A stretch of DNA of 62,920 nt, counting the filler, from Globobulimina sp. (taxonomy: Eukaryota), in NCBI GenBank assembly GCA_003354225.1. It is 47 parts of 47 records of this genome, joined end to end, with 100 filler letters (N's around TTAATTAATTAA, not from the genome) between each part and the next. Parts side by side here need not be neighbours in the genome. Positions count along the whole stretch, not along the records: positions 52,301 to 53,540 come from PIVH01020305.1; 46 more parts are not named here. The stretch is one strand, 5' to 3'. This document shows positions 1-62,920 of this stretch, one piece after another. The notes under the pieces were generated by a model that saw nothing but the letters and a program-made list of their open reading frames with translations, made no database searches and was not told the DNA's origin. A program made the position numbers and the translations under genes. How positions within the stretch are numbered: the first letter of the stretch is position 1; each line of letters opens with the position of its first letter.

Positions 1-38
1 ATTGCAAGTTGAGCATGTCATAAATTTAATTAATCAGT

Positions 39-845
39 GCTGCTCAGCATACATTCGATGCTTTTTTATCGGCGGAGAGATTGCCGAGAATCGGCTACGA
101 AGCGACTGTTGGCGCGGCGTTACCGTTTATAAACACTTTGAATGGTTTGCTTGTTTCTGGTGATAATATATACAAATTAGAAGGTATAGTGAGTGGTTCT
201 GTTGGTTGGATGTTAACCAAATGGCAAAGAATGAAAAACAGTCATTTAGATTATGAGAAACGTAAAGGATTATTTGCTGATATTATTATGGAAGCGCATA
301 GCAATAAATTAACGGAGCCAGATCCAAGAGATGATATTTTAGGCATTGATAATGCGCGAAAAGCTGTAATTTTGGCACGAAGTATCGGTTTAAACTGCGA
401 AGTGGATGAGGTGCTTAAAAATACGATGAGTTTATTACCGATTGATCGGCAAAAATTAATGTCAATGAATCCTGAACAATTTACAAAGTTTATAAAGGAC
501 ATTGACGAAGCTGAATTGCAACAATATTTGCTGGAAAATTGTGTGAATTATGGAAATGATGGAAATGTAAATATGAATTTAAAATATGTAACGGTGATAG
601 ATACAGAAAGTGGAGAAATTAAAGTTGAATTACGGAATTATAATAGTAACAGTGCTATAATTGAGAATAAAGTTGATTTGTTTAAATATGTTTATGGAAC
701 AAATAATATTTTACAATTTACGACAGATTGTTATCCAGCAAATAATCCATTGATAATCCAAGGAATTTCAACTGGAGAAAACTCTGTTAATTCCATCATG
801 GGCGATTTGTATAAAGTTGGTGTTGCAATAAATCATATGTATTAA
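39..845 (+). CDS. Homoserine dehydrogenase domain (possibly the C-terminus of a bifunctional aspartokinase/homoserine dehydrogenase), 5' partial
   Basis: Motifs YEATVGAALP, IEGIVSGS-like LEGIVSGS, TEPDPRDDILGIDNARKAVILAR, GTNNILQFTT and PLIIQG; frame stays open upstream of 81 to a probable acceptor (taatcag) near 37. Confidence 0.88.
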   Translation, partial: AAQHTFDAFLSAERLPRIGYEATVGAALPFINTLNGLLVSGDNIYKLEGIVSGSVGWMLTKWQRMKNSHLDYEKRKGLFADIIMEAHSNKLTEPDPRDDILGIDNARKAVILARSIGLNCEVDEVLKNTMSLLPIDRQKLMSMNPEQFTKFIKDIDEAELQQYLLENCVNYGNDGNVNMNLKYVTVIDTESGEIKVELRNYNSNSAIIENKVDLFKYVYGTNNILQFTTDCYPANNPLIIQGISTGENSVNSIMGDLYKVGVAINHMY

Positions 846-1242
846 GGTTATAATTATAAATAAAAACTTAAAAGATGATTCCTTTCATTCCCACTGTACT
901 AACCACGCAAATGTTTATACGACTAGTTCGACACACCTTTGATATAATTCATTTCTTAAAGTTTTGAAGAAGTTCGTAACTTCAAAACCATTGCCATTGT
1001 TTAAGCCAATCCAAATATTATTTGCCGAATTCGTTATTTGATGTAGATGTCAGTTGTGATTGTGCTTTCTTTAAAACCACTGCGTTAAACCGTTTTGTTA
1101 AATTAGATATCATTTTGTCTCTATATAATTATGCTCATAATAGCAGCATCAAAATTACTCATGATGCGCTTTTTGATGCGACCCATGGTTGCCATCTGTG
1201 GGTTCAGCTAATAATGTTTTTTAAATTTCATCAAAAAAATAG

Positions 1243-1342
1243 NNNNNNNNNNNNNNNNNNNNNNNNNNNNNNNNNNNNNNNNNNNNTTAATTAATTAANN
1301 NNNNNNNNNNNNNNNNNNNNNNNNNNNNNNNNNNNNNNNNNN
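1243..1342. other. Artificial contig linker (N44-TTAATTAATTAA-N44); the same linker occurs 46 times, about every 1340 bp
   Basis: Identical N runs flank TTAATTAATTAA (six-frame stop) at regular spacing; the sequence between linkers is 1240-1242 bp and decreases monotonically. Confidence 0.99.
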
Positions 1343-1410
1343 AGTAGTAGTACTAGTACTAAAAAAAATCTCAAAATTTTCAAAACACTGGTATGAGGGT
1401 CTATCGACAC

Positions 1411-1525
1411 AATAAATGGTGGACCTGTCAAGGGATCATATATACTAATATATCTAATATATATCATATATATATAGCTAATATATATTAGTATATATGA
1501 TCCCTTGACAGGTCCACCATTTATT
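1411..1525. repeat. Perfect 43-bp inverted repeat around a 29-nt AT-rich spacer (hairpin/foldback)
   Basis: aataaatggtggacctgtcaagggatcatatatactaatatat (1411-1453) is the exact reverse complement of 1483-1525. Confidence 0.95.
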
Positions 1526-1572
1526 AAATATATTAGCTACTCATATGCGTATATCTTATCGGGAACACTACT

Positions 1573-1663
1573 GTATTCAAAGTTGAAAACCACTCTAGCT
1601 AACCCAAAAACCTTGCCAATCACAATAGAAGTGTTTAGAAGTTTAAGCCTAAAAAGTCAACTG
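1573..1663 (+). mobile_element. Solo copy of one arm of the MITE-like element at 2685-2892
   Basis: gtattcaaagttgaaaaccactctagc...gtttaagcctaaaaagtcaa is near-identical to 2802-2892 on a different contig. Confidence 0.8.
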
Positions 1664-2034
1664 GTTTTAAATATATTTGTGTATTTTTTGTGGAGTGTGA
1701 AAGTGCAAGAATATATTTGTGTTTTTTGTGTGTGCAATATCTAGTGAAAGTCGACCTGTACTCATGGTTAAATAAATTATGAAGTAAGTATTTAAAAAAC
1801 TCTAAAGTCTGAATTGAAATCAAGAGCATTAACTAAAAATATTAATCCAATAAACTATCATTTATCCTCATCTTCATCCAATAAACTTTCATTTTTTGCA
1901 TCATCATGTAATATATTATTTAAACATTCATTTAAAAGTTCAACTTTATTTATACATTATTTATACACTATTTATATATTGTTTATAAAATATCTATACA
2001 CTATTTATACACTATTCATATTAAAAAAACAAAG

Positions 2035-2584
2035 AAAAATATCCATTTACAAGGCAGCATAAGATCGCATTATAAGCAACATTTACATTCTGAGAATATT
2101 GTATTTGCGAAAGAAGCATGGGGTAAGTATACGAATCGTGCAGGTGTATCATGTAAACATGTCGGTTGTAGGAAACGGATGAAAAAGGAGACGAAATATG
2201 CGTTTTGTTATCTTTGTAAAGAGGAAAAAGTTATGAAACATGTCATTGATGCGAGCTGTTTGCAAAAATTATTGCGGTTTGATAAAGAGGAAAGGCCATG
2301 GCGGGCAATTACTGGCAGGGAAATACATATTGAATTTCCTCGATATGTTAAGAATTTAAAATTGGGGGATATTAGCGATACTGAGGAATCATCGTCAGAG
2401 GAATCATCATCGGAGGAATCGTCAGAGGATGAATCGTCGGATGTTGCAGAGTGTCCATTTGCGGAAACATTTGAGAATGATGATGAAAAGGATCTAGTGA
2501 GTGAGCAAAGTGAGTCTCAATCGAATAACGAGTCGTCGTATAATACTGATACATTTACAAGTGGTTCAAGTTCAACTACAAATT
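2035..2584 (+). CDS. Hypothetical protein exon with a Cys cluster (possible zinc finger) and an acidic Ser/Glu-rich tail, partial
   Basis: Frame is open upstream of the 2179 ATG: SCKHVGCRKRMKKETKYAFCYLC...ASC, then EESSS repeats. Confidence 0.5.
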
Positions 2585-2684
2585 NNNNNNNNNNNNNNNN
2601 NNNNNNNNNNNNNNNNNNNNNNNNNNNNTTAATTAATTAANNNNNNNNNNNNNNNNNNNNNNNNNNNNNNNNNNNNNNNNNNNN

Positions 2685-2892
2685 CAATTGACTTTTTAGG
2701 CTTAAGCTTCTAAACACTTCTTTTGTGAGTGGCAAGGTTTTTTGGGTAGCTAGAGCGGTTTTCAACCTAGTATTCGAAGTTGACCTAGGTTTCGAATCCT
2801 AGTATTCAAAGTTGAAAACCACTCTAGCAAACCCAAAAACTTTGCCAATCACAAAAGAAGTGTTTAGAAGTTTAAGCCTAAAAAGTCAAATG
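2685..2892. mobile_element. MITE-like non-autonomous element of about 208 bp with about 80-bp imperfect terminal inverted repeats
   Basis: Left arm caattgactttttaggcttaagcttctaaacacttc...ttcaac (2685-2766) is the imperfect reverse complement of right arm gttgaaaacc...gtttaagcctaaaaagtcaaatg (2811-2892); another arm copy at 1573-1663. Confidence 0.75.
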
Positions 2893-3065
2893 TTTGCTTC
2901 AGTTATAATATAGAAATAGATAAATTATATAAAACTAAACAAAGTACAAATAAGTTATATGATAAATAGATAAAATACATAAAAAAATAAACCAACTATC
3001 TATGAGGAAGAACACAAAGAGAAATTAAAATAAAATAAAATATAATATAATACTGTTAAATCATA

Positions 3066-3824
3066 TCAATGTATCAATAATGGAGTTTTTTCACAACTTT
3101 CATAATCATAATCAAACTTCGATGGCCAAGTTGTTGTTGGTAATGACAGATATTTGTGTTTGTATTTGTGCTTTGTTTTATATCCATAGATGACTGCCGC
3201 ACTAAGTATTGTCAATAAACTGATTACAATTATTATTTTCGGCAAATATTTTCTTTTCGCCAATGCCCTTACATTTGATTTCCGGAGTTGCGCATTTTCA
3301 AATTGTGCATTTGCTGCCAAATCCTCAAAATAAGATTCTTGGTATCTCGCAACACACAAATCGTCAGAATGACAGTCACCAATTAATTGCTCGTCACTGC
3401 AAACCAAGAATCCACGAATATTTGTGGCAGATATCTGCGAGTTTGAGAAGGAATATTTCGTATTATAATTATTATTCAATATGGAGCAGGCCGTTGGTAT
3501 TTTATTTGGCAAATAGTTCTGTGCCGGTTTCAAATCGTCAATACTGCACTGTATACCGGCGGTGATTTGATTAATATTGATATTGTTCTCAAAGACAACT
3601 TGCGAGTCCTTAAATAGTGCGATACCATTCGCATTGCCATAGTATGTCTGTAGATTGTCAATATTGATATTGCTCAACACGCCGTTGACAGATTGAGTAA
3701 TAGTGATACCATACCCTTCCGTACCGGTATAGCCAGGCACAATCAGTGGATCCTGATGCGCATTCCCTTGCGTATAGGCGCCACATAATTCAGTCTCGGT
3801 GCCCAACGCCCCCGTATTTAACAA
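3066..3824 (-). CDS. Single-pass membrane protein with a probable beta-helix-like extracellular region, 5' partial
   Basis: Repeated NINI/GI-x-I strand-like motifs, a hydrophobic segment IIIVISLLTILSAAVIYGY, a basic stop-transfer stretch and a C-terminal EKTPLL dileucine-type motif. Confidence 0.6.
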   Translation of the reverse strand: MLNTGALGTETELCGAYTQGNAHQDPLIVPGYTGTEGYGITITQSVNGVLSNINIDNLQTYYGNANGIALFKDSQVVFENNININQITAGIQCSIDDLKPAQNYLPNKIPTACSILNNNYNTKYSFSNSQISATNIRGFLVCSDEQLIGDCHSDDLCVARYQESYFEDLAANAQFENAQLRKSNVRALAKRKYLPKIIIVISLLTILSAAVIYGYKTKHKYKHKYLSLPTTTWPSKFDYDYESCEKTPLLIH

Positions 3825-4255
3825 GTTATTTCGAGGGGAGCTATGCAGCCCCCATTCTGAACCCCCGCGAGATGTCCGAATTTTTTGAATAAACCATCAT
3901 CGATATTGACTACTCAAAGTACAGAANNNNNNNNNNNNNNNNNNNNNNNNNNNNNNNNNNNNNNNNNNNNTTAATTAATTAANNNNNNNNNNNNNNNNNN
4001 NNNNNNNNNNNNNNNNNNNNNNNNNNTCAACTCCGTTTATAACAGAATCAAAAACAACAAATAATAGGACGATTTTTATAAATATCAAAACAGTACTTTT
4101 TAGACATAAAAGTATTTCCTTGAGGAAACACAGTTTTTGAGCAAACAATTAAATAAATCAATGATTATGTACAAAACAAAACTGAGACTTTACAATTTTG
4201 AAAAGTAAAAGCCCACCAATGTCTCAGCACCAGAGGGGACTTTCGGATTTCTGAC

Positions 4256-5268
4256 TTAATTGGCGTTTTCTTCTGATTGCAAATCTCCAGAAAGTGATAT
4301 TTCCGAAGGTTGAGGAGCAAACAGAGTTTTGACAGGTGTTTCTTTGGCAGATAGGTCAGCTTCGACTTCTGTCTCAGCTTCCCCGGTTTTATTTTCAGTC
4401 AATGCCCTCATTGATGGTATTGGTTCTTTTTTTGAACCAGAGAGGAATTTATTTGGTGATTCTGGATAACATGCTGATAATCTGTCGAAGTATACTCGTT
4501 GTGGTCGAGCATCAGCTTGGTCTATTCGTTGTAATAGTCTCATTTGAATGTGACCATTTTTGGGCTTCGAGGTCATGTCTAAATCAACTGTTGGATCAAA
4601 ATTATTATCTGCACAAGTTTCATAAGTCCATTCTTTGGCCGCTGGCAAGATGTGATTATTTTCGGTGTTATTAGATGGAATAGGGTTTTCTCTGATACAA
4701 TTGGCTTGAGCCATTCGTATCAGAAAATCGCCCTCTGAAGTACCAGGGTAGATAATTTGGCCAGAAGGCAGACGAACAGGAATTACCTCCCCGTTTTTGT
4801 CTTTAAGATAGTCGGTGTCAGACAAAGAATCACGATTATAACATTTTGGATTGGTATCAGTTACTGCGTCTACTGTGGCAGATACGGTACTGTTACCAAC
4901 TAGTTGAGATAGTTTGACAGGAGGCGGTAGAAAATTTTCTGTTTGAGTCGATTGTGTATAGGATGACTTTTTAAATTTAACAGTTTTGGGTAGATAAGTC
5001 TCTCCAGTGATTTGATTAAAAAGTTGTATAGGCAGACTTTTAAGAGCAGAAGTTTGATCACGTTTTGGGACATGAGAACTTTTATGATGTTTGGCTCTAT
5101 GACTGTGGTCGCTTAAGTTGGAAGAGCTATCACTATGGGAATCATCAGATGGGGCGCCTCGTCCTCTATCATAAGGGGGCAACAAACCAACTGGTAGGGG
5201 TACGCTTGTAGCCGAAGGGGCACCATATGGAAAGGGGACAGTTGGGTAAGGAGGAATATATGGTTCAG
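4256..5268 (-). CDS. Hypothetical Pro/Ser-rich protein, intronless, 5' partial
   Basis: ORF of more than 300 codons open to the contig end; more GC-rich than the dominant genome; no recognisable domain. Confidence 0.5.
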
Positions 5269-5436
5269 NNNNNNNNNNNNNNNNNNNNNNNNNNNNNNNN
5301 NNNNNNNNNNNNTTAATTAATTAANNNNNNNNNNNNNNNNNNNNNNNNNNNNNNNNNNNNNNNNNNNNGAGATTATCACATTTTACAATTACATCCAATA
5401 CGCTCGCACCGTTGACATAATTAAGTTGAATGAATT

Positions 5437-6105
5437 CTAAACTTGAAAAGGTGTGAAATTATTGAACTCGTTAAAAATATTGGAATCGCCTTGTGTAATG
5501 TTGTCGAAACGAACCAATTTAAGATTGTTAAATGTCGGCAATAAATGCATCACATTGTCAATGTAATCTTGTTCTCTTTCATGGGACTGACAATGCAATG
5601 ATTTTATCCTCGAATAGCGGACATGATTAAAATGTGCAAATTTCCGATAATTGGGCTCGTTTTCAAATGCAAAACAAAGGCTGTATAAGCTATTTGGGTC
5701 ATGGCTAATGCCACAGAATAAACGACATGTTTTATCCACTTGGTAAAGATCGTTAATATCCAGATATTGAAATGTGTGAATCAATAAATCGTTTGACATT
5801 TCGATAATATTACTACGTCGAGTTTGATTAATATCAACCTGTGAATTTATGGAAATACTGTCTTTAATCTGCTCTGGCTTTTTCAACAATGATTGTGATA
5901 TCTCATCAAATATTCCATTTGGAAGCATTGAATGAATGCTGCATAATAACTTTTGTATCATATTTTTATTTTGAAATAGGATATCATGTTGCAAGAGGAT
6001 TTCAAAAAGTTTACCGCTAAACTCAGCTGTTTCTTTTGCATTACATGTCTCTAAATGTCGACAAACTTGGATTAATGGAAGAATTGTTTCATGAATCTGT
6101 GACAT
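5437..6105 (-). CDS. F-box domain protein
   Basis: F-box-like motif IIEMSNDLLIHTFQYLDINDLYQVDKTCRLF, followed by an LRR-like LPTFNNLKLVRF. Confidence 0.75.
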   Translation of the reverse strand: MSQIHETILPLIQVCRHLETCNAKETAEFSGKLFEILLQHDILFQNKNMIQKLLCSIHSMLPNGIFDEISQSLLKKPEQIKDSISINSQVDINQTRRSNIIEMSNDLLIHTFQYLDINDLYQVDKTCRLFCGISHDPNSLYSLCFAFENEPNYRKFAHFNHVRYSRIKSLHCQSHEREQDYIDNVMHLLPTFNNLKLVRFDNITQGDSNIFNEFNNFTPFQV

Positions 6106-6145
6106 AAAGACTTTAAACAGTTTTTTAACAAAAAAAATACACCAA

Positions 6146-6610
6146 ATGACAGCATTAAATGAGACAGCAGATGAAGTATTAATACCGCCAACACCAGACG
6201 TAGAATTATTAATACTTAAACCTCACACCTCTACAAATTCAACTAATCTTGATCTCAATGCTGAGTCATCAATATTAGATGATTTTGATTATGTAGATCC
6301 ATTAAACAATATACGAAAAGCAATACAAATTGGATATAAAAAAGCTGCGTCAACATCTATGCATTCAGCTGCATTAAAAATAATATTAAAATCAATGATG
6401 TCAGGTTCATATTTAGGTTTTAGTATAACATTAACAATCTATGCTATGTCACTAGAATGGGACAAAATATCCGCTGGCTTATTATTTCCGACTGGCTTCG
6501 TAATGTTAATATTAATGGGCAATGATTTAGCGACAGGAAATTTTGCCCTATTACCAATGGCATATTTATCCAAATCTAAAGGCAATGATAAAAACAAGTT
6601 ATCCATTAAA
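6146..6610 (+). CDS. Formate/nitrite transporter (FNT; FocA/NirC-like), 3' partial
   Basis: GYKKA..., KSMMSGSYLGF, AGLLFPTGFVMLILMGNDLATGNFALLP match the FNT signature (F-P-x-G...G-x-[ED]-L-x-T-G-N). Confidence 0.88.
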
Positions 6611-6710
6611 NNNNNNNNNNNNNNNNNNNNNNNNNNNNNNNNNNNNNNNNNNNNTTAATTAATTAANNNNNNNNNNNNNNNNNNNNNNNNNNNNNNNNNN
6701 NNNNNNNNNN

Positions 6711-7678
6711 GTGTTGTGCTGAATCCGGTTGCAACCTACATCTCGGATGTCAAGAAAATGGTTAAACCTGATTACTCGAAAATCAGCGCCCAACATTATC
6801 TCGACCAGAATACTCACGACTGGAACATCAATTCAAGGCTTCCCGCAGCTTCTATTATCACAACATACGGATGCCCCTATAATTGTGTCTTTTGTGCCAC
6901 CCGAACGATCAGCGGGCGGAAAATTGTTGTCCGGCCACTGGAAGATATTATTGAAGAAATTGAATATTTGATAAATATTCATGGGATAAAAGATCTGATT
7001 TTTCTTGATGACAACATTTCTTATAACCGGCGACATTTTATCGCACTATTAAATACCTTCATTGATCGATCGTATAATATAGCATGGAAGGCAGCCGGAA
7101 TAGCCGTGTGGGACCTTGATGATGAACTTCTGGAATTAATGAAGAAAAGTGGTTGCACACGTATATGTATTTCTGCTGAATCCGGCAGTCAGCGCGTTTT
7201 AAAAAAGATAATCCGAAAGCCGGTGAAACTGGAAAAAATTCCTGGCATTGTAGAGAAATGTAAAGACCTGGGCATCGAAATTTTGTCAAACTTTGTTATT
7301 GGGCTTCCCGGTGAAACCTGGGATGAGTTGAGGGAAACCTTTCGTTATGCAGACGCTTGTGATTTCGATGTAGTCCATTTCCATATTGCTACACCCCTTC
7401 CAAAAACGGATTTATATAATATGGCTAAAGAACAAAATCTGTTACCATCCGATTTTAATTTTACAAATCCAAAAAGTTTTGGTTGGGGACAGGGATTTAT
7501 AATTACGGACCATTTCACACCGTTTGATCTGATGGTACTTCGGGCATTTGAGTGGGACAGGATTAATTTTTCCTCCCCGGAGAAAATTTCTAAAGTTGCT
7601 GATATCTACTCCATGACTGTTGCTGAATTGAATGACCACCGAAAACAAACGATCAAAAAATTAGGACTCCATTGTTAA
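6711..7678 (+). CDS. Bacterial B12-binding radical SAM protein, 5' partial
   Basis: CxxxCxxC motif (TTYGCPYNCVFC), FLDDNI, ISAESGSQRVL, FVIGLPGET and ATPLPKT; intronless; followed by a downstream gene with a ribosome-binding-site-like motif. Confidence 0.92.
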
Positions 7679-7718
7679 GTATACCCTTTCTCACGGGTGT
7701 GTTTGAAAGGCACCAGTT

Positions 7719-7952
7719 GTGATGCGCTACTGCCCTATCTGCGAAAAAACAGAATACACCCAGGTCTGGAAAGTAAATGAGAGCCCTCTCCTGCATCTGG
7801 TTCGCAATAATTCAGACATTACACAGAATCTTTTTGCTCCTCTGGAAATTGTTCGATGCTGTTACTGCGGGCATATGTATAATCGTTGTTTTGACATGAA
7901 AAAATGGGAATTCATATATCAGTTTAATGCCATCACAAACACACCTGTGCAC
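7719..7952 (+). CDS. Bacterial class I SAM-dependent methyltransferase, N-terminal zinc-binding part, 3' partial
   Basis: CPIC...PLEIVRCCYCGHMYN, typical of the N-terminus of NDP-sugar C-methyltransferase-like proteins; AAAGG about 10 nt upstream; operon-like spacing. Confidence 0.65.
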
Positions 7953-8257
7953 NNNNNNNNNNNNNNNNNNNNNNNNNNNNNNNNNNNNNNNNNNNNTTAA
8001 TTAATTAANNNNNNNNNNNNNNNNNNNNNNNNNNNNNNNNNNNNNNNNNNNNAAATTATTCGTTTTGGCTGTCCTTGTTGGCTGTCCCTTGTAAATCAAG
8101 TACACTATTGTGCTGCATGGTAACAGAGCTAACACCAACCTAACAACCAAACACGAAACATCATCAATCTCCAGTCCCAAGTCAACGACGACATTGTCTC
8201 AACTTTAAAGAAGGGCGGAAAAAGAGTAAAGCTTGATGAAAATGAACAAAAACCTCT

Positions 8258-8568
8258 ATAAAAAATCTGCGATTAAATTGTTATCGGATATGTTGCAGTT
8301 TGATGTAAAGAAAAGAATATCTATGGAAGATGCACTTAAATCGTCATATTTTGATGATGTCAGAGATGATGGCGTCGCACAGAGACATTTAAAAATTGAA
8401 AAGTTTGAATTTGAGGATACTTTCATTGATCAAAAGATATTAAGAGCATTAATTTTAGATGAAGTGATTTATTTTAATCATCAATGGAAAAAACAATTGA
8501 AAAAGGAAGTGGCAAAAAGAACAAAGGAACTAAATATGGAAGAAACGGATCTCAAACTTAACGTTTGA
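8258..8568 (+). CDS. C-terminal end of a MAP kinase-like protein kinase (fragment)
   Basis: SAIKLLSDMLQFDVKKRISMEDALKSSYFDDVRD...KFEFED...LRALILDEVIYF corresponds to kinase subdomain XI plus the MAPK C-terminal extension. Confidence 0.8.
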
Positions 8569-8765
8569 TTCTGAGCAATGTGCTAAAACAAGACCGAAAA
8601 TTGTGTACATAATTATGTATAATAAAGTTGTATTCCTTTTTATTTATTATTTCTAGCCTCAAAAGAAAGTTTTAAATTTAAACTGAAAGGTTTTTTGAGG
8701 TCTAATGCAAACAAGACACCATTAGTGCCAATCCAACAGGATCTCGAAAGAGGACATTTTCTGAA

Positions 8766-9294
8766 ATGATGTCAGGTTCAACAATAAATGCTAACAATAA
8801 TAAACAATTAACAATGTTTATGACATTAACAAAGTCATTATTATCAAATGATGAAACAAAAAGATTGAAAAGAAGCAATTTATCATCAAAGATAACATCG
8901 ACAATAATGAATAAAAACAAATTTGAATTATATTTAACAATGTCGCCAAAGCTAAATATTGAACAGCAATTAAATTCAATTCATTGTTTAATATGTAAAC
9001 GATGCATAAAATTATTGCAACACAGGGATAATGAGATACATATTTTTGGTAAAACCTTATTTTATAAACTAACAGATAATAATGATACATTAACAAATAT
9101 TATGTTAGTTTTAATATTTAGCTGCTATCAAAATATCATGCCGCAATCATTAATAATATTAACAAATAACCAGACACAGCCTCAAATATACCAAGAAATG
9201 GATATTGTAGCTAAGTTACGGGCAATCACAGTTATTATTGATAGAACAAAATATTTATTTCAACGTAAAAACTCATTAAAAACAGCATATAATC
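8766..9294 (+). CDS. Hypothetical protein, 3' partial
   Basis: ORF open to the contig end; no recognisable motif. Confidence 0.45.
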
Positions 9295-9415
9295 NNNNNN
9301 NNNNNNNNNNNNNNNNNNNNNNNNNNNNNNNNNNNNNNTTAATTAATTAANNNNNNNNNNNNNNNNNNNNNNNNNNNNNNNNNNNNNNNNNNNNTATACG
9401 TTTTGGATAACCAGT

Positions 9416-10636
9416 ATGAGTTGGGCTTCCATTGTAGAACAATCTGTTACAAACACGAAAGAATTAACACCTGATCGAGCTGGTGATTTTGTAATGATAA
9501 ATGAAAAGCAAACAGAAGAAGAGCATGCAATAATATTAGAGGAGACAGAGAAAGAATGTGAGTCTTACAATTATAAACATTTAAGCAATGAAGAATTAAT
9601 TTTATTAATCTCAGGATTCGCACGTAATATTCAGTTATTATCAATTGTTCCTACTGATGTTATTAATTGTATTTCATTGTATCATTGGTCAAAATTATAT
9701 GATGATTTCAATGTATTTAGATTTAAAGGTAAACTCAAAGACAATGACACCAAGGAAAATTTTTCCGGTTTAAAATATTATGTTATGCCATTAAATGAAT
9801 TAAAAAGGAAATATTTGTTACCATTTACTGAAATAAAAACAGATGACAATAATACAAAATTTGGTAAATACAGTAGTTTCCAATCAAAACATTGTCCAAA
9901 ATTTATTAAAGAAGAACAATGTTTGGTTCATGAAGTAGAATTAGACAAAAACAATGAAAATATTTATCATTTAATGGATTCTTTTGTTGTCAATAAATTT
10001 ATTCAACTATTTTCAGAAAATAAAGCTGGAAATCATCGGCTAAACCGAACCGAAACTGTACCGGCCGGGAAAGGACCATATCGAGCTGGATTTCGTTGTG
10101 TTGGCCATGTAAAACAACCAAAAAATTCAGACAAACAATATTTTAATACAAAAATGGAACGGCTAAAAGTGTGGAAATTTATTGGTGGAAGTTTTGATAC
10201 ATTGGTTCTGAACAAAAATGATTTTTTTACAAAATGTTTATTAAAACAATTTGATTTTTTCGAGTTGAGTGCATTTGATGATGATAAAGTATTAATTGAT
10301 GAGGCTGTTTCTTTATTGTTTGCTGCATTAAACTCAAGACGTGGTGACTGCGATGGTTGGATGACTTTGGACGATTTGCGTTGGTGGGACTGGGATGTAA
10401 CAGGTTTAAATTGTAAAGAGATTGTTTGTGATTTGTTGTATCGTCAAATGAAAATAAAAATGAATACAGAAATAAACGATGAACATTGGATTATAAAAAC
10501 ATTATTTGAAATTAGATGCGAATTAAATATTGATGAAAAACTAAAAAATAAAAAATTAAATATTGATGACGAACAAAAAAATCAAATAAAAGAAGAAAAT
10601 CAATTGTATGAAGGGACTTGGACCTCGTGGAGGGAG
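9416..10636 (+). CDS. Hypothetical protein with a recurrent L-x-x-G-F/Y-x-R...I/V-P-x-D-V-I-x-x-I-x-x-Y motif, 3' partial
   Basis: Intronless ORF of about 400 codons; motif LISGFARNIQLLSIVPTDVINCISLY. Confidence 0.7.
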
Positions 10637-10736
10637 NNNNNNNNNNNNNNNNNNNNNNNNNNNNNNNNNNNNNNNNNNNNTTAATTAATTAANNNNNNNN
10701 NNNNNNNNNNNNNNNNNNNNNNNNNNNNNNNNNNNN

Positions 10737-11978
10737 ATATTAATTAAAACAATGTTACAAACTTTAGGTTTTGAAAAAAAATACATTGATAAAGCTATTC
10801 GTGTTTATGAAGTTTAGTTATTTTGTTTTTTCCTAATTGTAACAAATAAGAAAATAAAATAAAATAACATTACAAAACAAGAAAAATTATGGAAGAGGTA
10901 ATTATAATCCAGACGATATAACACAAATTATTTTACGATTACAAGAGAAGGATGAGATAAAAAAGCAAAAAGAACAATTATTAGCAATGAATTTAGAGCC
11001 AAAATTAGCGGAAGAAATATTTGGAAGAGGTAAATATGGATTTGCATCAAAATCAAAATCCAAAACAAAGACCAAGACCTCTGGTTATCATAGCGGTGAT
11101 ATTGTAATTTATAGAAATGAAATTCGCGCGCAAGTCTTGGATAAATTAGACGATTACTTACAAATATCGTGGCCAATAAATAAAGCCATATATCAAAGGG
11201 CTATTTTGTGGATACATATTTTTCATATTAAGCGGAGAGAGAAAAGTCCTAAAAAAGAGAAAAAAAAAGAAAGCAAAGCACCGTTAGGCGGATTCTTTTC
11301 GATGTTCCCCGGGGCAGCGCCATCATCGCCCTCTGCCACTGACAAACAGCACAAATATCAATATAAATATGAGAAATTGTGGAAACATTTGGTTGTGGAT
11401 CAGTTCAGCCACAAAACCAATGATGAGAATGACTATGAATATGACGATGACAGTTTGCAAGCAGCAGAAGAAAAAAAAGAAGAGGAAAAAGCAGAAGATA
11501 ACAAGAATGAGATGAAGGCGAAGGATGTGAATAGAAATTGTGAGATAATGAGAATAAATGGAACTTTAATAAGGAGAACGTTTATGAATTTATGCAGTGG
11601 AAAATATGATATTTGCAGCATTTATGAGATATCCAGTAAACAACAACAAATATTTTATAATAAAAGAAAGGAAGTTATTTTACAATTTGCATTGGATTCT
11701 GATAAAGAAAAATTAAATGAACAGAGATTATGGTATCCATTGTCACGGAATAAAGTATTTAAAATTATCAATGATGGATTTAAGCGCAAATATGGTAAAT
11801 CACATTCCTTTGGTTTTGGGCATAAGTTTTATAAAAATCCACAGGATGCAATTATTAGCGATACGTTCAGAGGGAAAGTAAAAGGAAAAAGAAAAGCCGA
11901 TAATATCCGATATTTATTATATTGTTCAGTAATATGTGGCGAGTCATGTGTGGGAAATAAATATATGAAAATACCACA
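10737..11978 (+). CDS. Protein with a UBA-like N-terminal region and a degenerate PARP-like catalytic domain; intron about 10812-10881; partial
   Basis: MLQTLGFEKKYIDKAIRVYE|KNYG (UBA-like); EQRLWYPL...KIINDGF...SFGFGHKFY...RYLLYCSVICGESCVG follows the PARP catalytic pattern. Confidence 0.7.
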
Positions 11979-12080
11979 NNNNNNNNNNNNNNNNNNNNNN
12001 NNNNNNNNNNNNNNNNNNNNNNTTAATTAATTAANNNNNNNNNNNNNNNNNNNNNNNNNNNNNNNNNNNNNNNNNNNNCA

Positions 12081-13156
12081 GTGGGATATGGCGTATTATT
12101 TTATCTCCGACGTAAGATACAAGGATATTATTTTGATTATAAAGCTATTGTATCATTAAAAGATTTAGCCGGTAAAACTGCCATAATCACAGGTGGCAAT
12201 TCTGGTGTCGGCCTGGGATCAGCCATACATTTGGCCCGTTTAAATGCAAATGTTATTATTGCCTGTCGTAATGATAAAAGAGCGGCAGTCGCAGTTGAAT
12301 ATATTAAAAAGGTACACATAAAATATATTTTATATCCATGCGCATGATAACAAACTTTAGGCACATATTTAATTCGAAACAGAAATCAGGAAACAATAAT
12401 ATTAATTATATGAATTTAGATTTATCAAATTTGAAATCTGTAGAATTGTTTGCTTCGAAAATCAATGAAAATGAGGATATCTGTATTGATTATTTCATTT
12501 TAAATGCAGGAATTGCCAGAGCGTCAACGCCAAGCAATGATGGATTGGATGCAGTATTTCAAACAAATTATTTATCTCATTGGTATTTAACAAATTTAGT
12601 TTTGGATCGTATTAAACAAACTGCAAATAAGCGATGGAGTGACACTGCAAACAAATATGGTGCGCCTGTTCGAATTGTATGTGTTTCCTCAGGCGCGCAT
12701 ACTTCGAAACATATACCATTGGATGATAAGGGATGGGATAAGCTTATTAAAGGTGGCTGTGATTATGGACAAAGTAAATTGTTACAGATTGTTCATATGA
12801 AACAATTACAACAGATATTGCATGAATATGATCAAATGATACAATGTGTGAGTATTACTCCTGGAATGGTTCGAACAGGAATTGTTATTCAATTATTGCC
12901 CATGGTAATGTATCCCGTTTTTATTTTGTTGTATCCAATACATTGGTATTTATCAAGGGACATAATGATGGGATCTCAGGTTGTATTACATGCAGTGACA
13001 AATAATAAAGTTGTCAACGGTGCTTATTATTCAAATTGTAGATTAAAGCCAACAGAGGGGAAAAATGGATGCAGTAATGATGTAACTTTATGGCGTAATG
13101 TGTGGAATAGAACTGATACGTTGATAAAATCTTTGCAAGCTAATACTTTTTTTTGA
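12081..13156 (+). CDS. Short-chain dehydrogenase/reductase (retinol dehydrogenase/WWOX-like); intron 12312-12382
   Basis: TGGNSGVG, IIACRN, LDLSNLKSV, ILNAGI, FQTNYLSH, VSSGAH and YGQSK; the 71-nt GT-AG intron joins the two ORFs in frame. Confidence 0.93.
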
Positions 13157-13492
13157 CAAAGTTTTATTCACATTAATTAAGTACTAGTAATAAAAATCAC
13201 AATAATTAAAGCAACATCATATGCATCAACACAAATACCACAAGACATATCTTCAATTATATTGTGCCAAATATACATTGAATCACTATCATGGATGGAG
13301 ATAACCATCAACTGAACTATNNNNNNNNNNNNNNNNNNNNNNNNNNNNNNNNNNNNNNNNNNNNTTAATTAATTAANNNNNNNNNNNNNNNNNNNNNNNN
13401 NNNNNNNNNNNNNNNNNNNNAAATGAAAAACACAAAAGAAAACAGTTAAATAAAATAAAAAGGGGAAAATCTTCGTAAATATTAAATTATTA

Positions 13493-14661
13493 TTACTCCT
13501 CATTAAAATAAAAGTATTGCGCATAATGTTCCAAGATTGCGATTGCATTCTCTTTTTGTAACTTTCCTAATAATTTACGATACGTATAACATTTTTGTTG
13601 ATCGGGATCCAAATTCTTTTGACTACACTTTGCATCGATAATATAATTTAATGTTTTTCTACTTTCATAGCTCATACCTCCCATTGATTCAAATACTATC
13701 GGTTTGTATTTGTAATTTAAATCAACATTGTCGATAATCGCACGATATTTTCTTGTTTTTGTTGCATGGTACAAATCAGCACAAACTAATCTGTTTTCCG
13801 CACTTTTTCTCAATTTACTCTCTCTGTTCGATGTGCCAATGTCACTGACTATGTTAGTTATTCCTATATCCAATGCACCGTCGTATCTGGGAAATAATTT
13901 GTATACCATAACATCTGCCGGTTTCTTCAATGTGTTTTCGACCAAGCCGTTGAGTTCAAGGTCGCAATTAAAGCCAGCTCCTTTACATATATCCATTACT
14001 GCTACTGCCAAAGCATTGTGGCGACCAATTCTACCATGTCCAAAGGGACAATTTAAGCCATGGTCTCCAAACACATCCAATTTTGCTGTGCATAATAAAC
14101 AATCTGACTCGCCATTCATAATTGGCATATTGAGTCTTCTTTTCATCAATAATCTGAACTGAATGTTATCAAAATCTACGCCAAAACCAACCGCGGGATT
14201 CACTTTAAGCCACGAATCACATTTCCAATTTGATACTGCTTTCAATAAAGCCTTACCTCGGTCATTATATATGTTATATAAATCACTTAGATTTGACTTA
14301 TCAATGCGATCCAATAAATCCGATTGCAAATAACTTAAATTGAGTTCTTGGTCGATTCTAAACTGGGTGATTGGGTGATTGGGCGCATGCTTAGACCGCC
14401 TCGTTTACACGAAATACTTGCATGTTTTACAGTGATATCTGACATTGTTTGACCAATTATTTTACTATAAATACCAATAAATATCTCATCAAATTTGATT
14501 TGCCATTTATTAATCCCGTTGTACGATAAGTTGCGTGCCAAGTAATTAATTTTATTAATATTATAAAAATTTGATAGTAATACGTATTGATGTTGGATTG
14601 ATTTGAGTTTATGTATCATTTTGATGTTTTTAAGCCACTTTGTAACTTTATCATACATAAA
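13493..14661 (-). mobile_element. Non-LTR retrotransposon with a restriction-like endonuclease (CRE-clade-like): post-RT region, CCHC knuckle and RLE; frameshifted
   Basis: KINYLARN...HASISCKRGGL, then CLLC...DVFGDHGLNC, RHNAL, KKPAD, ALDIGIT, KTRKY and PIVFESMGG. Confidence 0.88.
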
Positions 14662-14761
14662 NNNNNNNNNNNNNNNNNNNNNNNNNNNNNNNNNNNNNNN
14701 NNNNNTTAATTAATTAANNNNNNNNNNNNNNNNNNNNNNNNNNNNNNNNNNNNNNNNNNNN

Positions 14762-16002
14762 TCAAATGAAAAAAGACAACATATCTTCTGATTTAATTAC
14801 TAAATTTATGAAATCACATGGTGGCTCCGCAGAAACTGAGGAGAAACAAGAAACAGATCCAATTAAATTAGGCTTACCTCGCAAACCAACGATAAAACCA
14901 ACCAATGGCATCACCATGAAACGGTTGCATTGGGAACCTATAAAACTAAGCAAAATCAAAGAATCAATGTGGAACAAAGTGGATCAGACTTGGAGTCATT
15001 ACAAAGCCGTGACATTCGAATTGAAATTCCAAGTTCGGAAACAAAAGCCGAAATTATCCAAAGATGCGTTGAAATGCGGCGTGAATGATGTAGACGAAAA
15101 AAAGCAAACTGAAAAGGTCAAATTTGCGAGTGATAAACGGTCGCAACAGGTTCAAATTGGGCTGAGATCGTATCATATGAGCAATCAACAGCTGCGACAA
15201 ATGATATTGGCATTGGATGATACCAAATTGGATATTGATTCGCTGAGGGCATTGATTGATATTATACCGAGTGTCGAGGAACAATTAGCCGCAGAACGAG
15301 CGAGTCAAAATCATAAAATAACAAACTTTGGCATTACGGAGAGGTTTTTCTATTCATTGTATGATATGGTTGAGATAACGCCGCGGTTTAAGAAATGGCT
15401 ATTTATGCTGCAGTTTGATGGGAAATGCGATAAATTGGAGGATATGATCACTATGGTTGAGAAAGGTAAGACTGCAATCACTCGGAGTCAGAGTTTAAGG
15501 GATATATTTGGGATATTGTTGGCGTTTGGCAATCATATGAATCATGGTAATAAAAGAGGGAATTGTTATGGCTTTCATTTATCTGCTTTGTCATTAGTTG
15601 AGTACTGTATACATAACATCTGACTGTTTCTATTCTGACTAGAATTCAGTTGCATTAATATATATTATATAGCTTCCTCAAATCAAAACATTTGACAATA
15701 GCATGTCATTCCCAATGTTTTTATACGATTTCATATGGAAAACAAATCCTAAATTATTAGATATTATCCAGCAATTCACCGTGATTGGACAAGCACAGCA
15801 TATTACGCGTACAGCCGTGGATGCAGCGTATGAAGAATTAGTGGTAGAAGTAAAAGATTTAAATGCGATGATTGAACGTTACAAAGATGAATATGTTGAC
15901 ACATTGAGTGTGGATGATAAATTCTTGGATGTTATGCAAAACTTTGCCGTGACTGCAAAGAAACGAATTTGGAAATTAAAATTTAAATATGATTCCTTTC
16001 AG
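14762..16002 (+). CDS. Formin, FH2 domain (paralog A); intron 15597-15672; partial
   Basis: MKRLHWEPI, KRSQQVQIGL, ERFFYSL, ILLAFGNHMNHG...GNCYGFHLSALSL|LPQIK; the intron restores the frame. Confidence 0.92.
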
Positions 16003-16102
16003 NNNNNNNNNNNNNNNNNNNNNNNNNNNNNNNNNNNNNNNNNNNNTTAATTAATTAANNNNNNNNNNNNNNNNNNNNNNNNNNNNNNNNNNNNNNNNNN
16101 NN

Positions 16103-17341
16103 TCTGACTTTCCTGAAGAGAAAGAAATATTATTTTTCGGTGGTGATACAGTGCTAAGAATTGCCACTATAAATCAAGTGGTTGATTGTAAGTGGATAAG
16201 TTATAGGAAATATATTGAACCGATGAATATTATTTTGCGATTAATCAATGGTTTAACTATAAAAGGACAACGCATTTTAACCAGCCACAAACAACAACAA
16301 ACTATGTTACTGTTAATAAATCATATTTTGCCAACATTTGCTTTGCAAAATCAGGATGTCATGAATGATACTGATAAATTACCATTATATATTTGCGATT
16401 TATTAACATATCATGTATCGAATCCAATTATTAAATTGAATTATATTGAGTTGAGCCATGAATATAAATGGATGAAATCAACATTTATCAAAAAACAAGA
16501 AAATGATAGTAAAATGCCTTGTATATCAAAAATTTGTATATTATTTTGCAGCTGCGATGAATTAATATTTCATATGCCAAAAGATTTTGTTTTAAGCAAA
16601 TATGAATGTTTATCATTAATAGAAGAGCTTGAATTGATATCAACAATGAATATAATGATTGTTATTCGTTTCCAATGGTTATTACAGATGCCTTCTGCAA
16701 ATGAATTAAATATAAATGAATATTTGCAAGAATTTCTCAAATTAAATTGGTTGAGACGCTTTTCCACAAATTGTGTGTCCTTTGAATATATTGGAAGATT
16801 ACAATATTCATACAATGGGCAAACATTATTCCAATCATATGTTGAGCATATGGTACACCATCCAGTTCGCAAAGAAGTTCCAAATTCAAAACAATTAAAA
16901 ATAAACTATCAAATTGAAAAAAATAAATCAAATGTTGTCCGGGTTGTTCGTTTCCGTAAAGAGAATTTCGATGAAGATTGTATTTTCGTGATAGAGTGGT
17001 ACATTCGAACACAAATAACATTATTTATACCACAACAAATCGTTGATTTGATAATATTTTATACGAGTTTTGTACATATGCTACAGCGATCAAATGCACT
17101 TCGACCAACTGATTTTCCGGATGGAATATATAAACGAGAGACATCGACATCGCCATTAATTGCAAATATTGACAAATATCCAGAACAACCATCAAATCCA
17201 AATTCCTATTCCTATTCTAACAATAATAATAATACCAATTTTAGAGTTTATTCAGTTTCGCATTCTGTAAATCCGCATAATGGTATTCGACAGATGCGAG
17301 CTGAGACATTATTCGCTGATTATTCGCTGATTATTCGCTGA
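16103..17341 (+). CDS. Divergent ADP-ribosyltransferase-like family protein (C-terminal part), 5' partial
   Basis: Contig starts in frame with SDFPEEKEILFFGGDTVLRI (ExE-type catalytic motif), similar to the protein at 37609-38726. Confidence 0.55.
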   Translation, partial: SDFPEEKEILFFGGDTVLRIATINQVVDCKWISYRKYIEPMNIILRLINGLTIKGQRILTSHKQQQTMLLLINHILPTFALQNQDVMNDTDKLPLYICDLLTYHVSNPIIKLNYIELSHEYKWMKSTFIKKQENDSKMPCISKICILFCSCDELIFHMPKDFVLSKYECLSLIEELELISTMNIMIVIRFQWLLQMPSANELNINEYLQEFLKLNWLRRFSTNCVSFEYIGRLQYSYNGQTLFQSYVEHMVHHPVRKEVPNSKQLKINYQIEKNKSNVVRVVRFRKENFDEDCIFVIEWYIRTQITLFIPQQIVDLIIFYTSFVHMLQRSNALRPTDFPDGIYKRETSTSPLIANIDKYPEQPSNPNSYSYSNNNNNTNFRVYSVSHSVNPHNGIRQMRAETLFADYSLIIR

Positions 17342-17443
17342 TCNNNNNNNNNNNNNNNNNNNNNNNNNNNNNNNNNNNNNNNNNNNNTTAATTAATTAAN
17401 NNNNNNNNNNNNNNNNNNNNNNNNNNNNNNNNNNNNNNNNNNN

Positions 17444-17732
17444 TTAGATAGGATTGTTGCTGTCAGTAAAACTGTCGTGATAACCAATACTGACAATTGC
17501 TCCCAATATATGGTCCATGATAAGAGTTATTTGTGTTAATATTCCTTGTAATCGTATCATTCAAAATGCTGATATTGGCATCATTGGTTTGTTTTGATAA
17601 TATCCATCCTTGCAATCCATTGAAATAGTCATCTGTCCAGTTTTTGTATATTGTGGTATACGCGTCGGCAGTCAATTGTGCATGACAGCGACAATATATC
17701 CAAATCAATACAAAAAGATCACTCGCTGACAT
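17444..17732 (-). CDS. Putative secreted protein, N-terminal fragment
   Basis: MSASDLFVLIWIYCRCHAQL resembles a signal peptide; continues DYFNGLQGW...YHGPY. Confidence 0.5.
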
Positions 17733-17784
17733 CTTGATAAATAATAAAAACTTTGTTACTACTATTTTGTAACTAATTTTAACC

Positions 17785-18684
17785 ATGTCATCAACTGTCA
17801 AAGTAATTACTAGTACAGATATCAAGTATGAGCCTTTGTTGCATCATGGTTGCAAAGGATGGAAGAAAAGTTTATTTTTAGATGTTGATAAGATGGAAGA
17901 TTATATATGCTCACATTGTCGCAATGTATGTAAAGATGCTGTAGAGTTAGGATGTGATCATAGTGATGAACAAATTGAGCTATTTTGTAATTTCTGTCTA
18001 CAAGAAATAGTGCAATCAAACGGAGGAAATTGTCCGATAGATTCATCTCATTCACATCCACCCATTCAATCAAACCGTCAATGTCGAAGACAAATACTTA
18101 AATTGAAAGTATGTGATATTAAATGATGTTTATTTCTTTTATTCTTTATCATCAAATTAGAATCCAATATCCATTGAAAGGTTATGTGTCGCTATTCAAG
18201 AATGTCTGAATTTGTTGAACAAAGTTCAAATGATAATAATATGGGAATTTATGACACTGCGGACATCAAAGAAGAAGGAAGTTATAACACTGATAAAAAA
18301 TATTGTGATTGGAAAGGTTCATTGCATGAACTCATCACTACTCATCTAAAACAATGCAAATGTGCTTCAAAACATGAATTGTTTATCAATATGACACATA
18401 TAAATCAGAAAATTGCAGTAATTGAGAAATATATTCAAAATAATACAGCTATAAATAAAGAGTTTGACCATTTAAAAAACACTATATTTACCCAACAAAA
18501 TAAAATGAATCAAAAAATAGAAGCACAAAATGAAGAAATTATTAATTTGACACAAAAATTACAAAAAATTGAACGTCAACTAAATGAGCAAGGAACCATA
18601 CTTCGAGCATTAGAAACGCAGCCACTTGAAACAAAAAATGATATCAAAACAGATGACTATGCGAAATATAGAAAGCAATATAAA
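17785..18684 (+). CDS. RING finger plus TRAF-type zinc finger plus coiled-coil protein; intron 18109-18180; 3' partial
   Basis: CSHC...C...GCDH...FCNFCL...CPID (RING), CDWKGSLHELITTHLKQC (zf-TRAF-like), then heptad-rich region. Confidence 0.85.
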
Positions 18685-18784
18685 NNNNNNNNNNNNNNNN
18701 NNNNNNNNNNNNNNNNNNNNNNNNNNNNTTAATTAATTAANNNNNNNNNNNNNNNNNNNNNNNNNNNNNNNNNNNNNNNNNNNN

Positions 18785-19599
18785 TCACAAAAGCCACTCC
18801 AATTCCCACGCACCCATTTGGCTCCAATGCCATATTTCTGAGAGACTGGATGGCCTTTTCTGACCCACAAATCTCGCACTCTCGGCTCATTCCCATCCAT
18901 CTCCGGCGTACTCAGTGCCAAGTTCTGTGCAATTGTTTCCGCTTCAGATTGTATATGAAACAGAAACGGTTTCAATATGAGCATGTCTGGGTCGATCAGC
19001 ACGATGATAGACTCATAAATAAAGTTTTCATCGTCAAACAGCCACTCATTAAAACCAAACGGTTTATTAAAATACCAAAATGGTCGACCGGCGTCCTCTA
19101 AATCTGGCGTATAATCCTTGTATTTGCATATATGTGTTAACAGTGCAAAAGTTGGGAAATATAATTGTATGCATACCTTGACAAAATAAAATAAAATCCT
19201 GTTGTCTTCGTTTGGTATCGCAGTTGTGTTTGCGTGTAATCTTTCTGTGTCTGTCTTGCATCCGGCGATGATACGCGTGAATCTTCCCGGTTGTTTTACC
19301 ATAGTCCAGGAATATAATAACGTTTCAAATTGCCAGTTTTGATAACCTGAGCAACCGGTGGTTACTACCATGTGTATATCATCGTAAGTACCCTCGACCA
19401 TGGCTCTTAGATCAGTTGCGAGTCTTTGTGACGGTGTTTGTGATAGAATATGACGTTTATTGTGTGTGTTGTTGGGAAGATTATTGTCCGTATGAATGTG
19501 GTGCGTGGCCTGGAATGAATTTATAATGAAATAGCATAGGATTACTAGTAATATGTAGATGGATGGGTGACATGATGGAACAAATAAAAACTTCAACAT
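18785..19599 (-). CDS. Peptidyl-serine alpha-galactosyltransferase / Hyp O-arabinosyltransferase-like glycosyltransferase (GT96/GT95-like), type II membrane; probable 60-nt intron 19117-19176; 3' partial
   Basis: N-terminal TM; HMVVTTGCSGYQNWQ, QPGRFTRIIAGC, YFNKPFGFNEWL and IVLIDPDML (DxD). Confidence 0.85.
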
Positions 19600-20657
19600 T
19601 TTTAATTTAGATTTTTGATTAACAAAAACTTTTCAGAAATAATTTATTGTGGGATATTATCCAAGATTTTGTTCAGTAAATTTGTTGGTGATGTATGTAT
19701 TAATATTATTTTTGATTTAGTTTGTAATTATTTCGGATTTTTGGAAATGTTTTCGAGACTGACAATGTCAAGACTATGTTTGAAGCGCTATATGAGTTAT
19801 CAAATTAAAGGACCTTCAATGAATTCAAAGATACCAAAAAATGAAAGCAAGAAAGCAGAGATTAAAGTGCCTTACAAATTTACAATGAGGCAAGTTTACC
19901 ACATACGAGGAAGATACGGTTAGCAGTTGTTTGTTAATTACAAATTGTACGTGTTATTTCTGGAAATTTCCTATGTATATGAAATCATCGGAAAAATACA
20001 ATATACAAAAAAGGTAAATGAGATCNNNNNNNNNNNNNNNNNNNNNNNNNNNNNNNNNNNNNNNNNNNNTTAATTAATTAANNNNNNNNNNNNNNNNNNN
20101 NNNNNNNNNNNNNNNNNNNNNNNNNTGGTTAGTAACCACCATATTTATGCAGGTAAACCTGCTGAGACGACCGAAATCGTAGACGCATTCTCTATCATTG
20201 AGATACCGAACCTTTTGTTTTTATGCTAACAGCAAAACATAGATACTTATAACATTGCGTGATGTGACAACATCTGATTTATGGGATTGACATTGGTAAG
20301 AAAGTTCTCCAAATTCTCAGAACTTCAAATTTCTCTTTTTATTGACAGAGAATAATGGCCAAATGCATCGATCCTATTGTTACTGCTTCAGAGATCAATA
20401 AAATGAAATTCATATTATAGACAATTAAAACCAAAACATATTATGAATTTATGATTTTGGCGGCACATTTGTCGTTTGATAAAAATAAACCAAACCATTG
20501 CCACCATCTTCATTCAAATAACATTCATTATTCGCTTTTTGGATTGCAACTGTATCAGTGGTCAGTTTGTCCATCTCCTTTAATTCGGATATTTAGTGCA
20601 AGAAAGAACTGAAGCAATAAAATACAAAAATTAAGTTTGATATTAAAAATGATTAAT

Positions 20658-21366
20658 TTATGATTCATCTGCAACAATTTGGGCAACGTCATTATTGACA
20701 ACAGTGATATGCTCATTATCCATTTTATTGTCCACCGCCTCGCCGTCGTCATCACTAATACTCGCAAATTGTGGCACTTTATACAAACCGACAAAATATT
20801 GCAACAAGTCATCAATTTGGATTTCTTTCCTTCTCTCAAACAGCAAATCAAAAATATCGCATAAAAACGGCAATAAATATTCACATTCCACTTTGACCAA
20901 ATTCGACAAAACTTCATCAATCTCGTCCTCCTCCGCCAAATCAGCCACATCCACTCCTTCTTTCCTCTCTGCGTTTGGTCGCGAGCTCCTTTTCCTTTTC
21001 CTCCGCCGCATCGCATCCATGCTATTCGCGCCATGCTGATGATGCTGTGACGACACACTAAATTTGCGAATGCAATGCACCGTCGATTGTATCGCATTGA
21101 TCAGACTCTCTTTGCACCGCAACATCACGGAATAGGTCACAAACTCTCGCAACTCGTTCAAGCATTTAATAAAACCATTGGTCAGCACCGCCAACGGCGG
21201 ATATTGCAATAAGATCTGCGGCACATTGATAATGTCATCGTTCTCCACATTGGCAGCCTGCTTCATATTGGACAGCAACTCGACAGTAACAAACCAATCA
21301 TGCGACGTCAACGCCGATTCGAACTGCAACACCGCCGACGCACAGTTCATGTTAAATAGTTTCACG
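20658..21366 (-). CDS. COG8: Conserved oligomeric Golgi complex subunit 8 (Dor1-like), C-terminal part
   Basis: LLQYPPLAVLTNGFIKCLNELR matches the conserved COG8 motif, preceded by AVLQFESAL..HDW. Confidence 0.75.
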
Positions 21367-21496
21367 NNNNNNNNNNNNNNNNNNNNNNNNNNNNNNNNNN
21401 NNNNNNNNNNTTAATTAATTAANNNNNNNNNNNNNNNNNNNNNNNNNNNNNNNNNNNNNNNNNNNNGATATACTGAGAAATTAGGTAAACGGTCGT

Positions 21497-22177
21497 ATGT
21501 CGGACAGAAAAAACCCCATCAAATCCGACATAATAAAGATGGTATTTTATTATTGGGCTATTTGGAGAAGCAAATGTTTGACAATTTTCACACGAGAAAG
21601 AAAGATCGGCGCCGGTTTTGGTCGTACAATGGATAAAAATTCAGAAATTAATATTTTATATAATAAATTGGTAAATGATGTAAATAAATATTTGAATGAA
21701 AATAAAGTATATCAACAGGATTTTGAGAGGATTGCAATGAATGCAACCACCAAAAAAATCAAACAGTTGGAAGGAAAAAATAAAAAAGGAACATTGGATA
21801 ATACATTGAAGGAATTAATAAATCCATTTAAAGAGAACGCGGAATTGGAAAAACAGCGAATCATCGAAGAGAGATATAATCGGCTCGCAAAAGAAAGAAA
21901 TTCTTTGAATTATGCAAATAATAAAGAAAATTCGGCAGTATTTAGTCGTTCGAATGAAAATTCTGGAAATTCAGCACTTACTTTCAGCGCAGAATTGGAC
22001 GACATTGTATTTGGATACGCGATGAAATATTTTTGTGATTTAGACAAATTTAAGATTATTGATGCAATTATTAGTGGCGCACAATATTTTCGCGAGCAGT
22101 GTATTTTGCAGAAAAGAGTCAAATTTTGCAGAAAAGAGTATTTTTTTTGTGTGCATGACTTTTTTATTCGATTTTAA
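21497..22177 (+). CDS. Hypothetical protein
   Basis: 226-codon ORF without a recognisable motif. Confidence 0.4.
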   Translation: MSDRKNPIKSDIIKMVFYYWAIWRSKCLTIFTRERKIGAGFGRTMDKNSEINILYNKLVNDVNKYLNENKVYQQDFERIAMNATTKKIKQLEGKNKKGTLDNTLKELINPFKENAELEKQRIIEERYNRLAKERNSLNYANNKENSAVFSRSNENSGNSALTFSAELDDIVFGYAMKYFCDLDKFKIIDAIISGAQYFREQCILQKRVKFCRKEYFFCVHDFFIRF

Positions 22178-22251
22178 ACGTTTTAGGTAATTTTTTGTGT
22201 TTTCGATTGATTTGTTTTTGTTTGTTATTTTTTTGCTGTATTTTTTGAACA

Positions 22252-22370
22252 TTTTTACATGTGATTTTTACATGTAATCCTTTTTATGTTTTGTATATTT
22301 TTACATGTGATTTTTTTACATGTGACTTTTTTTTAAAGCGCAGCGCCTGGTTTTTTGTTTACATGTGACC
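22252..22370. repeat. Cluster of about five TTTACATGT(G/A)A motifs
   Basis: tttacatgt recurs near 22254, 22267, 22300, 22315 and 22358. Confidence 0.7.
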
Positions 22371-23034
22371 TGGTTTTTTGTTACATTGTTGTTATTATTG
22401 TTTATTTGATTAATAACTGGCTGATTTGATGCGTTTTTGTGCTCTTTCTGGCGGTCACAAATGAATGTAATGATTTGATTCAATTCGTTTTCAAACAATC
22501 CTCGAAAAGAAGCCAATGAATTATCGATTCTTTACTGATCGCAAAATGTCTCGATATATTTCAAAATCGCTGCTTCCTTTCCAATATTTCCAAGGTCATT
22601 GTCATTGACTGTTTCGTCGTCATCATCAGCTTCAAAATCCCACTCAAATCCGGAAGATTGAGGTCGATCAAATAACGCCGGTAAAGGCCTCTCGTTGTCG
22701 TCGTTGTNNNNNNNNNNNNNNNNNNNNNNNNNNNNNNNNNNNNNNNNNNNNTTAATTAATTAANNNNNNNNNNNNNNNNNNNNNNNNNNNNNNNNNNNNN
22801 NNNNNNNGCAGAGGTTAATTCAAAACGAACTAATCTTTCGCCTTTTACTAAAGGTTACCGTGGATTGGCCTCGCAAATGCAATTTAGTTCAATTTATGCA
22901 AATGAATCTTCTTTTTGAAGGTTCACATACAATTAGACATACAATTACAAAAATGTTGTTTACAATTATAGGAGGATAGGGGACCAACCATACATATGCT
23001 AGATTTACTTAATTCGGTTCAGTGTTTAATTTAC

Positions 23035-23331
23035 ATGGAGCCGAGTGAAGTGATAATCGTTGGTTGTGGTGTGTTAGGTGCGTGCGCAGCATATTCATTT
23101 TTAAAAGCGAGTGTATCAACAATTGTGTTGGAGCAGTATTCAACACATTTACATCAAAATGGTGCATCATTTGGACAAGCAAGATGTTGGCGAGTTGCTT
23201 ATACGAATCCAATTTATGCCAATATGATGACAAAATCATTAAAAATCTGGAAAGAAATTGAACATGAAACATCAACAAATTTGTTATCGTATTGTGGCGG
23301 ATTAAGGTTTGGTGATAAAACACTGCTTTAA
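23035..23331 (+). CDS. FAD-dependent oxidoreductase (sarcosine oxidase / pipecolate oxidase-like), N-terminal fragment
   Basis: VIIVGCGVLGACAAY (GxGxxG), VLEQY, HQNGASFGQARCWRVAY, SLKIWKEIE and GGL. Confidence 0.85.
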   Translation: MEPSEVIIVGCGVLGACAAYSFLKASVSTIVLEQYSTHLHQNGASFGQARCWRVAYTNPIYANMMTKSLKIWKEIEHETSTNLLSYCGGLRFGDKTLL

Positions 23332-23375
23332 TATATCCATTTTTATTAATTGAAGCATTCATTCGTGACAATAAC

Positions 23376-23924
23376 TTAAATTATCTCCATATTCCAATAT
23401 CAATAACAAACGCAATCTCAATATATGTTGATCCAGTTACCAAAATATATCATGTTTCCAACAAACCCTTAATTCCTTCGAACTGGTACATTCATCAAAA
23501 TAATTCAGGGCATATTTGTAATTTGTATGCATTTCCTTCACAGCATATGTTCACTGTGCATTATTCAAATGGTGACTTATTATTTTTTCACGATCACGAT
23601 CACGATCTCTGCAGTTTGAATAAATCCAATTGCAATGTAATTTTGCGTCTATCAAATATATCAAACATTGCTGTATTTAATGCTCGCAAAAAATCAGAAT
23701 TCGAATTGATTGCATTTTTAAGTGATGATATTATAAAGAATAATATGGTTGGATTTATTGATATAAATCGAAATCAGATAATTCTTAATGGTCAGAAAGC
23801 CAACAAAGACGCTTCTCAAATTGTGAAATACGTTGAATTGTCACCATATTTCCCAGAGATTAACAAAAAATACAATTACAAAGAAACAATGGAAATTGTT
23901 CGATTAAGTCTTTGTCGTTTATGA
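23376..23924 (+). CDS. Hypothetical protein, C-terminal part, apparently unrelated to the upstream oxidase
   Basis: Frame is open upstream of the 23523 ORF start; no oxidase motifs. Confidence 0.4.
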   Translation, partial: LNYLHIPISITNAISIYVDPVTKIYHVSNKPLIPSNWYIHQNNSGHICNLYAFPSQHMFTVHYSNGDLLFFHDHDHDLCSLNKSNCNVILRLSNISNIAVFNARKKSEFELIAFLSDDIIKNNMVGFIDINRNQIILNGQKANKDASQIVKYVELSPYFPEINKKYNYKETMEIVRLSLCRL

Positions 23925-24015
23925 GTCAGAGTCAGAGCCGAGCCGAGCCGAGTCAGAGTGTAGTGATCGAGTTGACATGGTTTTAGTGATCGAGTCGAGC
24001 CGAGTTGACATGGGT
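23923..24015. repeat. GAGTCA/GAGCC low-complexity repeat; a related GAGTCA run lies at about 35200-35221
   Basis: gagtcagagtcagagccgagccgagccgagtcagagt, plus duplicated agtgatcgagt and gagttgacatgg. Confidence 0.7.
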
Positions 24016-24148
24016 TTTTTTACTATTATTATCAGCTAACCAAACCCANNNNNNNNNNNNNNNNNNNNNNNNNNNNNNNNNNNNNNNNNNNNTTAATTAA
24101 TTAANNNNNNNNNNNNNNNNNNNNNNNNNNNNNNNNNNNNNNNNNNNN

Positions 24149-24754
24149 GTTCCGTTTTTTAGTGTTTTTATCGTTTTCATTCCGATAATAAGTCCAAAAA
24201 TGATAATTAAAATGGTTTTCAATGAAACGAACAAAATCATCAAAAGTCAGTTGAGTGTAAATTAAATCGGCAAAGCATTTCTGTGCGCATCGCAACATTA
24301 AAATGTCATACGGCGACTCTTTATCTTGTGTGTTTATGTTTGGATTTATGTATTTTGTGTAATCCTTATTATTGCCATAAGTGGCTGGCCAATGGGAGTG
24401 GATAAATGGTGCCATATCCTCACAATCATAGTCACCGTCAACATCTAGATCTAGACTCAAATTATTAACATAGTCATTTAAGGTACTTTGCGTATTTTTA
24501 ACTAATAAATGGGTCTGCCAATTGGTGAAGTAATCCAATGATTGATTTAAAGGCTTCGGTCCTTTGTTCATATAAATGGTTGGATTTATATCTAAATTCT
24601 CAGGGAAGTTTGAATTTGAATTTGAGGACAACAGTGAGGATGCTTTAGATGCATTTTTTTTAGTTTTATTGGTTTTTTTTGAATGCTTTGCAATTAAATC
24701 GATGGCTTTGGTTGAATGCGATGATGTAAATATTGGAAATAATATACATTCCAT
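24149..24754 (-). CDS. Hypothetical protein, partial
   Basis: ORF of about 200 codons running into the linker. Confidence 0.45.
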
Positions 24755-25491
24755 TAGATTTGGTGTAAATGTGCTGGAATTTTTGGTTTGTAATGAAATG
24801 AAACTATCCTGATCAACCTCAGTATGATTGCTCTGTGTAATAATAATATTTCAGACGTATCCTTGCGCGCATTCATCAATGCAAAACTAAACTGTTTTAA
24901 TATTGCTGTGATTCGATAGTGCGGAGTTTAGGATATGAACTCGTCTGTAATATTAATAAAAATAATAATTTTCAATGTGTCACGATAATTAATTAACTGT
25001 TTAAATTGTTTATGATTTTGTGATAGATTCAAGACCGCGCGAGGCTTTTTCCGACCCATTATGTTCAAGTAAGACTCAAGTAAAAAAACGCCGTTTCAAA
25101 ATTAAGCATGCCACTCTGGTCATTATTTGCAATATCCGTGCTGACTATTGGCACCAAATCGCAATGTTCAGACCCAACCAAATTTGATTGTGAAAGTGGA
25201 ATCCCACTTTGCATCGAAATGTCTCAAGTGTGTGATGGAACATTTTGATCGCATCGTGGGGACTGCGCCGAACATAAAACGTCAATCCTGACTAAACTGC
25301 CCTAACTCCATTCATAGCTGTTCCACATCCAGACGGGGACTTTTAAATGCTCATAGTCCGTAGCAGTCTCATCAATTGCAACCTGAAACNNNNNNNNNNN
25401 NNNNNNNNNNNNNNNNNNNNNNNNNNNNNNNNNTTAATTAATTAANNNNNNNNNNNNNNNNNNNNNNNNNNNNNNNNNNNNNNNNNNNNAA

Positions 25492-25978
25492 TTCAATGGT
25501 TGTGACAGTGATGGTGATTGCGAAACAGATGAAATATGTTATACTGTCAATCAATGCGATGATAATGATATCTTTTATGATGAATCATATTTGGCATATT
25601 CTACCATTTGTTATGCAGATACTTTATGTGACGGCATTAAAACGCAACAATTATGGACCACTGACACCGTGGTACGCATTATCGCATAGTTTATACAAAT
25701 CACAAAATTTCAGTTTCAAACTGAAAATAAATTGGAATCAAAAATCTTTGCATGCAAAATTTCAGTTTGAAACTGAATATATGTATAATAACAGTGTTTT
25801 GTTGGAGAGGATGGGAATACATATTATTCTGAGGAAGAAGCAGTGATTTGTGGTGATGGGGCCACTGGAACATGTCCAATGTCCTCAGATGTTTGCAAAG
25901 CGGCAACCGATTGTAAATCAGATAAAACCTGCTGCACAAAAGGAGGATGGGATGAAAGTCAATGTTTTGAATGTTAGG
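25492..25978 (+). CDS. Cys-rich, probably extracellular protein, C-terminal part; one intron (about 25672-25794) and an apparent 1-nt frameshift; not in the ORF track
   Basis: FNGCDSDGDCETDEICY...; CFVGEDG...ICGDG; then in a shifted frame ATGTCPMSSDVCKAATDCKSDKTCCTKGGWDESQCFEC*. Confidence 0.55.
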
Positions 25979-26573
25979 TGTTTTTATGTAGAATTTTATG
26001 CGAATTTGCGTGTAATATGCAATTGTAATAATAAATAATATTTTCTATATAGTATTATTTACAGAATATATCATTTATACATCAATTGTATTGGCCGTAT
26101 TATTATTATGTTTTTGTGGCTGTTGTTGTTGTATATATAAAGCACGGAAAAGACGCCAGACCTACGATGAGATGGATAATCAAACAAATCATTATAATGT
26201 CTATATATAACACTGCATGCAATTATTTTTACTCATTTTCTCTCTTTTTGTTGATTTTAGTTTACATTTTATTGAAATACATTTTTTTTTTGTTGCAACA
26301 GACATTCAAAATTGTCTCCTTTATTTTTCCCTGCTCTCTGATTTGTGTATCCTTAGTAACTCTGTCATTGTTTACAATAATTTAGTTTTTTTAATGTATA
26401 ATTGCCATTAAATTTGATATTTGACATCATATGGACCTTTAGTTTATGTGCAACCATTGCTTTTAAACAACATACAATGATTTAGAATTTTAGATTGTGC
26501 AATGATAAACAAAACTAGATAACAAAGTGAAAACAAAAAAAAGATTACAATCTTCAAAACACTCCGAAAAGTT

Positions 26574-26730
26574 TAATATTTTGCGGTGTATCCAACATTT
26601 GGTACTACCTTGCCAACTTTTTTGAAATTCCCGGTGTCTATTCTTATTCTCCCATATCCGCCATCACCACCATCACTACATATTCCTGGTTGGACACCTT
26701 CATATCCTTTTGGTGCTCCTTTCCCTCCAA
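26574..26730 (-). CDS. C-terminus of a glycine-rich protein
   Basis: Minus frame reads GGKGAPKGYEG...SDGGDGGYGRIRID...VGYTAKY*. Confidence 0.5.
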
Positions 26731-26830
26731 NNNNNNNNNNNNNNNNNNNNNNNNNNNNNNNNNNNNNNNNNNNNTTAATTAATTAANNNNNNNNNNNNNN
26801 NNNNNNNNNNNNNNNNNNNNNNNNNNNNNN

Positions 26831-26975
26831 CAAAATAAATACAGTTCTTCAAATTATTGCAGCCACAATGTTCTTTTTTATCACTATTCTCATGATCCAA
26901 GTTTGCAGCCGATGCATTGGTGGTAGTTTCTGCTGATTGTTGTGTTGTAATTAAACCTAATTCTGTTGTCGACAT
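26831..26975 (-). CDS. Hypothetical protein, N-terminal fragment
   Basis: MSTTELGLITTQQ... open to the contig end. Confidence 0.35.
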
Positions 26976-27106
26976 ATTTAACAAAAACACCTAAACCATG
27001 CTGTAAATGCCATGGTCAGTTGACTCAAAAGAAGATAAAAAAAACACCAGTAACAACAAGTAACATTTTAATTAATTCGTTATCCCTGATTTTGTAGTTG
27101 TAGGTA

Positions 27107-28071
27107 ATGAATCCAATTGATCCCGAACTGTTGTCATTAACAAATGAATTATCTCAATTAGGAGGCAGTCGTAAGGTAAAATTAAGCAGAATTTCTGTAT
27201 TTGTAAGAGGAGTTAATACTATATCCTCACCAGTTAGTAATGTTAATTTTGTTTCATTCATTGAAGAAAATAATCAAATTATCATAAGGCACCCATCGAG
27301 TGCAAATGACATGAGATGTTATGATATTTGTAAATATTTTGGACCATCAATATCCAATGATCGAGTTTCTGCTGAGATGGTAAATAAAATAACTCTGTCA
27401 TTATTTGATGGATTTAATGTTAATTTAGTTACATACGGCGCTACAAATACTGGCAAATCACAACTATTATTTGGTTCAGACGCTGATAATATGCAATTTG
27501 ATTGTTGTGAAGGATTATTTGGTACTTTGTCAGCAAATATTCTACGGAAAATTGACCAAACAAATGATAAAATATCATTATCACTCTCATTCTGGGAAAT
27601 TGGACATAAAAAAGTTACAGATTTATTGCAACATAACACCAATCATCAAATTCGCTCACCATTTGAAATTACGTCCGTTACTGTATTAAATTGGGAGGAA
27701 ATATGCAGTGTTTGGGATATTGCCAGGCATAACAGTTCAAATTGGAATACCGGTTATGTTAAATATGTGCAATAATTCCGAAATTCTAACATGTACAAAT
27801 ATATTACACACATATTCAGTAAATACGGGTTATGAAAGTATTCCAAATGAAGCAAACCTATTTATCCAAATAAAAATATACAACCAAACTCAACAAAGGG
27901 TAACGACGCTTAATGTGATTGATTTGGTGGGCTGTCAACATACGACCCGATCATTACGAGCACACATTTCAAGAGATAAAATTGAAGAAAACAAACCAAA
28001 AAATGTCAATTTATTCTCGTTAAACAAACTTCTGCACAGTTTATGCAATCTGCATTTACAAAACAAAGATG
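27107..28071 (+). CDS. Divergent kinesin motor-domain protein; intron 27753-27819; 3' partial
   Basis: ISVFVR, LFDGFNVNLVTYGATNTGKS (P-loop), LSFWEIGHKKVTDLL, LNVIDLVG and NVNLFSLNKLL. Confidence 0.85.
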
Positions 28072-28171
28072 NNNNNNNNNNNNNNNNNNNNNNNNNNNNN
28101 NNNNNNNNNNNNNNNTTAATTAATTAANNNNNNNNNNNNNNNNNNNNNNNNNNNNNNNNNNNNNNNNNNNN

Positions 28172-28532
28172 TACCAGCGCTGACCTCAAATTGTGCAATA
28201 AAATCTTGACACGATCCATATTCATCACTTAATGCTTTACAAATATTCCCTTTACAACCACTTGATTGTGGCGCCATCGATTCCCAATAAAATGAATGAT
28301 TATAAATCTGCGCGGCTAAATTAAATATCTTACCATCTGCATTCATTATTAATTGAACTAAGGATGCATTTTGTGGCACTTTGCCCTCTGCAGCGGCTGC
28401 ATTCAATTTGCGTACATATCCTGCATGATGTTTACCGTAATGATATTCGATCGTTTCCGATGATATCCCGCCTCTTTCTAATGCATCCTTTGGCCATGGT
28501 AATGCTGGCAATATGAACCTTTGGTTTGCCAT
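28172..28532 (-). CDS. Iron superoxide dismutase, 3' partial
   Basis: [32 protein letters not shown] and [18 protein letters not shown] indicates the Fe type. Confidence 0.93.
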
Positions 28533-28603
28533 CTTTTCTAAAGCAAGTCTTTTCTAAAGTGCAAGGACAAGCATTTTCGCACTTTTTTGTATGTTGTCTT
28601 GAA

Positions 28604-29412
28604 ATGGCAGAGCCAGGCGCAGCAGGACCAGGTGCAGCGGGCCCAGGTGCAACAGAGCCAGGTGGTACGGCGCCAGGTGCCGCGGGTTGGCAAGACACAC
28701 TTGATGATGAATATGATACTAATAATATACGATTGGACGTAAATATAATTCAACCATTTTTTGAAACGACCAGCCATGATTTACCAGACAATACCAAATA
28801 CAATGCATCGCCACAATTACCGTTCAAAAATCATGAATATCCATCGTTAATAAATTTATCTAATAAATTTCGCGAAAAGGGTCCAAATAAAATAATGTAT
28901 CCACCCAAAAATGGCCCCATCGCATTAATGAAAAAATATGGTGGCTCGCCGTTAAATGACCTACCACCATATGACCCGTTTGATGAATTAACCTTTGACA
29001 TTGAAGAGCAAATAAAAGAGAAATATTCAGCAGAATTACGCAGTTTATATGCCATGCAATTTACCTATGAATTGCAAAATATCCGTGCATTGAACCGAAA
29101 TGGTTCGCTCTTAGCAGCACAGGAAGAGATATCACTGGTCACTGGCAATAACAATAAATACCACGGCATATTCATTGGCGACACCGTCGTTCGTGGACCA
29201 GACTGGAAATGGGGGCATCAAGATGGCGCCGAGGGGTTAAAAGGGACAGTACGCGGCCTTCGACAATGGCATCCCGCAGATATTTGCAATGCCATTACCG
29301 AAGTTGTAGTGTTATGGCATCATGGTTTATATGGTAATTATAGGTATGATGTATTACTACAATAAAAACGCTTGCATTGCGGGCTTTTGCTTTGCTGATC
29401 AGGTATAATTAC
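28604..29412 (+). CDS. MIB/HERC2 domain protein with N-terminal GAAGP repeats; intron about 29344-29402; 3' partial
   Basis: [23 protein letters not shown]...VVVLW..G..GNYR|Y is the MIB_HERC2 signature. Confidence 0.88.
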
Positions 29413-29754
29413 NNNNNNNNNNNNNNNNNNNNNNNNNNNNNNNNNNNNNNNNNNNNTTAATTAATTAANNNNNNNNNNNNNNNNNNNNNNNNNNNNNNNN
29501 NNNNNNNNNNNNAAGTATATTTAGCATCGGTATTCAACAAGAATTTAGTTACGGATGGCTTCAGTTTGTATCAGTAACAACTGTGGGAATGTGTCTTTAT
29601 TTATCGGGTTTTGGTGCATGTTCGCTAATGGATTTTGTATCTATGTCAAAAAGAGTTCATTGGATGAGTTTATATTTGCTTCTAACGGAAGTGTTCTGTC
29701 TTTGGATGGTACACCAAGGATGGTGTTTTTATTTATATAATATCAAAGTGAATG

Positions 29755-29955
29755 ATATTAAATACTAAATATATATCTGTTATTAAATACTAAATATCAT
29801 TATAAATATTAAATATAAATAATAAATGTTAAACATAAATTCTAAATGTTAAATAATAAATTTTAAATATAAATTTTAAATACTAAATATAAATATTAAA
29901 TGCTAAACTATAAACGCTAAATATAAACCTTAAATGTTAAAGATAAACTTTAAAC
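29755..29955. repeat. Degenerate AT-rich tandem repeat (aaat(a/g)(c/t)taaatata units)
   Basis: Many imperfect copies of taaatactaaatat and taaatgttaaa. Confidence 0.7.
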
Positions 29956-31095
29956 GTCTTGTAATAATTAAACTTAGTGTCTGATGTTTTTGCATGATTT
30001 TAGTGTAGCTCAGTCTCTCAAAAACCTCATTTCTCTCCCTTTCATCAACAACAATGTCAATTGACTCAATTAGAAACCGATCCAATTGGGGATTATATAA
30101 ATTCAGTGCTGATTTCCGGTCGCAATTATTAACAAGTTTTGAGTATATTTATTTTATGCATAACATATCAAACAATTATCACTTTTGGAGCAACTTTAAA
30201 CTTTTTTCCACCGTTTAATTATTAAAGATTTTTCATCACCTTTGATTTTGCTTAAGTACTGCTACCACTCCCTGTCTGCTCTCAGCAAAGCCAAGAGCCA
30301 CTAGTCACCGTCACTACAAACCATAGTGATTGCAAGCATGGATAATCAGCAATTGATGATTGAAGCATTCGCATAGCTCAAGCAGAGCACTGGATGCCTC
30401 CAGAGATTCAGCTTCAAATCCTGATGCAACTCGTTGTTAAGTTCCAAATCTGCCTTAATTCCATGTTGAGGCAGATCTGTTCAAATTTTGATGGTACGTC
30501 GTGTCTTTGTCTTTCGGTTTGATCGAAGCGAAGCAAGTTTTAAAGTTACTCTAAATCAAAACCAGCATTCTCATAATTCGAATCCCGTAAATGAGCAAAA
30601 TTGGTGATACGAGGGTAACGAGGCAGCCATATGTATTCTTGTTTTGAGGTCATTTGAGGTGTTTGTTTGTCTCACTAAGAAGTTACTATATACCATATGG
30701 TCAAAATCAATACAAAAATTCAATCTTAATGCACATTGTCTATATTGTTGTGANNNNNNNNNNNNNNNNNNNNNNNNNNNNNNNNNNNNNNNNNNNNTTA
30801 ATTAATTAANNNNNNNNNNNNNNNNNNNNNNNNNNNNNNNNNNNNNNNNNNNNAGAAAAGCAGCTATGACGCGCCGGATATATCAGTCACAATCGGTTTG
30901 TAGTTCTGTTTTAATTGCATTTGAACTCCAGTACATAGCGCAAAACGTTTCTAACCTTCCTGTAAATACTTTGCTTGCTTCATATCCTATGACTCCCTGC
31001 GACATAAATTTCACCCAAACCAAACCATAGAAACGCTTTCCAATATTACTGCACATTGAAAAACCCACACAGCGACAGGTGCGGCGCCACAGCAA

Positions 31096-32094
31096 GTGAT
31101 AGAAATATTGAAACGGCAAGAAAATATGTTATACCGTATCCAGACGCAAATGACCGCATTGGATAAGCAAATCCATCAAATCGAGCACCACAACACGGCC
31201 TACGACGACAACGACGGCAAATTACGCGAATGCATGCTGGAATTGCAATACTTGAAAACCTCCGCCATTGCTGGCATCAACGCTGAATTGGCCAGTTTGA
31301 AGATGGAGTTGTTCGACACCTTCGAGAGTATCAGCATCAGCGCAGCGTACAACGTGTCGCAAGATATCAAGCACGACTTACATGCCATGAACAATAAGAT
31401 CAGTAATTCGGTGCGGCTCTGGGGCAACGACTGGAATGTCAAGAAGCGGATATTAAGCAATCAGCAGAAATTGGACCACGTTTTGTTCAAAGCGCAGAAG
31501 ATTTTGGGCAAATATGAGGAGCAGCAAAGCAACCTAAAAAGCATCAAATATCACCGCAACAGGGACATTAAGATGAATGTGCCGCAGTTCATAGCGGAGA
31601 TGGACAGCATTCGCAGCTCGCTCAAGTCGATGGACCATTACTTGAACACCTTTGTGTTCGATCGCTTGTCTCGTATGGAAAATGCGTTGGTGCGCATCTT
31701 TGAGCAAAGCAGCAATTTGCAGGACCCTCAAAACGACCAAAACAACAAAATCATTAAACGTTTCTCTGTGGACGAACTGATGAATCAGTTGGACTCTCAA
31801 CGGTTGCATTTCGAAGGCCAATTAAAAAACAAATCGCATAAAATCAGCAATCAAAAGGAAGAATTGGCGCTACTGCAGCGGCGATTGGACGCGGAGAGGG
31901 AGCGAATCCAACGCGAAAGCGAGCAATTTACGGACTTAAAAGGAAAATGCGAACGCCAGCAAGCGGCCAACAAGCAGTTGCAATTTGAGCTAAAATCGAT
32001 GAAATCGCAGTTGGAGAGAGCGGCCCTGTTCGATTATAGCGACAGCGGTGCGGCGGCACCGACCGCAGCGGCGCAGACACCCAATAAATTACTG
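31096..32094 (+). CDS. Long coiled-coil protein, partial
   Basis: More than 330 codons open, heptad-like Q/E/L/K-rich composition. Confidence 0.7.
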
Positions 32095-32408
32095 NNNNNN
32101 NNNNNNNNNNNNNNNNNNNNNNNNNNNNNNNNNNNNNNTTAATTAATTAANNNNNNNNNNNNNNNNNNNNNNNNNNNNNNNNNNNNNNNNNNNNTAATAA
32201 ACAACAACAATCTCGACCAAGCCCTAAACGACGGGATCTCCACAAACTTCATATTGCATTACAAAAAGGCGACACCCAATTTGTCAAAGATTGCATCGTA
32301 AATGCGGTGCGACACGAGGTATGATAAAAAGGTGGTGCGTCAGGATGAGATTGCAATTGCAAATGGCATTCAAGCTATAAAACGCAAACAAGAATTGATC
32401 AGTTGTTA

Positions 32409-33300
32409 TTATCTGCTGTCATCTGCAAAACATCCCGTTTCTAACCAATATATTTCATCATCTGTCAAATACCGTTTTGCTAAGCTTCTATACTGGTAAT
32501 TATCTTCATCACTTAACACATTTTGCCATCTCTTATTCTCACCTTTATGGAAAAACTTGCTTGGATCTGTAAACAGAACAGCGAACTCACCAAATGCATC
32601 CTTATTTGATTTCATTTTTTCAAATGAACAGTTTCCGACTAGTTCATCAAACTTATTTTCATCAATTTCAACATCTAAAAACTGTGCAATTTCTCTCATT
32701 GATGCGGCCAAATCCTCTTTCAAATTATTATAATGAATAATTTTCACATTTGCCAAATGTTTCAATTTCATCCAACTTCCAATTACCCACAATTGTGACC
32801 CACATGTCCATCCATCTGGATTTCTGTATATTTAATTTAATTTATGTACAAATAATCATCAAAAAACAATTAGCAAACCCAGCATCATCTGGTTCATTCA
32901 ACATTTTATTCCAAAGATGATATTCTGTAAAAGAACCGTCCTCAAAATTGAATTTTATCAATTCTTGGAATGGATAATCTTTTCTTGCATTGCTTAAATC
33001 ATACATTGTATCTGTAAATAGCGAATACATATTGTACATCGACCAAATAATATCACGATAATCCCTCCCAACAAAAATATATCGACAGTCCGGATGAAAC
33101 GGCATACTTTCTACGGGTTCATGCGTTTTAATAATGCGACGAACAAAGTTTGCATCGTATAATTGATCATTTACTTCTTTTATCAGTACTTCTTTTGGAC
33201 TCAAACTTGTTGTAAACCATGGCGATAACGCATATCCCGATTTTTTTCCTGTTCTGCTTTCATAATCACCATTGTATAATAACTGAGCGACAATTTCTGG
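32409..33300 (-). CDS. Sulfotransferase (Sulfotransfer_1, aryl/glycolipid sulfotransferase-like); intron 32824-32878; N-terminus missing
   Basis: IVAQLL, RIIKTH, YIFVGRDYRDIIWS (3'-phosphate-binding motif), IHYNNLKEDL, CSFEKMK and FFHKGENKRW; the 55-nt intron joins the two ORFs. Confidence 0.88.
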
Positions 33301-33535
33301 TTTTGGTTTGTAATTATTTATGTGATGTGTACTGTCTGTATATGAATAGTCAATACAATACCTTGCATCCACGTTGTTCCTGCTTTGGCGGGCGTATTAA
33401 TGAAAATATCATTTGGGGATATTGTAAAATGATGCNNNNNNNNNNNNNNNNNNNNNNNNNNNNNNNNNNNNNNNNNNNNTTAATTAATTAANNNNNNNNN
33501 NNNNNNNNNNNNNNNNNNNNNNNNNNNNNNNNNNN

Positions 33536-34697
33536 CACAGACTTGTTTTATTATTAATAAAGTTATAGAATTATTAAATTTTTTACGCTGATTTGGATCT
33601 AAAGGGTTCGGGCAATCCATCATAACTTTTGACCATAAAATGTGTGTCCTGCGGACAATTATCCATCGCGTTTGCCATGAATGGAAACCCGACGCGGAGC
33701 GCTTTTCCATCCAACCACTCAATTCTGGCAATTCCACATAGCGGTCAGCAATCTCTTTAAACTCAGATATTGCCGATTTATGCCTTTTGCGCGCCTGCTC
33801 CAAATTTGACAAATCCAATGTTTGCAATATTGTAGACGGCAATTTTGTAAATGTTGGCAAATATCCTTCATTATTTTTCTTTATATGTTTACTGTCACAC
33901 TTTTTTGTTTCAACATCAATTGTAAACTGGTAATACGAATCCTTATTATTACCAAATTTATGTGCCGCCTCTTCATACAATACATGATGTATAATGTTTA
34001 GTTCTTCCATTTCTCTGCATAACGCAACGCCATGGTTTGCATGTAAACATAAATTATTTCCCACCATCACTGAAATTGCTTCTGTTCCAATAAAACAGTC
34101 TTTTGTTAGAAACGTGTGAGAATATCAACAGTAATCAACTATAATCAAATAAGGTTAACAAAAAAGTATAAGCAGACCTGTAAATGTATGTAATTTATAT
34201 TTTCTCTCTTGTTTATCAACTAAATCATATAATTGTTGAGCAATCTGTTTAATTAATATTCCGGTCTTAGATATCTGTGGCAATTCAGAACTGCTTGGAA
34301 GTATCCACCGTTTTTTTTTATTGATTCTGAATTCATGGATATGTGCTATATCATCGTTATTGATTGTTGCTGCTGATTGTGACTGGTTGAGATTGAGATA
34401 GGCAGTGGGCAGATAATCAATGTGTTCATGTGTTTTTGCTTTAGATCTACTCCTGTTTACTACTGCAATATCTATGTCGTCAATAAAATCTTCTTTTGCA
34501 TCCATTGCTTTATGGCTATGTACATCATCATTATCCAGATGTGTTATTTGATTAAATTTATGCTCACTCAATGTTAATTTTGTTATTTGATTAAATTTAT
34601 GTTTCTTGTTATATGATATTTGATCATCGTCTTTGGATTCATTATCATCAAAGCCTATGTCATCAATATCGCCCAATACATGTAATATATCTGACAT
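33536..34697 (-). CDS. DEP domain plus PH domain signalling protein; intron 34100-34177; partial
   Basis: RKYKLHTFT|DCFIGTEAI...IIHHV...F....YYQF (DEP); LSGWMEKRS...SWQTRWIIVR (PH). Confidence 0.85.
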
Positions 34698-35219
34698 TTT
34701 GCATGTGTTTTTGGATATATATTAATGTTATCAATATTTAGAATGGATATATATATATATATTAACCCATTGATAANNNNNNNNNNNNNNNNNNNNNNNN
34801 NNNNNNNNNNNNNNNNNNNNTTAATTAATTAANNNNNNNNNNNNNNNNNNNNNNNNNNNNNNNNNNNNNNNNNNNNCAAATCATCCTTTCAATATATTGC
34901 AACCTTTTGCTCGTTTATATGCAAAATCTACACATCCTCATCATTATGCTCTTTTGTTTGTTGTTTGTGCATTGTGGCTGTATTAATCAGACTAATACAA
35001 CTTATACAAGAGACATTTTTGATACATATTGTACATTAGTTGAATCTGTTGTTAATTTCACTAAGCTTTCGGCTAACGTAAAGAAGCCATTATCAAAGTG
35101 TTTAATTGAAGACTTAAAAATGTTCATTCGGATATTACAAATGTGTTTTTGGCAAAAAACATTAATTATTTAAGCTGTTTTTATATAATCATGCAAATTG
35201 AGTCAAGTCAGAGTCAGAG

Positions 35220-36117
35220 TCACCAATTAACCACATTCATAAACAAGTTATTTGAGTGTATATTGATCCAATTTATTAATTTATTCAATACATTTTGTGC
35301 ATCTTTTTTGCTCACAAAGGAATTCATAATAATATAAATCTCAAATTGATTTTCTTGCAATTTACAAATACTCGCATCGTTATTGCATCTCTCAAAATAT
35401 ATGTGATGATTTGGAGTGGAATGAACGTGATTATGCAAATGCTGTAATCTGCGAAATAGATTCTTTTCACCAAACGGTGTATTATATAATTTAATCGGTA
35501 TCGGTGAAATATATTGTTTTTTCTTAATATTATTATAATAAAAGGTATAAATCTGTGGATTTATAATTTTTAATATTTTATTCATAATCGTAGCTGTTTT
35601 AAATTGATACAACTGTTTAGATTTTTTAATTTGTTGAATGAGTGAGGACTGAAACAATTAATGTTCGATGGATTTGCGTAATAACTGACAGGTTTTAAAT
35701 GAGTTCTGATCCAATGTCAATATGATAATACAAATTTCTTTATCATCGCTGATCTCCGATTCATTTGAAATCTTTCCAAAATACGACACATAGCAATACA
35801 CAAAGCCAGACGGCTCAAAATGTGGCAAACAAATCGGTGTGAACACTTCAGACTGTTTCCAGGACTTACTATTCACCACAAAGTGTTGCAATAATATAAT
35901 GTCTTCGTTATGAAGCGGTCTCTTCTTTGGCTGCGTCGCTGTCACCAACACGCCACTCATAAACAACAATGAATATATCAAACACTTCTTATTTTTGCTG
36001 TCCTTCTTGCACTGCTTCATAATATTCCCAATCTCGTCCCGCATATTCTTGCTTATTTCCAATGGATAGTACGAATTGAACAAATATTTCGGACTAATGT
36101 CCGTATCATTGACCAAC
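35220..36117 (-). CDS. MON1: Vacuolar fusion protein Mon1 (SAND family), C-terminal part, with one in-frame TAA at 35658-35660
   Basis: LHNEDIILLQHFV...SEVFTPICLPHFEPSGFVYCYVSY is the Mon1 signature; the downstream ORF continues in the same frame with a longin-like tail (FEIYI...LINWI....LF). Confidence 0.82.
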
Positions 36118-36217
36118 NNNNNNNNNNNNNNNNNNNNNNNNNNNNNNNNNNNNNNNNNNNNTTAATTAATTAANNNNNNNNNNNNNNNNNNNNNNNNNNN
36201 NNNNNNNNNNNNNNNNN

Positions 36218-36980
36218 TAAAAGATTAAGTTAATAAAAAAAAACTGAACAAAGCTCTGGCAGATATAATTTTTGCTTGTGTTTCTCTCTCTGCTTCGGAA
36301 GCAGCGGCCATTGCTCTTTGCATGTTAAGCGGCAATGTAACGTCTCTAATTTCGACAGCAGGCACTCTGACACCCCAACTGCTCGTATCCTGTTCAATAC
36401 TTTTTCTAATTTCATCATTGACCACATTCCTTCGAGAAATAATTGTTTCTAAATCATATTTACCGATAACACCTCGTAATGTGGTGGCTGCAATGTTTCT
36501 AAATGCAAATTTATAATTATCCACTTCTAATATAGCCCGTATTGGATCAGATACTTTCATAAAAACAACAGCATCGACAGTACAGGTCACAGAATCTTTG
36601 GTCATCATCTGTTGTGGGATTAAATTGAATGTTAAAATTCGTAAATCAACCACTTCAATGGCATCAATTAAACAATTTATGACAAATAAACCAGGCCCTT
36701 TTGCAGTACCACATATTTTACCAAATCTAAATATTAATGCTCTTTCATATTCTTTGACAGTTTTACACATTGGAATCCATAAAAACGGAATTAAATGAAG
36801 CGACCAGGTAATAAATGTTAAAAACGTTTCACAGAATGACAGCTTTATTTCTTCATGGTTTTGATAATTTGATTTCAGCCCATCTTGCATTCTACGTACT
36901 TCCCCATGGAATGAATCTTGGTTTGGCTTTACATCCAAGGCAATTGCTGATGGATATGCTTTTTCATTGTTTGTATTCAT
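36218..36980 (-). CDS. Stomatin / Band 7 (SPFH) family protein, 3' partial
   Basis: VKEYERALIFRFGK, GPGLF, VDLR, TKDSVTCTVDAVV, AATTLR, WGVRVPAVEIRDV and MQRAMAAASEAERE. Confidence 0.95.
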
Positions 36981-37608
36981 TTTGAGATATTCAGATTGAG
37001 TCGCAATGATATTATTAATTCCTTTTTTTGGCTATTTATAATGCGATATTTCGTACAGCCATTATCAAATGTCAGCTGCCATAAAAGAAAGTTGAAAGTT
37101 GCTACAAAGTTTACCTCCTGCCGTCTGGCGATTGGATTTTAGTCAAATAAAAAAAAGAAAACTGTTTTCCCATTTTCAACTAAAACTGTTTCCCATTATA
37201 AGCATCATTGATGGATGTTGTTAGTTTTTCACATGAATTCAACTATATAAGCATTTATTTAAGAGCATGTATGCGGTCATTTCTCCATAAGGTTCTATTT
37301 TTTGTATCCTCGCACTCAGTGTACAATTTGTTGGAAGATCCCTTTATGTGCGAGGATAGAAAAAATAGAACACTTCTGGAGAAATGACCGCATGCTCTTC
37401 TACAATATTACTATTTATAACATCACAATATTACTTCTAATGACACGCTCATTCGATGNNNNNNNNNNNNNNNNNNNNNNNNNNNNNNNNNNNNNNNNNN
37501 NNTTAATTAATTAANNNNNNNNNNNNNNNNNNNNNNNNNNNNNNNNNNNNNNNNNNNNAGGATTAATATTAAACAGAGAAAATATTATTTGCCTCATATT
37601 ATTTACAG

Positions 37609-38726
37609 ATTATGATATTTTATCGTCTCATTTTAGTAAAACATTTCAACGAATTAAGGCAAATGAATCTGATATGGACATAAAAGAGAGAAACTGTGAA
37701 TATTTCAATTGGAGTAAAATGTTATGTGAAACGGTAAATTGTTATGGAATAACGATGCAACATTCAAAAGTATCGACGTTCTATCACTGTGTCGATTTTT
37801 TATATTTCCATGCGTTTGCTGCAAGATTTAACGGTCCGACATCAACTACAACAAAATTACAAAATGCTGCCATTTTTTCAAAAGATGATGGAGTTATATT
37901 GGAGCTGAGAAAAGAGAAAAATAGTAAATTGTTAAGGTTTATAATAGCGGAATTAATGCAATTTATACCTGATAAGGACAGCTATCATATGTACTGTATA
38001 TAAATTGCATTAAATTCGTGTCCTATATTCAGATATTTTAACTGTTGTTTTGTGAGTTGTTTTGGGAACGAAGATGAGCGGTTATTTATTAATTCGCCGT
38101 GGAAAATTAATTGTAAACATTTATTAGAATTGGTATCGATTCGAAATATGTCAACAAACGAAAATTATGTACAGTTTATGGAAGCATTGTCGGCGTTCAA
38201 TAAATTAACGGATAAACAGCATCTTCCAAATATTGCAGATCCATTGAAAGTTATAATTAATAATTTGATTTCATTTTCGATGTCAAGAAGTAATGAGACA
38301 ACTAAATATCCGAAATATATTTTAGAATCCTTTGGAAAATGGGCAGATTCAAAGCAGCAAATTGTAATCAATTTAAAATTGGTGAAACATTTTGGCATAA
38401 ATTTATTGTTTGAATCGGATAAAGTGCAGAATCTGTTGGATTTTCATTGTGTTAACATCGTATTTAAAAAAACAACATGGATAATATCCGAACGTGTTGG
38501 TGTGATCAGCACTGCGCTTTTAAAATCATTGTTAGTTATTATTGACAAGATAAATAAATTAAAATACTCAAAAGTAGATAAAGTGTATCTTTATGATATA
38601 CCCAATATTCATAAATATGCTGCAACTAAAGATTATGCTAAATATCAATCGTTATTTGCTGAAAAAAAATGGAAAATTGAAACAAAAAGCGGATACAGTT
38701 CCGATTACTTAGTTGTTTTTAAATGA
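37609..38726 (+). CDS. Divergent ADP-ribosyltransferase-like protein; intron 37937-38032; 5' partial
   Basis: FYH.V...FNGPTSTT...AAIF...GVILEL...|YFNC..VSCFGNEDERLF follows the [R/H]-STS-ExE layout. Confidence 0.6.
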
Positions 38727-39021
38727 CATATTTAGTACTTTTCACTCCGAACTTCTACTTTTTTATATATATGTATCATATGCTTAGTGACCATATACAN
38801 NNNNNNNNNNNNNNNNNNNNNNNNNNNNNNNNNNNNNNNNNNNTTAATTAATTAANNNNNNNNNNNNNNNNNNNNNNNNNNNNNNNNNNNNNNNNNNNNA
38901 TTTGTCCATGGCACTTATATTTGCTCGCCATAGCCTCATAATGGCCCCATCTATGCCACGTTATAAAGTAGAATGACAAAAAAACACTGAAGATGATGAT
39001 GAATTTCTCTTCGTTATATAT

Positions 39022-39962
39022 TTAGATATCTCGCTTATTATTGACAAACAATTTTTGATCAATTTCAATTAATAATAAAACAGCACATTTCCAAATTATA
39101 ATTTCACCGAAAAGAAAATATAAATCCAATATTTTACAAACAATGTCAATCGATAACTGCCTACAAAATAATGTTTGAATACAATCCATTACATATCCAT
39201 CAAACAAATTATTTTTATTTTGAATCGAAGAATTAAAATACAATATTTTATTAGAAATATTTATTCGTTGTTGTACTTTCAATTCATAATTTAATATGTT
39301 GCATAAAGAAATAAAACACATTTTCTCGTTTTGATAATTCAATAATATCTCAACTAAATTTGTCATAAATTGTGTATAAGAAATATTTTTATTATAATTG
39401 CAATATGCCATTATTATGCATTCAATTTGTAATTGTTTCCTATGTTTATCTTTATTTTTGTACAGATGCATACGTTGAACATCTCTTTGAATGGAATTCC
39501 TTCGTTTTAATCCCTCACAAATTGTATCTTTGTTTTCGTGTTTAAATATGGACTGTATCCCATTATTATTAATATTATCATTTATATTTCCGGGCTGTTT
39601 TTGTATTTTATAATAATTATAGGCATTCCATGAGATATTTAAATCGTTTCCAATCGCTTGATACCAAAACATGCCTCTTAATGAATTATTATTTGGTTCA
39701 TTCGATAATATATTTTGCCACTTTTTAATGGTTGCAATTTCATGTCTCATTCTTTGACGTTGTTTAATAGTTTCTGGCAAACACATTTCCCCAAATTGCA
39801 TATTTTGTGGTGAACACTTAAGAAATTGTACCGTATATTTGTACATTGAAATGTTTTGTTAAGACAGAAACAAACTTGGTATACATTAGGTGTATCATAT
39901 TCAGTTGATATAATTTCATATCCTTCATCTAAAACTGCGTGATTTGATAGAGCAACACCCAT
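39022..39962 (-). CDS. Rab-GAP TBC domain protein; intron 39817-39875
   Basis: LRGMFW, IQRDVQR (IxxDxxR), SYTQFM (YxQ), ILDLYFLFG; a 29-codon first exon splices in phase 0. Confidence 0.82.
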
Positions 39963-40006
39963 TATTCCAACTGAATATACTATTAAAAATAGTCATATAT
40001 TTGAGC

Positions 40007-40140
40007 ATGGCTAACAGACGCCAGCATAGTGGAAGATGTGTATGTTCAATGACGTAAAAGGATTTGGATTCATTACACTGAATGATGGCACGAGAGATAT
40101 ATTTGTCCATCGCTCTAATATTCGATCAACTGGTTATTGT
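40007..40140 (+). CDS. Cold-shock domain protein, N-terminal fragment with an apparent 1-nt deletion; not in the ORF track
   Basis: [12 protein letters not shown](W)[26 protein letters not shown] contains RNP1 KGFGFI and RNP2 IFVH; tgg appears as tg. Confidence 0.82.
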
Positions 40141-40240
40141 NNNNNNNNNNNNNNNNNNNNNNNNNNNNNNNNNNNNNNNNNNNNTTAATTAATTAANNNN
40201 NNNNNNNNNNNNNNNNNNNNNNNNNNNNNNNNNNNNNNNN

Positions 40241-40900
40241 AGAGCGATCCTGGAACACTATGATAGCAATGATAGAGCTCGAAGAGCGATCCTGGAGCGC
40301 TATGATAGCAATGATAGAGCTCGAAGAGTGATCCTGGAGCACTATGATAGCAATGATAGAGCTCGAAGAGCGATCCTGGAGCGCTATGATAGCCAGGATA
40401 GATCTCGAAGAGCGATCCTGGAGCGATATGATAGCTAGGATAGAGATCAAAGAGCGATCCTGGAGCGATATGATAGCCAGGATAGAGATCAAAGAGCGAT
40501 CCTGGAGCGATATGATAGCTAGGATAGAGATCAAAGAGCGATCCCGGAGTGCTATGATAGACATGATAGAGCTCAATGAGCGATCCCGGAGCGCTATGAT
40601 AGCTAGGATAGAGCTCAATGAGCGATCATGGAGCACTATGATAGCTAGGATAGAGCTCAATGAGCGATCATGGAGCGATATGATAGCTAGGATAGAGATC
40701 AAAGAGCGATCCTGGAGCGCTATGATAGCTAGGATAGGGATCAATGAGCGATCATGGAGCGCTATGATAGCCAGGATAGAGCTCAATGAGCGATCCTGGA
40801 GCACTATGATAGCTAGGATAGGGATCAATGAGCGATCCCGGAGCGCTATGATAGTCAGGATAGAGCTCAATGAGCAATCCGGGAGCGCTATGATAGCTAT
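40241..40900. repeat. 39-bp tandem minisatellite, about 17 copies, truncated by the contig start
   Basis: Unit approximately agagcgatcctggagcgctatgatagctaggatagagctca repeated head to tail without spacers. Confidence 0.95.
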
Positions 40901-41209
40901 TCATTGACTCTTAGAGCGATCATTACTGTACAAGAATAGCTATGATAGAGACAGGATAGTCATGATAGAGACTAGGAATAGAGAAATGAATGCTATTAAG
41001 ATTACAATCATAGATGATGAGCAGTTTCTTTTGTACTATACCAACTATTTGCTGCTTCTTTGAGTGACCATACAGTACAATAATTTAACCAACAAAACAA
41101 TTTTATTATTTTTATTTGATAAAAAATGTTAATGCTATCAAGAACGAATATTCAATGTATGAAAACAGTCAGATTATTATTATTTTATAACACATAGCAT
41201 CATTTCACA

Positions 41210-41480
41210 GGCACCTCACTGTCAAACATACGTCGGGCCCTCATTATGAAGCGTTTTTGTGGATTCAATGCCCTGTTCATGGCTACCGCATCATCTAGTA
41301 ATTTTCGCCATTTTCTTCTGCGCTCGCTTCACCCCCATCTTCTGTCACAACCGATTCCTCATCTTCATCCGATTTGTCGCGATCCTCGTCCATTTCTTTG
41401 TCGTCCTCCCCCTCCAACATATCATCCTCATCTTCGGTCTTATCTTCTTCTTCTACTGGCTTTTCGTCATTGTCATTGTC
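41210..41480 (-). CDS. C-terminal acidic low-complexity region of an unknown protein
   Basis: Minus frame DNDNDEKPVEEEDKTEDEDDMLEGEDDKEM...; the end of the frame is uncertain. Confidence 0.4.
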
Positions 41481-41580
41481 NNNNNNNNNNNNNNNNNNNN
41501 NNNNNNNNNNNNNNNNNNNNNNNNTTAATTAATTAANNNNNNNNNNNNNNNNNNNNNNNNNNNNNNNNNNNNNNNNNNNN

Positions 41581-42761
41581 TTTATTTGGTTCGCCATCAT
41601 TATTATATTCAAATATTTTCCCATTAATTATCATTGAATACGGAATATGAATACATTTCGGATATTTTATTTTTTTCAAATAATTTAATAATTCATAACC
41701 TTTTGATTTGTTGCAAATATTTCCAAATAAAATGCATCGAAAATGTGAATCTTTTTGCGTATAACAAATTTCCTTTATTTTATGTGTAATTAAAATACTT
41801 TCCCCAGCATCCATACTATCTCTATACGAACAACATTGCTGTGCAATGACAAATGTTTTTGATGCGGCTTTGTTGTATTTATAATCAACTAATTCGATGT
41901 TGTGATTTAAATCGTGTTTTTCAAATGGATAAAGTGGATAATTTAATGATTGATATTTCGATCCTTGACCCGATACATTATTATCCAATGTATTCCAAAA
42001 TGTAGCAATATACCGAACAGATATCGATATTCGTGGTGTGTTTATATTGCCATTACGAAGTACGGAATGCTTAAATTTTTTATTGGTTTCTGGGCCAATC
42101 ACAACAATGGAACCGTGATGGGCGATAATATGAACTTCTTTGTTGCCGTCAATTTCCTGAAATGCAAATTCTCGCTTTGTCCCTAATGAAACAGCAGCAA
42201 ACTGTGACCCACTTTTTATGTCTAACATCTTATCCACATGATATCCAATGTGATCATTTCCATTCCGATACACTGCAACAACGGCATGATTAATAGGTTG
42301 CGATATTTGCTTTTCTACGCATTGCACAATGCATTTAACTGATTTTGTGTAAGTTATTATTGGCATTGAAATTAAATTGTTTGCCGGATATCTATATAAC
42401 GGAATAATGTTCGCATCTTTATTTGATGTTGCTGGTATTTGTGTATTTGATAATCGTTTTTGTGGAACCATTTGGCCATTTTTTGTAAGTAAATATGTTT
42501 GATACCATTTTATTTCATCTTCGTTGATTAATGATAGAAATGCAGAATCACTTACTTCTCTATCAAGAAAAGATGGAATATAGTACGAATCACCACATCC
42601 TAAATTATAAACTGGTTTTCTTCCATCAAAATAACTAATATTCTCTTTTTTTTTGTCTGTGGTTATTATTATAGAATATTATTAAAAAATTCTGTAGAAA
42701 TTTCTATAGCTGAATAAAATGTACACTCACATTCATCATTGTTTCTGCGTGGTTGCCACAT
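41581..42761 (-). CDS. AlkB-family 2OG-Fe(II) dioxygenase with a C-terminal extension; intron 42657-42730; 3' partial
   Basis: NHAVVAVYRNGNDHIGYHVDK (HxD), AVSLG..REF, HGS, KHSV (H), RISISVR; first exon MWQPRRNNDE splices in frame. Confidence 0.88.
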
Positions 42762-43114
42762 TTTCTTTCGAGTATTGCAAGAAGAAGAAAAATGTTAAGT
42801 TTAGAAAAAAAAACAGTCCANNNNNNNNNNNNNNNNNNNNNNNNNNNNNNNNNNNNNNNNNNNNTTAATTAATTAANNNNNNNNNNNNNNNNNNNNNNNN
42901 NNNNNNNNNNNNNNNNNNNNGCGTGTACAAATTGAGTTTCTTTTGCGATTGTTGGCACCGGTCAGTTAAAAGGTTTTGTTTGTGATGAATTGTTGAAATA
43001 TGATCCTGCCATAAAATGCCAGTCCGATGTCATAAATGATGGAATATGCTGAGCGCACAATCTAGACTCCTACAAAAATAATTGAAACAACAAGTTTATT
43101 GATCTAGTCATTAA

Positions 43115-43945
43115 TTAAATGATGAAACAAATTAAACAATACAATATAACTGCAATCACAACAACCACAACAGCAGGAATTACTAACGTGAGAGCCATGT
43201 AAATTCTGTATTTTGTATTGAATTCTTTGGTTGAGTTTGCATGCGGAAACATTTCACTCGGTTTGGTTTTATTTAGAAATCTACACAAAGGCTCCCAGCC
43301 CTCTTCGATTTTCATGATTAATAATTGATTTTCTGGTACAGTTGATTTGATTTTCTCAATATGTTGATAATATTTGTCCTTTAGTATATTTGCTCTCTCA
43401 GACCTTTCCAATGACAATAATTGATTTAAATCACCATGAGCTTCCTTCCAATATTGCATTTCAAATTGAACTGCAGATGTTTGTCCAAGCATTTTATTAA
43501 AACAAGATATAACAGAATATACTTTAAGCCATGAATTCATTTGTCGCAACAAATTTTCATAACTTTTTACCCATTTCATTATATTGTTATCATCGCGTAC
43601 AAGAAGAATTACTTTTGCATCCGGATATCTTTTGAATATTTTATCCCACATAAATACCACTGGAAAATCCATTAAAGTTTTACATTGGATTTCATTCAAA
43701 CAGTCATCATAATTTAAGGTTAAATCATCATTTCGTATGCTTTCCAAATTTGAAGCAAACCATTCAGTTAACTTGCTATGTACTTGAACCAAACCATTTA
43801 CTGAATTAGGTGCTAAAATGTGCTGAACAGGACCAAAGCCTAATCGCTCCAACGCTATGGCTAATGAGACACTTCCACATTTGTACCAACCGGGACTGAT
43901 GATTTGCAATGGATATTCTTCTTTATATTCTATCTGTTTAGACAT
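43115..43945 (-). CDS. Sulfotransferase-like protein (Sulfotransfer_4 type) with a C-terminal TM anchor
   Basis: IISPGWYKCGSVSLAIALERLG, DFP, YPDAKVILLVRD, VPENQLL, EGWEPLCRFL and FPHAN; hydrophobic C-terminus. Confidence 0.88.
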   Translation of the reverse strand: MSKQIEYKEEYPLQIISPGWYKCGSVSLAIALERLGFGPVQHILAPNSVNGLVQVHSKLTEWFASNLESIRNDDLTLNYDDCLNEIQCKTLMDFPVVFMWDKIFKRYPDAKVILLVRDDNNIMKWVKSYENLLRQMNSWLKVYSVISCFNKMLGQTSAVQFEMQYWKEAHGDLNQLLSLERSERANILKDKYYQHIEKIKSTVPENQLLIMKIEEGWEPLCRFLNKTKPSEMFPHANSTKEFNTKYRIYMALTLVIPAVVVVVIAVILYCLICFII

Positions 43946-44292
43946 TTTTTCCGATAAGTACTGATTTTTTAAAAAACTTGTCAAACAGCTTCTAAATTTC
44001 CAATCAGTTCAATAAGTCCACCAATTTTCAAAAGTTAGTGTAGTATCTTAATAAGGGGACTAAGATAAAGTAAAGACAAAGAAGAAAGAATATAAATAGG
44101 ATACAATAATAGATATACAAGTATTAATAGGAATTATGATAATTATGATATTGGGAATATNNNNNNNNNNNNNNNNNNNNNNNNNNNNNNNNNNNNNNNN
44201 NNNNTTAATTAATTAANNNNNNNNNNNNNNNNNNNNNNNNNNNNNNNNNNNNNNNNNNNNCTCAAAATTCACTGGTTCGACTGGTGTTTTGC

Positions 44293-44934
44293 ATGGTTTT
44301 GTGCCGTTTTTGTAACAAGAAATTTGCCAGAAATGGCAATCTCAAGCAACATATCAGAATCCATACCAATGAGAGACCATTCAAATGTTCTTTTTGTATC
44401 AAAGCATTTCGGCAAAAACACAGGTATGTTCTGTATACATTTTGTTAATCTGTATACTTGAGCAACTTGAGCAACATAAAAATAAATTAAATATTAATAT
44501 ACAGTTTACGTGATCATTTACGCATTCATACGGGGGAGAAACCGTATGCCTGTATGTACTGTGTACTATGTACTATGCAGCCATACCTATACTAAGCACG
44601 CAAACAATTGCAACAAAAACATAACAACATATTTAGGTAAATTCTGTCCGACCAAATTTGCGGCGAGATGTAATGTTTAGTTTTTTTAATATTTTTAATT
44701 GTATTATCAATATTACATATTTACATATTTAGCTTATAGTACATGAACGAATTCATAGTTACATATTTGTACATTATAATTATGTTATTTTTTGCAATTT
44801 GCTGACTTAAATATAATTTAATAGCTGGCGCGCGACCTTATCAATGTCAACAATGTGACAAAAAATATGTTTCCAAGTCGGGATTGAACGCCCATCTAAA
44901 AAAATTTCATTTGGAATATCAACAAAAAATATGA
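44293..44934 (+). CDS. Small C2H2 (Kruppel-type) zinc-finger protein with four fingers and four introns; not in the ORF track
   Basis: CRFCNKKF...[19 protein letters not shown]...|[20 protein letters not shown]...|[19 protein letters not shown]...[13 protein letters not shown] introns include 44424-44504 and 44552-44636. Confidence 0.9.
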
Positions 44935-45600
44935 CGACTAGTACCCTTAAAGAAACTTTTTGGCGCGACACGAATATACAAATTTGTGATGTCGTTACAT
45001 TTTCACAACAAATTTGTATATCTTTGTCGTTACATTGTGATATCCATCGATCCAAAACTTTTTTTTTGTGTACGTTTTTCTTGTTTTTTTTTGTTCCACT
45101 TTTTATTTGTACCTAATTATTATTACTATACAAATGTTATTTATTTATTCCAATAATTTTTATTTATTTCTTTTATTCCATATCGGAAGACAATGAAGAA
45201 ACAAAAAATAAAAAAAAATCAAATGCGGATTGCAAAAGGAAAAATAATAAGATTAGTTTATATAAATACATTTCATAGCATGCATACGAACATATTCATT
45301 GAACAAAATTATAGAATTTTAAAATATATATACAAGAATTAGATATTTATTAACCACATTTTTATTTTAAATGACTAGTATAAAAGTCACTTTAGTAGAA
45401 TTTTTGCTTTTAACGATATATTCCAAAAGATAACCCCCCCCCCCTTGTATACCGAAAATTCAATTATAAATTTGTTCTGACTTTGTTCTGGATTTGCAAA
45501 NNNNNNNNNNNNNNNNNNNNNNNNNNNNNNNNNNNNNNNNNNNNTTAATTAATTAANNNNNNNNNNNNNNNNNNNNNNNNNNNNNNNNNNNNNNNNNNNN

Positions 45601-46800
45601 CTCCCGAAGAACAGGCAATATGTTATAATTTATGAATGTTTTTAGTTTTTAAATATAACATATATGTTTTTGATGAAATAAACAGTTATTGGCAGAAAAA
45701 ATGAGTGAAGAAAAGGATATAAATAACTTTGGTATTTCTGAAAGATTTTTTTATTCGTTATATGACATTGTTGAGTTACAGCCGCGTTTTAAAAAATGGC
45801 TATTTAAGTTACAATTTGATGAAAAAATAAAGAGTTTGCAACCACAGATTACGGCGATTAAGGAAGCAAAAAGTGTGATTGTTAAAAGTAAGAATTTGAA
45901 ACAAATATTTAGTGTATTGTTGGCATTTGGAAATCATATGAATTATGGGAATAAATTGAAAGGAAATTGCTATGGCTTTCATTTGACGGATTTGTCACTG
46001 CTGCCACAAATTAAAACATTTGATAAATCGCAGACTTTTCCAATGTTTTTATATTCTTTTTTTGAAGATAGATATACGTATTTGTTGAATGTAATAAATG
46101 AGTTTTGTTCAGTGCAAAAAGCGTCAAATATTGGAGTGGAAAATATAGATAAATTATATCATGAAATAGTCGATGAAATGAAGGATTTGGAGGCTATGAT
46201 TGATAGATTTAAGGAAGAATATATTGAGACGTTGAGTGATGACGATAAGTTTTTGAAAGAAATGCAAATATTCCAAGGTATGTTATTGTGTACAATTTAA
46301 TGAAAGCGGAGTTATATTAAATAAATAAAGGTATGGCGAGAAAGAAAATGTTTAAAGTAAAATTTCAATATAAATTATTGCATAAATGGGAGAAGCAATT
46401 AATTGAATATTTTGCATATGATGTTGATGAGCATGTGAATATTACGAAAATATTAAAAGATTTATATTTATTCGTTGAAATGATGCAGCACAGTAAAATA
46501 AAATTGAATGATTTAGCAAAACAAAGGAAGAGAAGAGCCTCATTAAGCAAACGAAAAAATTCATTCCGTCGTCGAAGGTCAAGATCGAGATCTAAGTCGC
46601 CGACAAAATCAGAGGATGGGAATAAGGATTCGAAAAATATGAATGTCGGTTTGTTATCAAGTTATTCTAAGTTAATACCAATGAATAACAAATCCTATGC
46701 AAATGTGGATGAATCATTTGTAGTCATAATTGAGAACAGTAAAAAAATGCCATCTAAGAAATTGCCGCCAAAACCAAAGAAATCAAAACGAGATGTTTGA
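45601..46800 (+). CDS. Formin, FH2 domain (paralog B); GC-AG intron 45615-45685 and GT-AG intron about 46278-46330
   Basis: ERFFYSLYD, LAFGNHMNYG..KGNCYGFHL and LPQIKTFD; colinear with paralog A; basic C-terminal tail. Confidence 0.92.
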
Positions 46801-46940
46801 TGTTTTGTGTCTATTATATATATATTTAAAATGTTATTGTNNNNNNNNNNNNNNNNNNNNNNNNNNNNNNNNNNNNNNNNNNNNTTAATTAATTAANNNN
46901 NNNNNNNNNNNNNNNNNNNNNNNNNNNNNNNNNNNNNNNN

Positions 46941-47868
46941 TGTGGAACCTCATCCCCAGATTGCTGTGGTGCCCGCTCTTCTGAACTACAATGCGAGATG
47001 TCAAGAAAATGTGCTTTCCATGTCAAATATCTGGATAAAGGACTATCAATACCCTGCCGCGAATGCCGTGATTCGTCAACGATACATTGAAGGAAGCAAA
47101 CGGCTTACACTCTATGGTCATTTGAACCATGATGTCTTCACAACACAGCGACTTTTGTTGCCAAAAGTTTCATTGCAAATAAAGATGAGACGCAGCGACC
47201 CAGCTTATTGTCTCATTCGCAGTGAAGGAGTGGAAGATGAGTACAAAATCGAGATTCAATCTTGCAAACTAAATGTTCGACGTGTTTTGTACTATGACTC
47301 TGCACTCGAACGATTGGACAAACGTCTTAAGACACAGCCCGTTCAATATCCATACACCCAAACGACTGTCCACCGATTTCCGATACCTCAAGGATCAACA
47401 TATATGAGTTCGCTCAGCACCGGTTGGGGACCTGCTGCGAAGCGTGCTTTCTTTGCAATCTGTGAGCCAGACAGCATCGAAGGACGAAACTGGGAAAACA
47501 ATCCAATGATTTTCCCCGCATCCGAATATAAAGTCAACTATGTACAGTTCTGCTCAAAATACGATGACACTATCCAAGAAAGACCTTACAAACCAGACTT
47601 TGAGAACAAGAGTGCCAATAAAGCTTACACAGAGCTTGTGCATGTCGTTACAGATGGATTTCGCAGTGGACTTACCCCAGGTCTAAGTTCCGATGATTTC
47701 GTTGGACAGTATGGACTGTTCGCTATGGGAAGCATGCACGATTCCTCCGATTTGGCCATCAAGATTGGATTCAAAAAGGGAACTCCGCGACCTTTGATGG
47801 GTCTCATATTTGTTCAAAGGGATGCTTATTTCACTATTACTAATGTTGGCGGTATTAAGGATGCCTAA
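46941..47868 (+). mobile_element. Polinton/Maverick (adintovirus-type) major capsid protein, double jelly-roll, 5' partial
   Basis: LNHDVFTTQRLLLPKVSLQIKMRRS...CL, YKIEI...LNVRRV, QYPY, FPIPQG, NPMIF, PYKPDF and AY..L match the Polinton PY / F54H12.2-like capsid pattern; intronless, higher GC than the host contigs. Confidence 0.8.
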
Positions 47869-47963
47869 AATGTTGATTTATGCAAATGTGTAACGCTGTT
47901 GTACAGGATATATAAAGAAAACTAAAAATGTGTATTGCTGTTGTATAGAATATATAAAGATAA

Positions 47964-48180
47964 CTAGAAATGTGTATTAATGTTGTGTGTAAATAATAAA
48001 ATATGTAAATATGTGCCTCTATAAATAGATATTCCCATCCTTTTCAAGTCAGTTGTCACAATTGTAATCACCTGTGCGGTCGTATCATACTTAAAATGCT
48101 CATTACTGTAAGCAAAGATCTCTGCGATGCCAGGGACAGGCACAAAAAGGCTAGCCATTTCATCAATAGACTGCCTAAAA
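47964..48180 (-). CDS. Convergent hypothetical ORF end next to the capsid gene
   Basis: Frame open from the contig end (FRQSIDEMASLFVP...) to 47964. Confidence 0.3.
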
Positions 48181-48280
48181 NNNNNNNNNNNNNNNNNNNN
48201 NNNNNNNNNNNNNNNNNNNNNNNNTTAATTAATTAANNNNNNNNNNNNNNNNNNNNNNNNNNNNNNNNNNNNNNNNNNNN

Positions 48281-48696
48281 GGATATGATTCTGTAATGAA
48301 GGAAACGTTTATATGCTCTGACCACCGGACAGACTGTTCTTGTTTGATATGTGTTACTGTGATATACGACGCATTCAAATCAACAACATCTGTGGCATTA
48401 TGCCATCCAAATATAATTTGTTGAAGGTCATACCACAAATGAAATACATATACTTCAAAGTCAATGACGGAATGATCAGTCATCTTCCAATCGGGTGTAT
48501 TGTACCAGTCATCATTCGCCCATCCATAAAATCCTATCACGGCGCAATTTCGTTGTTTTTTGTTCACCAATGTATCTCGGATGAAGTTGCATGGCGATGC
48601 GTCATAACTTCCAGCTGGTAATTGCTGTGGCAACGATAATTTGAGTATAATGATAAATACAAATAACCCACAGAAGTAATGTAAGGGTCTGGGCAT
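48281..48696 (-). CDS. Putative secreted protein, 3' partial
   Basis: Signal-peptide-like MPRPLHYFCGLFVFIIILKLSLP. Confidence 0.6.
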
Positions 48697-48824
48697 TGCT
48701 CAGGAGATTCCGTTAATTTCGACTATGAAATTCAAACAACCTTTAATTTTGGTAGGAACTTGGCATGGTTCAAAATGGATAGAAAAAACTTGAGAATTAA
48801 GAAAAAACTTGATCATCAATCAGC

Positions 48825-49520
48825 ATGTCAATAACTGTGGCGATAGTTGTATTGCTGTCATTTTGTTATGCACCTGTTCTGCCTACAATTATTTCAAAAT
48901 GTATTGAATTCACGGAAACAATCAACACTCCGTGTTCTATCAATGGAACCGTTTATGTTTGCGCCGATGATAAAGATAAATCATGTGGCCAGGGTTCGTA
49001 CGGAAAAGTAATAAAAGTCCGAAAATATTCGTCTGATGGACAGATTGAGCCCACTATTTTCGCCATGAAACTCTCACAACGTAAGAATGAGAGAGTAAAT
49101 CCACATGTAATGAATGAAAACTATGTGACAAAGGCCATGATGGATACAATCGATCCTATTTTCCAGCAAAATCTACAATGGCTATCACCAGCATCAAAGG
49201 AACAAAATCTATCGATATCACCAACAATAAAAGTGTATGACACGGCAACTTCCGCCAAGAGGCGTGTGATGGTGATGGATTATCATAGTTACGGAGATAT
49301 TTGGCATGTCGAGCAATTGTCCGCATTCTACACAATGACTCAAAATCGAGATTTTTATGTGTTCAAATTGCTTAAAGACATATCATTTGTATTAGAAGCA
49401 ATGTGGCAAAAGCAACTGATTGATCGTGATGTAGGTTGTGGCAATATTTTAATTGGAGGGAATCCGCAACATTTCACAACAACCACGTTTATAAAAGCTG
49501 ATTACGGTCAAGTTATCTCA
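48825..49520 (+). CDS. Protein kinase with an N-terminal signal-peptide-like sequence, 3' partial
   Basis: MSITVAIVVLLSFCYA; GQGSYGKV, FAMK, NE (alphaC), VMVMDY, IDRDVGCGNIL and ADYG. Confidence 0.85.
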
Positions 49521-50639
49521 NNNNNNNNNNNNNNNNNNNNNNNNNNNNNNNNNNNNNNNNNNNNTTAATTAATTAANNNNNNNNNNNNNNNNNNNNNNNN
49601 NNNNNNNNNNNNNNNNNNNNGGTTTGTTAACTTGGGCACAAACTGCGCCCGCCACCACTCACCACCGCTGCCCCGCCACCCCGTACAACAGACAAAAATG
49701 TCCTCCTCGCCGCTGCCCTAAACTTTCCTAACGGTCATTCGATTTATTTGTATACGCAAACCAAAAAACAGATTGTTTGAATTTTTTTATTTTTGATTTC
49801 TCGGAATGGAAAACGGTGACTGCGTCACCGGATAAAGAAGCAGTATTTATACATCTTCGATTGTATAACATTGTTTGCAGGTATGCTGTTTACTTTGAGT
49901 AGAGAGCATCATATCACATTCAAAATCAAAAGATAAAAAGACAAAAAACATAGTATTAATTTTGTTATTGGTCAATTGGTATAGCACTGATTTTATCAAG
50001 GATAATGTGAAAGTGCAAGGATATATGTGAGTATTTTTTGGAATGCTTGTTTGTTTTTTGTAATATCTGCTATGCGTCCTTATCTAAGTCAACTTTCTCA
50101 TTCTTGTAATATAAAAAAAATGAAATTCTTATCGAACTTTTGAGCATTTAATGTCGAGCATTTAATGTTACCATGCAGACAGTTTTGCGGAAAAGTTTTT
50201 AGACTGCCGCAAATCTGTTTCACAACTACAAAAGCTTCACACTTATGTTCCGCAAAAAAGGTGCCTCATTTTCCTTCATAAAACCATTCCACATCTTCCA
50301 TATGACTCACCAATGCTTTGTAATGGATTTTCAAAAAAAGTCGATTCTTGAAAAAGTAAATCGGGAAGGCTCTAATTTAGATTGTTCTAAATATGATTTC
50401 TGTTTCGTCGTAGAAACAGCTAGATGAAATTCCTTAGGAGGAATCATATTTAGAATTGCCAATCTAAAAGACATCGCAGTGTAAAGTTAACATTAAAAGT
50501 TAACGTTTCAAAGTTTACTTAGTTGGACATAGTCAATTGTTTTTGATGTTGATTCCAAAACAATTTAAACTTAATGTCATGGATCTGTTACTGTCTCGTT
50601 ATGATTGATGGTATTTGGAGGAAAGAATAATGAAGACAC

Positions 50640-50810
50640 ATAGGTCATACATTTGATCATACATTTGATAGGTGTAATTGTTTGATCATACATTTGATCA
50701 TACAGTAGCTTGATCATACCTTCAAAAAATCATACATTGACTTGTACATAGTTGCAATTTATGACTATAATTTAGTGGAAAAGTTCCTCCATACTTTTAT
50801 AGTCATAAAT
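50640..50810. repeat. GATCATACATTT short repeats followed by a 14-bp inverted repeat (50757-50770 / 50797-50810)
   Basis: tcatacattt and gatcatac recur; atttatgactataa ... ttatagtcataaat. Confidence 0.65.
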
Positions 50811-50960
50811 AAGTCATAAATATATGATTCTGCGTCTTATAGCAGTTATCCCTGTAATTGNNNNNNNNNNNNNNNNNNNNNNNNNNNNNNNNNNNNNNNN
50901 NNNNTTAATTAATTAANNNNNNNNNNNNNNNNNNNNNNNNNNNNNNNNNNNNNNNNNNNN

Positions 50961-51814
50961 AACAACAATTATTTAAGGTAACGTTTCTACGCTTTGTGTT
51001 TGTATAATAATTATCCAAACCACTACTTTTTTTCAGAAACGTTTATTTAACACCGTCGGAGCAAAATGTCTCAAATGCTCTTTGTGTCAGTAAAGTCGAT
51101 GGAAATATGACAGCCGATGGAAAGGTGAATATGTCCACAGGATTAGTGACAAAAATGGTGGCCCAAAAATTAATAAAAAATGCTTTGCGAATCGATGGAT
51201 GTACATTTCATATTCGCTCGTTTATAATGGTCGCAAATGTTAATGATCCATTGCTTGTTTTTTACTGTGGATCGATGATACTACGCTCACTTAATCCATC
51301 TGAGATTAGATCCAATGGGCATCATTCACGCAATGTTACAGTCAGTGAACAAGAGATGCATAAATGGGGCGGCACACCGTACGCATTGAATATGCAACAA
51401 TTTTCAGATTATTTTGCAGATATATTAACTTTTAATGTGCGAGAAGTGGTGAATCAAATTAAAAACATTACAAAAATATTATTTCTTACTGTTTACGATA
51501 AATATATGCCACGCGACTTAGAGGTGCAACAATATATTACTCCGGCATTGGATTTTGTAATTACCGATGATTTGCAAGTGAAGTATCTCGATTTTAATGT
51601 TGTTGCTGGTACTGGGGATCGACGTTGTTTTGAGCAAAAAAATAGTACTGATAAGAGAGCTGTGTTAGGCAATCATTGGTACTGTGTTGATATGAAAAGG
51701 ATGATGGAGGAAATGGTTAACATTGAAATTGAAATTGCAATAAAAAAAAAGAATGGTCGTAAACTTGATCAGTTAGACAGTGTCAAGACATTTGAAACCA
51801 TTCTTTGGCAGTAA
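50961..51814 (+). CDS. Tubulin-tyrosine ligase-like (TTL/TTLL) ATP-grasp protein, divergent; intron about 50978-51036; 5' partial
   Basis: VAQKLIKNALRIDGCTFHIRSFIMV (QxYIxxPLLIxGxKFxxR-like), HSRN and ALDFVITDDLQVKYLDFN. Confidence 0.8.
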
Positions 51815-52300
51815 ATTTTTTTCTTTTTTTTGCTCTATTTCTTTCTTTGGGTTTGTGCTAATTTTAGGTTTCTTTTTTTTTATTTTTAGTAAATATGGGA
51901 ATAGACAACTTTGTCAGACCCATGAAAATAGAGTTGTCCTTTCGATCCTAGGTCATTGGAACCTCCCCTATGTCGTTCAAAATCTAAGAAGTGAGGTAGT
52001 CATTTTTTTTATAAACTTGATATAATTTACTACGAAATTTTCAGCATGTTTTTGTTATTAATCACTTCTTTATTTGCTACAATAATTTGTGGAGAAGCTA
52101 GATATTCGATTAATATCAAATAAGAGCATCCGGTCTTCAGCGTCAGATTTTTATTGGGGTAAGGTGTAAGCAAACCGTTTCTGGTGACTGATAAAGGTAA
52201 NNNNNNNNNNNNNNNNNNNNNNNNNNNNNNNNNNNNNNNNNNNNTTAATTAATTAANNNNNNNNNNNNNNNNNNNNNNNNNNNNNNNNNNNNNNNNNNNN

Positions 52301-53540
52301 CAATTTGTTGGTCTGTGCTGTATTTTTCCAACAGTTCACGTCTGGATTCTTCAGGTTTGTATGCCTTTGGCCAACCTGCAAACATTAAAAGTAACACTGC
52401 CAAAACATAATCAGTGTGCTTACCTCCAGCTTGAAACTTTTTCACATATGATGGTACAAGTTGGGACCTAAACAAATCCTTGCTTCTCTGGTCTCTACCC
52501 CAATGCCATACCTAAAGAATTAACTGTAACAACTCAAGTGTTGTTGTTGAGTCACATACCTCATAAATTTCTTGCATGACATAACCCAGCTCAAGGGCTT
52601 TCTGAATTTCCACTGACACAAATGTGTCTTCCAAACAGCGCTCTTCATCATTGTGAGTACACTTCTCACTACTCTCACCATTATAGATGCAGGTCGAGCA
52701 CAACCCAAACACAACTTTGTCATGTGCAAAAACAGGCAATACAGGTAAAAGCAGTCTGCAATTGACACATTGATTCTGAACACAAGAACATGGTCACTTA
52801 CTGTTTTGGTGGCAAAATTCTGCATTTCAAAATGCCAAAAATCTCATGCAATGGTGGGAAGTCATCAAAGAAAATCTGTGGATGACCCACAGGGTACCAT
52901 TGATCATCTTCAGTACAACAGTTCCTGTAATGTCATGGTTATGTAGCAGTAATACTGCAAGATAAAAGTACTTACACTGAGGGATATAAACTGGTAAAGT
53001 CCATGTATTTGATGATTTCCCCATCCTTTAATTTGTAATACATTCTGATACAGTTGGTGCGTCCACCACGCAATGAGTCCCTTGGGGCCAATGGTGGCAC
53101 CTTTTGCAGCCTTGCTCTCATCTTCTCAACAAAAGCCTTCATTTCAGGGTTTTGTTTCTGCTGTTCACGAAATTGGCAGCTGTATATTGATTTCACATAA
53201 AAGCCATTGGCCTCCAAAAACTCCTTTTTGGCTTTAGTTTTCTGTTGTCTTTCATGATAAGTGAATGGATTGCCATTGCTATCAACGCGCTGTATATGCT
53301 CTGTGCCATTTTTGAAACAATCAGTGCATCCATGATAGCTGCACCTGTAATGCTACTGTTAGCTTAAATTATCTAGAAACTTGACACTAACCCGTTGTAT
53401 TCAAAAGCTGTTAATCCTGCATTTACAGCTGCCACGCCATCTAAGTAATGCCTTCCAACCTTAATCTCATTACCATTTCTACCATGATAAATTTCAACAC
53501 CAGTATCCTTTGACAACCAGAGCATCCATGTGAGAGCTTT
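52301..53540 (-). mobile_element. Polinton/Maverick-type protein-primed DNA polymerase B with an inserted Vsr-like nuclease domain, split by five introns (53345-53391, 52925-52975, 52756-52801, 52512-52559, 52376-52423); partial at both ends
   Basis: Spliced product: ...LDG...AFEYNG|CSYHGC...PRDSLRGGRTN...YMDFTSLYPSV|N...YPVGHP...GILKCRILPPKQ|LLLPVLP...CSTC...CTH...EIQKALELGY..QEIYE|VWHW...AG|GWP. Confidence 0.9.
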
Positions 53541-53847
53541 NNNNNNNNNNNNNNNNNNNNNNNNNNNNNNNNNNNNNNNNNNNNTTAATTAATTAANNNN
53601 NNNNNNNNNNNNNNNNNNNNNNNNNNNNNNNNNNNNNNNNAATAAACACCTTCCTCCCTTGAATAGACCCACACCCAAAGGACCTTTGAAAAAATAGAGC
53701 CCCTTGATTGATAAATTTTATCTGCACGGACAGAAGTACATACAGAAAGGTACAATACTTGCTCCGAAGAGCCCTTTAACGTATCTACCATATACTAACA
53801 ACACATAAAAATATATACTAATAGTCAAGAAAACAAATAGATACAAA

Positions 53848-54880
53848 TTAAACATCAACAACAGATATAATGTTAGGCTGAAGAGCAAACATTCGGTCAT
53901 AGAAATCATTACTTAATATTCGACGCCTAAAACTAACATAATCAAGTAATATATCAGCATCTGTACATTCATTCCATAAAGAACTACACATATTGACACA
54001 TGAGTACTTTGTCCGTTCCCGTTTACATAAAGGTATTAATAATTTATTACTATTATTGACACGCCTACTATTTCTAGCAACAGATTGAATAAAAACCCCA
54101 CTAGGTACATGTCTGATGTTGTTAAGATATTTATACATCAATAGCAAACGATTTTGCATTGTTACACGACAAATAGAATGGAGACATGTTCTATTTAAAA
54201 GCTCAGAATATGGTAGGTCAAAACGGTTAGTTATCATTTTGCACGCAAATTTTTGTGCCCTTTCTAGCAAAATACGATCTTTCTTAAAATATGGATATAC
54301 AACAGGTGAACCGTACATTAACACAGATCTTATAAGTGAAACATACAGTAATCTTAGTGTGTTGGGGGGTACATATTTTCGGACAGACCGGCACAAGCAC
54401 CCTAAAGTTGACCTGGCCCGGGCCACTACCTTCTGAGTATGAACAGAAAATGATAACCCAGGATCCAGGTGAACTCCAAGGTATTTGTACGAGTCAGTCT
54501 TTTCAATAGGCACCCCATCAACACATGGTGCAGCCATAAAAACAGGTGTTGGAGAGATGTTCAAGACCATATGCTGAGTTTTGGTTATATTAAGTTTAAG
54601 AGAAATAGATTTAAAATAGTCAGCTATGGCCTGAACATCCCTCCCGAGTTCGGCCTCCGAAGTTGCAGAGTCCATTGGCTTCAAATAGCACAAATCGTCA
54701 GCAAAGAGCAATATTTCAGCTCCATCTGACAATTTGACTTTAGAAACCCCGTTTACGTAGGAAATAAACAGTGGAGGCCCCAAAATGGAACCCTGGCCGA
54801 TTCCGCTGATTACTTCCCGAAAACTGGAAACGGCATCTCCGACTCGAACACACTGTAAACGCCCATCAAAATACGATTTA
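53848..54880 (-). mobile_element. Non-LTR retrotransposon reverse transcriptase (CR1/L2/Jockey-like), C-terminal part and 3' flank
   Basis: GRLQCVRV...SGIGQGSILGPPLF, LFADD, LKLNITKT, YKYLGV, LYVSLIRSVLMYG and LERAQ. Confidence 0.92.
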
Positions 54881-54980
54881 NNNNNNNNNNNNNNNNNNNN
54901 NNNNNNNNNNNNNNNNNNNNNNNNTTAATTAATTAANNNNNNNNNNNNNNNNNNNNNNNNNNNNNNNNNNNNNNNNNNNN

Positions 54981-56220
54981 TTCAATGGTATCACATTATT
55001 AATACGCTCTTCTTCTTGATCATCAATTAACATTGGCCGCGACAAAGATTTCCATTGTTTGTGAGCATATTCAACAATGTTTGGATTAATTTCATTTGCA
55101 GATAAAAATTTCCTTATTCTGCGCATTGAAATATTCGCATTGATTAGACCCACGATGGTGGCTGGTATTTGACCTAAAGGAAAACTTAGCAAATTAAACA
55201 AAGCTATCGATGTAAACGCTTTGTCCGTAGTCAATTGATGGCCATATACTTGTGTGTAAAAAGCAAAACTTACCACGCAAATCAGGTTGCCACTGAAACT
55301 AAAATTGGCAATGAAAAATGCAAAACACTTCACTAAAATCTTTAGTAATCTTAATTCTTCATTTCGAATGGCAGATATTTTTCTATTAAACAATGGTTCC
55401 CAGGAATACATTTTGACCATTTTCATGGAACCAAATACTTCATTGATTACTTTCATTCTTTGATCCCGTTCAATCTTCAACTTATCGCCGGTCCTTCTTG
55501 CTTTTATACCAACGCAAAGCAGGAGTGGCATCATAACAATTTGCGAAAGTATCCCCCAAAATACTGAGGACCCGATCTGTTGATATAATAAATACAACGC
55601 AAAGACAATGGTCACCGGGTTCATCATAACACTCAATAACAACGGAAATGAATCGCGTATTTCTCGCACATCCACCGTAATGATATTGAGTAACTGTCCA
55701 GCGGTTTGTTGACTGCGTGCAGATTGAGTCAATTTCAATGTTTTCTCATAACACGCAGCCATCAAAGCAGATCGTACACGCATACCACAACGCATACAGA
55801 TATGCGCAAATTGTGGATACAAAAGTGTAGAAAGCATATAAGAAGCAAACAACAATGCTGCATACACATAAGCTTCGTCGATTGTGTCTTTCGAGCCATC
55901 ATCAAATTTCTGTGCCACTTTCAAATATTGCATCAATATCAAAGGTCCCGCAAATTGCAGCGCAGTGAACACTGCCACCAACGGGACTATTATTAAAAAG
56001 TGTGAACCAAACGCTGCTAAAAGCGCTTTACTTAAACGTGGCGTATAATACTTTTCATCCTCAAATTCTTTATGTGTTGGCATGATTGACGATGGATAGC
56101 TGGAGGTGTCGGTGAACTCAATTCTATGGTCATTGATTCGGTCAATTCTTCGCTGTCGAAGTTCTAATTTCTTCTTATTTCTTCTTCTCGTTTTACGTAA
56201 CTGTGTACGCCATGCTTTAT
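54981..56220 (-). CDS. ABC transporter subfamily C (MRP-like), transmembrane domain 1, partial
   Basis: LQFAGPL, GMRVRSAL...YEKTLKL, GQLLNIITVD, DQRMKVINE, MKMVKMYSWE, AFTSIALFNLL.FPL and ISMRRIRKFL. Confidence 0.95.
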
Positions 56221-56320
56221 NNNNNNNNNNNNNNNNNNNNNNNNNNNNNNNNNNNNNNNNNNNNTTAATTAATTAANNNNNNNNNNNNNNNNNNNNNNNN
56301 NNNNNNNNNNNNNNNNNNNN

Positions 56321-56882
56321 ATCTCTTTTATTTATCATTGAAGTGTGTCAGTTTAGAACTTTGTTAAAAAATCATATTTTGAGTAATCTGGATAGCACAA
56401 CACATACATTTGACGATATTGCGTCGTATTATTTTGAAATAGCTCATAACATTCCACCCACACAAATAATAAATCAATGCTATGTGTCACTCGATGATGA
56501 TAATAATACATATAATTTTAATCAAATTGCACAAAAAATATATGGCAAATATATATTGGATGAATACAGTGATTTATCGGTTAATATATCGTATGTACAA
56601 AGAAATAATTTAAAAGAAACAGATTTCCACACTTTGCATATGACTCAGTTATATCATGTTTTTAACGATGTTTTTATTGAAATTCTTCGTGTTTTGCGTG
56701 ATCCATTTAATAGATTTGCGATAACGAGTACTTATATCCATTGGTTGAACAATCGGGACAGCGTCAAAACTGTGGTGGACGATATTTTTCAAGAAATAAA
56801 ATATTCAATGGATCAACGATTGCATTTATTCTTTTTCAATATTGCTATCTGTTTAGAAAATAAATGCTGTTGTAAATGCTGA
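56321..56882 (+). CDS. RGS domain protein, C-terminal part
   Basis: LFIIEVCQFR...IYGKYI...SDLSVNISY..R...VFNDVFIEILRVLRDPFNRF. Confidence 0.8.
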
Positions 56883-57107
56883 TTGTTTTTAAATAATTGC
56901 AATCACTTTTTGTTTTGAGTAGCTATATAGCTTTTTTTTTTATATTGTGTTTATTGTTTTTTTATGGTATACAATAACATCCGGCGTGATAAATAATGAC
57001 AAGAATGTTTAAGCAAATGTTTAAGCAATTATAACAATATTGATTTTAATACTTCAAGGATAAAATTTTTGAAAACTTCTTCAACCTTTTATTCACACAT
57101 ATCCACG

Positions 57108-57272
57108 ATGGGAGCTGACGAATCCAAAGTAATCCCACCAATCTGGCACATAATTAATACAGATGAATTAAAAGTGTATGATCATGTTTATCGCCGATTA
57201 AATATGGCAGGTTTATTCGATCATCATGGTATTGTCTTCAAAACACTAAGAAATCAATTTCCTCCCCCCTAG
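57108..57272 (+). CDS. LRAT/NC-domain-like N-terminal fragment with a possible myristoylation site
   Basis: MGADESK...LKVYDHVYR....LFDHHGIV; ends abruptly. Confidence 0.45.
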   Translation: MGADESKVIPPIWHIINTDELKVYDHVYRRLNMAGLFDHHGIVFKTLRNQFPPP

Positions 57273-59000
57273 ACATCCAACCTCGGATGCTATCATCTTA
57301 CTTTTTATTTTCAATTATATTGTATATACATATTGCTCTCTCTAAAGGTAAACTCTTACGTACTATTGGTAAGTATGCAGCTGTTAGCAATAAGAATTCT
57401 CGCAAACACTTAATTGAATATATTAATTCATATATAATGCTAAAAATAACTCTACACATAACTCCTCCGATAATTCACCAAATAATGCACAACATAATTA
57501 TAATAGAAAAATATACAGAATATACCACTTCAACTATCATCACAATATATACACTATTTTNNNNNNNNNNNNNNNNNNNNNNNNNNNNNNNNNNNNNNNN
57601 NNNNTTAATTAATTAANNNNNNNNNNNNNNNNNNNNNNNNNNNNNNNNNNNNNNNNNNNNACAATGATTGTAATGAATGTTCGACCATTTTCAATCATAA
57701 AAAAATCAATGCTCCGTATTGGCTCAAAAAAAAAACTGAAATTAAATGTTTAAACAATACAAATATTATACAAATTATTGCTGGTTATGATTGTTCGTTT
57801 TTAGTGACGAATGAGGAATGAATTAAGAAATACTTTGTTTTTTTTTGAGAGTTAACAAGTGTTTTTTTTCATAGTCACAGAGCACTTCAACTAAATAGGA
57901 TTTATATTATCATATATTTATATAACACTTGTATAGATTTGTATACATTACAACTACAAATTAATCAATTTTGAAGTTTTTTTAATGTTTGGATATCTTT
58001 GTTGGTTCGACAGCGACTAAATGTATTCATTTGTAATGTTTACTTTACATTTGTTGGAATATTATTTGTAAATTAGCATCAGGAACTACTGTCTGATGTA
58101 TCTTCAATGTGTTCCTTGTCAGATAACAATATTTATCATCAAAGTAGATTCGAGGATAATTTAACTGGCAGCGATGTTGTGTCAATGGTCTGTGGTGGAC
58201 TTATTAGAATTGTGGGGAATCCAACTCCGTCCTCGGGGTCTATAATGCCCAATGGTGTAACGTCTAGAATTCCTAAACTGTTTGTACAGGTTCTCGGCGT
58301 TGTTTTGTACTTCTTAGCTAATATTGCTATGTTTAAATCACCCACAACATCGTCATCCTTCCATTTATCAGTTTCGCTCCATGTTCGTTTAGATTTATAT
58401 ATATCATCCGATACATTAGGCGCTATTTTTAATTGTTTTGTTTTTACTTATAATGCATTGCAAAAATTTGCATGAATATTACCGTTGGTTGTTGCGTCCA
58501 AATGTTGGTACTTATTTAACAATGCATCTTGACTGGTTAATGTGTCACAGTTACGGTCTGGCAATTCGCCAGAATTACAGCAAGAACCCATTACTATTTA
58601 CTAATGATTATAAAGTTTTGAGACTAAGTATCGGGTTTTAAATCATTTTATGCGCGTGTCACGTCATGCAATAAAAAAAGGAATAAAAAACACAAAAGCA
58701 TCATTTATCAATTATCATACAGCAACACGTTCTCTATTCATCTTACTTTTTGGCGACATTACCATAAATTCAAATTCTTTATAATCTCTATACCTGTATA
58801 TTATTAGACAAACATCAAAGCAATTATAATTCATCAGGATTGCATGTGGTTTGCGCAAAAAAACAACATACAACAACATCAGGCAAACTAATACAGCAAT
58901 NNNNNNNNNNNNNNNNNNNNNNNNNNNNNNNNNNNNNNNNNNNNTTAATTAATTAANNNNNNNNNNNNNNNNNNNNNNNNNNNNNNNNNNNNNNNNNNNN

Positions 59001-60240
59001 TATGTGAAAATATAAAAGAAAACGGAAAAATTAGAACAAAAACAAAGAAAATGGAGAGAGCAGAAAAAAAAAATAAATAAATTAAAAAATGGATGGACGC
59101 AATTTGTACAAAAACATATCGAACACGACGATGACAATCAATTTGGATTTGAGTCCATGTTTGATATTTTAAATAAAGAATTCACTCAATCACAAGATGA
59201 GAAAAAGAGATTATTTGATTTGGTTGCGATGTACCAGAAAAAGGTATATTTTCTGATTTCTATTTGTATGTTGAAACAGTTTGTAGTCACTTTGTAATAT
59301 AAACGCAAACAAAAAAGGAAAAGAAACAGCAAACAGATATTCACAAATTACAACAGGAAAACAATGAATTACAGCAATATAAACAGAAACATTTCGACGC
59401 TCAGCAACAAATAAATGAGCAACAACAACAATTTGAGAATGAAAAAATAAGTTAAAATATAATATTTCATATTTCATATTACAAACACAAACAAAAATAT
59501 ATGTACAGAATATACAAAACAATCTGCAGCAAACCAAGAGAAATTAGCTCAATTCCAGCAACAAACCGATAATTTACAACAACAATTAGCCCAAAAGACG
59601 GATGATTTAAGTTCATTATTGACGTATATCCGTACCCTCGAAGCCGAAAACGAAGAATTTGTAGAAACCATTAACAAATACAAGCGAGAAAACGGTGAAT
59701 TAACGCAAGAATTATGCTCATTAAACGCAGAAAATGCAAAATTGACCAAAGGCAAACAAGAATTTGAGAGCTTAAAAAAAGATCATATGTCAGTCACGCA
59801 AACCTTATCCGAAGTGCAGGCAGAAATTGACGGCTTACAGGACGAGTTTCGCATTATTTACAAAGGCAAAAAACGAATGGAGTCAGAAAATGCCGCCTTA
59901 ACCACTCGTGTACACGACTTGGAGCATAAACTGAGCGCAGTAGAAGTTGAAAATAATGCATTACACTCAAAAATAAATGTCGCCAAACGCGAATATGGCA
60001 CACAGACACATTTTGGATACATTTTAGAAAATGAGCATGTCCGGGCCTTAGAGTCTGAGAATGAATATTTAATGAAAGAGTTGGATTTCTTAATTGCAGA
60101 GCGGTCGCGATTTAAACCGTGTGTCTCTGACACTGATTATCATTGCGGTGATGTAAAAAGTATGGTGGGGTCCCCTATAAATGATAATGTAATCACCGGC
60201 GGCAGACAGGACAATTCACTGCGAATATGGCATCCCAAAG
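59001..60240 (+). CDS. Coiled-coil protein ending in a WD40-like repeat; at least two introns; partial
   Basis: Heptad-rich exons; H.GDVKSM...ITGGRQDNSLRIW; GT-AG introns near 59244-59336 and 59410-59508. Confidence 0.65.
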
Positions 60241-60340
60241 NNNNNNNNNNNNNNNNNNNNNNNNNNNNNNNNNNNNNNNNNNNNTTAATTAATTAANNNN
60301 NNNNNNNNNNNNNNNNNNNNNNNNNNNNNNNNNNNNNNNN

Positions 60341-61580
60341 GATCATATGATGGCATTCAATTATACAATGAAACAATGGATGTTTTTAATAAATCAATCA
60401 TCGATATTCCGAAAACGTCCGTAAATAAAATGCCTGCGACATCATCCGCAACAAACATGAAAAACATCATCGAACAGTTTCTCAGAATTAAATTTTCAAA
60501 GAACAATTATAATCGAAAGGATTCAGTATTGACATTATCATATTTCAGAACAAATTATGAATATAATGGTAAAAACAAATTCGTTCCATTATTAAATGTC
60601 GATTCAATCACAATGTGCGATGGCAGCGATGAGATTAACTTCTTATTAACAAACAAATCCTGTCATATTCTTCATCAATTAATCGGCGACGACACATTAT
60701 TTTTCTTATTAAATAAGGCTGCCATATTCGTGGCTGTTCCATTCAAACATCGTCAATATTGGCAATTAGCAGGCACTCCGTGTTCAGAAATAATGTGGAA
60801 ACAACATCGCGATAAATGCAATACAAAAACAAACACAAATACAAATAAAAAACGCAAAAGAAAAAGGAAAACAAAAATATGTACACTGCAAATCAAAGGC
60901 TATAAAATGTTTCGTGATTGCAAAGCTAAACAATATACAAAATGTACTACAAAGACTGATGGAATTGAATGCAAAACAAAAGAGAAAGAACAAGATACAG
61001 GCAAACTGCCACGGAAATCATTATTAGGAAAAAGAAAATGGAATTCGTTAAATTTAGTAAACACAGATAATGCATGTGATAAATATCGCAGATTAAATAG
61101 GGAAAGTACCAGCATTTCAGTGGAAAGAGACAGACAGGAAATAAAAATAAAAAAACACACAAAATGTAATAGACAAATATTAAAACCCAAATCGTCAGGA
61201 CTGTGGACAAAAAGTTTAAAAGGAATCGAGATAACAAGGTACAACATATTTTATTGTGGTAGAAATTGCGGACAATTTGATATTTTATCAGGTAAAAATT
61301 TATTGAATATATTGCCAGCATCGAATATCGGATCGGAATTATTAATTCGATACATTTTTTTTGGGCAAACATTGGAATCATTCAAAGAGTTCAAACAACT
61401 GCAAAATGAGCGTATAGAGTGCAAAAAAAAAGATGATATTCCAACCCGTCGTACGATCAGATTATTTGGCGGGAAATTAAGTAAAATATATAAGAAATTA
61501 ATACCATTTTTCAAAACATTGTTGATCAATTATAAGAAATTAAATTGGTATCAATTTAGAGAAATAATTGAAGGATCATC
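60341..61580 (+). CDS. TERT: Telomerase reverse transcriptase: TEN domain, linker and start of the RNA-binding domain; partial
   Basis: SVLTLSY (NVL-x-x-GF-like), ILHQLIGDDTLFFLL...IFV...YWQLAGTP (TERT GQ/TEN motif), basic linker, ITRYNIFY, LLIRYIF and LIPFFKTLLINYKKLNW (helix before the CP motif). Confidence 0.82.
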
Positions 61581-61680
61581 NNNNNNNNNNNNNNNNNNNN
61601 NNNNNNNNNNNNNNNNNNNNNNNNTTAATTAATTAANNNNNNNNNNNNNNNNNNNNNNNNNNNNNNNNNNNNNNNNNNNN

Positions 61681-62920
61681 ATAAATACGACCTGCTTATT
61701 ATATGTGGTTACAAATGCGATGAAAAATAACTATGATGCCCGACGCATAAACTATAAATTATTAATGGTGCAACTGATCAAACCGTACGAAATCAAATTA
61801 GAGCGAATGAGAGCTATCCGCGCAGAATTAATAAAATTGCGTTCTTCTCCGGCACCAATGAACGAAGACCGAAGCAATAGCCCGAGCATAGAAAGCGAGG
61901 AAAGTGATTTTGATGCATGGTATGATCGCAAAGTCAGTGAGGTCGAGATTAAATACTCGGAAATGCTCCAATTAATCGAAAAAACAATGGTTACGAATGA
62001 GGATATTATTGATTTCAATAAAATTGCGGTGAGAAGATATTGCAGAGCCACATTGTATCACTTATCGAATGAAACAGGCAGCGATCTCCCGATCCCATCG
62101 TGGTTGGCATCCGAAGCATGGCTGAAAATGGTCAGATTGATCGCAGCCGAAAATTGTATACAATCGGTTGGAAGATCGCAGCGAACGGATCTAAAATTTG
62201 AGGATGAATACGCATATATTACACCGATCACTGTTACGGGGATTAATCCAAAATTAATTGTTGGAGATGAATCATTGGGATTTCCTATGATGAGATTTAG
62301 AATTGGCACACTGTGCAAATTCATATTATTATTACGTAATGATTTTTACATTGAATATATCGCGACCGCCGGATGTTGCGTTTGCGGCAAAAAGTTCCCG
62401 CGACATAGCAAATGCCCCGAATTGGCCAACTATTTGGCGAAATGTATTAATTCGATCCGACAGAAATACCGCAATGGGAAATGCACAAAAAAGCAGATGG
62501 ACGAGAAATTGAAGCAAATTATTCAAGTTAAATGCATTAAATGTGGAATGTGGGGGCATTTTGCGAATGAATGCCGGTGCGGGAAGGCCCGTTGTGTCTG
62601 CTGTTTTAAATCCGGACATATGCGCTCATTGAGTCCCATTGTATGCGATGATGCCCGTATATTACATGCATTATTTAGGAATTTATTTGATTTAATTGCA
62701 AATTTTAAGAATATTGAATTTGAGAATATTGCGCATTATAAATTGGTTAATTGTGTGGTAAATCAGAGGTTGATATTGAAAGATTTATATAAATGTATCA
62801 AGTCCGACGCAACCAATCAGAGAATACATTTAAATGGAAACAAGCCGAATAATAATAATAATAATAATGCAATAAACAGCTATTCAGACGCCACCAATTC
62901 GAACGCACAACAGCTCCAAC
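61681..62920 (+). mobile_element. Gag-like / non-LTR ORF1 protein with zinc knuckles; frame open across the whole contig; not in the ORF track
   Basis: No stop in frame from 61681 to 62920; CCVCGKKFPRHSKC, CIKCGMWGHFANEC (CX2CX4HX4C) and CVCCFKSGHMRSLSPIVC; Asn-rich tail. Confidence 0.7.

Follow-up and report, generated by a model that had tools for sequence, protein, structure and literature searches.

Intact vertebrate Mavericks are described as carrying intronless ORFs, which the accessible text of that study calls "in agreement with" the founding paper (PMC8097293). In the Caenorhabditis Maverick the core genes are intronless as well and introns are found in the cargo genes, as far as the available part of the report goes (bioRxiv 10.1101/2022.07.12.499685). 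Endogenous viruses are said more generally to "not contain introns", a statement that serves to justify prokaryotic gene callers (PMC10120064, accessible text). The accessible parts of these three sources fit the statement in the preliminary description of our locus that such genes are usually intronless. Surveys of endogenous DNA viruses use prokaryotic ORF finders, according to the accessible parts of two of them (PMC10120064; bioRxiv 10.1101/2025.04.19.649669), and in Amoebidium viral insertions were recognised by their lack of introns (PMC11244446). The adintovirus paper contains no word starting with 'splic', and its sole 'intron' refers to group II intron maturases (PMC8502044). Degradation has affected the majority of endogenous Maverick copies, whose insertions are labelled 'introns' by gene-wise tools (PMC8097293, accessible text). 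Two further groups of Polinton polymerases lend themselves to comparison with our locus. A VSR domain has been described in one pPolB2 subgroup, from the marine nematode Trissonchulus latispiculum and from marine molluscs (PMC10748475, accessible text), and Polinton polymerases are reported from Rhizaria, including the foraminifer Reticulomyxa filosa and Paulinella, with a metazoan-type and a rhizarian-type group (bioRxiv 10.1101/809541, accessible part). Finally, Maverick-Polinton-like proviruses of dinoflagellates carry introners, which the accessible text describes as mutually related copies of intron-generating transposons (PMC11957031 / PMC12166617).

In this study we analysed a window of 62,920 nt, by which we mean the whole stretch of DNA under study. 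It consists of 47 unlinked contigs of 1,240-1,242 nt each, spaced by N...TTAATTAATTAA...N. Because the contigs are merely joined by spacers, the neighbours of a contig in the window are not its genomic neighbours. Positions 52301-53540 represent one whole contig with a GC content of 40% and a gene on the minus strand. When five GT-AG segments are removed, 1,000 nt remain, comprising 333 codons with 0 stops and open at both contig ends (Table 1). The segments (47, 51, 46, 48 and 48 nt) and the stop-free frame were found exactly as they had been described beforehand, and the quoted motifs are all legible in the frames: FEYNG/CSYHGC, GGRT, DFTSLYPS, YPVGHP, CSTC...CTH and ALELGY..E/VWHW (slashes mark exon junctions). 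The GC content of the introns is 32-39% versus 41% in the exons. Exon 1 aligns with homologue residues immediately upstream of the HGC motif, and a read-derived contig (loose end at 53539) prolongs the open frame past position 53540. Beyond the other end, the homologue P0001 runs on past the aligned part to its own motif-B-like stretch.

Table 1. Coordinates of the polymerase gene features and of candidate features on other contigs, counted along the window
Feature	Position	Strand	Description
Exon 1	53392..53540	(-)	N-terminal part of Vsr-like insert, to ...LDG...FEYNG; open at contig end
Intron 1	53345..53391	(-)	47 nt, phase 2, GTTAGT...CTAAC...CAG; splits Vsr-like motif
Exon 2	52976..53344	(-)	rest of Vsr-like insert (CSYHGCTDC...), GGRT, motif A (DFTSLYPS); 122 aa
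Intron 2	52925..52975	(-)	51 nt, GTAAGT...CAG, three in-frame stops
Exon 3	52802..52924	(-)	YPVGHP...ILPPKQ
Intron 3	52756..52801	(-)	46 nt, GTAAGT...CAG, frame-shifting
Exon 4	52560..52755	(-)	CSTC...CTH cysteine/histidine cluster, ALELGY...EIYE
Intron 4	52512..52559	(-)	48 nt, GTATGT...TAG, one in-frame stop
Exon 5	52424..52511	(-)	VWHW...KKFQAG
Intron 5	52376..52423	(-)	48 nt, GTAAGC...CAG, without in-frame stop
Exon 6	52301..52375	(-)	open at contig end; ends before polymerase motifs B and C
Vsr-like endonuclease insert	53134..53500 (approximate)	(-)	interrupted by intron 1; profile A1 against Vsr structures
Polymerase motif A DFTSLYPS	52978..53001	(-)	direct reading; D, T, S, L, Y, P invariant in alignment A2
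Candidate intron	18109-18160		52 nt; frame-consistent, heuristic
Candidate intron	46278-46330		53 nt; frame-consistent, heuristic, hand-checked
Candidate intron	32878-32824		55 nt; frame-consistent, heuristic
Candidate intron	44424-44504		81 nt; frame-consistent, heuristic
Capsid-like ORF	46942-47865		308 aa, open at contig start; contig 46941-48180, 41% GC

The preliminary description had assigned the contig to a Polinton/Maverick-type protein-primed DNA polymerase of family B (pPolB), and this assignment is borne out by the relatives of the gene, by the domain that the full-length relatives carry and by colinearity. Compared with Pfam, exon 2 scores 17.2 bits with DNA_pol_B_2 (PF03175), below the cut-off of 25.8, and the five other exon pieces have no match. 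A search of 1.84 billion representative proteins with exon 2 gave 1,289 relatives at E<=1e-3, 160 of them at E<=1e-10; the top match shares 51% identity, and many of the relatives have lengths of 1,200-1,650 aa. All six full-length relatives scanned (35-45% identical) carry PF03175 with 70-155 bits in two or three stretches, and in these six proteins the insert sits between positions ~196 and ~210 of the DNA_pol_B_2 profile. Named relatives come from coral, frog (42% identical to exon 2), dragonfly and beetle, further ones from metagenomes. Altogether 186 of the 188 proteins compared match the contig. Colinear alignment with pPolBs, which had been named beforehand as a check, was seen in 111/111 multi-segment matches, in a set that takes in members of the same clusters and whose rows are not independent. 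The contig would be best explained as an internal quarter of a pPolB gene, covering about residues 750-1,080 of a protein of 1,100-1,600 aa. That the gene belongs to a Maverick/Polinton element is our best reading of a view of 1.24 kb, and it is based on the type of polymerase and on copy number. Terminal repeats, genes for an integrase, an ATPase or a protease, and flanking host DNA are absent from these 1.24 kb.

When a profile of the insert (alignment A1, 26 sequences) was compared with solved structures, the top three matches were all Vsr endonucleases (1ODG, 1VSR and 1CW0), with statistically marginal E values of 0.008-0.011 among 177,635 sequences at profile positions 18-87. The alignment spans the HGC..H..C and the W-E-C stretches, and one metagenome relative is called a very short patch repair endonuclease by its source. 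A Vsr-like nuclease insert had been proposed from the motif; the three best structures (E ~0.008, marginal) agree with this, and so does the accessible text on VSR-bearing polymerases (PMC10748475). In our best explanation the gene would be of the subtype whose exonuclease and polymerase halves are separated by an inserted Vsr-like endonuclease.

Are the five segments indeed introns? As a control for chance we asked how few GT-AG removals (40-60 nt) suffice to read through the contig without a stop. On the real minus strand 4 removals are enough, whereas the plus strand takes 12; among 300 dinucleotide shuffles none needed fewer than 7, and 99/300 had no path at <=12 removals. The observed pattern is genuine and lies far outside what chance produces. 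All five segments have extended donors and YAG acceptors, with a clear CTAAC branch-like site in intron 1 only. Homologues place the junctions as well. For introns 1 and 3 the residue balance at the junction (homologue residues skipped minus exon codons unaligned) is exactly zero in 38/45 and 86/93 homologues, and for introns 2 and 4, respectively, 84/130 and 42/44 spanning matches leave at least 80% of the intron codons opposite a gap in the homologue. Intron 5 is a special case: as its length is a multiple of 3 and it holds no in-frame stop, the frame can stay open without its removal, and BLAST places a gap there in only 4 of 28 spanning matches. When the 50 homologues reaching this region were aligned with both versions, the spliced model was better in 45, worse in 2 and tied in 3, with a mean alignment score of 57.1 spliced vs 44.8 unspliced.

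Copies of the gene in public reads provide a further line of evidence. Run X1 (organism A, possibly the source sample) contains 52% of the sampled words, run X2 (organism B, from another study) 5%. Fourteen short contigs of X1 lie on the contig, 4 of them at >99% identity, 6 at 95-99%, 3 at 90-95% and 1 at <90%; several diverged copies thus coexist. None of the 14 joins across an intron. More widely, the four sequencing runs, none of which is on record as RNA, gave DNA-type contigs without joints across the introns. Where X1 copies extend over introns 1 and 5, the intron is retained, and a diverged copy of intron 1 keeps the donor and CTAAC, with a TAG acceptor. All three indels in X1 (3/3) fall into intron 5 and give versions of 47, 48 and 50 nt, which would break the frame if intron 5 were coding and hence support intron 5. 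Substitutions close to the splice sites stay within the consensus (GTAAGC to GTGAGC at the intron 5 donor in one copy, and CAG to TAG). The segments had been proposed to be spliceosomal introns, and all tests in silico (ends, shuffles, homologue junctions and copies) are consistent with this. Judged from such comparisons, the best explanation would be a gene that holds, within 1.24 kb, five short GT-AG introns of the U2 type.

It has to be asked whether the locus might instead be a decaying pseudogene, in which five chance insertions resemble introns. The degraded state of most endogenous Maverick copies, with insertions that are called 'introns' by gene-wise tools, speaks for such a possibility (PMC8097293, accessible text). 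In our case, however, 5/5 segments are GT-AG with extended donors, measure 46-51 nt and have boundaries that are exact against homologues; a comparable open path was seen in 0/300 shuffles, the 333 codons hold no other stops or frameshifts, and the differences between copies are mostly synonymous. A pseudogene is therefore very improbable.

The substitutions between copies also bear on the kind of gene. In X1, 33 substitutions are listed, 11 in introns and 22 in exons. Of the exon substitutions, 14 leave the amino acid unchanged and 8 alter it, compared with a random expectation of 0.197 for the synonymous share (binomial p = 8e-6, somewhat inflated by transition bias). From X2 came one contig of 151 nt at 52557-52710 (exon 4), ~93% similar, with 8 mismatches and a net deletion of 3 nt; its listed changes, 3 synonymous and 4 non-synonymous, are too small a sample to interpret. 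Given diverged copies in one sample together with a synonymous excess, we favour an element or a gene family.

A gene family could also be of the host's own making: a Maverick polymerase might have been domesticated as a host gene or small family, gained introns like a resident nuclear gene and now serve the host. Since the core Maverick genes of vertebrates and nematodes are described as intronless, introns in an element have a low prior, and domestication has to be taken seriously as an alternative. It would account for one intron per ~200 nt of coding sequence, for intron sizes like those of the window's candidate host introns, for splice sites kept between copies and for the synonymous excess, and it would agree with the core genes of active Mavericks being reported as intronless in the accessible text on them. 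The synonymous excess, however, is equally expected among descendants of active master elements. Copies in one sample that are <1% to >10% apart are more typical of a repeat family, the ~93% similar piece comes from a run labelled as another organism, and our full-text searches of the literature revealed no domesticated pPolB. We consider domestication unlikely, and regard as probable a multi-copy gene of a Maverick/Polinton-type polymerase that has a Vsr-like insert and short introns and needs host splicing.

The origin of the introns is a question of its own. We compared the five introns with each other and found 10/10 pairs within |z|<2 of shuffled controls. An introner origin was thus rejected, the introns being no more alike than shuffles; they are not copies of one another and hence not introners as in the dinoflagellate Maverick-like proviruses. 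Two relatives, P0050 (36% identical) and P0002 (48-51%), have ORFs that begin exactly at the position of intron 1, and their first residues resemble the translated 3' intron end followed by arginine, where intron-less relatives have glycine. In P0050 the frame then continues unbroken through the positions of introns 2, 3 and 4. These relatives give hints that intron 1 might be an old shared intron and that the other introns might be later gains. The ORF ends of relatives show no clear pile-up relative to exon 2, and individual cases alone are suggestive. DNA of relatives was found neither in metagenome contigs (searched with exon 2 and P0063) nor in viral contigs (searched with exon 2, P0009 and P0032); a scan with alignment A2 gave one giant-virus-bin contig at 26% identity (L001).

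Which organism carries the gene? Most contigs of the window have 28-35% GC and long uninterrupted ORFs. A stomatin-like ORF at 36225-37031 has its best named match in a transcript of the foraminifer Sorites (60%), with other matches at 71-76%. Judging by these sequences, the dominant genome of the window looks foraminifer-like. Its general features resemble those tabulated for Reticulomyxa filosa, a genome of 35% GC with 3 exons to the gene and introns averaging 86 bp (PMC7826189). The host of the polymerase gene had been taken to be probably a different eukaryote. This did not hold up, as the candidate introns elsewhere in the window are of the same size class (52, 53 and 55 nt, and one of 81 nt). 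Their GC content is 18-23% vs 32-39% in the polymerase introns, but the contigs with candidate introns are also more AT-rich, so that the GC gap does not separate hosts. A comparison of the 3' ends of the introns, like that of size and GC, did not discriminate between hosts either. In protein-feature comparison exon 2 lies next to short DNA_pol_B_2 clusters; few of their members carry a label, and most of those that do are nematodes or arthropods. We treat this as a lead only. Nematodes, too, have introns of ~50 nt. The host may be a foraminifer-like protist, and we give roughly equal odds to the dominant protist and to a co-sampled small animal.

Another contig of the window contains a capsid-like ORF of 924 nt without an intron, which has eight relatives. 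Compared with Pfam, it matches no family. In protein-feature comparison it neighbours clusters in which 10-17% of members have a double-jelly-roll domain, or which contain giant-virus capsid domains. Foldseek matches of its AlphaFold model are consistently capsid proteins (giant viruses, MELD viruses, adenoviruses, adomaviruses, an adintovirus and a virophage), with TM scores of 0.3-0.4; as the model has a mean pLDDT of only 49.6, they count as weak support. Going by the model and the clusters, the ORF, which lies on an unlinked contig, probably encodes a capsid protein of a virus-like element represented in the same assembly. Were both genes from one element, the intronless capsid-like ORF would make an odd contrast with the polymerase.

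A capsid-like ORF of similar GC (41%) on another contig would also fit a free, non-integrated genome of an adintovirus-like virus, the transcripts of which are spliced in the host nucleus. Relatives of the polymerase include full-length genes on metagenome contigs of 11-21 kb that resemble complete small virus genomes, and no host flank was seen in the contig of 1.24 kb. Those full-length metagenome relatives are, however, single uninterrupted ORFs (1,270-1,594 aa) and so without introns. A virus of limited genome size would bear a high cost with five introns per 1.2 kb, and coexisting copies that are up to ~12% apart at low depth look more like genomic repeats. A free virus is, in our judgement, quite unlikely.

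If the preferred reading of a multi-copy, spliced Maverick/Polinton-type gene is correct, the following course of events might be expected. The gene would be transcribed in the nucleus, and the polymerase would be made only once the host spliceosome has removed the introns. The polymerase would replicate the element through protein priming, and as the element would be copied as DNA, every copy would inherit the introns. The Vsr-like domain would supply a nicking activity that could serve initiation or the repair of T:G mismatches in methylated element DNA. A stronger claim, which we make tentatively and hold to be possible rather than probable, is that there is a Maverick/Polinton lineage with a core replication gene whose introns are packed as densely as those of host genes and which, in several copies, nonetheless remains under purifying selection. 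This lineage would depend on the host spliceosome and escape ORF callers of the prokaryotic style. In practice, endogenous DNA viruses are recognised by their lack of introns, and an intron-dense polymerase would be fragmented by such pipelines and could be missed or discarded; if it is selected in several copies, whole lineages could be absent from surveys. Dependence on nuclear splicing would argue for nuclear transcription and long residence in a genome that gains introns, and against a purely cytoplasmic or virophage-like cycle.

How does the locus compare with known systems? It shares its polymerase family with the vertebrate and Caenorhabditis Mavericks, in which, as far as the accessible texts go, the core genes including the polymerase are intronless, whereas here we find five introns in 1.24 kb. 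With the VSR-pPolB2 genes of the nematode and the molluscs it shares, by description in the accessible text, a Polinton protein-primed PolB with an inserted Vsr-type domain (PMC10748475). 1VSR, one of the structures matched by our insert profile, is also the E. coli structure that was superimposed there, and the accessible text of that paper nowhere mentions spliceosomal introns in those genes, in contrast to the five seen here. The contig may be likened to the Polintons of Rhizaria by way of the foraminifer-like dominant genome, in which it possibly has its place; for the rhizarian polymerases the accessible part of the report describes no gene structures or introns (bioRxiv 10.1101/809541). 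The dinoflagellate proviruses have in common with our locus that they are virus-like elements containing introns of the spliceosomal type (PMC11957031 / PMC12166617, accessible text). Our full-text searches, which covered literature mostly outside subscription journals and supplements, did not reveal any account of Maverick/Polinton core genes that are dense in introns. Provisionally, the intron density represents an undescribed variant of the known pPolB family, and public gene models may silently contain such introns. Splicing of viral polymerase genes has precedents: the DNA polymerase gene of chlorella viruses has a short spliceosomal intron, and the polymerase transcripts of adenoviruses are spliced. 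As proposed for the present gene, these are viral family-B polymerases that need the splicing of the host nucleus; they belong to other virus groups and have one or few introns, whereas the gene described here has one per ~200 nt.

In the window, positions 1-62920, 47 contigs unrelated to one another and each 1,240-1,242 nt long are sorted by size and joined by spacers of 100 nt (N/TTAATTAATTAA), so that which contigs stand side by side has no genomic meaning. The dominant genome looks foraminifer-like, with long and intron-poor ORFs, a GC content of about 30% and runs of asparagine. The match of its stomatin-like ORF to a Sorites transcript is listed in the table together with the other features; unnamed contigs from elsewhere match the same ORF at 71-76% identity. 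Candidate introns of this genome were picked by a heuristic for consistency with the reading frame, and the four obtained have a GC content of 18-23%, with the donor GTATGT in three and GTTTGC in the remaining one.

Features located on other contigs of the window
Feature	Position	Strand	Remarks
Radical-SAM-like ORF	6659-7678	+	CxxxCxxC stretch; contig 6711-7952; 40% GC
ORF, 303 aa	13496-14404	-	C..C..GDH..C..RHN cysteine/histidine pattern
Candidate intron, 52 nt	18109-18160		frame-consistent, heuristic
Candidate intron, 55 nt	32824-32878		frame-consistent, heuristic
Stomatin-like ORF	36225-37031	-	60% identity to Sorites transcript
Tandem repeat array	40193-40907	both strands open	contig 40241-41480; 43% GC
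Candidate intron, 81 nt	44424-44504		frame-consistent, heuristic
Candidate intron, 53 nt	46278-46330		frame-consistent, heuristic
Capsid-like ORF, 308 aa	46942-47865	+	contig 46941-48180; open at contig start; 41% GC
ORF with RVT_1, 343 aa	53851-54879	-	contig 53641-54880; open at contig end

The 343-aa ORF is a retrotransposon fragment; of the reverse transcriptase domain (RVT_1, E 6e-9) it has the C-terminal part. The 303-aa ORF, for which Pfam gave one weak, sub-threshold match and nothing else, may belong to a mobile element. In the tandem repeat array, ORFs of 235 aa and 191 aa are built from repeated ...AIIALQDRSL... units. Inspected by eye, the ORF with the CxxxCxxC stretch looks like a putative radical-SAM enzyme, and it may be of bacterial origin or transferred.

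The 308-aa ORF resembles double-jelly-roll major capsid proteins, both in its protein features and in a low-confidence fold search. Eight relatives were found at 40-78% identity, no Pfam family was found for it, and it is followed on its 3' side by an AT-rich spacer containing TATA-like and AATAAA-like strings. Probably this ORF is a capsid gene that belongs to some virus-like element of this assembly.

The capsid-like ORF and the Maverick/Polinton-type polymerase gene are located on separate, unlinked contigs. A contig of 151 nt from X2, a sequencing run of another study that is labelled with a different organism, covers exon 4 of the polymerase gene at 52557-52710; it differs by 8 mismatches and by a deletion of net 3 nt that keeps the frame, which shows that this second data set contains a close relative of the gene. 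In L001, a 30-kb contig of a giant-virus bin, the stretch encoded at 10001-10351 is 26% identical to exon 2 and takes in the region of the Vsr-like motif.
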